Source: a virus
Lineage: Duplodnaviria > Heunggongvirae > Uroviricota > Caudoviricetes
Direction: 5' to 3' (one strand)
IMG/VR virus record: IMGVR_UViG_2802429235_000002
Location: 1 to 12,123 of that record
Length of the DNA stretch: 12,123 bases
Shown here: positions 1-12,123 of the stretch, one piece after another
Position numbering within the stretch: the first letter of the stretch is position 1
Layout of the letters: each line of letters begins with the position of its first letter
Position numbers and translations under genes: made by a program
Notes under the pieces: generated by a model
What the model saw: the letters and a program-made list of their open reading frames with translations, nothing else
Databases searched by the model: none
What the model was told of the DNA's origin: nothing

Positions 1-56
1 AGGCCAGTAATGGGTTAAGTGATAACAGGTGTCTGGAAATATAGGGGCAAATCCAG
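1..56 (+). mobile_element. Insertion-sequence terminus (IS2-like, IS3 family), element body lying outside the window to the left
   Basis: Bases 1-56 are the exact reverse complement of 12068-12123. The motif TGTCTGGAAATATAGGGGCAAATCC matches my recollection of the IS2 right-end inverted repeat; family assignment is from memory, not a search. Confidence 0.5.
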
Positions 57-230
57 TAAATGCCCTTACTGTCGCATTTTCATATCTGGCATTCTCAATT
101 CCCAAGGAACAAATGCAACCAACACTGGCATCGCTCCAGCTTGAATCACTCAACCCCAAATGGTCCCAGCAACAACAAAATTCTTTCAAGTGGCTGGCGG
201 TATTACTGGAAGAAAAATATGCTGGTGAAA

Positions 231-575
231 TTACCATTTCGGCGGAGTCTTCAGTGAACCAGTAATTCTTCCCGGCAGTTTTCCTTTGTAGGTTATCCAC
301 ACACCCTGCGCCTCTAAAATTATGGGGCGCTTTTCCGGTGACTGCTCATCCCCTTCACATAACCCTGCAGCAACATCCAGGAAGACCTGTCTGATGCTCC
401 TTCTGGCTGCTGCCTCATAAAACTCCAGCGCGGCACCTTCAACACGGTCCAGCGAGATGTCCAGGTCTAAAATTTCACCGTCAAAGCGTTTTTTGTCCCG
501 TAACGCTAAAGTTACCGTAACTTTATTCTCAAAATTGCGGATCCCTTTCACAATCAGTTCATAGTTTTGAGTCAT
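231..575 (-). CDS. Hypothetical protein (114 aa) immediately downstream of the holin, same strand
   Basis: ATG at 573-575 with a GGGGAGAG Shine-Dalgarno-like sequence upstream; starts 4 nt after the holin stop, so probably co-transcribed. No motif recognised; it is not an endolysin-like sequence. Confidence 0.5.
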   Translation of the reverse strand: MTQNYELIVKGIRNFENKVTVTLALRDKKRFDGEILDLDISLDRVEGAALEFYEAAARRSIRQVFLDVAAGLCEGDEQSPEKRPIILEAQGVWITYKGKLPGRITGSLKTPPKW

Positions 576-579
576 TGAA

Positions 580-795
580 TTACTCTCCCCGTGCAGCCTT
601 ACGCTTATCTTCTTTAATCTTGAAATAAAGATTTGTCAGATACGTCAACAGGCCAAACACCAGACTACCCAGCACACCTATTGCTGCCCACTGTGAGGGC
701 GTGACTCTATCGAGCAACTGTAAAAACCAGTAGCCAGCACTGCCTGCGGAGGTGCCATAGGCGACACCTGTTGTTAACTTATCCATGGATTTCAT
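580..795 (-). CDS. Phage class II holin/pinholin, phage 21 S family (71 aa)
   Basis: The translation [71 protein letters not shown] closely resembles the S21 holin as I recall it, including the dual-start Met1/Met4 arrangement and two transmembrane segments. GAGGTG ribosome-binding site upstream of the ATG at 793-795. The longer 102-aa ORF in the track is a 5' over-extension. Confidence 0.8.
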
Positions 796-1134
796 AACCC
801 CCACCTCGCAGATGCGGGCGCTGTGTAATGGAAACAAAAAATGGCCACCAGCGGCCCGTAAAAAACACCCCGTCAAAAGCACCGGCATCCGCAGATGCCC
901 TTTGCGTGGCGTTATTTGATGCGCGCCAGGTGTGGCGCAAAGAAATGAAATAAGACTTATCGAAAATTAAGGTTAATTTGATGATTTAAACCACTTCTGA
1001 AGCTTAGTAGTATGAACATGTCCCCAGAAGGGGCCAATACTTATTATTCTTCATGGACTTTGTCCCGCGGTCTTAATCCGACGACCGCGCTACTTTTCAC
1101 CCTCTCGCAAATTGCTATCTAAAGGACGTTGTCC

Positions 1135-1167
1135 CACGAGTATTCCTGTATGCTCGTGTCTTTTTTT
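1135..1167 (+). terminator. Candidate intrinsic terminator, plus strand
   Basis: CACGAG (1135-1140) pairs with CTCGTG (1153-1158) around a 12-nt loop, followed by TC and a run of seven T (1161-1167). Confidence 0.3.
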
Positions 1168-1180
1168 GTCCTGAGAAAGG

Positions 1181-1209
1181 AATAAAAAAAACCGCCAGAT
1201 ATGGCGGTT
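1181..1209 (-). terminator. Intrinsic (rho-independent) terminator, minus strand, downstream of the tRNA pair
   Basis: Perfect 8-bp stem AACCGCCA/TGGCGGTT (1190-1209) with a 4-nt loop; on the minus strand it is followed directly by a U8 tract (plus-strand A run at 1184-1191). Confidence 0.7.
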
Positions 1210-1571
1210 GGTCAATGCAAGGGATGAATTTTTTAATTGTTATTAAACCGAGGCGTCGGGTGCCTCCCGAAGTATTCCGTGCTGCATGGATACTGTGGTT
1301 TCCCGCTAAACCGACTCTTTAAACCACCCTCGCACTGAGGAGCGCCTCTGTGGTGCTTTTACAACACCAAAATGATGCATCACCGACCCTGCCAGGAAAT
1401 ACAAAATCTCCACCGATAATGCACCATTCTGCTGCCGTAAAAAATTAGCACTGAGGCTACACCCGGCCTCAAATCATAGCCAGAGAACAGAATGCTTTTT
1501 CAAAACAACCTGCTCCCACGTAATAAAAAAATACGCCAGTGCCGTAATACAATAAGGCTTGTTTTAAATGC

Positions 1572-1646
<75 letters not shown>

Positions 1647-1649
1647 ATA

Positions 1650-1725
<76 letters not shown>

Positions 1726-1977
1726 ATTGGTTCTTCAGGGGAGCGATATCACCGAGCGATATCACCGAGCAAAGAAGAGTTCCCCCTCAGAACCGTTTTC
1801 GATGATACGATTTAATATTCCAATCGCAACAACACTTTGCGTCAAGCTATGTAAATTTATTTATGTATTTTTATTTTATGTGAACATTTCACCTTCACTT
1901 AAAATATACGCGACAATATATAAACAAATTTATTTTGAAGGCAATATTAAATGTCGTTTCTTATATCACACCATAAT

Positions 1978-2010
1978 AACAACAAAACCCGCTTGATGGC
2001 GGGTTCTATT
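1978..2010 (-). terminator. Intrinsic terminator about 85 nt downstream of the Q-like gene (tR'-like position)
   Basis: Perfect 7-bp stem AACCCGC/GCGGGTT (1989-2008) with loop TTGATG; on the minus strand it is followed by TTTTGTTGTT. Confidence 0.55.
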
Positions 2011-2090
2011 AAAGTTTAATTGCGCTTGATTCGCCTCGCGATACAGCTTTGCGAAGCGTAGCAAAATTGAAGCAGTTTACGCGTAAAAAA

Positions 2091-2501
2091 TCAAGCCGTT
2101 TTTTGAGCGAATGATTCTCGCATGGGAATGTATAGCGCATACTCAGCAACGGCCAACCAATTAGCAATTCGCTTTTCGCATGTGCTAAAACACCACTCTG
2201 GGTGTGCATCATTTAGCAATTCAGCCATTTTGCGTTTGGTCATCCCCCGCCCCTCATACCGTTGCCGAAGGACGCTAATCAATCCTGGATGCTCTGCCAG
2301 CACCTCACTTATGACCCGATCAATACATAACGCCTCTGCATCAGTACAATGCGCCAGCCAGCTCTTTTGCTTGCCGTTGATCATCTCTCTCAAAAACGCT
2401 TCCAGCTCAGCTTTCTCTATTCCCGCTTTTTTCATTCTGCGCAGGGCTTCATTGATGGCTGTTTTCGTCAATTTTTTGGATGCCAACAACTGATTGAACA
2501 T
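2091..2501 (-). CDS. Putative late-gene antiterminator Q-like protein (136 aa)
   Basis: Start chosen at ATG 2499-2501 (AGGA Shine-Dalgarno-like motif about 5 nt upstream) rather than the 220-aa extension, which overlaps the upstream gene. The Q-like call rests on position only (last gene before terminator, tRNAs and holin), not on a recognised motif. Confidence 0.4.
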   Translation of the reverse strand: MFNQLLASKKLTKTAINEALRRMKKAGIEKAELEAFLREMINGKQKSWLAHCTDAEALCIDRVISEVLAEHPGLISVLRQRYEGRGMTKRKMAELLNDAHPEWCFSTCEKRIANWLAVAEYALYIPMRESFAQKTA

Positions 2502-2629
2502 ATTTCCTGACCTGCCACCGCCAATATACGACCAGCGCCCCCACATACGCAGTTTGCCCTGAATCCAGACACTTTCCAGCGTGGCGAGACGAAGGTGTTC
2601 TCCGCTTTTTCCTGTATTCGTTGGGTAAA

Positions 2630-2920
2630 TCACAAATATCCCTCCTTTCTCCAGATTTCTTGTGTGCGAAAAACACCTTCTGCATGCATCAGGCGTAATT
2701 CTTCTTTGGTGTAATCGCTGGTTTTTACCCGCCCGTCGATTAGATCGTGGCATGAGCTACAGGCAATCGCCGCCTGCATATCGTGTGGTTTTGTCGCTAT
2801 TCCGCACGTTCCCGCCAGTCGGTAATGCGCCAGCACAGACGTTTCCGGATCGTGATTGCAGTAGCCAGGAATTCTGACGGTGCACATCTGCCCCCGCGCC
2901 GCTTTACGTAAATCCACCAT
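2630..2920 (-). CDS. ybcO: YbcO-like nin-region protein (DUF1364-type, Cys/His-rich, 96 aa)
   Basis: MVDLRKAARGQMCTVRIPGYCNHDPETSVLAHYRLAGTCG...ACSSCHD resembles E. coli DLP12 YbcO (also 96 aa) as I recall it. Its start overlaps the upstream stop as TAATG, suggesting translational coupling. Confidence 0.7.
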   Translation of the reverse strand: MVDLRKAARGQMCTVRIPGYCNHDPETSVLAHYRLAGTCGIATKPHDMQAAIACSSCHDLIDGRVKTSDYTKEELRLMHAEGVFRTQEIWRKEGYL

Positions 2921-3519
2921 TACGCAAACTCCAGCAGCTGCGCGGCCACATTTTCGACTTGTTCCGGAGAGGAAAATTTACGGAACAGAATCCAGTTCCA
3001 CAGCACATTCAGAACAGATTTATAAACCTGCTGAAACTCGGTTTCGTCCATATTCGCAAAAGCGATGGATTTCGCCCGACGCCCATGGCTACCGTCCGGA
3101 TAAAAATGTTCGGTGTAAAATCCAGCCTGAATGGTTACCCACTCGCGAAAAGCCTCAAACGACTTTAGCAATGCCGTATCCCGAGTTCTGCGTGTCGCAA
3201 CTGTATTCAGATATTGCTCTGCGGCATCACTCAGGGCTGGCGTGTGTTCCCGACCAACTGATTCGCACAGGTAATCAACGAAACCAGACAGCAGTTCTCG
3301 TTCGCGAGGCGTGATCGCCCCACCGACCGGAGTCCAGTAATCGAATCCCAGTTGCAGGAGTTTGAAAAAACGCTTGTGGAATGCGTAGTTACGCACACGC
3401 TTAAAGTCTGCGTGTATCCACTCACCTATTTTGATTTGATGCAGGAAATCGCAACTCTCCGGCGTCGCCGGGAGAAGTAAACCAGAAGAGGTTTGTTTGA
3501 CCAGTTGTATATGCGCCAT
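2920..3519 (-). CDS. Phage nin-region hypothetical protein (199 aa)
   Basis: Long ORF with typical coding composition, co-oriented and translationally coupled to the YbcO-like gene. Family not recognised. Confidence 0.6.
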   Translation of the reverse strand: MAHIQLVKQTSSGLLLPATPESCDFLHQIKIGEWIHADFKRVRNYAFHKRFFKLLQLGFDYWTPVGGAITPRERELLSGFVDYLCESVGREHTPALSDAAEQYLNTVATRRTRDTALLKSFEAFREWVTIQAGFYTEHFYPDGSHGRRAKSIAFANMDETEFQQVYKSVLNVLWNWILFRKFSSPEQVENVAAQLLEFA

Positions 3520-3792
3520 TTGTCAATCTCTCGATGGCGCAGTGCAGCAGATGCCAGTTGTTCAGGCCGACGTATAAAGTATAAATAAACTGATTCCAGT
3601 GTAAAGCCCCCACATTGATGGAATAAAAACCAAACAACAGATTGCTGGGATAAAAACAACGCTTATTATTAAAAGCGGTTAAACAAATTAAATTTTAATG
3701 TTATGCAAATCTACCAGATCACCATAATATCTCATTTGAAAACCACTGAAATAACAACCCTATCAGGATTAATCATATTAAGGTGAGTAAAT

Positions 3793-3879
3793 ATGGAAAA
3801 CAACAAATCTGCACATTACGCTCCTTTTTTATCTGTAATACTTTTTGTTTTATGCTGTGCGTGGGCATTATTTTTATAA
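3793..3879 (+). CDS. Candidate small hydrophobic peptide (28 aa): MENNKSAHYAPFLSVILFVLCCAWALFL
   Basis: ATG at 3793 preceded by AAGGTGAG at about 7 nt; single predicted transmembrane helix; lies in an AT-rich ORF-free spacer. Not in the supplied ORF track because it is under 60 aa. Confidence 0.3.
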   Translation: MENNKSAHYAPFLSVILFVLCCAWALFL

Positions 3880-3985
3880 AAATATTTACAGATAAAATAA
3901 ACCCGCCAAAGCTGGTTAAGTGTGGGTGCGTTGAGGATGCATAATACATCAGAGGTGGCGAGGGATTTCTCCCTCGCCCGGTCTC

Positions 3986-4141
3986 TTACTCCTCAGGTTC
4001 GTAAGCTGTGAAGACAGCGACCTCCGTCTGCCCGGTTCGGATTCGTACCTCGCAGAGGTCTTTCCTCGTTACCAGTGCCGTCACAATGACGGTTAAACAG
4101 ATGACGATCAGGGCGATTAACATCGCCTTTTGCTGCTTCAT
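3986..4141 (-). CDS. hokD: Hok/Gef-family type I toxin (51 aa)
   Basis: MKQQKAMLIALIVICLTVIVTALVTRKDLCEVRIRTGQTEVAVFTAYEPEE matches the Hok family and, from memory, E. coli HokD/RelF. AAGGAG ribosome-binding site 9 nt upstream of ATG 4139-4141. An in-frame upstream ATG at 4198 gives a 19-aa N-terminal extension. Confidence 0.85.
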   Translation of the reverse strand: MKQQKAMLIALIVICLTVIVTALVTRKDLCEVRIRTGQTEVAVFTAYEPEE

Positions 4142-4352
4142 AGCCTGCTTCTCCTTGCCTTTCGGCACGTAAGAGGCTAACCTACATGTGCAAAGCATGA
4201 AATTGGCCTCAGATTAATGTTAAGCGTCTTGCCGGACGCGTAATGTTAACTGGGGCTTTTCTCTATCTGCCTTTGGTGTTCATGCCCGAGGCAGATAGCC
4301 TCAAGCACCCGCAGCAATTCTACTTAACTCCCGTCACCTCGCCAATATAAAA

Positions 4353-4442
4353 TCAATCAGAAAGGCGATCCATAAGAACAACAGCAAGACAATAAATTGC
4401 TATTACAGCAGCAATAGCCAGCGCACATTTGAGAACCAGCAC
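4353..4442 (-). CDS. Candidate small hydrophobic peptide (29 aa): MLVLKCALAIAAVIAIYCLAVVLMDRLSD
   Basis: Consensus AGGAGG Shine-Dalgarno 5 nt upstream of a GTG start at 4440-4442; single predicted transmembrane helix; sits between the hok gene and the 3' end of the NTPase gene. Under 60 aa, so absent from the ORF track. Confidence 0.4.
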   Translation of the reverse strand: MLVLKCALAIAAVIAIYCLAVVLMDRLSD

Positions 4443-4810
4443 GACAACCTCCTGTATTGGACGCACACCAGTCCTGATAAATATGAGGCTGTCTCGTCAG
4501 TGATTCAATACAACTATTGGGTATAGTTTATCTATTTTTTCTTTGGCAATGGAACACAACAGCCAAACATAACCAACACTTCTTCAGATGTATTAAGTCA
4601 GGCCCCAACCAGCATTTTGAGTAAGCAGTTCACTCAAATATGACTATCTGATTTGAGCGACGTGCGAACATTTACGATAGCTTCACTATGATTGATACAT
4701 TCTGCAATCTCTTTGTCTCAGAAAGTCGAAAGTAGCTTAAGCTATATTATCAAGAGGATAATCATCACATTGAAGGTCGATACGTTACCTTCAATGTGAC
4801 AATCTATTTA

Positions 4811-7069
4811 TTATTGAATTTGCAGGTTTGTACGTAAGGAACCTGTAGATTCCTCATATAACTTAGATATATAATTAGACATATCATGGTTACTTCGTAC
4901 TTTTTTATTGAATTTTTTCAGGTACTTATCAACCGTAGTGCTAAGTAGCCCTGAGTCGTCTGTAACGTGAGTTATCCCTAAATTAATCAAAACACCTAAT
5001 TTATTTTTTTCCACTAAGCTATCAAATGCGGATTTATCCCCGAGCTCATTCAGTGTTGATGCTATGAAGAAACGTGCATAATCAATATGTTCACCAATTT
5101 CCTCATATTGTTCAATTTGAACTGACAAGTCTTCCAAGGCAGATTTGAAAAAATCATATGCGTAATTGTTACTTAAACACTTTGTGAAAATACAAAGAAG
5201 AGCTACTGGTGAAAACTCCTTCAGCGGGATGTCGGTATTTCCCTTGAGAATATCAACATATAATTTACCTGCATCTATATATGATAAAAGGACTCCCCTC
5301 GTTATTTTTTTATACGGAGTTAGATATGAAGCCAAATAAAAAGAACCGTTATAAAATAACCTTAAAAATCTTGTTTTATCGTTACTAGGTTTAAGTTCAT
5401 TAATTTTATCAATAAGATATTCATTGTCTCTTAACAAACCAAAATAGAAGAAATAACTATTTGCCCAATAAATATCATAAATATTATCATTTATGTCTAT
5501 TAGGCCACGCTTCCTAAGTCCTTCAGCGTAAAAATACTCCATGAATGATCTGTGTAGAAATGAGAACGTATTACTTCTAACATTAACTGTTGTTACTTCA
5601 CTGCGATAAATTAGTCTTTTGAAAAGTTTGTCCTCATCAACATTCAAGTTTCTTTTGGCCAAATAATTTAAAAACATGTCCTGCACTTCTGAAATTGATA
5701 TGCAGTTTAGAGAGTTATCCATCATAAATATCGCAATTTCTACTAATATATTACTTATTACATCATATTCTGTTTGCGATAATAATCCCTTAGATGTATC
5801 CCATCGTCCCAATACTATCTCACTGTATTTTGAGTATAGTTCTGTCATTGTAGATGGTAATTCTTTAATCTCATCAGAGAGTATTCTTGCCAGAAGAATA
5901 GCGCTCACTGGAGTCCTGGGAATGAACTTAAATAGTGGTGTTTTTTCTATACCATTTTTAAGTTTATTTGTTATTTTAATGTCATTGCAGATTTTATCTA
6001 CAAAGTCGATTATTTGACCTGTGCTAAGTGGTATTATCGAGTATCTTGCAAACATCTGATCGATAACTTCATAGTCCTGAAGAGAATCCATAATTCTTGA
6101 AGCAACTAGTAATCGAATTTTATCATTCCTGGATACTTTCTCTACAATGTCCCTGAAGTTGTTTTGCCTTTCCTCAAGTGATTCCTTTACTTCATCCACC
6201 GAATCAACAATTAATAAAATATTCCCATCATGTTGTATTTTGTACTTACTTAACACACTTTGTATTATATTTTCAACATTAAGTTTTTTTTCTAGAACAT
6301 CCTTGTATTGACAAAATACTGGAAGGATGTAGTCTTTTTCGTAAGAATATTCTTCTTTTATTTTTCTAATTAACTGTTTCAGCAAAGTACTTTTCCCAGA
6401 GCCAACGGTTCCCTCTAAAAAAATAAATCTCTCGGCTCTCACAACACTATACAGTTTTAACGGCCTGTGTCTGCGTTTTTTATGATCTTCCTTGCTTACA
6501 TATCTATCAATAAGGTTATTTATGCCAACACTACCAAAAAAAGAGCTTTCAGGTGTATCACTTATGGTTTGCAATGTATCTGTTAAGTATTGTTCATAAT
6601 TAATGGATTCGAAATCCCAAAACTCTGGGTAATATTTACTGATTAAAGAACATATTTTTTCACCCTCTATAAATTTTATATTTGTAGATTTGAATTTCAA
6701 GTAAATTTTTTCTTGAGCATTATTTGAGATCGATGAATTAGTAATAACCCAAATTTCATTCAAATGTATGTTCTTAGAGCCAGAAGAAATAAAGCGTGGA
6801 TATAATTGACACTCTTCTATTTGTCGTTCAACCTCACTATTTGACTGAATTATCTTTCCAACTTTACAAATAACACCAATATATATTTCCTCGTCTAATG
6901 CCTCATCTCGTTTAATTATGACAAAATCAGCACCTTTTTCTGATGGTCCTTGCTTATATTCAACATGTGTAACAGTCGGCAAACGTGGTAGAAGCGCTCT
7001 TGGCACTGGATGGAAATCATCAACCTCACGTTGCAATGATTCTATTTTTCTTAAGTATTCTGGTTTCAT
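4811..7069 (-). CDS. NACHT/STAND-type P-loop NTPase, NLR-like (752 aa), with an unassigned N-terminal domain and helical C-terminal region
   Basis: Walker A GTVGSGKST (codons at 6386-6412); Walker B LLIVDSVDE (NACHT-style hhhhD-x-x-DE) followed by LLVASR, resembling the NACHT sensor-1 hhhTSR motif. About 205 aa precede the P-loop and about 270 aromatic-rich residues follow the NTPase core. AAGGT ribosome-binding site 7 nt upstream of ATG 7067-7069. The gene is conspicuously AT-rich compared with its neighbours. Confidence 0.8.
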   Translation of the reverse strand: MKPEYLRKIESLQREVDDFHPVPRALLPRLPTVTHVEYKQGPSEKGADFVIIKRDEALDEEIYIGVICKVGKIIQSNSEVERQIEECQLYPRFISSGSKNIHLNEIWVITNSSISNNAQEKIYLKFKSTNIKFIEGEKICSLISKYYPEFWDFESINYEQYLTDTLQTISDTPESSFFGSVGINNLIDRYVSKEDHKKRRHRPLKLYSVVRAERFIFLEGTVGSGKSTLLKQLIRKIKEEYSYEKDYILPVFCQYKDVLEKKLNVENIIQSVLSKYKIQHDGNILLIVDSVDEVKESLEERQNNFRDIVEKVSRNDKIRLLVASRIMDSLQDYEVIDQMFARYSIIPLSTGQIIDFVDKICNDIKITNKLKNGIEKTPLFKFIPRTPVSAILLARILSDEIKELPSTMTELYSKYSEIVLGRWDTSKGLLSQTEYDVISNILVEIAIFMMDNSLNCISISEVQDMFLNYLAKRNLNVDEDKLFKRLIYRSEVTTVNVRSNTFSFLHRSFMEYFYAEGLRKRGLIDINDNIYDIYWANSYFFYFGLLRDNEYLIDKINELKPSNDKTRFLRLFYNGSFYLASYLTPYKKITRGVLLSYIDAGKLYVDILKGNTDIPLKEFSPVALLCIFTKCLSNNYAYDFFKSALEDLSVQIEQYEEIGEHIDYARFFIASTLNELGDKSAFDSLVEKNKLGVLINLGITHVTDDSGLLSTTVDKYLKKFNKKVRSNHDMSNYISKLYEESTGSLRTNLQIQ

Positions 7070-7099
7070 TTGTTTACCTTAAACAGTATCCAAAAAAAT

Positions 7100-7135
7100 C
7101 ATTTTATATAACAATCATATTTCATACAATGTCAA
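7100..7135 (-). promoter_or_regulatory. Candidate sigma70 promoter for the NTPase gene
   Basis: On the minus strand a consensus TTGACA (plus 7130-7135) is followed 16-19 nt later by a TA-rich stretch (TGTTATATAA), about 35-60 nt upstream of the ATG. The exact -10 hexamer is ambiguous. Confidence 0.35.
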
Positions 7136-7170
7136 CTATTAGACTCTTTTTCAACATTATAAACCTATTA

Positions 7171-7500
7171 TCAAAGACTAAGGCGACGGATTTCTCCGTC
7201 AGGTAATGACCAGATAAGGTCAGGATCAACCACAACCGGTTTCTTCACCTTTGCCCTTGATAGTTTTTTGCGGGCGTTTTGCCAGTCTTTACGAACCTGT
7301 TCTGAGGGAAATAACCCGTAACCAGAGTTGTATACATCACCGCTCGCAACCAATTCTCTGGCAAGAAGGTTCATCAGATATCTTGTCGCACCTGTCTTAG
7401 CTTCCAGTTGTCGTAACGTCTCGCGCCCACTCTGGCGCACGAGTTCAACAACCTGCCCTTTAATTTTTTCCCGCCCTTCTTGTGTAAATACTTTTGCCAT
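7171..7500 (-). CDS. Hypothetical protein (109 aa)
   Basis: Start chosen at ATG 7498-7500 with a GGAGG Shine-Dalgarno 5 nt upstream (the track's 114-aa version begins 15 nt earlier). Normal GC content, co-oriented with the replication genes. Confidence 0.55.
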   Translation of the reverse strand: MAKVFTQEGREKIKGQVVELVRQSGRETLRQLEAKTGATRYLMNLLARELVASGDVYNSGYGLFPSEQVRKDWQNARKKLSRAKVKKPVVVDPDLIWSLPDGEIRRLSL

Positions 7501-7515
7501 AAGCGCCTCCGGCAA

Positions 7516-8277
7516 TCACTTTTCCGATACAATACGGCGGGAAGAATCCGTAATCTGTCGAACAATATCCCGGTGCTTGTTCAGCTCCCGCAGCGCGGCG
7601 CAGACTCGCTCCCACTTCTGGACATGACTTTTCGCCCGACGCAATTCGCGGTTTGCCATATGCAGCGATGGTAAAACCAGGTCATCCGCTCGCGTTTCAG
7701 TAAACGATGGCAACGACTGCACAATATCAGCCACAGTTTCTGTTTTAATATCTTCCTGTGTTGCAGCTTCCTGTACTGGTAACGCAACACCTGCTGGCTG
7801 AGGAAAGGCTTTACCATCGGTTTCCGCTACCGATTCAACTTTCGGCTCTGCTGGTAAATTATCACCCGGTATGCAGTAACGAAATTTACCGTTCTGATTA
7901 ATGCGAATCAGACGACCTTTGCTGATAGCCATTGCCAGCGTTGAAGCCACTTTGCGTGATGTGGTACCGAACAATGTAGCCAACTCATCAGCCGTTTGTG
8001 GTCCGCGTTGTTCAATCGTCGCGGTTAAATCGCACTCTGAGATTTTCGCTACTGTTGCTGTGGTGGTTTCTTCCGGCAGTTCTGCCTGCGCTGGCTGTTC
8101 CTGCTGAACGTTGTTATCAGCCACACGCCAGGTGTACGCGCTTTTATCAACAAAACCAGCCTTTTTCAGTTCCCATAGTTCGTTCAGCACTTCTTCACGA
8201 CTGATATCAAGTCGCGCAGCAAGTTCTATGGATGTGGCTTTTCCCATTGCTTTCAGTGCGTCAAAAACAGTCTCCAT
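7516..8277 (-). CDS. Phage hypothetical protein with two winged-helix-like segments and an acidic linker (253 aa)
   Basis: Start chosen at ATG 8275-8277 (GGGAG upstream), avoiding the 29-nt overlap with the DnaC-like gene implied by the 270-aa track ORF. Two similar segments ([29 protein letters not shown] and [29 protein letters not shown]) look like HTH/winged-helix repeats. Confidence 0.6.
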
Positions 8278-8299
8278 TAAATTTTTCTCCCGGTAAAAA

Positions 8300-9046
8300 T
8301 TACTTCGCAATTCCTGGCTGGACGACATTCGGACGCCAGCTCTCCCAGTTAAAATTCACCCATCGCCCGCCGTTCATGGTCATGCGATCCATAATCCGCT
8401 CGCCGAGCAATGTTTTCATGGCCTCATAGTTCAGGTTTGTCAGCATCCCCACGCTGCGCATCGACGCTGTCCGGCGATCAACAATCTGGTGCAGTACCAC
8501 CTGCTCGTTTTTCGTCTCGCGCTGAATGCCAATTTCATCAAGAACCAGCAGATCCACTTCGCACAGTTCCCGCAAAAATTTTTCGCCTGACTGCCCATCG
8601 TCATAGCTGGCGTGCAGGGCACTCATAACATCAGCCACGGTAACCACAATCACTGTCTGACCGTCTTTCAGCAGGTGATTCCCGATAGCTGCCGCTAAGT
8701 GGTTCTTCCCGGTACCAGGTTTTCCGCTGAACGCAAAATTTGTACACCCGGTCATCAGTTCATCAGCGATGGATTTCGCCTGACTCAACGCGTATCGCTG
8801 CCCTTCGTTCTGCACCTGGTAATTCGAAAACGAGCATTTGCGGTGCAATGGCTGGATGCCAGAGCGATTCAGAATTTTTTCCACCCGCAACTGACGATTC
8901 TGACGGTTGATCTCCTCACAACGTTTCTGGCCTTCGGAAAGTTGCCACTCGCGCCACTCCGCTACCGTTTTGAATGGGGCGGTTACATGTGGCGGGGCCA
9001 GTCTACGGATACGTTCAAGAATGCCGCCTGCCGCAATATTTTTCAT
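8300..9046 (-). CDS. ydaV: DnaC-like replication helicase-loader AAA+ ATPase (248 aa)
   Basis: Walker [10 protein letters not shown] and Walker B LLVLDEIG; the length and context match the Rac prophage ydaV (248 aa) as I recall it. Confidence 0.85.
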
Positions 9047-9052
9047 GGTCAG

Positions 9053-9910
9053 TTACCCCCTGAAGCCTGGCGGGATCGCACTATCCGGTAACGAGACGGT
9101 GTTAACCTGTCGGAGTAACGTCTCAGGTCGAACACCTTTTGGCGCGAACAAGCCCTGGTATTCATTGGCGATGCTGTGTCGAATCACCTGCTCAGGTGAA
9201 AAACCCTGCTGGCGGAATTTTTCCAGCTCCCGTATCGCCCCGTTAGCGCCCTGCTCCGTTCGAATCGGTTTACGCAATGCCTGGCGAAATTCAACCCACT
9301 CACGCCAAAGCGAGACAGAAATCCAGTTCGGCAAAGCAATATCCAGAGGGTCAAACTTTTTGACACCTCGATTCCCCCGGGGGGGATTTAGGGGGGGATC
9401 TTTTTTTAGATCTTTATCTGTATCTTTATTAGTTGCCTTTGTGTTGACATCATGTTCAAACACCACTTCAACATCTGTTTGAACACCTGTTAAATTTCTC
9501 TCTTGTTTTGTTTGAACATCTGCTTCCTTTCTGCTTCTTCTGGCCTGAACAGATGCTTTTCCTGCGGCTGATTTTTTGGTTAATTTTTCCCTGACTGATG
9601 CCAGATCTTCCTCAATCCGAAGATGCACTCATTCCTCGCCGTTATCGCAAAAAAACTCCTGCAAGGATGGTTCAACATCAGCCCATCGCTCGTTAGTCAG
9701 ACGGGCAATTTTTGCCAGCCTGTTTTTAGGTATTGGCTTTCCTGTTTGCCAGTAATTGAACATCAGCAACAAATACGCACCATGCTCCTCTGCTGACAAA
9801 TGCATGGTGTCAGCCAGGTAATCAGCTATGTACAGTTGCATGTATGGTAATGCGGCCATAATTGCCCCGTATGATGCTGCCCGGTTGCTTAGAATAAGCA
9901 CAAACAGCAT
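9053..9910 (-). pseudogene. ydaU: YdaU-like replication-region gene interrupted by a single in-frame TGA
   Basis: Track ORFs 9629..9910 (93 aa) and 9053..9628 (191 aa, GTG at 9626-9628) are in the same frame, separated only by TGA at 9629-9631. The combined length of 285 codons equals my recollection of intact E. coli YdaU. Confidence 0.5.
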
Positions 9911-9922
9911 GGAAACTTTTGC

Positions 9923-10345
9923 TTAATGAACAATGACAGAATCGTCGGAAGACCCGCCGCCGCTGAAATGCGCTTTCCGGTAAACGGCCTGGACTGCATC
10001 ATCATGCGCATCAATTGCCGTACTTAACGCTTCCTGCGCCGCCAGTAATGCACGGCGTTCCAGGGTATCGAAGATGCAGAGTCGGTGACGCAGCTCGCGC
10101 GGAAGGATTGCCAGAACCGCAGGGATCAGTTTCTGAATTTTTTCCCTTTGCGCTTTCGTTTCACCTTTCAACCAACGGTGATAGATATTCTGCTGATTGT
10201 TCCAGTCCTTGCCTGGTACCAGGGGCAATTCGCCGCCCCCCTGGCGCAGATATTCTTCAGTAATGGCATTGGCTACCCATGCCTGCCCTTTTTCAGCAGC
10301 CAGGGCTAACAACACTGATTCGATGTGCTCATGCTTGATTTTCAT
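9923..10345 (-). CDS. ydaT: YdaT-like prophage protein (140 aa)
   Basis: Length and position (between the Cro-like and ydaU-like genes) match Rac ydaT. Its start overlaps the upstream stop as ATGA (10342-10345). Confidence 0.65.
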   Translation of the reverse strand: MKIKHEHIESVLLALAAEKGQAWVANAITEEYLRQGGGELPLVPGKDWNNQQNIYHRWLKGETKAQREKIQKLIPAVLAILPRELRHRLCIFDTLERRALLAAQEALSTAIDAHDDAVQAVYRKAHFSGGGSSDDSVIVH

Positions 10346-10596
10346 GAATCAACTCCCATCAGCTTTTTCGTAGTAGTTTTATTTTTGCCAATAGTTAAAA
10401 TTGCATCGGCAGAAAATAATCCGTTTGATGCATGAGCGATTTTTTCAGCGTAATTTGTTTCGCCGGTATATTCTGTGCGAGGCAATTTTCCGTTATCCAT
10501 CCATTTGTAGATTGCTCTTTGGCTGACACCACAAACGTCGGCCACAACAGAAACGCGAACAGTTTTGATTACATCTTCAAGTGTTTTCTGGTTCAT
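10342..10596 (-). CDS. ydaS: Cro-like HTH regulator, YdaS-like (84 aa from the start chosen here)
   Basis: Start chosen at ATG 10594-10596 with GAGGGTG about 5 nt upstream. HTH-like segment VADVCGVSQRAIYKW. Divergent from the repressor gene. Confidence 0.6.
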   Translation of the reverse strand: MNQKTLEDVIKTVRVSVVADVCGVSQRAIYKWMDNGKLPRTEYTGETNYAEKIAHASNGLFSADAILTIGKNKTTTKKLMGVDS

Positions 10597-10675
10597 ATCA
10601 CCCTCACAATGTGAACTTTGAGTACATGCTATAACAGAACTGACAGTACATTCAAGAGCGAATATCATTGAACTT
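10597..10675. promoter_or_regulatory. Divergent promoter/operator region between the Cro-like and repressor genes (OR-like)
   Basis: 79-bp intergenic region containing the palindrome TCACA-A-TGTGA (10603-10613) and two direct AGTACAT copies (10620-10626 and 10647-10653). Confidence 0.45.
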
Positions 10676-11095
10676 ATGGTTCATGAAGATAAAGCGCGTA
10701 AAGAGTTCGCCAGTAGGCTTGCGCTAGCCTGTGAAAACGCTGGTTATGAACAACATGGAAGGCAGGCAGAAATTGCCCGTCGAATGAAATTAACACCAAA
10801 AGCGGTTAGCAAATGGTTTAATGGCGAAACAATTCCTCGCCGAGAGAAATTAAGGGAATTAGCAACACTCATTGGAACAACACCAACCTATCTTTTGGGA
10901 GAGGATACAGAAGAAAGTGGACAGGTACGTTTCTATCAGGAGTTAAATCCAAGACAAAAAATCATCATTGACCTTCTGGACGAGCTCCCTGACAGTGAGA
11001 CAGATGAACTTTTAAAAACTCTTGAGGAGAAAAAACAGAAGTACAATGCAATTTACGAAGAGTTAGCACGAAAGAAAAAACAAAAAGCCTCTTAA
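10676..11095 (+). CDS. XRE-family HTH prophage repressor (139 aa), RacR-like by position
   Basis: N-terminal HTH-like segment GRQAEIARRMKLTPKAVSKWFNGETIP and a charged C-terminal tail; divergent from the Cro-like gene as in lambdoid immunity regions. Start codon uncertain (weak ribosome-binding site). Confidence 0.65.
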   Translation: MVHEDKARKEFASRLALACENAGYEQHGRQAEIARRMKLTPKAVSKWFNGETIPRREKLRELATLIGTTPTYLLGEDTEESGQVRFYQELNPRQKIIIDLLDELPDSETDELLKTLEEKKQKYNAIYEELARKKKQKAS

Positions 11096-11164
11096 ACCAG
11101 CATAAATCCGGTAGCGTCCCCCTCCGGGTTTGTGCTTCACTTTATCCCATCTCATTTTTTTACA

Positions 11165-11215
11165 CACAGAATGTACTTAAAGTACTTTACAACAATGAAC
11201 ACAAAGTACATTATA
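11165..11215. promoter_or_regulatory. Operator-like palindrome cluster downstream of the repressor gene (OL/PL-like)
   Basis: Perfect 13-bp palindrome GTACTTAAAGTAC (11173-11185) and another AGTACAT copy (about 11205-11211), sharing the AGTACA half-site seen in the 10597-10675 region. Confidence 0.4.
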
Positions 11216-11382
11216 TACCTACCAACCCACCCCGCCCCACAGAACGCAGGGCAATACTTCGAGTTACCAGGCAGTGGTCAGGGGTTAAGTAGCCAGCCCG
11301 AGGCGTATGAACATGACGGCGGGATTCAAATTTTGCAGTGCAGCAGTTAGTTCCGCCACCCGGCGTTAAGGGGAGAGATAAG

Positions 11383-11517
11383 ATGGTGCATTACGAAGTA
11401 GTTCAGTTTTTGATGGATTGTTGCGATATCACTTACAGCCAGGCTGTACAGGCTCTACGCAGCAACGACTGGGATCTCTGGCAGGCAGAAGCCTCTATCC
11501 GCAACAACAAAATGTGA
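11383..11517 (+). CDS. ydaG: YdaG-like small protein (44 aa): MVHYEVVQFLMDCCDITYSQAVQALRSNDWDLWQAEASIRNNKM
   Basis: ATG at 11383 with GGGGAGAG upstream; the 44-aa length matches Rac ydaG as I recall it. Under 60 aa, so absent from the ORF track. Confidence 0.55.
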   Translation: MVHYEVVQFLMDCCDITYSQAVQALRSNDWDLWQAEASIRNNKM

Positions 11518-11527
11518 GGTGCGAAAA

Positions 11528-11680
11528 ATGCAAAAAATCGACCTCGGCAATAACGAATCCCTGGTGTGCGGCGTGTTCCCCAACCAGGATGGAACGTTCA
11601 CCGCCATGACTTATACCAAAAGCAAAACATTTAAAACAGAAACAGGCGCACGTCGCTGGCTTGCCAGAAATACTTGCTAA
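11528..11680 (+). CDS. ydaF: YdaF-like small protein (50 aa): MQKIDLGNNESLVCGVFPNQDGTFTAMTYTKSKTFKTETGARRWLARNTC
   Basis: ATG at 11528 preceded by GAGGTG, which overlaps the ydaG-like stop. Length and order match Rac ydaF by recollection. Confidence 0.55.
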   Translation: MQKIDLGNNESLVCGVFPNQDGTFTAMTYTKSKTFKTETGARRWLARNTC

Positions 11681-12067
11681 TCCATTATTTGGATTAATTC
11701 AATATTCTCGCTGTAGGGGTATAGCAGAAACCACCAAAGCCCGGAGGTGGTGAAGTAAAACCGGGCACAACACGAAGGCGCATTTCCGATATCCATAAAG
11801 AGTCGGTCTTGTCTGTTAAATTTAAATGGTGGGAGTGCGCCTCCGGTTGTGAATAACAACACTGCTGTGTGTAGTCTTGGCGGCATCAGTTTTTTCTTGA
11901 AGTTCGACTGATGTCCGCCCTTTTTAAAGTGAATTTTGTGATGCGGTGAATGCGGCTAAGCGCACGCGGCACAGTTAAAAGTCATGTTAGTCCTTATTGG
12001 TTTGGGTGGGAAAGCCGACTGTAATTGTTAACTGGTTGCAGTCACCTGGAGGCACCAGGCACCGCAT

Positions 12068-12123
12068 CTGGATTTGCCCCTATATTTCCAGACACCTGTT
12101 ATCACTTAACCCATTACTGGCCT
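12068..12123 (-). mobile_element. Insertion-sequence terminus (IS2-like), inverted copy, element body lying outside the window to the right
   Basis: Exact reverse complement of bases 1-56; identity stops precisely at 56 bp. Confidence 0.5.

Follow-up and report, generated by a model that had tools for sequence, protein, structure and literature searches.

The prophage sequence analyzed here (12,123 nt, referred to as the window) has an AT-rich segment between its replication and nin modules, which raises the question of what this segment consists of, where its borders lie, and whether it is cargo of the kind that differs among related prophages. A sequence-only reading had placed the segment at positions 3540 to 7170 and taken it for a variable moron, or hotspot, position. 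The reading that we prefer, with a probability of about 0.9, is that the window carries a moron in a lambdoid-prophage defence hotspot: a foreign, AT-rich, single-gene cassette with an allele of bNACHT25, bordered on one side by the Ren-like DUF977 gene, with which the replication module ends, and on the other by the hok/sok locus just ahead of the nin module. The coordinates of the respective features are listed in Table 1.

Table 1. Features of the AT-rich segment and its flanks (positions in the window)
Feature	Position	Strand	Description
DUF1367 / NinB-like gene	2920..3519	-	Left flank, first gene of the nin module; Pfam DUF1367 1.8e-96; PHROG 319 'NinB/Orf' 2.3e-69
AT-rich spacer A	3544..3898		32.7% GC; second independent mosaic module, from breakpoints among comparator loci
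AT-rich hairpin in spacer A	3827-3897		Fold z-scores -3.5 and -4.3
hokD/sok type I toxin-antitoxin locus, complete	3945..4345 (approx.)	-	Conserved left anchor; Pfam HOK_GEF 2.7e-23; Rfam RF01794
Hairpin 3' of hokD	3951-3986	-	dG -27, z -5.0
hokD CDS	3986-4141	-	Pfam HOK_GEF 2.7e-23
hok leader/sok region	4136-4310	-	Rfam sok RF01794, 115.8 bits (gathering score 59 bits), E 2.3e-26, full model 1-157 covered
Promoter-like site of hok/sok	4345-4317	-	Consensus scan
37-aa hydrophobic ORF	4353..4466	-	GTG start; AGGAGG ribosome-binding site 5 nt upstream
NACHT-specific cargo	4585..7182	-	Only in prophages with the NACHT gene; breakpoints against 8 comparator loci; 32.1% GC
Minimal transferable unit (moron)	4743..7160	-	Upstream region, CDS and 3' hairpin; blastn of the window against L015 and L017
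Terminator-like hairpin	4760..4804	-	18-bp perfect stem directly past the NACHT stop codon; dG -23.2 kcal/mol, z -5.4, 0/200 shuffles as stable
bNACHT25 allele	4811..7069	-	752 aa (2259-nt ORF); predicted Mrr-like PD-(D/E)xK DNase (N-terminal), NACHT NTPase, NCH1 sensor (C-terminal)
NACHT gene upstream region	7070..7182	-	113 nt, 23% GC; the 'native promoter' fragment cloned with bNACHT25 in pLOCO2
DUF977 / Ren-like gene	7171..7500	-	109 aa, right anchor; Pfam DUF977 1.7e-16; PHROG 142 'Ren-like exclusion protein' 1.6e-26

The cargo gene and its cassette

Judged from its sequence, the cargo product is an allele of bNACHT25, a protein that has already been characterised, and it adds nothing new mechanistically. 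Over the full length, 742 of its 752 residues (98.7%) are identical to WP_001702659.1, the bNACHT25 protein encoded in the comparator locus L014, and 393 of 399 are the same as in the sequence that S3 Table of PMC12169576 gives. The ten substitutions relative to WP_001702659.1 are L23P, which falls in the predicted nuclease domain, V109I, K235R, I265V, S315N, V318I, M447I, T499S, A590T, and H609K. The Pfam NACHT domain is found at residues 214-331 (5e-09, 36.6 bits against a cut-off of 26.7), with the Walker A motif GTVGSGKST at 220-228 and the Walker B motif LLIVDSVDE at 285-293, both read from the sequence, and the NCH1 domain (PF22728) occupies residues 576-741 (1.2e-38, profile positions 1-168 of 173). 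At the N terminus, Mrr_cat matches with an E value of 6.4e-4 and 20.3 bits, slightly below the Pfam cut-off of 21 bits, and two distant homologues contain PF04471. Residues D48, H506, and S508, which have been mutated in published work, are all retained. For the NACHT protein, PADLOC-DB 2.0 yielded weak P-loop matches and nothing specific, and NCBIfam likewise yielded nothing specific.

bNACHT25 belongs to clade 6 of the bacterial NLR-related antiphage proteins (Kibby et al. 2022/2023; Conte et al. 2025, PMC12169576); it protects from DNA phages as well as RNA phages and requires dnaJ, and the D48A mutation abolishes its nuclease activity (PMC12169576). The reference protein, from E. coli ECOR11, has the same length, domain order, and upstream region as the gene in the window, and the sole complete genome that encodes exactly WP_001702659.1 (strain LC-1302-2020) carries it in the same prophage slot. 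Apart from the ten substitutions, the two differ in that antiphage and nuclease activity are known for the reference protein and are predicted for the allele described here. The other close relative, bNACHT32 (E. coli RU1 MA4, WP_057688292), which is also DnaJ-dependent and nuclease-dependent (PMC12169576), shares the architecture, the first 399 residues being 82% identical and the identity to its cluster representative likewise 82%, but is more distant and has different upstream DNA in the published clone. If the allele works like the published, 98.7% identical protein, its NCH1 region, together with host DnaJ, would sense infection indirectly (known triggers include the MS2 coat protein), the NACHT module would pass the signal on, and the Mrr-like nuclease would degrade DNA, so that phage production would stop.

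The published bNACHT25 insert begins at window position 7182, and its printed 399 nt are ~97% identical to the window. In the upstream region, TTGACA (7135-7130) and TATAAT (7161-7156) both occur in perfect form but at non-canonical spacing, and a consensus scan of 7070-7182 found no canonical minus-strand sigma-70 promoter. The hairpin past the stop codon has no clean U-tract and is absent from the list produced by the consensus scan. A different terminator-like match, at 7201-7184, lies inside the DUF977 coding sequence (PDGEIRR) and was taken as coincidental.

The minimal transferable unit is the only part of the locus that is common, at 87% DNA identity, to a non-prophage island of Citrobacter sedlakii, where it adjoins an integrase fragment, an IS3-type transposase, and a zeta toxin. 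At the cargo borders in the window there are no target-site duplications or att-like repeats, as its two short direct-repeat families do not flank the cargo. The cassette resembles the lambdoid morons, a concept that reportedly goes back to Juhala and Hendrix, in that it adds a gene that brings its own upstream region and hairpin, deviates in base composition, and is present in some relatives only.

Of 5426 complete E. coli genomes, 18 contain the cargo DNA; the 50,697 phage records yielded no copy of it and matched the spacer at 4393-4584 only. Six of the 18 copies look disrupted: an additional ORF is annotated across the gene in four, IS3 interrupts it in another, and the last is half a copy. 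Selection on the NACHT gene is thus not uniformly strong. This disrupted third, the truncation of the adjoining DUF977 gene, and the 56-bp inverted copies of an IS end in which the window terminates would all fit a passenger gene that is decaying within a defective prophage remnant bounded by IS ends and that no longer serves for defence in this strain; H-NS, too, commonly silences AT-rich foreign DNA in E. coli. We nevertheless regard such decay as unlikely. The ORF is intact and nearly identical to a functional allele, with Walker A (GSGKS) and the three mutated residues in place, the upstream region closely matches the fragment from which functional expression is obtained in the published clone, and twelve genomes carry the present allele at 99.9% DNA identity. 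In addition, the published bNACHT25 clone functions without any prophage context (PMC12169576).

Base composition and limits of the segment

The low GC content reported by the sequence-only reading for about 3.6 kb was borne out by computation (34.9% in 3540-7170 versus 47.4% in the rest of the window), which also revealed that the segment is not a uniform, single one. It is a composite of two AT-rich pieces, 3520-3898 (32.7% GC) and 4585-7182 (32.1%, versus 46.9%, or ~47%, for the rest of the window), split by 3899-4392, which includes hok/sok and has 50.2% GC. In 500-nt windows, GC is 0.318 +/- 0.015 (maximum 0.354) inside 4585-7182 and 0.469 +/- 0.039 (minimum 0.358) outside, and the two ranges do not overlap. 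GC3 is 26.8% in the NACHT gene versus 43-67% in nine neighbouring genes, and the combination of low GC and low GC3 is restricted to the cargo. Further short AT-rich patches are found at non-coding places of the window, at 1601-2200 and 10400-11200.

According to the comparator loci, the breakpoints of the three pieces (3544-3898, hok/sok, and 4585-7182) are mutually independent. It is therefore very improbable that the whole of 3540-7170, hok/sok included, entered as one acquired cargo island, and we consider this single-unit view refuted, even though AT-rich pieces lie on both sides of hok/sok, the overall GC is low, and hok/sok is itself an accessory, selfish module that has been lost or replaced in a few prophages with the NACHT gene (L005, L006, and L014). 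The hok/sok part has a backbone-like GC content and matches in 4845 of the 5426 complete E. coli genomes, and was found alongside every alternative cargo examined, while the Citrobacter copy shares the minimal unit only. Given this GC content and these matches, hok/sok is the conserved left anchor of the slot and not cargo. Even less tenable, and equally refuted, is the view that no horizontal acquisition took place and that the low GC stems from mutational bias or from regulatory or intergenic DNA of the local phage sequence, although other short AT-rich patches exist in non-coding places of the window. Here, low GC and GC3 span a 2.26-kb coding sequence whose DNA is absent from nearly all related prophages and recurs in an unrelated Citrobacter island.

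The slot and its alternative cargos

The 199-aa nin gene and the 109-aa gene proposed earlier as the flanks turned out to be DUF1367 (PHROG 'NinB/Orf') and DUF977 (PHROG 'Ren-like'), respectively, and the label 'Rac-like' fits the replication and immunity genes, for which RefSeq uses the names ydaT/U/V. The DUF1367 gene is kept in the comparator loci L002 and L003. The hok-DUF977 slot is also found on other lambdoid backbones, with DUF968/RusA nin modules and a different replication module. The Hok peptide is identical in 7 of 8 comparator loci. As a separate observation, positions 3881-4554 are replaced in L005, and an IS element is found there in L006 and L014.

The right edge of the slot is sharp, at 7183/7184 in all 7 comparators with DUF977; the left edge is staggered and lies at 4330, 4375, 4383, 4392, 4560, or 4584, depending on the comparator. 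The DUF977 gene is cut short in the window: its homology stops at 7183 after codon 106 and is followed by three cargo-encoded codons and a stop, so that, aligned against five full-length homologues, the product lacks ~27 conserved residues at its C terminus (YDRRLNIICxECRKSEVMQRILAFYQG). RefSeq treats this gene as a pseudogene in L001, L005, and L014.

In E. coli prophages and sequenced phages, hok/sok and DUF977 are retained at 88-95% identity around at least 13 cargo types, which occur on at least two nin backbones and at least two replication backbones. Five of these types match known defence functions, namely, the CBASS cyclase with a 2TM effector, AbiU/AIPR, AbiH, PD-T7-1, and relBE (in the K-12 Qin prophage). 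Cargos with no known defence match include QueH, DUF5677, an alpha/beta hydrolase, B3/B4, and KilA-N. Alignment of related prophages shows retained flanks and differing interiors. Neither a uniform composition nor the same interior in all related prophages, the two outcomes named as refuting the moron/hotspot proposal, was observed, and the proposal is supported once its limits are corrected: 3540-7170 is too wide for the variable slot, with hok/sok as an anchor and 3544-3898 as a separate module. K-12 Qin has the same hokD, with relBE directly upstream of it in the position of the NACHT cargo. Unlike the window, where the hok leader/sok region is complete according to Rfam, Qin is missing this region, as homology stops at window position 4155, and it also lacks the DUF977 anchor.

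The breakpoints suggest that cargo may enter by illegitimate recombination, which would also have removed the 3' end of DUF977, and could then spread or be replaced when lambdoid phages, co-resident or infecting, undergo homologous recombination with each other in hok/sok and DUF977. Prophages are known to have particular hotspots that house defence systems (Vassallo et al. 2022, PMC9519451; for P2/P4, Rousset et al. 2022, PMC9122126), and the P2/P4 hotspots likewise consist of conserved flanking genes around highly diverse, often defence-related content. In open-access text, we found no paper describing a ren-hok hotspot (DUF977 to hok/sok, ahead of NinB or DUF968). The word "prophage" does not occur in the main text of PMC12169576, and the 2022 preprint on bNACHT proteins uses it a single time, in a sentence unrelated to this context. 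Genome-wide, a recent survey saw no enrichment of hok at distances of up to 20 kb from known defence systems (10.1101/2025.08.07.668861).

Rough extrapolation from a spread sample suggests that perhaps one E. coli genome in three, or more, has the DUF977-hok/sok slot. We tentatively raise the broader possibility, which we consider less than even, that this interval is a widespread, undescribed lambdoid defence hotspot whose uncharacterised cargos (DUF5677, the alpha/beta hydrolase, B3/B4 with ABM and HTH, stand-alone QueH, and small ORFs beside hok) include new antiphage or counter-defence functions, with hok/sok, perhaps together with the 37-aa membrane ORF, serving as a recombination anchor or as an addiction module that holds the slot. 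With the anchor pair hok/sok and DUF977 as a guide, lambdoid prophages could be searched for more defence candidates. As for bNACHT25, this well-studied NLR-like immune protein is now seen in its native setting, as a single-gene, AT-rich moron of a lambdoid prophage, which raises a question of self-immunity: if the carrier prophage were induced, would this set off its own bNACHT25?

Spacers and small ORFs around hok

Spacer A is present in L002, L003, L009, and L013 and absent in L007, L008, L010, L011, and L012, where homology begins at 3899; at its position, other prophages have rem or other sequence. RefSeq annotation of a 99.4% identical genome lists no gene in this spacer, which includes a locally conserved patch at 3784-3863. 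A 28-aa ORF (3793-3879, plus strand) within that patch is intact in all five loci with spacer A, and its substitutions, 3 synonymous versus 3 non-synonymous, do not discriminate. A 29-aa ORF (3922-4011, plus strand) was rejected as a gene, its start codon being lost in 7 of 8 homologous loci, two of which have a stop or frameshift as well. Two ORFs of 58 and 53 aa in 3773-3949 were also rejected, as they overlap on opposite strands within a region of 92-96% identity and have no family match; their codon changes (13 synonymous and 19 non-synonymous, and 16 and 11, respectively) form an uninformative pattern. Of the four candidate genes originally suggested for the segment, hok and the NACHT NTPase are confirmed, the 29-aa ORF is dropped, and the evidence on the 28-aa ORF points neither way.

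The description of 3540-3980 and 4200-4810 as free of ORFs was essentially right, in that RefSeq has no gene there in the 99.4% identical genome, yet it passed over the two mechanical ORFs in the first stretch, the RNA region of hok leader/sok, and a conserved 37-aa ORF. The spacer at 4393-4584, which overlaps this last ORF, is common to a subset of prophages and phages. The 37-aa ORF has no match in Pfam, NCBIfam, or PHROG. It is intact in the window and in L007, L009, L010, and L013, with 14 synonymous versus 11 non-synonymous codon changes, and its exact sequence has been deposited as a "membrane protein" in some GenBank records of E. coli.

Boundaries of a composite low-GC segment

The segment at positions 3540-7170 has a GC content of 34.9%, versus 47.4% in the rest of the window. 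GC values calculated in steps of 500 nt lie wholly below those of the surroundings inside 4585-7182 (mean, 0.318; maximum, 0.354, compared with 0.469 and a minimum of 0.358 outside), and the GC3 value of the NACHT gene is 26.8%, versus 43-67% in nine neighboring genes. The drop in GC is thus a genuine and strong signal, and the composition is far from uniform. However, the segment is composite. The sequence-only reading had taken it for one AT-rich piece, whereas there are two (3520-3898 and 4585-7182), split by a hok/sok stretch (3899-4392) with a backbone-like 50.2% GC; its interpretation as variable cargo is supported, with corrected boundaries.

These boundaries come from alignment of the window with loci of other Escherichia coli prophages and phage mEp460. 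The right breakpoint, 7183/7184, is identical in every comparator that has DUF977, whereas the left breakpoints are staggered (see the table); therefore, the NACHT-specific part is 4585-7182. The stretch at 4393-4584 is a spacer common to only some lineages. The other AT-rich piece, refined to 3544-3898, has breakpoints of its own, and rem is found there instead in three loci (L007, L008, and L010).

Features of the window and breakpoints relative to comparator loci (L numbers, loci from E. coli genomes and phage)
Feature	Position	Strand	Remarks
tRNA-Gly(TCC) and tRNA-Thr(TGT)	1572-2090		Downstream of Q-like antiterminator
28-aa hydrophobic candidate ORF	3793-3879	+	MENNKSAHYAPFLSVILFVLCCAWALFL; GGTGA-type ribosome-binding site; in conserved patch 3784-3900
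hokD	3986-4141	-	
37-aa hydrophobic ORF	4353-4466	-	MRPIQEVVVLVLKCALAIAAVIAIYCLAVVLMDRLSD; GTG start, AGGAGG 5 nt upstream
Left breakpoint, L012	4330		ABM + B3/B4 + HTH
Left breakpoint, L002	4375		QueH
Left breakpoint, L011	4383		Alpha/beta hydrolase (EHEC strains)
Left breakpoint, L003	4392		CBASS pair: SMODS/AGS_C CD-NTase + SLATT_6 2TM effector (L003 3007-4955)
Left breakpoint, L007	4560		PD-T7-1 homolog (4e-157; L007 4993-6342) in sequenced phage mEp460_ev081
Left breakpoint, L009, L010, L013	4584		DUF5677; AIPR/AbiU-like protein (L010 2422-4197); AbiH fragment (L013 6118-6717)
Hairpin	4760-4804		18-bp perfect stem in 3' part of cassette; dG -23.2 kcal/mol, z -5.4
NACHT gene	4811-7069	-	
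DUF977	7171-7500	-	

The right breakpoint falls within DUF977, which in the window consists of 106 codons of its own followed by three cargo-encoded ones. Five full-length homologs (L002, L007, L010, L011, and L012) contain about 27 further conserved residues, YDRRLNIICxECRKSEVMQRILAFYQG, and this part, including the IICxEC motif, is missing from all NACHT-bearing prophages examined; RefSeq flags the truncated DUF977 as a pseudogene. Thus, acquisition of the cargo deleted the 3' end of the gene, a loss that, judged from the alignments, points to illegitimate recombination. In other prophages, the extreme C-terminal tail of DUF977 varies with each cargo, which puts the right edge of the slot usually at the very end of this gene. 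In some phage records, DUF977 is named LygF.

A variable slot between DUF977 and hok/sok

All phage genes of the window are on the minus strand. The series starts, in reading order, with a block of Rac-type immunity and replication genes (ydaT, ydaU, and ydaV in the RefSeq annotation of a near-identical genome, which has 98.9% identity with the window over their common region) and continues with DUF1627, DUF977, the NACHT gene, hokD, and DUF1367, and then with DUF1364/YbcO, a DUF1133 Q-like antiterminator, and the tRNA-Thr and tRNA-Gly genes. DUF977 matches the PHROG family “Ren-like exclusion protein” (1.6e-26) and DUF1367 matches “NinB/Orf” (2.3e-69), and the position of the slot therefore corresponds to that of ren followed by ninA and ninB in lambda. 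By these family assignments, the cargo lies where the replication and nin modules meet, which is where it had been placed from the sequence alone.

The proposal that related prophages carry different cargo at this position is borne out: the flanks are kept, the interior differs, and many cargos are found between the same anchors, which makes this slot a probable hotspot. Besides those listed in the table, the slot holds KilA-N, ead/DUF7167, and DUF551/DUF4014 sets and, in phage Evi, a regulator with an acetyltransferase. The backbones carry either DUF1367 or DUF968/RusA nin modules and either ydaU/ydaV or another replication module, which indicates that the slot is defined by its anchors and not by the whole prophage. 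Several cargos have the opposite orientation to the phage operon, an arrangement that fits expression independent of that operon.

The NACHT cargo gene, hokD/sok, and the moron concept are already known, as is that of prophage defense hotspots (PMC9519451, PMC9122126). In the searchable open-access literature, we found neither the DUF977-hok/sok slot nor a prophage context for bNACHT25 described. A recent survey reported no genome-wide enrichment of hok near defense systems (10.1101/2025.08.07.668861), which is compatible with a local association in lambdoid prophages and also shows that the association in this slot has so far gone unnoted. The added value is modest: a context for bNACHT25 and a lead for mining the slot.

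The bNACHT25 allele and its cassette

The 752-aa protein combines a NACHT module (Pfam, 5e-09) with a C-terminal NCH1 domain (1.2e-38), and residues 1-200 match Mrr_cat at a borderline level (6.4e-4). In a search of a large protein collection, it falls in a cluster of 285 members; an adjoining cluster, 82% identical to it, contains WP_057688292 (bNACHT32). Residues 1-399 of bNACHT25, together with the beginning of the insert that was cloned, are given in the supplement of Conte et al. 2025 (PMC12169576). The window's protein matches 393 of these residues, and the published insert, about 97% identical to the window, begins at position 7182, one base within the mosaic junction. The bNACHT25 reference, WP_001702659.1, is identical at 742 of 752 positions and is encoded in the same slot, between a truncated DUF977 and DUF1367, in the complete genome of strain LC-1302-2020. 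The ten substitutions include L23P in the nuclease domain, and the residues mutated in the published work (D48, H506, and S508) are all kept.

The published bNACHT25 is a clade-6 bacterial NLR-related protein that protects against DNA and RNA phages; infection triggers DNA degradation, which is abolished by D48A, and sensing needs the host chaperone DnaJ, with the MS2 coat protein as one known trigger (PMC12169576). By analogy, we infer that these properties carry over to the window's allele.

NACHT DNA is present in 18 of 5,426 complete E. coli genomes, always as a single chromosomal copy and with the same flanks as in the window in at least 17 of them; none was found in the 50,697 phage records searched. 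Six of the 18 genes look disrupted (H100, H102, and H105-H108; loci L004, L005, and L006): four have a second “hypothetical” ORF annotated over the gene (in L004 and L005, a split into pieces of 462 and 267 aa was confirmed), another has its 5' end cut by IS3, and the sixth is a half copy.

A homolog in Citrobacter sedlakii, 91% identical, lies outside any lambdoid prophage; its neighbors, in a small island, are an integrase fragment, an IS3-type transposase, and a zeta toxin. Its DNA homology with the window (87%) is limited to 4743-7160, that is, the coding sequence with 91 nt upstream and 68 nt downstream. The 113 nt upstream of the gene have 23% GC and include perfect TTGACA and TATAAT hexamers without canonical mutual spacing; a consensus promoter scan of this region called no promoter. 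Taken together, the extent of the Citrobacter cassette, the 3' hairpin, and the AT-rich upstream region broadly fit the classical definition of a moron.

The cassette was probably captured only once, because a single right junction is common to the NACHT-bearing loci examined. It is probably exchanged among lambdoid phages through homologous recombination within the two anchors, hok/sok and DUF977; for temperate phages and defective prophages in general, relaxed homologous recombination is reportedly documented. In a lysogen, the gene would be transcribed from its own upstream region, and the protein would be expected to act as published for bNACHT25.

The hok/sok locus, small ORFs, and window ends

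Two stretches of the segment had been read as ORF-free. They carry no RefSeq annotation, but Rfam places the hok leader/sok RNA (RF01794, 115.8 bits) in one of them, which also includes a conserved ORF of 37 aa directly upstream of the hok promoter. This ORF is intact in all five loci with this spacer, including phage mEp460, is labeled “membrane protein” in a few GenBank records, and had no family match. In the Qin prophage of E. coli K-12, hok homology (L008, from a K-12 derivative, 4001-4257 versus window 3899-4155) stops shortly within the 5' end of hok, at the start of relE/relB, which lie directly upstream of hokD; hokD of Qin thus has no leader/sok region, whereas that of the window is complete. 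Among the four genes initially proposed, two are real (hok and the NACHT NTPase). The 29-aa ORF is no gene: its start codon is lost in 7 of 8 homologous loci, two of which have a stop or a frameshift.

The 28-aa candidate lies in a locally conserved patch of the AT-rich spacer (3784-3900; 4 variable columns in 80 nt, versus 13 in the preceding 40 nt) that also holds a 20-nt inverted repeat (3827-3846/3878-3897) and has a plus-strand fold z-score of -4.3. The exact peptide was absent from the protein collection searched; the patch could encode a small membrane peptide or a toxin or could be an RNA or DNA element.

In some NACHT-bearing loci (L006 and L014), the hok/spacer region is replaced or interrupted by IS1 or IS3. 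The hok region of phage record PP818812.1 is 95% identical to the window locus, which is unexpected for its listed host, Actinobacillus pleuropneumoniae, and suggests either a recent transfer or a mislabeled or contaminated record.

A second variable position probably lies in the tRNA region near 2029, where the match to the closest complete genome (L001) breaks off. In Stx phages, this position is occupied by the toxin genes. An AT-rich, gene-poor patch (1601-2200; 36-39% GC) adjoins the tRNA genes.

The window ends, 1-56 and 12068-12123, are perfect 56-nt inverted copies of each other, and each matches the terminus of an annotated IS3-family element in L014 (3742-3797); we take this sequence to resemble the IS2 terminal repeat. 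The window is either a 12-kb prophage piece lying between two IS copies in inverted orientation or a contig from short reads that runs into the repeat on both sides. Given these IS ends of the window, the prophage is probably a remnant.

Follow-up and report, generated by a model that had tools for sequence, protein, structure and literature searches.

Features of the locus

The window analysed here is a stretch of 12,123 nucleotides from a virus of the Caudoviricetes (IMG/VR record IMGVR_UViG_2802429235_000002). Its minus strand carries, at about positions 4345-3894, what is almost certainly an intact hok/mok/sok type I toxin-antitoxin cassette of the hokD/hokW subgroup, located in a Rac-like prophage of Escherichia coli (Table 1). 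The features by which the hok/sok family is recognized in sequence were found at this locus, the Sok RNA and its promoter as predictions, and the relBE-hokD arrangement was not. An earlier note on this DNA had placed the locus at 3986-4330; the locus is real, but this interval is too short at both ends, leaving out the hok -35 box (4345-4340), the fbi element (3936-3924) and the terminator-like hairpin (3917-3900).

The 51-aa Hok-type ORF that had been claimed is present, stop codon included (4141-3986), and its product matched Pfam PF01848 (HOK_GEF) over profile positions 1-42 of 42 with 82.9 bits (cut-off 22; E = 1.2e-23). The profile describes small Hok/Gef toxins (about 50 aa) that have a transmembrane helix at the N-terminus, and the product of the window is of this kind. 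It is 100% identical to HokD of E. coli K-12, and 47 of its 51 residues are identical to those of HokW. The AAGGAG ribosome-binding site was also found as described, at 4156-4151, 9 nt 5' of the hok ATG. The upstream ATG at 4198 is indeed in frame with hok and opens a 70-aa ORF; it is, however, the start of the mok leader ORF and not an alternative start of hok. The mok ORF has its own Shine-Dalgarno (SD) sequence, GAGG, and runs through the SD and start codon of hok. Only one difference from MokW of phage 933W occurs among its first 19 residues, and the mok/hok ORF matched PHROG 251 'MokW-like host killing' (E = 6e-33).

The predicted hok promoter appears weak. Its -10 box and the sequence downstream are conserved with 933W, and the homology ends upstream of the -10 box. 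A promoter and terminator scan found this promoter and detected neither the Sok promoter nor either terminator. The 5' end of the hok mRNA, GGGTGCTT, is invariant across 24 aligned loci. The leader (4310-4136, minus strand) matched the Rfam family RF01794 'sok' over the full model (1-157) with 115.8 bits (gathering score 59; E = 2.3e-26). Taken by its strand, this match would place Sok on the minus strand; that placement was rejected, because the RF01794 model is mRNA-sense, its consensus ending in the SD and AUG of hok, so the match marks the hok leader and not the Sok strand.

Table 1. Features of the hok/mok/sok cassette in the window, with strand, sequence and basis of assignment
Feature	Position	Strand	Sequence	Basis or remarks
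Predicted hok mRNA promoter	4317-4345	-	-35 TTGGCG (4345-4340), 17-nt spacer, -10 TAGAAT (4322-4317)	Consensus scan, 9/12 matches
Predicted full-length hok (mok-hok) mRNA, about 417 nt	3894-4310	-	5' start GGGUGCUUGAGG	Rfam match begins at 4310; both ends inferred
tac (translational activator element)	4299-4310	-	GGGUGCUUGAGG	Predicted to pair with fbi in the full-length minimum free energy (MFE) fold and with ucb in the 3'-trimmed fold
5' hairpin (9-bp inverted repeat)	4263-4298	-	CTATCTGCC/GGCAGATAG	Helix 2 of the 24-locus alignment
ucb / anti-SD	4252-4258	-	AAGCCCC	Predicted to pair with mok SD (full-length fold) and with tac (trimmed fold)
mok SD	4207-4210	-	GAGG	8 nt 5' of mok ATG; invariant in 24 loci
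mok leader ORF, 70 aa	3986-4198	-		In frame with hok, as in MokW and MokC
dcb	4173-4177	-	GCCUC	Predicted to pair with mok SD in the fold of 4310-3954
hok SD	4151-4156	-	AAGGAG	Conserved in family alignment
hok toxin ORF, 51 aa	3986-4141	-	MKQQKAMLIALIVICLTVIVTALVTRKDLCEVRIRTGQTEVAVFTAYEPEE	Pfam PF01848, E = 1.2e-23
Perfect 9-bp hairpin after the stop codon (I3, helix 18)	3957-3978	-		95% of cells paired, 3 pairs changed on both sides
fbi (fold-back inhibition element)	3924-3936	-	CCUCAACGCACCC	Complementary to tac with one bulged C
Weak terminator-like hairpin	3894-3917	-	AACCAGC-UUUG-GCGGGUU, then UAUUUU	Not called by the terminator scan
Predicted Sok promoter	4155-4183	+	-35 TTGCCT (4155-4160), 17-nt spacer, -10 TAACCT (4178-4183)	Homology to sokW
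Predicted Sok antisense RNA, about 71-73 nt	4190-4260	+		Coordinates transferred by alignment from the sokW feature of AF125520

Predicted folding of the hok mRNA

The leader had been described as structured, and besides the Rfam match this was borne out by the fold of the 417-nt transcript (4310-3894), whose MFE of -165.7 kcal/mol corresponds to z = -7.1 against shuffled sequences. Together, the Pfam, Rfam and folding values go far beyond what chance would produce. In the predicted full-length fold, nucleotides 1-11 (tac) pair with fbi and thereby close the whole molecule, while G101, G103 and G104 of the mok SD pair with C59, C57 and C56 of ucb. A trimmed RNA (4310-3954), cut just past the perfect 9-bp hairpin located 3' of the stop codon, was also folded. 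In this in silico structure tac pairs with nucleotides 53-59 (ucb), and the mok SD lies in a hairpin with dcb, whose loop CUUUGCA comes just after the mok AUG. The predicted folds thus reproduce both conformations published for the hok mRNA of plasmid R1 (PMC9841398). By analogy with the R1 model, the hairpin after the stop codon is likely the protective 3' stem-loop of the trimmed mRNA (PMC9841398).

Both repeats noted earlier in the leader were recovered. The 9-bp inverted repeat CTATCTGCC (4263-4271) and GGCAGATAG (4290-4298) is nested in a longer, imperfect inverted repeat of 21 nt, and the duplicated element TAATGTTAA occurs at 4215-4223 and 4241-4249. They are known structural elements of hok mRNAs: the former is the 5' hairpin next to tac, and the latter belongs to the Sok-target/Sok-terminator hairpin.

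The predicted structure was compared with an alignment of 24 diverged cassettes (70-94% identity to the window) from Escherichia, Shigella, Kluyvera, Pseudocitrobacter, Erwinia and other Enterobacteriaceae. With the MFE structure of the window itself as reference, which favours that structure in the slid control, 84.7% of cells were paired, versus 39-45% when the partner was slid by 1-3 columns. Twenty-nine pairs were changed on both sides, and the observed covariation score was reached by none of 500 shuffles. Such double changes include five in the Sok-target/terminator hairpin, three in the hairpin after the stop codon and two in the 5' hairpin, in which 94% of cells were paired. The ucb-SD pairs (helix 5) were invariant in those sequences having letters there. 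In the tac-fbi helix of 12 pairs, 97.9% of cells were paired in the 24 loci, versus 35-52% when slid. Most of these pairs are invariant, and the sole double change, G-C to A-U in five sequences of the Kluyvera group, is probably a single event, so that covariation support for this helix is thin.

The mok ATG was kept in 23 of the 24 aligned loci, the exception being locus L031 with ATA. The frame of mok relative to hok varied among them (alignment A3; loci L011, L026, L029-L032, L015, L017 and L052): mok is in frame in the window, in 933W and in the hokC types, is in the +1 frame in the Kluyvera-group loci and L011, and is a 19-codon ORF in a few others. This variability agrees with the published conclusion that it is the act of translating mok across the hok SD that counts, and not the mok product (PMC9841398).

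A separate observation concerns the Tyr47 codon of hok (window 3998-4003, minus strand), where the surrounding UACGAA is invariant in all 24 aligned hok loci. It was reported that A-to-I editing by TadA recodes Tyr to Cys in hokB, with a similar phenomenon in hokC, hokD and hokE (bioRxiv 10.1101/2025.08.07.668861).

The predicted Sok antisense RNA

An antisense RNA had been suspected on the plus strand within 4140-4330, and a Sok RNA there appears to be the best-supported reading, sokW of 933W aligning to 4190-4260 on that strand. The predicted RNA consists of 9 unpaired 5' nucleotides, a long hairpin whose arms are the two TAATGTTAA copies, and a U-rich tail, CUUUUCU (-30.2 kcal/mol, z = -4.7). 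The loop of the target hairpin in the hok mRNA is complementary to these unpaired 5' nucleotides. The sequence is therefore consistent with a cis-encoded antisense RNA that has its own promoter and overlaps the translation initiation region of mok.

The Sok promoter region (4155-4189) and the body of the RNA (4206-4260, 55 nt) are 100% identical to sokW of 933W, and the first 16 nucleotides (4190-4205) show seven differences from SokW. Because of these 7 differences in 16 positions, data on SokW transfer to the Sok of the window by homology only. The -10 box TAACCT agrees with the consensus at 3 of 6 positions, which counts against full function, and was missed by the generic promoter scan; the same sequence is found in sokW. 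Since the scan missed it, the promoter was assigned from its homology to sokW and from a published mutant, the promoter-less sokW of Takada et al. (PMC8621323), in which the sokW -10 region is altered (primer YO-421).

Known relatives and genome context

Alignment to hok/sok and relBE-hokD loci, the check that the earlier note had suggested, gave 93% DNA identity to hokW-mokW-sokW of the Stx2 phage 933W and Sakai prophage Sp5 (AF125520) over 418 nt (about 4331-3913 in the window), and homology to K-12 only from about 20 nt before the hok ATG. In a megablast search, the 471-nt region had matches in 4727 of 5426 complete E. coli genomes, with at least 80% of the query covered by one copy in 3922 of them. 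Near-identical E. coli copies are labelled hokD by PGAP. Among phage records, 79 matched the region, with annotations such as hokW/mokW/sokW (933W, VT2-Sakai), 'MokW protein', 'HokD toxin' and similar.

The homology with 933W spans from the -10 box to just past fbi. Both phages share an in-frame mok of 70 aa, and tac, fbi, the hok SD, the Sok promoter and the Sok hairpin are identical; both cassettes lie on lambdoid prophages. They differ in the Sok recognition tail, which also covers codons 1-3 of mok (7 of the first 16 Sok nucleotides), in four C-terminal residues of the toxin (TAYEPEE versus VDYESEK) and in the sequence downstream of fbi. Their positions in the phage also differ: the window cassette lies in the nin region beside a NACHT gene, whereas that of 933W is near the right end.

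The chromosomal locus hokC/mokC/sokC (gef) likewise has mok in frame, with a Mok-Hok product of 69 aa, and the same tac and fbi sequences as the window. However, its DNA identity to the window is about 74%, its Sok hairpin is shorter, and it belongs to the chromosomal core genome rather than to a prophage.

The hok/sok (parB) locus of plasmid R1 contains the same parts and the same predicted switch as the window (tac/fbi, ucb/mok-SD, tac/ucb and SD/dcb; PMC9841398), and R1 Hok is only 44% identical to HokW (PMC8621323). The layout of the Sok promoter, overlapping the hok SD region, is alike in both. The Sok-target hairpin of the window has a 16-nt insertion relative to the Rfam consensus, and the R1 locus is borne on a plasmid, the window cassette on a prophage. 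The frames of mok and hok coincide in the window but not in R1. In a plasmid search in distant mode, R1-type hok loci were too diverged for DNA alignment and only about 47 nt matched; the comparison with R1 is therefore based on the published model and the Rfam consensus.

In a genome 99.6% identical at the locus, the context is a Rac-like prophage with, in order, sieB, ydaF, repressor/cro-like HTH genes, ydaT, ydaU, ydaV, DUF1627, a DUF977 pseudogene, the NACHT gene, hokD, DUF1367, DUF1364, DUF1133, lysis genes and trkG. The hok gene is co-directional with the rightward phage genes, and the cassette lies in the early/nin region. In the window, tandem tRNA genes, tRNA-Gly(UCC) at 1572-1646 and tRNA-Thr(UGU) at 1650-1725 (minus strand), are located downstream of the DUF1133 Q-like gene.

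A co-resident copy of the cassette in E. coli ECMA0423 (locus L006, 1033-1450) has lost tac through mutation of its 5' end, which reads GACTGCATGTGG and not GGGTGCTTGAGG. This copy is probably decaying.

Neighbouring reading frames

Directly upstream of hok, at 4811-7069 (minus strand), lies a gene for a STAND NTPase of 752 aa. Residues about 213-331 matched NACHT and residues 576-741 matched NCH1 (NACHT C-terminal helical domain 1, E = 1e-38), with no domain match in the first ~200 residues. In a search with PADLOC (2023), Hok matched no family and the NACHT protein gave only weak matches to HerA and mad8, so that a named defence system is not supported. The gene appears to be a bacterial NLR-type defence candidate that is carried by the prophage and inserted beside the DUF977 pseudogene.

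Between this gene and hok, a small, conserved ORF of 29 aa (4353-4442, minus strand; VLVLKCALAIAAVIAIYCLAVVLMDRLSD) begins with GTG after a CAGGAGG SD and encodes one predicted membrane helix. Its end is separated from the hok -35 box by 8 nt, and the ORF listing gives the frame as 4353-4466. A diverged variant of 34 aa (MSDDISLAMEGALAVIAVVGVYCLVVFLMDRLGN) with its own strong SD (AAAGGAGGG) occupies the same position in other prophages. Variable sites number 10, 6 and 16 at the first, second and third codon positions, respectively. Of 5426 E. coli genomes, 1705 contain the DNA of the small ORF, and in none of 30 sampled is it annotated; no match was found in Pfam or PHROG, or by tblastn against phage records. 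The plus strand has a hydrophobic ORF of 28 aa (MENNKSAHYAPFLSVILFVLCCAWALFL; 3793-3879) with the SD AAGGTGAG, which runs convergently to hok and stops 15 nt short of the hok 3' end. Of the loci retrieved, only the near-identical genome and three viral contigs contain this ORF, and no family match was obtained for it.

Integrity of the cassette

The cassette could in principle be a silent remnant, i.e., structurally complete and no longer expressed or toxic, as has been proposed for several chromosomal hok loci and for hokD of K-12. The nearest complete E. coli genome examined (strain CFSAN061771, 99.6% identical) carries a hok gene with ATA in place of the start codon ATG, plus the substitution V41A. 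These changes correspond to window positions 4139 and 4020 (8212 and 8331 in that genome's locus, L002), where the window has the intact consensus form. Ten further E. coli genomes are 99.6% identical at the locus. The ATA start and V41A mean that this prophage lineage loses hok function in some hosts, which speaks for a remnant; the copy in the window itself appears intact, in a lineage whose hok gene is sometimes disabled. Moreover, the 3' terminator hairpin after fbi is imperfect in the window, with an A.G mismatch at a place where the AACCCGC/GCGGGTT stem of K-12 and several others is perfect; this hairpin is absent altogether from 933W, which is functional. The remnant reading also draws some support from earlier work summarised in a preprint, according to which the chromosomal loci hokA, hokB and hokC did not mediate post-segregational killing (bioRxiv 10.1101/2025.08.07.668861).

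Against these points, the window copy retains the ATGs and SDs of both mok and hok as well as tac, fbi, ucb and dcb, and its Sok promoter is identical to that of the functional sokW. At every invariant column of the 24-locus alignment, the window has the conserved letter. The toxin is the same protein as K-12 HokD (RelF), which is toxic when overexpressed. Considering all of this, a silent remnant is very unlikely, and an intact cassette is much the better description.

The relBE question

The earlier note had presented the hok gene as lacking a relBE partner. This is true: no ORF of RelE or RelB size lies upstream, the longest minus-strand ORF between the hok leader and the stop codon of the NACHT gene (4811) being 37 aa, and the leader is of the hok/sok type and not relE sequence. 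It is not an anomaly, however, as a full leader is the usual state. Among 80 IMG/VR viral contigs with an identical Hok, mostly derived from prophages, 77 have a tac-bearing leader, two have relE upstream and one has another arrangement; therefore the lack of relBE is the common and complete state.

The hokD (relF) gene of the K-12 Qin prophage encodes a 51-aa toxin identical to that of the window, and its 3' UTR, fbi and terminator region are homologous. Each of the two genes belongs to the nin region of a defective lambdoid prophage and is followed by a DUF1367/YdfU-type gene. However, K-12 hokD lacks the hok promoter, tac, ucb, the mok start and sok, all of which the window has; relE sits there in K-12. 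The homology between the two begins at AGGAGAAGCAGGCT, some 20 nt 5' of the hok ATG, with the end of relE further upstream in K-12. Because it begins only there, K-12 is the form that lost the leader. Judged from these sequences, relBE-hokD of K-12 appears to be the derived, truncated form and the antisense-controlled cassette the common, complete one.

That hok in the window is the third gene (or a remnant) of a relBE-type operon, under control of a protein antitoxin rather than an antisense RNA, can thus be dismissed with near certainty: although the toxin is 100% identical to K-12 HokD, which is encoded directly downstream of relBE, the window has no relB- or relE-sized ORF upstream, the K-12 homology starts so close to the hok ATG that K-12 must have lost the leader, and the tac leader accompanies the identical toxin in 77 of 80 contigs, relE in only two.

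Proposed mode of action

For an antisense-controlled cassette, as this one is predicted to be, the following sequence of events could be expected. In the full-length mRNA, tac would pair with fbi and ucb would cover the ribosome-binding site of mok, so that this mRNA should be inert. Removal of the 3' end, including fbi, would switch the fold: tac would capture ucb, and the mok SD would move to a weaker hairpin with dcb whose loop carries the mok start codon. The convergent promoter TTGCCT-17-TAACCT would drive the Sok RNA of about 71 nt, with its 5' tail complementary to this loop. By analogy with R1 hok/sok and hokW-sokW, the short-lived Sok would bind the trimmed mRNA and block translation of mok, and hence the coupled translation of hok, and RNase III would cut the duplex of Sok and mRNA. 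When the supply of Sok stops, through loss of the element or prophage induction, Hok would presumably be made, enter the inner membrane, and depolarise or kill the cell.

The closest experimental counterpart is hokW-sokW. It was reported that HokW arrests growth and that this arrest is prevented by sokW when transcribed from its own promoter (Takada et al. 2021; PMC8621323). Mutation of the sokW -10 region restored toxicity, and sokW supplied in trans rescued growth, the protection depending partially on RNase III and Hfq (PMC8621323). Both hokW and sokW RNAs were seen on northern blots, and the latter was abolished by -10 mutations (PMC8621323). After mitomycin C treatment, sokW vanished and HokW then appeared in the inner membrane in a RecA-dependent manner (PMC8621323). 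Deletion of the hokW-sokW locus delayed lysis and halved phage release (PMC8621323).

By analogy, the likely pay-offs for the prophage are stabilisation of the element, and earlier lysis with higher phage release after induction, as was shown for hokW. Moreover, since hok has the same orientation as the early rightward operon and Sok would be transcribed against it, read-through after induction could interfere with the synthesis of Sok.

The hypervariable recognition segment

The segment 4205-4190 combines the 5' tail of Sok, the loop of the target hairpin and codons 1-3 of mok. In a small sample of 63 unique cassettes, all encoding an identical Hok and thus selected on toxin identity, its diversity was 0.327, versus 0.063 for the whole cassette and 0.000 for tac, so that no other part of the cassette comes near it in variability. 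Seventeen variants of the segment were found, and that of the window is rare (3 of 77 loci). The window and 933W disagree at 7 of 16 positions of the segment and at 0 of 90 across the remainder of Sok and the Sok promoter. Two genomes each contain three co-resident copies, all three differing in the segment; one other genome has two identical copies. The types of the segment include the window type, the 933W type and a CCCAATCT...CACAAAT type.

A tentative suggestion, which we consider possible though somewhat doubtful, is that the segment is a specificity determinant under diversifying selection, and that the Sok 'alleles' of prophage cassettes sharing one toxin are mutually orthogonal. If this is true, several cassettes could reside together in a cell without the Sok of one silencing the hok of another.

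Significance for the family

The hok/mok/sok cassette of the window is an ordinary copy of a known module, whose close relatives have already been annotated and tested; the hokD/hokW subgroup is annotated in 933W (AF125520) and has been experimentally characterised since 2021 (PMC8621323). Nothing new is added by it to the mechanism of hok/sok. Its use is for annotation and for the view taken of the subgroup. RefSeq marks only the hokD CDS in near-identical genomes, and the locus would best be labelled hok/mok/sok (hokD/hokW type) with a Sok RNA on the plus strand. The comparison also corrects a K-12-centred assumption on the linkage of hokD with relBE.

What the first reader, a model, noticed from the sequence alone, without database searches (positions are those of the whole stretch)
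4353..4442. Unannotated 29-aa hydrophobic peptide ORF with consensus ribosome-binding site next to the NTPase gene
Seen: AGGAGG, 5-nt spacer, GTG start, then MLVLKCALAIAAVIAIYCLAVVLMDRLSD, a single transmembrane helix with a short polar tail, co-oriented with and about 370 nt downstream of the NTPase gene. Inference: it could be a second type I toxin, a membrane partner of the NTPase, or a regulatory peptide.
Basis: partly seen in the sequence, partly recalled or inferred. Interest (0 to 1): 0.5.

Follow-up and report, generated by a model that had tools for sequence, protein, structure and literature searches.

The report
Conserved unannotated 29-aa prophage membrane peptide
The 29-codon reading frame is a real, evolutionarily conserved gene for a tiny membrane-spanning peptide that belongs to the backbone of Rac/Qin-type lambdoid prophages of Escherichia (next to the hokD toxin locus), not to the neighbouring NACHT defence gene, and its function is still unknown.

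Summary
On the minus strand, AGGAGG (4453-4448), a 5-nt spacer and GTG (4442) open a 29-codon ORF ending at TGA 4355-4353, 368 nt downstream of the NACHT gene.

It is a real gene under purifying selection. 125 of 126 sampled copies are intact. 21 of 36 substitution events are synonymous (10.7 ± 2.4 expected). Pairwise dN/dS is 0.09-0.40. Indels are in frame only. Mosaic breakpoints on both sides leave exactly SD + ORF as the shared unit.

It occurs in 1,958 of 5,426 complete E. coli genomes and in no genus outside Escherichia/Shigella. RefSeq did not annotate it in any row sampled, and it matches no Pfam, NCBIfam, PHROG or PADLOC family.

It lies at the right edge of a variable cargo slot: NACHT here; Drt2+RipA, SIR2, QueH or HigBA elsewhere. 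It sits 7 nt upstream of the hokD promoter. So it is not a partner of the NTPase.

The type I toxin reading lacks support: no conserved antisense promoter, an unstructured mRNA, an exposed consensus SD.

It persists under selection where hok has been lost.

Best reading: an autonomous small single-pass inner-membrane protein of the phage backbone with a probable promoter of its own. Its molecular role is untested.

The parts
4353..4442 (-). Small ORF: GTG start, 29 codons, TGA stop. Encodes MLVLKCALAIAAVIAIYCLAVVLMDRLSD, a predicted single transmembrane helix (about C6-M24) with an acidic tail DRLSD.
   Evidence: sequence; 125 of 126 copies intact; 21 synonymous, 15 non-synonymous and 0 stop events, against 10.7 ± 2.4 synonymous expected; dN/dS 0.09-0.40; only in-frame indels; invariant V13, Y17, C18.
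4448..4453 (-). Shine-Dalgarno AGGAGG, 5 nt before the GTG.
   Evidence: nucleotide diversity 0.027, against 0.19 in the spacer and the upstream block. A GGAG core at the same spacing is kept in four unrelated upstream contexts.
4480..4508 (-). Probable sigma-70 promoter of the small ORF: -35 TTGAAT (4508-4503), 17-nt spacer, -10 CATATT (4485-4480). The predicted TSS is about 4475-4473, giving a 5' UTR of about 32 nt that includes a conserved GTnTnCGTC box (about 4467-4459).
   Evidence: Phylogenetic footprint: both hexamers and the 17-nt spacing are invariant in upstream types 1-3 and in L136, while the spacer and flanks are unalignable. It scores 8/12 to consensus, so the scan missed it. It is absent in L135 (operonic) and in 8 'tctcat' copies. 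Promoter activity is inferred, not shown.
4584..4631 (-). Zone where homology with other prophages begins. This is the right border of the variable cargo slot. The cargo on the far side (here the NACHT gene, 7069-4811) is not part of the unit.
   Evidence: partial matches start at query 220 or 267, i.e. window 4631 or 4584.
4317..4345 (-). Context, not part of the gene: the hokD promoter TTGGCG-17-TAGAAT. Its -35 begins 7 nt after the small ORF's stop, and no terminator lies between them.
   Evidence: promoter scan; no terminator between 4353 and 4310.
3986..4310 (-). Context: the hok/sok locus. Leader and Sok target 4310-4136, mok 4198-3986, hokD 4141-3986.
   Evidence: Rfam RF01794, 115.8 bits, E = 2e-27; ORFs; hokD annotation.

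Best explanation
The ORF is a genuine protein-coding gene of the backbone of Rac/Qin-type lambdoid (pro)phages of Escherichia. It makes a 29-residue single-pass inner-membrane peptide. By the positive-inside rule the predicted topology is N-in (K5) and C-out (acidic tail D-R-L-S-D). It is translated from a consensus SD and a GTG start. It is probably transcribed from its own modest sigma-70 promoter (TTGAAT-17-CATATT) and, on induction, by read-through of the early-right operon with which it is co-oriented. It marks the right border of a cargo slot in which defence and other accessory genes are exchanged, and it lies immediately 5' of the hokD type I toxin locus. It is functionally independent of the cargo, including the NACHT NTPase here, and does not depend on hok. 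Inferred mechanism, not shown: it acts through sequence-specific helix contacts, using the invariant V13/Y17/C18 core (I/V)YCL and the conserved tail LM(D/E)RLSD. It would bind and modulate a host or phage membrane protein, as the ≤50-aa single-TM modulators of E. coli do (KdpF, MgtS, AcrZ, MgrB type). It would not act as a bulk membrane-damaging toxin.
For: Shown: the frame is intact in 125 of 126 copies. In a sample not anchored on the ORF, about 64 of 136 hokD-type loci carry it. There is an excess of synonymous change, 21 of 36 events against 10.7 ± 2.4 simulated, with 0 of 20,000 simulations reaching 21, and every other frame is worse or contains stops. Third-position diversity is about 2.5 times that of first and second positions. 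dN/dS is 0.11, 0.18, 0.32, 0.38 and 0.40 against divergent members. Indels are +3 and +6 nt only. All 15 amino-acid replacements are conservative. Homology breaks just 5' of the SD in three independent upstream types and within about 15 nt of the stop in the hok-less class, so SD + ORF is the minimal shared module. It is independent of the cargo: NACHT, Drt2+RipA, SMEK+methyltransferase, QueH, SIR2, deaminase+SIR2-like, ORF6N and HigBA all occur upstream, and there are 12 NACHT-linked genomes against 1,958 with the ORF. It is independent of hok: two hok-less alleles differ at dS 0.57 with dN/dS 0.09. It is carried by viable lambdoid phages: mEp460, Evi, Tritos, HannyBb. The promoter footprint is conserved in four unalignable contexts. 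Inferred: the non-toxic modulator role. This rests on position-specific conservation in mid-helix, an exposed consensus SD with no antisense control, and near-universal intactness.
Against: There is no direct evidence of transcription, translation or membrane insertion. The peptide was not found in the one searchable RIBOseq supplement (EHEC Sakai), and it is unknown whether that strain carries the ORF. The family is young and narrow, limited to Escherichia/Shigella and mostly ≥80% identical, so the counts rest on few independent events; one pair (REL606 against the window) has dN/dS of about 1 on 8 changes. The gene is dispensable: many hokD-type loci lack it or keep only a 3' remnant, and K-12 lost it to relBE. 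The promoter is sub-consensus (8/12) and missing in some copies. The proposed modulator mechanism has no partner identified. The near-constant adjacency to hok could mean a link that these data cannot see.
Confidence: 0.68

Rival explanations
1. It is a second type I toxin: a small pore-forming or membrane-depolarising peptide whose translation is held in check by an antisense or divergent small RNA not yet identified.
For: The size (29 aa), the single hydrophobic helix and the prophage location beside a bona fide type I system (hokD) fit the class. In this window a + strand promoter-like site (TTAACT-18-TAAAAT, 4324-4353) would drive an RNA antisense to the ORF.
Against: That antisense -10 is present in only about a third of copies and is absent from the hok-less class. 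No other antisense promoter or terminator was found. The mRNA folds no better than shuffles (z = -0.32). There is no conserved or covarying structure, and the SD is unpaired. The predicted 5' UTR is only about 32 nt. No Pfam, NCBIfam, PHROG or PADLOC toxin family matches at E ≤ 10. Position-specific conservation (V13, Y17, C18 and the tail) is more than generic hydrophobicity requires.
Confidence: 0.12
2. It is a functional component of the prophage hokD module, for example the first cistron of a longer sORF-mok-hok transcript, or a membrane peptide that modulates Hok insertion or toxicity as a helper or protector.
For: About 116 of 126 copies abut hokD with an invariant 7-nt gap between the stop and the hok -35, and no terminator lies between them, so transcripts from the upstream promoter must enter hok. 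Divergent members in L135, L136 and L195 are again directly 5' of a Hok/Gef gene. The hok-less class appears to retain a relic of the hok/sok leader, so the linkage looks ancestral. A different 27-aa hydrophobic ORF ends at the same position in 20 other hokD loci.
Against: The ORF is kept under strong purifying selection where hok is gone (dN/dS 0.09 at dS 0.57). Roughly half of hokD-type loci, and K-12, have no such ORF. The alt27 ORF is a separate gene that can sit in tandem with it (L195), so the two are not positional substitutes. Adjacency may simply reflect gene order in a mosaic phage backbone.
Confidence: 0.12
3. It is a regulatory leader peptide (uORF) whose translation, rather than its product, controls downstream transcription or hok expression.
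For: It is short, has a strong SD, lies immediately upstream of another promoter and leader, and has no intervening terminator.
Against: Selection acts on the amino-acid sequence: there is a synonymous excess, replacements are conservative and some residues are invariant. No conserved attenuator or terminator hairpin exists. The internal 'terminator-like' hairpin at 4418-4399 is weak and not kept in L135. The downstream context differs between classes.
Confidence: 0.05
4. It is a membrane partner or effector of the adjacent NACHT NTPase defence protein.
For: It is co-oriented and 368 nt downstream. Some STAND/NLR-like systems use membrane effectors (general knowledge).
Against: Only 12 of 5,426 genomes have the NACHT-ORF arrangement, against 1,958 with the ORF. 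The ORF lies in the conserved flank outside the cargo breakpoint (4631/4584) and accompanies at least eight unrelated cargos. A perfect 13-bp-stem hairpin separates it from the NACHT gene.
Confidence: 0.02
5. It is not a gene: the open frame is fortuitous, and conservation reflects a DNA- or RNA-level element such as the hok upstream region or a recombination flank.
For: The flanking hok promoter and leader are about as conserved at the nucleotide level (π about 0.05). RefSeq does not call the ORF.
Against: The evidence includes codon-periodic diversity, a synonymous excess with P < 5e-5, in-frame indels only, a conserved SD and spacing despite unrelated upstream DNA, and no RNA structure or covariation.
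Confidence: 0.03

Closest known systems
Small (≤50 aa) single-transmembrane proteins of E. coli that modulate larger membrane proteins (KdpF 29 aa, MgtS 31 aa, AcrZ 49 aa, MgrB 47 aa, PmrR about 29 aa)
   Same: Size; one hydrophobic helix with short polar ends; own SD; missed by annotation pipelines; residue-specific conservation within the helix.
   Different: There is no sequence relationship (no NCBIfam or Pfam hit). It is encoded on a prophage, not the core genome. It is restricted to Escherichia/Shigella. No partner is known. The resemblance is one of kind and comes from my own knowledge of these proteins; no family membership is claimed.
Hok/Gef family type I toxins (Pfam PF01848), e.g. 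the adjacent hokD
   Same: N-terminal basic residue followed by one TM helix; prophage location; same strand; immediately adjacent.
   Different: It is 29 aa rather than about 50 aa and has no periplasmic domain. It has no PF01848 match at E ≤ 10. It has no mok-like overlapping frame, no fold-back leader, no Sok-like antisense RNA and an unstructured mRNA.
Short type I toxins with divergent or antisense sRNAs (TisB/IstR, ShoB/OhsC, ZorO/OrzO, DinQ/AgrB, Ibs/Sib, Ldr/Rdl)
   Same: Peptide length (19-35 aa) and hydrophobicity.
   Different: No family hit. No conserved sRNA promoter. A short, unstructured 5' UTR with an exposed consensus SD, whereas those mRNAs have long structured leaders. The comparison with those leaders is from my own knowledge.
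Phage 'morons' and small phage membrane proteins expressed from prophages (e.g. superinfection-exclusion or lysis-modulating factors)
   Same: A small autonomous unit with a probable promoter of its own, between backbone genes of a lambdoid phage; mosaic boundaries coincide with the gene.
   Different: It has no terminator of its own. It is much smaller than characterised exclusion proteins. No PHROG family includes it. No phenotype is known.

Membership tests
Type I toxin-antitoxin toxin (class) | Small (<60 aa) hydrophobic peptide with a predicted transmembrane helix | tested here: met
   29 aa; the best 17-residue window has mean Kyte-Doolittle hydropathy 2.9.
Type I toxin-antitoxin toxin (class) | A cis-antisense or divergent small RNA antitoxin with its own conserved promoter | tested here: not met
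   The only antisense promoter-like site (4324-4353, +) has its -10 in about a third of copies and is absent in the hok-less class. No + strand terminator was found. A trans-encoded RNA elsewhere cannot be excluded.
Type I toxin-antitoxin toxin (class) | Toxin mRNA with stable, conserved structure sequestering the SD | tested here: not met
   MFE z-score -0.32 against 200 shuffles. The consensus fold leaves the SD unpaired, and 0 pairs covary.
Type I toxin-antitoxin toxin (class) | Toxicity or membrane depolarisation on expression | not testable with these tools
   Needs an over-expression experiment.
Hok/Gef (PF01848) | Match to the family profile; about 50 aa with a C-terminal periplasmic domain | tested here: not met
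   No Pfam hit at E ≤ 10. The peptide is 29 aa and ends 5 residues after the helix.
Other curated small-toxin, small-protein, phage or defence families (Pfam, NCBIfam, PHROGs, PADLOC) | Significant profile match | tested here: not met
   0 families in Pfam, NCBIfam and PADLOC. Best PHROG match E = 1.
Component of the NACHT (bacterial NLR-related) defence system | Consistent co-occurrence with the NACHT gene | tested here: not met
   12 genomes have the NACHT + ORF arrangement, against 1,958 with the ORF. At least 8 different cargos occupy the slot.
Leader peptide / regulatory uORF | Constraint on translation and on an overlapping attenuator structure, not on the peptide sequence | tested here: not met
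   There is amino-acid-level purifying selection and no conserved terminator or antiterminator.
Bona fide protein-coding small gene | Reading frame, start and SD maintained across divergent homologues, with dN/dS < 1 | tested here: met
Bona fide protein-coding small gene | Direct evidence of translation | not testable with these tools
   No ribosome-profiling or proteomic data are reachable for a strain shown to carry it. The search of the Hücker 2017 supplements was empty.
Phage moron (promoter-gene-terminator cassette) | Own promoter | tested here: inconclusive
   TTGAA(T/G)-17-CATATT is conserved in four unalignable contexts, but it is sub-consensus and absent in some copies. Activity is untested.
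Phage moron (promoter-gene-terminator cassette) | Own terminator | tested here: not met
   There is no terminator between the stop (4353) and the hok promoter or leader.

The most novel reading that the evidence does not exclude
The peptide, perhaps together with the unrelated 27-aa hydrophobic ORF that ends at the same position in other prophages, is an unrecognised protein component of prophage hokD modules or of prophage-mediated exclusion. It could be a membrane peptide that gates or buffers Hok, co-transcribed with hok from the upstream promoter. Or it could block a host membrane function needed by superinfecting phages. Either would add a third player to a textbook two-component type I system.
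Probability: 0.12. Interest if true: 0.65.

Novelty: new member of a known kind. Interest (0 to 1): 0.4.

Why it matters
About a third of sequenced E. coli genomes, including E. coli B (REL606), the type strain ATCC 11775 and O55:H7 and UPEC lineages, carry a conserved gene that RefSeq did not annotate in any row sampled. K-12-based small-protein surveys could not see it, because K-12 lost it to the relBE insertion. It adds a family to the small membrane proteome. It also provides a landmark for the right border of a defence-gene cargo slot in Rac/Qin-type prophages. Finally, it warns that fragments cloned with 'native downstream sequence' from this slot may carry an extra membrane-peptide gene, and hokD, alongside the defence gene under test. 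Without a phenotype its importance is modest.

Tried and rejected
1. The 37-aa form from GTG 4466. Rejected: the upstream start and frame are not conserved.
2. The antisense promoter at 4324-4353 (+) as a Sok-like antitoxin promoter. Rejected: it is not conserved.
3. A conserved RNA structure or SD sequestration. None found.
4. Rfam. Only the hok/sok leader at 4310-4136 is significant. The weak L25-leader hit at 4399-4418 (19 bits against a gathering score of 34) and the 'terminator-like' hairpin at 4418-4399 are chance; they lie over the AIYC codons and are not kept in L135.
5. Complementarity between 4484-4494 and the hok 5' end at 4293-4303. It is not conserved in upstream types 2 and 3, so I treat it as chance.
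6. Homology to known families (Pfam, NCBIfam, PHROGs, PADLOC). None.
7. Distant relatives. The exhaustive HMM search of 1.84 billion proteins gave 15 hits, all small proteins of the same family and none a larger parent protein. The species-representative genome scan found only Escherichia/Shigella, plus three MAG contigs that are probably contaminants.
8. Literature. The peptide string is absent from 8 million full texts and from the supplements of the EHEC Sakai RIBOseq study. Searches on hokD/small protein and on lambdoid hotspots returned nothing about this ORF. The published bNACHT accessions do not include this NACHT protein.
9. The antisense open frame across the ORF. It has 7 synonymous, 27 non-synonymous and 2 stop events, so it is not coding.

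Full report
**1. What is in the sequence**

The feature is on the minus strand. Reading 5'→3' on that strand, AGGAGG is at 4453-4448, the spacer ttgtc at 4447-4443 and GTG at 4442-4440. Then come 28 further codons and TGA at 4355-4353, giving MLVLKCALAIAAVIAIYCLAVVLMDRLSD. It is co-oriented with the 752-aa NACHT gene (7069-4811), and 368 nt separate the two. In 300 dinucleotide-preserving shuffles of the window, no AGGAGG + start + 20-60 aa ORF with a TM-like segment arose. A longer in-frame form from GTG 4466 (37 aa) exists here, and some gene callers chose it. But that start is lost in other copies, and some copies are frame-shifted upstream while the 29-aa core stays constant.

**2. Genomic setting**

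The window is a Rac-type lambdoid prophage of E. coli. Its gene order on the minus strand is ydaT-ydaU-ydaV-DUF1627-DUF977-[NACHT]-small ORF-hokD-DUF1367-DUF1364-DUF1133(Q-like)-lysis genes-trkG.
- Just downstream of the ORF lies a complete hok/sok locus. The hok promoter TTGGCG-17-TAGAAT is at 4345-4317.
- The hok leader and Sok target match Rfam RF01794 at 4310-4136 with 115.8 bits.
- mok is at 4198-3986 and hokD at 4141-3986.
- The ORF's stop is 7 nt from the hok -35, and no terminator lies between them.

Homology with other genomes starts at about 4631 or 4584 and runs through the ORF into hokD. What lies between DUF977 and that point varies:
- NACHT here, in only 12 of 5,426 complete genomes
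- Drt2+RipA
- SMEK + methyltransferase
- QueH
- SIR2
- deaminase-like + SIR2-like genes
- several small phage genes
- ORF6N and HigBA

The ORF therefore sits in the conserved right flank of a cargo slot. It is not part of the NACHT system.

**3. Distribution**

The 125-nt SD + ORF segment is present in 1,958 of 5,426 complete E. coli genomes, with 2,238 copies, almost all chromosomal. None of 40 rows spread across the ranking carries an annotated feature there. Carriers include REL606, the type strain ATCC 11775, NU14 and O55:H7 strains. K-12 lacks it because relBE sits 71 nt upstream of hokD in Qin and replaces both the hok leader and the ORF. That explains its absence from K-12 small-protein catalogues.

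It is carried by four deposited lambdoid phages: mEp460, Evi, Tritos and HannyBb. In one genome per species across 185,579 species, only Shigella flexneri, E. ruysiae and E. albertii carry it. Three short MAG contigs at 93-96% identity also matched and are most likely mis-binned E. coli prophage DNA. An exhaustive HMM search of 1.84 billion representative proteins found 15 hits. All are small proteins of this family, apart from spurious upstream read-throughs, and there is no larger parent protein. Some submitter annotations call it 'putative membrane protein'. No Pfam, NCBIfam, PHROG or PADLOC family contains it. The peptide string appears in no searchable paper.

**4. Is it coding?**

Several independent tests point the same way.
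- (a) Among 126 copies recovered from phage contigs and genomes, 125 keep a 29-codon frame. The exception is a stop-loss that adds two residues.
- (b) Among 25 intact alleles there are 36 distinct substitution events: 21 synonymous, 15 non-synonymous and 0 nonsense. A simulation with the same transition/transversion counts gives 10.7 ± 2.4 synonymous events, and none of 20,000 runs reached 21. Every alternative frame gives fewer synonymous events or contains stop codons. This includes the antisense frame that happens to be open, which scores 7 synonymous, 27 non-synonymous and 2 stop events.
- (c) All 15 replacements are conservative: A/T/V, V/L/I, M/V/I/T, C/F, D/E/N, R/H, L/F, S/T.
- (d) In 80 close relatives, nucleotide diversity is 0.044, 0.037 and 0.100 at codon positions 1, 2 and 3. 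It is 0.027 in the SD, against 0.19 in the spacer and the upstream block. No copy has an indel in the ORF.
- (e) Nei-Gojobori dN/dS against the window is 0.11 (L126), 0.18 (L135), 0.32 (L127), 0.38 (L136) and 0.40 (L211). One close pair (REL606) is about 1, on only 8 changes.
- (f) The most divergent members differ by indels of +3 and +6 nt only.
- (g) Mosaic boundaries frame the gene. Three unrelated upstream sequence types, plus L135, converge just 5' of the SD. In a class lacking hok, downstream homology ends within about 15 nt of the stop.
- (h) No RNA-level explanation is available. The predicted transcript folds no better than shuffles (z = -0.32), and the consensus fold has no covarying pair and leaves the SD unpaired.

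Degraded copies do exist, as expected for a dispensable prophage gene. There is a deletion of the N-terminal half in an IS-ridden prophage (L128). There are also 3' remnants where a cargo breakpoint fell inside the ORF (L170, L203, L205, L218).

**5. Expression signals**

The SD core GGAG, at constant spacing, survives in all contexts. Upstream, TTGAA(T/G), 17 nt and CATATT (window 4508-4503 and 4485-4480) are invariant in three unalignable upstream types and in L136, while the spacer sequence differs completely. I read this as the footprint of a modest sigma-70 promoter. It scores 8/12 to consensus, below the threshold of the scan. A short GTnTnCGTC box follows it.

The promoter is absent in L135, where the ORF follows an ORF6N gene by about 50 nt and is probably operonic. 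It is also absent in eight 'tctcat' copies. Promoter activity is inferred, not shown. Because no terminator follows the ORF, transcripts from this promoter should continue into the hok locus.

**6. What it is not**

- *Not a NACHT partner.* See sections 2 and 3.
- *Not convincingly a type I toxin.* The single antisense promoter-like site (4324-4353, +) has a good -10 (TATAAAAT) in only about a third of copies. The majority read TATGAAAT or TGTGAAAT, and the hok-less class has unrelated sequence beyond the ~15 nt it still shares after the stop. There is no antisense terminator, no structured leader and no family match.
- *Not a pure leader peptide.* Selection is on the residues.
- *Not dependent on hok.* Two hok-less alleles (L059 and L126) differ at dS 0.57 with dN/dS 0.09.

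**7. The wider family and its neighbours**

I anchored a second scan on the hok leader instead of on the ORF, which gave 136 hokD-type loci:
- About 58 have the intact family member.
- 4 have a distant 34-aa member, MSDDISLAMEGALAVIAVVGVYCLVVFLMDRLGN.
- 2 have a stop-loss form of 35 aa.
- 20 carry an unrelated 27-aa hydrophobic ORF, MTWPEAFTTVGIAMAVALVVYSICRWG. It has a strong SD, and its stop is 43 nt from the anchor, against 44 nt for this ORF.
- 3 carry a 59-aa two-TM ORF.
- About 51 have none.

L195 has the alt27-like ORF and the 34-aa member in tandem before hok. The two are therefore distinct genes in a run of small membrane-protein genes of the phage early-right region, not variants of one gene.

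Across all members, V13, Y17 and C18 are invariant. L2, L8, A9, I10, I16, L19 and L23 are nearly so. The tail keeps (D/E/N)(R/H)(L/I/F)(S/F/G)(D/E/N).

**8. Most likely mechanism**

*Shown:* this is a conserved, selected small gene with translation signals, of phage-backbone origin, independent of its cargo and of hok.

*Inferred:* the product is a single-pass inner-membrane peptide. By the positive-inside rule it is N-in (K5) and C-out, with a net acidic tail. Three features argue for a tolerated peptide that works through specific helix-helix contact with a host or phage membrane protein, as KdpF-, MgtS-, AcrZ- or MgrB-type modulators do. These are the residue-specific mid-helix constraint (I/V-Y-C-L) with a conserved tail, the exposed consensus SD without antisense control, and the near-universal intactness. 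They argue against a bulk membrane poison. The comparison with those proteins is from my own knowledge and is a resemblance of kind, not a claim of membership. A role tied to hok (co-transcription, or modulation of Hok) or to superinfection exclusion remains possible; I give about 0.12 to such a reading.

**9. Novelty and score**

This is an uncharacterised family of small membrane proteins: a new member of a known kind. It is not surprising to a specialist, since new small proteins are found regularly. It is still a solid, widespread gene that RefSeq did not annotate in any row sampled, with a curious constant position beside a classic toxin locus. Interest 0.4.

Noticed in passing
window 3793-3879 (+): A second small hydrophobic ORF, MENNKSAHYAPFLSVILFVLCCAWALFL (28 aa), with SD aaggtgag 6 nt before the ATG. 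It is convergent with hokD, in the spacer between hokD and DUF1367. Homologous DNA is in 36 fetched loci. 24 read as an intact 28-aa frame; the remaining 12 may be mapping offsets. It matches no PHROG or PADLOC family.
   Followed up: partly
L151 around 3691; L144; 20 of 136 hok-anchored loci: A different 27-aa hydrophobic ORF, MTWPEAFTTVGIAMAVALVVYSICRWG, with SD AGGAGGTG. Its ATG overlaps the stop of an upstream 114-194 aa phage gene (ATGA). It ends 43 nt before the hok-leader anchor, the same place where the studied ORF ends (44 nt). L195 has an alt27-like ORF and a 34-aa member of the studied family in tandem.
   Followed up: partly
window about 4584-7100 and the equivalent stretch in L002, L003, L059, L125-L127, L135, L136, L229: The interval between the DUF977 gene and the conserved block upstream of hokD is a cargo hotspot in Rac/Qin-type prophages. 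It holds NACHT, Drt2+RipA, SMEK+methyltransferase, QueH, SIR2, deaminase+SIR2-like genes, ORF6N or HigBA. In K-12 Qin it holds relBE.
   Followed up: partly
window 4765-4799: A perfect 13-bp inverted repeat (TCACATTGAAGGT / ACCTTCAATGTGA, 9-nt loop) about 12 nt after the NACHT stop codon, with no T-run after it. It could be a transcript-stabilising or terminator hairpin, or a recombination site at the cargo end.
   Followed up: no
L195, L143, L146, L206, L139, L158 (between the small ORF or its remnant and the hok promoter): A perfect 20-bp palindrome, GATATGGGAATTCCCATATC, sits just upstream of the hok promoter in one class of hokD loci. It is absent from the window.
   Followed up: no
L013, L036, L059, L063, L073, L094, L101, L126: In the hok-less class, the hokD locus is replaced by an opposite-strand DUF1971 gene. 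A stretch resembling the Sok-encoding part of the hok leader (tccggcaagg…cattaatctgaag) remains, which suggests derivation from a hok-linked ancestor.
   Followed up: partly
L129, L131, L132 (genome contigs): Short contigs binned as Collinsella, 'Candidatus Scatousia' and Haemophilus MAGs carry the ORF at 93-96% identity. They are almost certainly mis-binned E. coli prophage DNA.
   Followed up: no
window 4811-7069 (-): The NACHT protein (WP_033801850.1 in strain M8) is rare: 12 of 5,426 complete genomes. It gives only weak PADLOC hits (HerA-like P-loop, E = 5e-6). It is not among the bNACHT accessions listed in PMC12169576.
   Followed up: partly

Follow-up and report, generated by a model that had tools for sequence, protein, structure and literature searches.

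A Rac-type prophage cargo gene of Escherichia coli nearly identical to the antiphage NACHT gene bNACHT25

The bacterial NACHT proteins bNACHT25 and bNACHT32 have been described as clade-6 antiphage defence proteins (Kibby et al., bioRxiv 10.1101/2022.07.19.500537; Conte et al. 2025, PMC12169576). bNACHT25 senses phages T2, T4 and MS2 via DnaJ and then degrades DNA in a D48-dependent manner; the MS2 coat protein triggers it without being bound, and DnaJ is required (PMC12169576). Mutation of the winged-helix histidine equivalent to NLRC4 H443, or the substitution S508P, renders bNACHT25 hyperactive, and the cloned gene is active with 100 nt or more of its native upstream DNA (bioRxiv 10.1101/2022.07.19.500537). 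Defence by bNACHT32 also depends on D48, and its dependence on DnaJ is less clear-cut than that of bNACHT25 (PMC12169576). The Avs1-4 proteins are likewise single polypeptides that join an N-terminal nuclease, a STAND NTPase and a C-terminal sensor in abortive-type defence. They belong to a different STAND clade, however, and bind phage proteins directly via TPR-like arms, whereas bNACHT25 responds indirectly via DnaJ. NACHT proteins are parted from other STAND proteins by the signature D[GAS]hDE after Walker B (Kibby et al., bioRxiv 10.1101/2022.07.19.500537).

The window (the whole 12,123-nt stretch of DNA that was analysed) carries one long open reading frame of this kind, labelled a NACHT domain-containing protein in RefSeq. 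The probability of a stop-free run of 752 codons arising by chance in sequence of 32% GC is approximately 1e-26.

4811-7069, minus strand: coding sequence of the bNACHT25 allele, 752 aa, ATG to TAA
7001-7003, minus strand: codon 23, CCA (Pro), the private L23P substitution, created, in comparison with strain M8, by a T-to-C change at CDS nucleotide 68

The predicted protein was identical at 742 of 752 residues (98.7%) to WP_001702659.1, which is bNACHT25 of E. coli ECOR11, and aligned to it without gaps. The two share their length of 752 aa, their three domains and the residues D48, K226, H506 and S508, and the bNACHT25 gene occupies the same Rac-type prophage position (as in locus L003), with a nearly identical upstream region of about 110 nt. 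The dN/dS ratio relative to bNACHT25 was 0.07, and the values obtained overall were 0.06-0.07. Identity to bNACHT32 (WP_057688292.1) was 614 of 749 residues (82%), again without gaps and with the same architecture; bNACHT32 falls into a separate 90%-identity cluster whose members come mainly from the Enterobacter cloacae complex, with an Enterobacter kobei plasmid as a further location. Further homologues, 88-91% identical, reside on an IncFII plasmid and in a Citrobacter island; another, with 59% identity, adjoins a Providencia resolvase. The gene is thus very probably an allele of bNACHT25, a clade-6 bacterial NACHT protein that forms an NLR-related antiphage system by itself, and it belongs to an accessory cassette of a Rac-type E. 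coli prophage. A sequence-only reading of the locus had proposed an antiphage NACHT gene, and the match to a protein whose defence function was shown experimentally (bioRxiv 10.1101/2022.07.19.500537; PMC12169576) bears this out. That reading had also presented the gene as a candidate; as a near-identical allele of published bNACHT25, it is already known and named and is not a new candidate.

Ten substitutions separate the protein from bNACHT25 (L23P, V109I, K235R, I265V, S315N, V318I, M447I, T499S, A590T and H609K). Nine of these are also present in the common allele WP_033801850.1 of strain M8, from which the window protein differs by L23P alone; at the DNA level one synonymous change is added. 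L23P falls within FHPxLxxL, a conserved motif in the nuclease domain. It is private and lies at a position where all 39 other aligned members have leucine, so that the activity of the window copy is only putative. An alternative would be that the gene is bNACHT25 by descent and that this copy is inactive or weakened, with proline breaking the first helix region of the nuclease and the gene decaying along with a defective prophage. All 39 other family members in the alignment indeed have leucine at residue 23, as do all members of the 90%-identity cluster that were read, and the exact P23 protein was found on just two contigs. The host prophage is decaying at this locus, with a W94 nonsense codon in ydaU and IS copies at both ends of the contig, and elsewhere the gene is found disrupted: strain LD67-1 has it as a split ORF, and in GPEC1446 an IS3 element has inserted at its 5' end. 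Against this, the reading frame is intact, it differs from the widespread M8 allele only by L23P and the synonymous change, and its catalytic residues are all unaltered. Residue 23 also lies in the first turn of a predicted helix (residues 21-29), just past the invariant P21, where proline is often tolerated. An inactive or weakened copy is considered unlikely, albeit less so than the other alternatives weighed here.

The domain assignments for the bNACHT25 allele were as follows.

6614-7069, minus strand: N-terminal Mrr-like PD-(D/E)xK DNase effector, residues 1-152, with D48 at 6926-6928 and K69 at 6863-6865
5510-6454, minus strand: NACHT module, residues about 206-520, with Walker A and B, sensor R325 and winged-helix H506
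6191-6217, minus strand: Walker B with DSVDE, part of the NACHT module
5552-5554, minus strand: winged-helix H506, invariant, in FLHRS
4847-5344, minus strand: NCH1 C-terminal helical domain, residues 576-741 (Pfam PF22728, 133 bits, E 1.2e-38)

The protein is a NACHT module flanked by an Mrr-like DNase and an NCH1 domain. Walker A (GTVGSGKST) spans residues 220-228 (6386-6412, minus strand), Walker B (LLIVDSVDE) residues 285-293, and LLVASR, which includes the sensor arginine R325, residues 320-325; all three had been noted from the letters of the 752-codon frame and were found on the minus strand of 4811-7069. The matches to Pfam NACHT (PF05729) and NCH1 scored 36.6 and 133 bits against gathering scores of 26.7 and 27, respectively, so that the profile match proposed as a check was obtained. 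The catalytic and switch residues were invariant over 40 homologues, down to 31% identity. These included D48 and K69 of the nuclease, G223, G225 and K226 of the Walker A consensus GxxxxGK[ST], and D289, D292 and E293 of the NACHT signature, which reads D289-S290-V291-D292-E293. The histidine equivalent to NLRC4 H443 is present as H506, and S508 corresponds to the residue changed in bNACHT25 S508P. The roughly 205 aa that precede Walker A and had been described as extra sequence proved to be real and to contain the DNase effector. The C-terminal 270 aa, described as aromatic-rich, indeed contained 15.2% F/Y/W compared with 8.3% in residues 206-482, the excess being centred on residues 500-580 (24.7%).

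Searches of the PDB by sequence, with the full protein and with a profile of the N-terminal domain, returned no meaningful solved relative, and folds were therefore compared. The AlphaFold2 model had a pLDDT of 84.7, with an all-helical NCH1 domain at about 90. Its top fold matches were the animal NLRs NLRC4, NLRP3 and NOD2, and not the replication or transposition ATPases that would have counted against the earlier reading; the N-terminal domain matched the nucleases FokI, AspBHI and MspJI. The window protein and these NLRs have in common the NACHT fold, both Walker motifs, the sensor arginine and a winged-helix histidine, and bNACHT25 is hyperactivated by mutations equivalent to human NLR disease alleles. 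Unlike animal NLRs, the window protein lacks both an LRR sensor and any CARD or PYD adaptor; it has a fused DNase effector and a helical NCH1 C-terminus.

The sequence-only reading had left the family open between bNACHT and Avs/AVAST. An Avs-type STAND sensor, in which the C-terminus would directly bind a conserved phage structural protein (terminase, portal or capsid), would likewise be built of three parts (a nuclease, a STAND NTPase and a helical C-terminus), and Avs3 and Avs4 were among the fold matches, lower down (rank 20 in one list, ranks 38 and 50 in another). Animal NLRs outranked them, however, no Avs model of PADLOC matched the protein, and the NACHT-specific DSVDE together with the Pfam NACHT match places it in the NACHT clade. 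Furthermore, bNACHT25 is activated by the MS2 coat protein without binding and needs DnaJ (PMC12169576), and Pfam gave no TPR match in the C-terminus, which is NCH1. An Avs-type sensor is accordingly considered very improbable, and the NACHT half of the earlier assignment is retained. Of the proposed effector-NTPase-sensor plan, the N-terminal effector (the Mrr-like DNase) and the central NTPase stand; the C-terminal domain is NCH1, and sensing would be indirect, via DnaJ, as in bNACHT25.

The PADLOC search that had been suggested for the gene recognised no system: no model of PADLOC-DB v2 recognised the protein, the best match being HerA (23.6 bits), which covered residues 219-318 in the NTPase core. 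NCBIfam likewise gave weak P-loop matches only, with no NLR or Avs model. Automated defence annotation can thus miss a validated system.

The bNACHT25 allele lies in an AT-rich insert with sharp borders.

4585-7182, no strand assigned: AT-rich cargo cassette, 2,598 bp, 32% GC, delimited by homology breakpoints against four prophages with other cargo
7171-7515, minus strand: DUF977 gene, cut short at the upstream junction and matching positions 1-99 of the 134 in the Pfam DUF977 profile
3989-4310, minus strand: hokD toxin and sok antisense RNA on the downstream side (Pfam HOK_GEF)

Both the coding sequence and the cassette have 32% GC, and the rest of the window 47%, consistent with the earlier remark that the gene is more AT-rich than its phage neighbours. 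Homology ended at 7183 in all four prophages with other cargo (L002, L007, L008 and L009); on the other side the breakpoint was 4534 in L008 and 4584 in the remaining three. At the upstream junction the last 33 codons of DUF977 are replaced by LSL and a stop codon, and PGAP marks the gene incomplete. No direct or inverted repeats indicative of transposition or site-specific insertion were detected at the cassette junctions, and no small ORFs or non-coding RNAs were found inside the cassette beyond the main gene. The sok RNA was located at 4136-4310 (Rfam, 115.8 bits). In the conserved flank, a hydrophobic ORF of 37 aa was observed at 4353-4466; it had no family match.

The gene is situated between the replication genes ydaU, ydaV, DUF1627 and DUF977 and the late-regulatory block of hokD and DUF1367/YbcO/DUF1133. 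This agrees with the proposed cargo position between the replication and nin modules, here of a Rac-type prophage, and insertion as a single gene is supported by the different single genes that other prophages hold in the same slot. The gene shows traits of a moron: a composition unlike that of the host phage, presence or absence between otherwise homologous prophages and sharp junctions. The gene was found in 17 of 5,426 genomes, and its flanks in thousands. Among 50,697 sequenced phage records searched by DNA and protein, neither the gene nor a homologue was found, only the flanks; instead of isolated phages, the carriers seen were Rac-type prophages resident in their hosts and other mobile elements. 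A housekeeping prophage ATPase for replication, transposition or packaging, as might be suggested by the adjoining replication genes and by weak P-loop matches to many ATPase families in the Pfam and NCBIfam tables, is refuted by the near-identity to bNACHT25 and the variable occupancy of the slot (the gene is missing from most Rac-type prophages, unrelated genes take its place, and it also resides on plasmids and islands), and since those matches are limited to the Walker A region and far under cut-offs, we give it next to no credence.

Candidate expression signals of the bNACHT25 allele were located on both sides of the coding sequence.

7105-7135, minus strand: promoter candidate, TTGACA (7135-7130), a 19-nt spacer and TG-n-TATATA (7113-7105)
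7077-7080, minus strand: Shine-Dalgarno AAGG, 7 nt 5' of the ATG
4765-4799, minus strand: hairpin 12 nt past the stop codon, with perfect 13-bp arms, an 18-bp stem when extended and no T-run

A promoter and a Shine-Dalgarno sequence belonging to the gene itself had been claimed. The AAGG (7080-7077) and the TTGACA are present, but the promoter is weaker than stated: no canonical -10 hexamer occurs at 16-18 nt from TTGACA, and a consensus promoter scan, in which no canonical sigma-70 promoter passed for the gene, did not include the TTGACA site and listed 18 sites, not above the shuffle expectation of 13.1 (sd 4.3). TTGACA and TATATA occur in the same register at a Citrobacter locus (L010, 87% DNA identity). 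The hairpin, with a predicted RNA folding energy of -23.2 kcal/mol (z -5.0), falls in the segment common to the window and that locus (window 7160-4743), where it and the promoter elements travel with the gene. The gene may be transcribed from its own promoter in the lysogen.

The numbering of D48, H506 and S508 agrees with that published for bNACHT25, and by analogy the L23P-bearing allele would act as the published protein does. In the proposed mechanism, the resting protein would be autoinhibited and nucleotide-bound, held in this state by the winged-helix H506 of the NACHT module. Infection by T2, T4 or the RNA phage MS2 would perturb the host proteome, and the disturbance would be sensed via the chaperone DnaJ, DnaK also taking part, in the fashion of a guard protein. 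The NACHT module would then switch on and, as in other NLRs, probably oligomerise. Finally, the D48-dependent Mrr-like PD-(D/E)xK nuclease would degrade cellular DNA, stopping phage replication and halting growth of the infected cell. The identity, the three domains and the catalytic and switch residues in this scheme derive from sequence and structure here; the phenotype, the D48 and DnaJ dependence and the hyperactivation derive from the papers.

Other E. coli prophages carry at the same slot SIR2, RelA/SpoT (PADLOC PDC-S33, 5e-119) and DUF5677 genes, and further occupants include an alpha/beta-hydrolase, a QueH-like gene, DUF7167 and unnamed single genes; the cargo of L002 encodes a 269-aa protein of this uncharacterised kind. 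The literature searched yielded no specific description of a defence hotspot at this position in Rac or lambdoid prophages, and none of the papers covered pairs 'Rac prophage' with 'NACHT'. Tentatively, and as a suggestion that falls somewhat short of probable, the slot between DUF977 and hokD/sok may serve E. coli prophages of the Rac type, and related lambdoid ones, as a hotspot for antiphage defence that has not been catalogued; separately, L23P could represent natural variation in an NLR-like receptor, with loss of function or an altered threshold.

Little is at stake for the gene itself, bNACHT25 being among the best-studied bacterial NLR-related defence proteins. The private L23P allele offers a ready-made test of a conserved motif in the N-terminal nuclease domain. 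The SIR2 and RelA/SpoT genes found in the bNACHT25 slot suggest that more defence genes could usefully be sought there, and, as the slot holds these and other single genes besides bNACHT25, its uncharacterised occupants could be new defence genes.

A single long ORF was found at 4811-7069 on the minus strand of the window, which is the entire contig PTRI01000041.1 (assembly GCA_002965965.1) and matches an E. coli Rac-type prophage. The ORF runs from ATG to TAA and encodes 752 aa; the chance probability of 752 stop-free codons at 32% GC is about 1e-26. The ORF and the three motifs noticed in the sequence-only reading were all recovered:

Residues 220-228: Walker A, GTVGSGKST
Residues 285-293: Walker B, LLIVDSVDE
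Residues 320-325: LLVASR

The NACHT assignment was borne out by the Pfam NACHT profile (36.6 bits against a curated cut-off of 26.7). PADLOC, also suggested in that reading, did not recognize the window protein, as searches of the PADLOC-DB v2 and NCBIfam profiles returned P-loop noise alone. In RefSeq the annotation is 'NACHT domain-containing protein', with accession WP_033801850.1 for strain M8. Two characterized clade-6 bacterial NACHT proteins have this architecture, bNACHT25 (WP_001702659.1, E. coli ECOR11) and bNACHT32 (WP_057688292.1) (bioRxiv 10.1101/2022.07.19.500537; PMC12169576). The window protein was 82% identical to bNACHT32, a member of the 90% identity cluster of hit P0009, and identical to bNACHT25 at 742/752 residues without gaps; by this identity, the NACHT gene is an allele of bNACHT25. 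WP_001702659.1 is itself annotated at the same prophage position in strain LC-1302-2020. The gene is thus already known, named and mechanistically studied, and the antiphage interpretation was supported, with refinements, by near-identity to a published defence protein.

An exhaustive homologue search gave 305 clusters (50% identity) at E <= 1e-30; among the 150 clusters listed, most were about 760 aa and aligned end to end with the window protein. The dN/dS ratio was 0.07 against bNACHT25 and 0.06 against a Citrobacter homologue. Across 40 full-length homologues (identity down to 31%), G223, G225 and K226 of Walker A, D289, D292 and E293 of Walker B, the sensor arginine R325 and the winged-helix histidine H506 were invariant. 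The DSVDE of the window protein matches D[GAS]hDE, the signature separating NACHT from other STAND NTPases (Kibby et al., bioRxiv 10.1101/2022.07.19.500537). For an AlphaFold2 model built from the same alignment (mean pLDDT 84.7), Foldseek ranked NLRC4, NLRP14, NOD2 and NLRP3 highest among PDB structures, in agreement with the NLR-like character proposed; Avs3 first appeared at rank 20. Every NACHT-clade feature testable from sequence or structure was present, as were all those of the clade-6 bNACHT25/32 group; the phenotype of the window allele would be that known from bNACHT25. Avs/AVAST, the other family offered in the sequence-only reading, was rejected: no Avs profile of PADLOC-DB v2 matched, the NACHT signature was present instead, and published sensing by bNACHT25 is indirect.

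The N-terminal domain resembled a nuclease. Pfam Mrr_cat matched the full protein weakly and the N-terminal domain scanned alone at 20.9 bits (cut-off 21), with matches in 19 of 22 family N-terminal domains. E15, E44, D48, K69, Q83 and E105 were invariant in the family alignment. The modelled order alpha-beta-beta-beta-alpha-beta corresponds to a predicted PD-(D/E)xK core, in which D48 opens strand 2 and K69 closes strand 3. Pfam NA-iREase1 ('NACHT-associated inactive restriction endonuclease') also matched weakly in 13 of the 22 domains (best E 0.0013); D48 and K69 are nonetheless kept in the family matching it, and catalytic activity has been reported despite this resemblance (PMC12169576). 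At the other end, the last 270 residues were indeed aromatic-rich (15.2% F/Y/W versus 8.3% in the NTPase part), the excess being concentrated at residues 500-580.

Expressed from its native regulatory region, bNACHT25 gives E. coli protection from DNA phages, T2 and T4 among them, and from Emesvirus RNA phages, MS2 included (PMC12169576). D48A abolishes both defence and infection-linked DNA degradation. MS2 coat protein is enough to activate the system without binding bNACHT25, activation requires the host chaperone DnaJ and the DnaJ-DnaK interaction, and a guard-type mechanism was proposed (PMC12169576). Mutation of the winged-helix histidine, or S508P, causes D48-dependent toxicity, paralleling equivalent human NLRC4 disease alleles, and phage T5 orf015 counteracts bNACHT25 (bioRxiv 10.1101/2022.07.19.500537). 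Since D48, K226, H506 and S508 are all retained in the window protein, with unchanged numbering, the best-supported inference is that this mechanism carries over: the window allele would act by DnaJ-dependent sensing followed by D48-dependent DNA degradation.

Upstream of the NACHT gene on the minus strand lie, in order, HTH regulators, ydaT, ydaU, ydaV (IstB/DnaC-like), DUF1627 and DUF977, which are prophage immunity and replication genes; these neighbours (ydaU, ydaV, DUF1627 and DUF977) supported the reading as prophage cargo, downstream of the replication genes. Downstream are hokD with sok RNA, then DUF1367, YbcO, DUF1133 (Q-like), two tRNA genes and a holin. Features of this neighbourhood were:

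9629-9631, minus strand: in-frame TGA in ydaU (W94 to stop), yielding 93-aa and 191-aa ORFs
4353-4466, minus strand: 37-aa strongly hydrophobic ORF MRPIQEVVVLVLKCALAIAAVIAIYCLAVVLMDRLSD in conserved unannotated flank
3989-4310, minus strand: hokD toxin gene and sok antisense RNA (Rfam RF01794, 115.8 bits for sok)
1572-1725, minus strand: tRNA-Gly(tcc) and tRNA-Thr(tgt), flanked by the Q-like gene and the holin

Since ydaU is split here and intact in strain M8, this copy of the prophage seems to be in decay. Window 1-2028, around the tRNA genes, differs from the M8 prophage. The window ends (1-56 and 12068-12123) are inverted copies of one 56-nt sequence, which matches the terminus of an IS3-family element at L003:3983-4035, in the locus with WP_001702659.1; the 12,123-bp contig is either bounded by IS copies or broken by the assembler at both ends. 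The MRPIQEVVVLVLKCALAIAAVIAIYCLAVVLMDRLSD ORF overlaps a terminator-like hairpin (4399-4418) and had no match in a family search; it may be either a small membrane peptide or a spurious ORF.

Homology to four E. coli prophages with other cargo (L002, L007, L008 and L009) ended at 7183 in 4/4 and, on the far side, at 4584 in three and at 4534 in L008. These breaks therefore define a 2,598-bp cassette at 4585-7182. The AT-richness reported for the gene was confirmed and extends over this 2.6-kb block (32% GC versus 47% in the remaining window). The upstream junction lies inside the DUF977 gene (7171-7515, minus strand), whose last 33 codons are replaced by three (LSL-stop), and hokD/sok lies in conserved flank about 275 nt past the downstream boundary. 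No flanking repeats were found at the cassette ends. Among 5,426 complete E. coli genomes, only 17 contained at least 80% of a gene-plus-flank query (window 4400-7400), against thousands with the flanks. Comparison of window 4585-7182 with L002:5186-6425, L007:2887-4819, L008:2822-4383 and L009:2887-4388 revealed different single genes per lambdoid prophage. Occupants included a RelA/SpoT-domain gene (PADLOC candidate PDC-S33, 5e-119), SIR2-family, DUF5677, alpha/beta-hydrolase, QueH-like and DUF7167 genes, and unnamed ORFs, one encoding a 269-aa protein. The DUF977-hokD slot has the look of a hotspot for defence or accessory genes; no description of it as a defence hotspot was found in the literature searched.

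Homologues at 88-91% identity were lone genes on a Citrobacter island, which carries an integrase, an IS and a zeta toxin, and on an IncFII conjugative plasmid (L012:7001-9259), where an integrase and a GmrSD/HEPN gene pair adjoin the homologue. Close homologues (82-88% identity, including hit H87, NZ_AP022432.1) are carried by conjugative and large plasmids of Enterobacterales, and a Providencia homologue (59% identity) adjoins a resolvase. None was found among 50,697 sequenced phage records. Of the expression signals noticed in the sequence-only reading, a Shine-Dalgarno AAGG lies 7 nt 5' of the ATG and TTGACA is present at 7135-7130; a canonical -10 at 16-18 nt is missing, and the site was not listed by a consensus promoter scan. 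The candidate is best read as TTGACA, a 19-nt spacer and TG-n-TATATA. A hairpin (-23.2 kcal/mol, z -5.0) lies past the stop codon. The Citrobacter locus has window 7160-4743 in common, and with it both the TTGACA/TATATA candidate and the hairpin, which suggests that these signals travel with the gene.

Of the ten substitutions that separate the window protein from bNACHT25, nine also occur in the common M8 allele; the tenth, L23P (codon 23, window 7001-7003), is private to the window allele. Residue 23 is Leu in 39/39 other aligned homologues and in every close allele read; it falls within conserved FHPxLxxL, where a predicted helix (21-29) makes its first turn. The exact P23 protein is recorded on 2 contigs only, and L23P may be neutral, inactivating or a sequencing error. 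Damaged copies of the gene occur elsewhere, as a split ORF in LD67-1 and with an IS3 insertion in GPEC1446. Two residual points of modest interest are L23P, as a natural variant at a residue that all other aligned homologues share, and the DUF977-hokD slot, as a possible defence-gene hotspot.

Follow-up and report, generated by a model that had tools for sequence, protein, structure and literature searches.

Few bacterial NLR-related defence proteins have been studied as thoroughly as bNACHT25. The protein of Escherichia coli ECOR11 carries the accession WP_001702659.1 (Conte et al. 2025, PMC12169576), which is also given in the Fig. S9 legend and Tables S1 and S2 of Kibby et al. (bioRxiv 10.1101/2022.07.19.500537). 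Table S1 of the latter work places it in clade 6 and describes it as 'REase+nSTAND4+NCH1', with REase at residues 2..178, nSTAND4 at 185..558 and NCH1 at 575..747. The N-terminal domain was annotated in 2022/2023 and termed an 'Mrr-like restriction endonuclease' (Kibby et al., 10.1101/2022.07.19.500537). bNACHT25 protects against phages T2 and T4 and against Emesvirus ssRNA phages. It is activated by MS2 through either the coat protein or the L protein; host DnaJ is required, and the coat protein is not bound directly. DNA degradation and growth arrest both depend on D48. With the D48A substitution, bNACHT25/32 no longer defend against phage, and neither MS2 nor its coat protein sets off DNA degradation (Conte et al. 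2025, PMC12169576). Two substitutions, H506L and S508P, switch bNACHT25 on without a stimulus, and the hyperactive histidine mutant ceases to be toxic when D48A is introduced (Kibby et al., 10.1101/2022.07.19.500537); this mutant is named H506L in Conte et al. (PMC12169576). D48 is the only nuclease residue mutated in the published bNACHT25/32 work, in which we found no in vitro nuclease biochemistry; the D48-dependent degradation was observed in vivo.

The window gene and its relation to bNACHT25

The DNA analysed here (the window) is a stretch of 12,123 nucleotides from the viral record IMGVR_UViG_2802429235_000002. On its minus strand lies a complete gene whose 752-residue product is WP_105286067.1 (Escherichia sp. 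MOD1-EC5495) by exact-sequence look-up. The gene, its domains and the sites discussed below are as follows.

4811..7069, minus strand: complete gene for the 752-aa REase-NACHT-NCH1 protein, a bNACHT25 allele (from the ORF list and translation)
6536..7069, minus strand: N-terminal Mrr-like PD-(D/E)xK (restriction-endonuclease-fold) DNase effector domain, aa 1-178
7001..7003, minus strand: codon 23, CCA (Pro), in helix 21-29; CTA (Leu) in all close alleles
6926..6928, minus strand: codon of D48, the catalytic Asp, where strand 2 begins, in the motif E44-K-G-A-D48
6863..6865, minus strand: codon of K69, the Lys of '(D/E)xK', at the end of strand 3 (AF2 strand 60-69)
6812..6823, minus strand: Q83-I-E-E86, in the helix at aa 78-89 after strand 3; candidate relocated active-site residues
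6455..6565, minus strand: low-confidence linker from the nuclease core to NACHT, aa 169-205 (AF2 pLDDT <50)
5396..6517, minus strand: central NACHT (STAND NTPase) module, aa 185-558 (domain limits of Kibby et al.)
6386-6412, minus strand: Walker A, GTVGSGKST, aa 220-228
aa 285-293, minus strand: Walker B, LLIVDSVDE
4847..5344, minus strand: NCH1, Pfam PF22728, aa 576-741 (133 bits)
7070..7201, minus strand: region upstream of the gene, including its own promoter; a near-match to the cloned bNACHT25 native-promoter fragment
7184-7201, minus strand: terminator-like hairpin upstream of the promoter region

The window protein aligns with WP_001702659.1 without gaps and is identical at 742 of 752 positions (98.7%). 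It has the same REase-NACHT-NCH1 architecture and the same length, 752 aa, as the clade 6 proteins bNACHT25 and bNACHT32 (WP_057688292). D48, H506 and S508 are all present with the numbering of bNACHT25; the latter two, in the NACHT module, are the sites of the published hyperactivating mutations (Kibby et al.; Conte et al., PMC12169576). The kinship extends to the surroundings of the gene. bNACHT25 occupies the same prophage slot and has nearly the same upstream promoter region: the bases upstream of the window gene are the start of the cloned bNACHT25 native-promoter fragment, with few base differences. Ten substitutions separate the two alleles, and only L23P and V109I (P23 and I109 in the window) fall within residues 1-205. 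L23P is private to the window contig and affects a near-invariant residue.

All three parts of the protein were recovered with Pfam, as Mrr_cat (E 6.7e-4), NACHT at aa 214-331 (E 5e-9) and NCH1 (E 1.2e-38), and the REase fold of the first is backed by AF2 and Foldseek. A sequence-only reading of this DNA had singled out residues 1-205 (nt 6455-7069) as an unassigned and possibly novel effector domain in front of the P-loop. Their position was correctly read, since Walker A lies at aa 220-228. The domain is neither unassigned nor novel, because the near-identical bNACHT25 had already been annotated as REase and tested with D48A. It is the known, genetically tested REase/Mrr-like DNase effector of bNACHT25. 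We hold with high confidence that residues 1-178 constitute the Mrr-like PD-(D/E)xK DNase effector of a bNACHT25 allele, a single-gene, prophage-borne, NLR-related member of clade 6. As a discovery the locus carries little weight, being a near-identical allele of so well studied a protein. The window can be labelled confidently as a prophage of the Rac type with a bNACHT25 defence moron, and its residual novelty is confined to the composition of the active site, which is non-canonical, and to the L23P variant.

Fold of the N-terminal domain

Searched alone, residues 1-205 matched Pfam Mrr_cat (PF04471) over aa 35-143 with an E-value of 6.7e-4 and 20.2 bits, 0.8 bit short of the gathering cut-off of 21 bits for this family; the full-length scan gave 16 bits. 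Mrr_cat was also matched by three of four family members at E<=1, the best at 2.6e-4. That the domain might represent an effector fold of a new kind, with no relation to known nucleases, one of two options offered by the sequence-only reading, draws on several negative results. No Pfam family passed its gathering threshold on aa 1-205, and scans with NCBIfam and PADLOC pointed to no informative family for this domain and returned generic P-loop matches only. PADLOC 2.0 contains no model that catches the window bNACHT. No related PDB sequence was found with the single domain, with a four-sequence profile or with a 27-sequence profile; PDB sequence matches to designed armadillo repeats, RhoGAP5 and S100-A7 were discarded as spurious.

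Structure prediction points the other way. The AF2 model of residues 1-205 has a pLDDT of 84-94 over most of aa 1-150, the confidently folded core of the nuclease domain; it drops to about 70 in two stretches (aa 41-50 and 91-100) and lies below 50 at aa 169-205. Helices are predicted at residues 3-10, 15-19, 21-29, 78-89, 116-125 and 136-146, and strands at 33-38, 49-55, 60-69, 92-94, 99-101, 105-110 and 131-134. Together they trace the alpha-beta-beta-beta-alpha-beta core of restriction endonucleases, in which D48 directly precedes strand 2 (residues 49-55) and K69 ends strand 3. Foldseek searches of the PDB with this model returned MspJI (E 3.8e-5), AspBHI (3.3e-4) and FokI (9.5e-3), with further matches to SfsA and Card1; all of the matches listed share the restriction-endonuclease (PD-(D/E)xK) fold. 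Within the limits of a predicted model these matches rule out a new fold, a reading to which we attach next to no probability. The other option, a divergent nuclease, is borne out by the identity with bNACHT25, the published D48A phenotype, the near-threshold Mrr_cat match and the predicted fold. The HMM search of residues 1-205 and the AlphaFold and Foldseek analysis that had been proposed as checks both came down on the side of a nuclease: the former fell just under the Mrr_cat cut-off, and the latter gave the expected core with PD-(D/E)xK matches.

The nearest known domains include the Mrr-like catalytic domains of type IV restriction endonucleases (PF04471), among them E. coli Mrr, AF1548 (1Y88), MspJI, AspBHI and the LlaBIII nuclease domain. 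Unlike these enzymes the window protein has no domain for reading DNA modification, and the nuclease is placed instead under the control of a NACHT NTPase. Avs4 (SeAvs4, PDB 8DGF) likewise combines an Mrr-like nuclease at its N-terminus with a STAND NTPase and acts against phages. Its NTPase belongs to the Avs/AVAST STAND clade, whereas that of the window protein is a NACHT. The sensors differ as well: the TPR-like sensor of Avs4 binds the phage portal directly, whereas bNACHT25 has NCH1 and senses indirectly in a DnaJ-dependent manner.

A general mechanism for the window protein can be proposed from this comparison and from the published work. (i) The C-terminal NCH1/NACHT region would sense infection indirectly via host DnaJ, as described in the literature for bNACHT25. 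(ii) The NACHT NTPase would leave its ADP-bound OFF state and oligomerise, as suggested by STAND/NLR biology and by the hyperactive H506L and S508P alleles. (iii) The N-terminal nuclease domains would be brought together and activated, by analogy with FokI and Avs4. (iv) The nuclease domains would then degrade DNA indiscriminately, and phage production would stop. The last step is modelled on the DNA degradation and its D48 dependence reported for bNACHT25.

Family conservation and the active site

The effector belongs to a large family, which only a full HMMER search revealed; a word-indexed homologue search had returned four relatives. A profile of four sequences, run against clusters at 50% identity, matched 977 clusters at E<=1e-3; 197 of these reached E<=1e-30. 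Lengths are mostly about 760 aa, with the same architecture as in the window protein. A candidate for a standalone version of the domain, a 167-aa 'restriction endonuclease' of Vreelandella boliviensis (JAGWDL010000003.1) that is 53% identical to the window N-terminal domain, was rejected. Downstream of the 167-aa protein at that locus (4001-6283), a 152-aa NACHT fragment and a 402-aa NCH1 protein are encoded in the same direction. The 167-aa protein represents the beginning of a REase-NACHT-NCH1 gene that has been broken up, and the idea of the domain as an independent nuclease was therefore dropped.

Conservation was counted after the window domain had been aligned with 152 family representatives, which have diverged below 50% identity. 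E44, G46, D48 and K69 are invariant (152/152). Q83 is conserved in 151 representatives, E15 in 149, H20 in 146, P21 in 144 and E86 in 141, and C87, R92, G97 and W107 are also highly conserved; conservation is poor past about aa 162. The peptide quoted in the sequence-only reading, GADFVIIKRDEALDEEIYIGVICK, lies at residues 46-69 and contains D48, E61 and K69 as named there. Of these three proposed targets for alanine substitution, two hold up: D48 corresponds to the published nuclease-dead mutant, and K69 never varies. The third does not. Position 61 is T in 43 representatives, E in 26, V in 15 and I in 14; E61 is not conserved and is unlikely to be catalytic. A mutagenesis list would accordingly retain D48 and K69, drop E61 and add E44, E15, Q83 and E86.

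Manual alignment with E. coli Mrr relates these residues to the known motif. 'DGGID' of Mrr aligns with E44-K-G-A-D48, so that D48 takes the place of the second D; 'YVQAK' aligns with G-V-I67-C-K69 ('GVICK'); and 'ITTSGFTSQA' aligns with 'ITNSSISNNA', in agreement with hhalign. The hhalign comparison of the family profile with the single E. coli Mrr sequence covered this strand-4/helix element only, at a probability of 0.5. D48 supplies the conserved Asp expected where strand 2 begins. The (D/E/Q)-x-K motif of strand 3 (residues 67-69, codons at 6863-6871 on the minus strand) is half present: K69 is invariant, and the acid or Gln is missing. Position 67, the usual D/E site (Q in Mrr and MspJI), is I in 106 representatives, V in 43 and L in 3, and is never D, E or Q. 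Thus, where Mrr-like enzymes have the Q/E of 'QxK', the bNACHT25-type family has I, V or L.

A missing strand-3 residue is what would be seen if the module were a catalytically inactive REase-like domain of the NA-iREase1 type, serving as an adaptor or in DNA binding, and two relatives of the window protein do match NA-iREase1 (PF22722) weakly (E 0.0047). The window protein itself has no match to this family at E<=1. Inactivity also sits badly with the persistence of D48, K69 and E44 without exception, and of E15, Q83 and E86 almost without exception, in a family below 50% identity, and with the loss of DNA degradation, toxicity and defence on D48A substitution reported for bNACHT25/32. An inactive module is accordingly very improbable. 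The preferred reading remains an active nuclease with D48 and K69 as the predicted conserved core of its active site.

Because I67 is hydrophobic at the canonical acid/Gln position, the site would probably be completed by E44, E15 and Q83/E86. These residues lie on helix 1 (E15), in the E-x-G-A-D element (E44) and on the helix after strand 3 (Q83/E86). We tentatively suggest that bNACHT25-type effectors may use a non-canonical PD-(D/E)xK site in which E44, E15 and/or Q83/E86 complete metal binding. In enzymes of the Cfr10I/NgoMIV type, a relocated acid completes metal binding. The window site may resemble those of the PD-(D/E)xK variants Cfr10I, NgoMIV and Bse634I, which are sequence-specific type II enzymes, unlike the window effector. 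The strand-3 acid missing throughout the family, together with the natural L23P variant, offers small leads for bNACHT25 enzymology.

The L23P allele and its prophage

The window represents a lambdoid prophage of the Rac type from Escherichia. In 13 complete E. coli chromosomes a counterpart was found for about 84% of its length, at 98.5% identity in most, and the records of these chromosomes annotate the gene as 'NACHT domain-containing protein'. Its slot lies between a replication module (ydaU, ydaV, DUF1627 and a DUF977 pseudogene) and hokD/DUF1367. The gene is rare, being present in 18 of 5,426 complete E. coli genomes and always chromosomal. One of the 18, NZ_CP091756.1, carries WP_001702659.1 in the same slot. 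A blastn search for bNACHT32, which is 81% identical, turned up no E. coli genomes beyond the same 18. The gene sits in a sharp island of low GC content (window 4500-7100, 30-35% GC against about 40-53% in the flanks), and the truncated DUF977 pseudogene adjoins it. The combination of low-GC island, hairpin and pseudogene is typical of a defence moron that has been acquired horizontally and inserted into a prophage.

The common form of the allele is WP_033801850.1, which is annotated in CFSAN061771 and carried by about a dozen complete genomes at 99.9% nucleotide identity. It is identical to the window protein at 751 of 752 residues, the sole difference being L23P (CCA in the window, CTA in the common allele). 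On a rival reading the domain has the nuclease fold, and the window allele would nevertheless be a hypomorph or a dead copy in a decaying cryptic prophage, with L23P breaking helix 21-29. Several observations lend this reading some substance. L23P alone separates the protein from an allele that at least nine complete E. coli genomes share. Leucine occupies position 23 in 143 of the 152 representatives, and I or V in most of the others; the position lies inside a helix predicted by AF2. Moreover, the neighbouring ydaU homologue (9053-9910, minus strand) has a premature stop at codon 94 (W94*) that splits it into ORFs of 93 and 191 aa, compared with an intact ydaU of 285 aa in NZ_CP042896.1, and this suggests prophage decay. 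On the other side, the ORF of the NACHT gene is intact over 752 codons with two nucleotide differences from the common allele, AF2 still returns the fold with high confidence (although AF2 is insensitive to point mutations), and a sequencing error could account for a single-base difference in a draft contig of 12 kb. We regard an impaired copy as unlikely, though it is the most serious of the alternatives considered. The window allele may have impaired function, or its differences may stem from sequencing errors; L23P could be a natural loss-of-function variant of what we take to be the bNACHT25 nuclease effector.

Two further features of the prophage were recorded. Adjacent tRNA genes, tRNA-Gly(tcc) and tRNA-Thr(tgt), occur at 1572-1725 on the minus strand, within a stretch (about 811-2028) that the prophage of NZ_CP042896.1, 98.8% identical elsewhere, lacks. 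A hok/sok type I toxin-antitoxin locus (4136-4310 and 3986-4198, both on the minus strand) lies close downstream of the NACHT gene. Rfam sok (RF01794) matches with 115.8 bits, and the corresponding region of related genomes is annotated as the hokD gene.

Follow-up and report, generated by a model that had tools for sequence, protein, structure and literature searches.

A premature TGA at codon 94 of the Rac prophage gene ydaU in one Escherichia coli isolate, probably a recent private nonsense mutation

When two open reading frames lie in the same frame and only a stop codon stands between them, it can be asked whether they are two genes, one gene that is decoded in an unusual manner, one gene that has been broken, or an intact gene that was misread. 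This question is raised by the minus strand of the DNA analysed here, a window of 12,123 nt that is the reverse complement of the entire contig PTRI01000041.1 from the WGS draft assembly GCA_002965965.1 of an E. coli isolate. Translated, positions 9053-9910(-) yield 93 residues and a stop, followed by another 191 residues and the terminal stop (286 codons), and the ORF list agrees that the two ORFs are divided by nothing more than the TGA at 9629-9631(-), which reads 'tca' on the plus strand. The first ORF extends over 93 codons from an ATG (9632-9910(-), or 9629-9910(-) in the ORF list, where the stop is included), and the second starts with a GTG at 9626-9628 directly 3' of the TGA and comprises 191 codons and a TAA (9053-9628(-); 9056-9628(-) without the terminal stop). 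The original prediction read the pair as one YdaU-like gene of 93 + 1 + 191 = 285 codons, a sum borne out by the translation, and gave a length of 285 aa for intact YdaU, in agreement with the ydaU gene of K-12 MG1655, which is annotated as 858 nt, or 285 codons and a stop.

The genes in this part of the window follow the order ydaF, racR, ydaS, ydaT, ydaU, ydaV, a DUF1627 gene and a truncated DUF977 gene, and this order marks it as the part of Rac, a cryptic prophage and a classic defective one, that serves immunity and replication. The order racR / ydaS-ydaT-ydaU-ydaV is shared by the window, K-12 and E. coli CFSAN061771, the nearest complete genome, in which the same block is placed between trkG and recE/racC/kilR; membership in Rac was thus assigned by gene order, with the trkG neighbour seen in CFSAN061771, as the window contig stops short of trkG. 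On either side of ydaU the frames are free of stops. The upstream gene of the operon, ydaT (9923-10345(-)), encodes a protein 100% identical to that of CFSAN061771, and the product of ydaV (8300-9046(-)) is 99.6% identical to its counterpart there. It was reported that the Rac operons without a determined function include ydaUVW (PMC11014345), that RacR, in the prophage state, represses the ydaU operon (PMC5700373, PMC11014345), and that Rac carries an active origin, oriJ (PMC3945230).

Further in the window are genes for a NACHT NTPase, hokD/sok, DUF1367, YbcO, a Q-like DUF1133 protein, two tRNAs and a holin. The NACHT-domain NTPase (752 aa, 4811-7069(-)) lies between the truncated DUF977 gene and hokD, in a slot that in E. 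coli CP026085 (labelled DH5alpha) is occupied by DUF262, AAA ATPase and hypothetical genes; PADLOC returned only weak matches, and the slot resembles a site for variable, defence-like cargo in Rac. The hokD toxin ORF is accompanied by a full-length sok antitoxin RNA (3986-4310(-); Rfam RF01794, 115.8 bits). A segment of 1.2 kb (811-2028) is unmatched in CFSAN061771, which has TolA-like gene fragments there; it carries the genes for tRNA-Gly(tcc) and tRNA-Thr(tgt), at 1572-1646(-) and 1650-1725(-), between the Q-like gene and the holin.

As the original prediction had anticipated, the ancestral sense codon could be recovered by aligning homologues. The window ydaU has 99.8% nucleotide identity to that of CFSAN061771, with 2 differences in 858 nt. 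One of them, at gene position 282, is an A in the window and a G in CFSAN061771, so that the codon TGG (Trp94) becomes TGA; on the plus strand, position 9629 carries a T in the window where CFSAN061771 has a C (C to T, or G to A on the coding strand). Restoration of Trp94 yields a 285-aa protein with the same sequence as the one named 'MULTISPECIES: YdaU family protein [Enterobacteriaceae]', which was found on 914 contigs. Scored against Pfam DUF1376 (PF07120), the restored protein matches over residues 22-104 with 92.2 bits (cut-off 30.1) and by profile score belongs to that family. Since the restored product is a known 285-aa protein and the DUF1376 match spans the stop, the two ORFs do not stand side by side by chance. 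The 93-aa fragment still scores 82.3 bits over residues 22-89, and of the 86 profile positions it retains 1-73; the 13 missing at the end include an invariant arginine, Arg98. What is missing from the window copy is a continuous ORF that joins DUF1376 to the O/DnaT-like part, the frame being cut by the TGA at codon 94.

The original prediction supposed that a normally single gene had suffered a nonsense mutation, and homologues were therefore inspected for two separate genes in its place. Part of ydaU is matched in 1,506 complete genomes, and in 714 the match extends over at least 80% of its length; among the matches listed (40 complete-genome entries) every ydaU is annotated as a single CDS, and nucleotide identity to many E. 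coli copies is 99.4-99.8%. A tblastn search against phage genomes returned 82 records. Eight diverged homologues from phages of Pseudomonas, Bordetella, Bradyrhizobium, Plectonema, Ralstonia, Moraxella and Vibrio were aligned with YdaU, to which they are 19-49% identical. The residue aligned to codon 94 is Trp in six of the eight and Tyr in the other two, and Arg98, four residues past the stop, is invariant in the alignment of YdaU and the eight homologues. All eight are single ORFs, uninterrupted at the site, and in four of them the next annotated gene downstream encodes a DnaC-like loader or a DnaB helicase. Because all eight are continuous across the site, the two parts of YdaU are not normally separate genes, and these homologues, together with the single-CDS annotations, led us to reject a naturally split two-gene initiator. 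The nonsense mutation that had been predicted thus finds TGG in its close homologues and an unbroken frame in its distant ones. Since the TGA interrupts codon 94 and the relatives are continuous, the window copy is, as judged from its sequence, a mutated member of the YdaU family, that is, a pseudogene.

The phage homologues also bear on where the protein starts. Those of Pseudomonas phages UFJF_PfDIW6 and AH02, the closest to YdaU, begin with MAALPY..., a point that corresponds to Met18 of the 285-aa ORF; the more distant ones start at or near the same point, and the PHROG and Pfam matches begin at residues 18-22. Translation of ydaU may truly start at the ATG at 9857-9859(-), in which case the protein would have 268 aa.

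A gene that is single in its relatives could still work in two pieces. It might be argued that ribosomes re-initiate at the adjacent GTG, that the 93-aa and 191-aa fragments cooperate, and that expression of ydaV is thereby kept. The stop abuts the start in TGAGTG, a putative SD-like GAGG read from the sequence at 9634-9637(-) is suitably spaced, 5 nt ahead of the GTG (9626-9628), and the break falls near the domain boundary at residue 104, where DUF1376 ends. In an independently disrupted copy of ydaU, described below, a gene caller also settled on this GTG. The break is nevertheless inside the Pfam domain and deprives the N-terminal piece of the invariant Arg98, none of the homologues examined is split at the site, and the SD-like motif is part of the ancestral coding sequence for Gly-Glu-Glu(-Trp-Val), which makes it accidental; as a private allele the arrangement bears no sign of maintenance by selection. 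We consider a working two-piece gene very unlikely. The GAGG and GTG could nonetheless let the C-terminal part be made, and for that reason complete loss of function is less than certain.

It was also proposed that the stop might be read through in a programmed manner. Among the stop codons of E. coli UGA is the leakiest, its near-cognate reader is tRNA-Trp, and basal decoding by this tRNA, at a low level, would restore the wild-type Trp, so that a readthrough product would be wild-type YdaU. A codon kept for decoding as selenocysteine, or for regulated and efficient readthrough, fits poorly with its distribution, as the TGA is conserved in none of the genomes, the 31-mer with TGG is found in 718, and the distant homologues carry Trp or Tyr. 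In an Rfam scan near the site, SECIS included, no family reached its gathering score; the RNA fold at 9570-9640(-), downstream of the stop, was no better than that of shuffled sequence (z = -1.14); and no opal-suppressor tRNA was found in the window, whose two tRNA genes are those for Gly(tcc) and Thr(tgt). Selenocysteine insertion and programmed readthrough were rejected on these SECIS, fold, tRNA and conservation results, and we regard recoding as extremely improbable. The alternative raised in the original prediction did not survive the finding that the TGA is present in no other genome searched.

The distribution of the allele was followed at several scales. None of 5,426 complete E. coli genomes contained an exact match to a 61-mer centred on the TGA, the nearest matches being one mismatch away, and the TGG version of the 61-mer matched exactly in 638 of them. 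By megablast against the same 5,426 genomes the TGA 31-mer found no match, and the TGG 31-mer used as a control was found in 718, all at 100% identity; with a query of this length megablast detects only through an exact 28-base word spanning the site. A TGA 39-mer was absent from 185,579 species-representative genomes (GTDB) and from JGI metagenome contigs. An exact look-up of the two products, covering about 15 billion proteins, placed the 191-aa product on only 2 contigs, both of 10-20 kb (PTRI01000041.1 and one similar contig), and the 93-aa product on these two and one further contig; each product is listed under two sources, NCBI and Logan.

Two Logan runs were considered as further occurrences and rejected. 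In SRR14865421 (L004) the 93-aa product is due to a contig end one base into codon 94 ('...GAGGAAT'). In ERR1739588 (P0017/L015) a 191-aa ORF starts at the same GTG, and codon 94 is TGG; what disrupts ydaU there is the loss of one T 19 nt upstream, a T7-to-T6 deletion in the coding-strand T7 run at about 9648-9654, and ydaV has a deletion in an A-run. The two deletions in L015, which fall within its positions 2820-2850 and 3590-3600, may be independent real frameshifts or homopolymer sequencing errors. Since the allele has no match in the genomes and contigs searched and the other occurrences of the split products are explained otherwise, the TGA allele is private to one sample by the sequences covered here. 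As a separate observation, the L004 contig break and the difference between partial and near-complete matches to ydaU (1,506 vs 714) together hint that the gene is mosaic, or has a recombination boundary, where its DUF1376 part meets the rest.

An allele of such rarity could in principle stem from a wrong base call or consensus in the draft assembly, in which case the isolate truly has TGG and its ydaU is intact. The allele is unique to one assembly and is carried by a 12-kb contig of a WGS draft, and public short-read assemblies do contain doubtful sites of this sort, as L015 shows with its possibly erroneous single-base homopolymer deletions in ydaU and ydaV. The change at 9629 is, however, a substitution and lies outside any homopolymer run; at normal short-read coverage the consensus seldom carries substitution errors. 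In addition, the occurrence of the split products under both NCBI and Logan, on two contigs of 10-20 kb, suggests that a second assembly, perhaps made from the same reads, repeats the stop. We therefore think an error of this kind unlikely. The allele is known from one draft contig and a second one that perhaps derives from the same reads; a real, recent and private nonsense mutation (W94*) in the Rac ydaU of one isolate remains the probable explanation, in which we have good confidence.

This W94* mutation does not appear to be part of a wider collapse. The other 13 window genes that were set against CFSAN061771 are all free of stops (86-100% protein identity), and from 4500 to 11000 the window differs from that genome at about 7 nucleotides, of which the ydaU stop is one. 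Since the other genes are free of stops and the differences few, the ydaU stop is, on this comparison, a single recent event, apart from any visible accelerated decay. The suggestion that the mutation is consistent with a decaying prophage thus holds for Rac in general and finds little echo in this copy, where ydaU is the only one of the 14 genes compared to bear a stop.

It is likely that the W94* allele arose by a single G-to-A change from TGG to TGA in one E. coli isolate. Translation begun at the normal start would then end after 93 residues, inside DUF1376, and this domain would be cut off from the lambda-O-like/DnaT-like C-terminal part with which it shares one polypeptide in relatives. 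Since termination after residue 93 splits the domains, full-length YdaU would be lost, except for a possible trace from near-cognate decoding of UGA by tRNA-Trp. A stretch of 576 nt, from the new stop to the old one, would go untranslated from the normal start, and expression of ydaV would perhaps be lowered, through lost coupling or Rho-dependent polarity. Because RacR silences the operon in the prophage state, the mutation is probably selectively neutral. Of the earlier statement that the gene has been inactivated, the stop codon in a normally intact gene stands; the loss of function itself we infer, as we do neutrality, trace readthrough, possible re-initiation and the effect on ydaV. There is also a slim chance that the allele is real without being null, and that trace wild-type YdaU and a free O/DnaT-like fragment together leave an attenuated or altered replication module, which was possibly favoured. 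Were this so, the allele might blunt harmful in-situ replication upon failure of RacR repression.

The assignment of ydaU to a replication module, made in the original prediction, was upheld by the profile searches. The best PHROG match of YdaU is phrog_6451, 'primosomal protein' (E=8e-124), and the C-terminal 191 aa, made up of a linker and a lambda-O-like/DnaT-like C-terminal domain, match phrog_678, 'replication initiation O-like' (E=2.6e-25). No NCBIfam model matched YdaU. In a PDB sequence search the only similarity, a weak one, was to the C-terminal domain of E. coli DnaT, with which residues 210-285 (window 9053-9283(-)) can be aligned (2ru8, E=0.0026; 9zbt, E=0.0097); the tail of this segment, NTVS.PDS.IPPGFRG, is near-identical between the two proteins. 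The position of the gene agrees with such a role, the ATG of the DnaC-like ydaV lying 6 nt past the TAA of ydaU. YdaV itself matches NF009043 with 507 bits and phrog_50, 'DnaC-like helicase loader', and scores 306.9 bits against the DnaC equivalog model, under its cut-off of 357. Given the PHROG matches, the DnaT-like C-terminus and the DnaC-like gene next to it, YdaU would thus be the initiator or adaptor partner of the helicase loader in the prophage replication module.

Downstream of the stop, ydaU also contains repeats. Three exact copies of TGTTCAAACA, distributed over both strands at 9453-9462(+), 9476-9485(-) and 9509-9518(-), lie within 66 bp (9453-9518) of a stretch with a G+C content of 33-35% (window 9390-9540). 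Over the whole window, and with at most one mismatch, the 10-mer has 5 matches vs 1.5 expected. The repeats are iteron-like and may be a mark of the Rac prophage origin oriJ, a putative role. This reading follows the analogy of lambda, whose origin, ori-lambda, sits inside gene O. The coding sequence of ydaU also carries the homopolymer runs C5, G7, G7 and T7 at 9375-9408(+) (C7, C7 and A7 on the coding strand for the last three), which are slippage-prone and are in frame here.

For annotation, the locus is correctly given as one ydaU pseudogene (W94*) and not as two genes, and beyond that its significance is small. The isolate might find use as the source of a natural ydaU nonsense allele in studies of replication from the Rac origin or of the toxicity of RacR derepression.

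The event is probably ordinary mutational erosion of a cryptic prophage gene, a kind already known. As in other nonsense and frameshift pseudogenes of cryptic prophages, one point mutation would inactivate a gene whose expression is repressed in the prophage state and which is dispensable there, and compared with such pseudogenes generally nothing about this one is distinctive, ydaU being simply the sole stop-bearing gene among those compared; the L015 assembly, with its T7-to-T6 change, provides another ydaU disruption. The YdaU of the K-12 Rac prophage (DUF1376, 'YdaU family protein', 285 aa) is the same gene, of the same length and in the same operon order; the window copy differs from it in having TGA instead of TGG at codon 94, which breaks the frame into 93 + 191. 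The ydaU-ydaV pair mirrors dnaT-dnaC of E. coli, where a DnaC-like gene likewise comes next, although at the sequence level, on which this comparison is made, the likeness to DnaT is weak overall and confined to the C-terminal ~75 residues, the N-terminus of YdaU being DUF1376. With lambda O, YdaU shares the position of its gene after cro/cII-like genes and before a helicase-loader gene, and its C-terminus matches the O proteins of Gifsy, mEpX1 and Klebsiella phages. It differs from lambda O at the N-terminus, which is DUF1376 and matched no lambda O N-terminal family in the searches run, and from the lambda O-P pair in that its partner is the DnaC-like ydaV and not P. Like gene O with its ori-lambda, ydaU holds repeated 10-mers and an A+T-rich stretch within its coding sequence, where they may serve as a putative origin.
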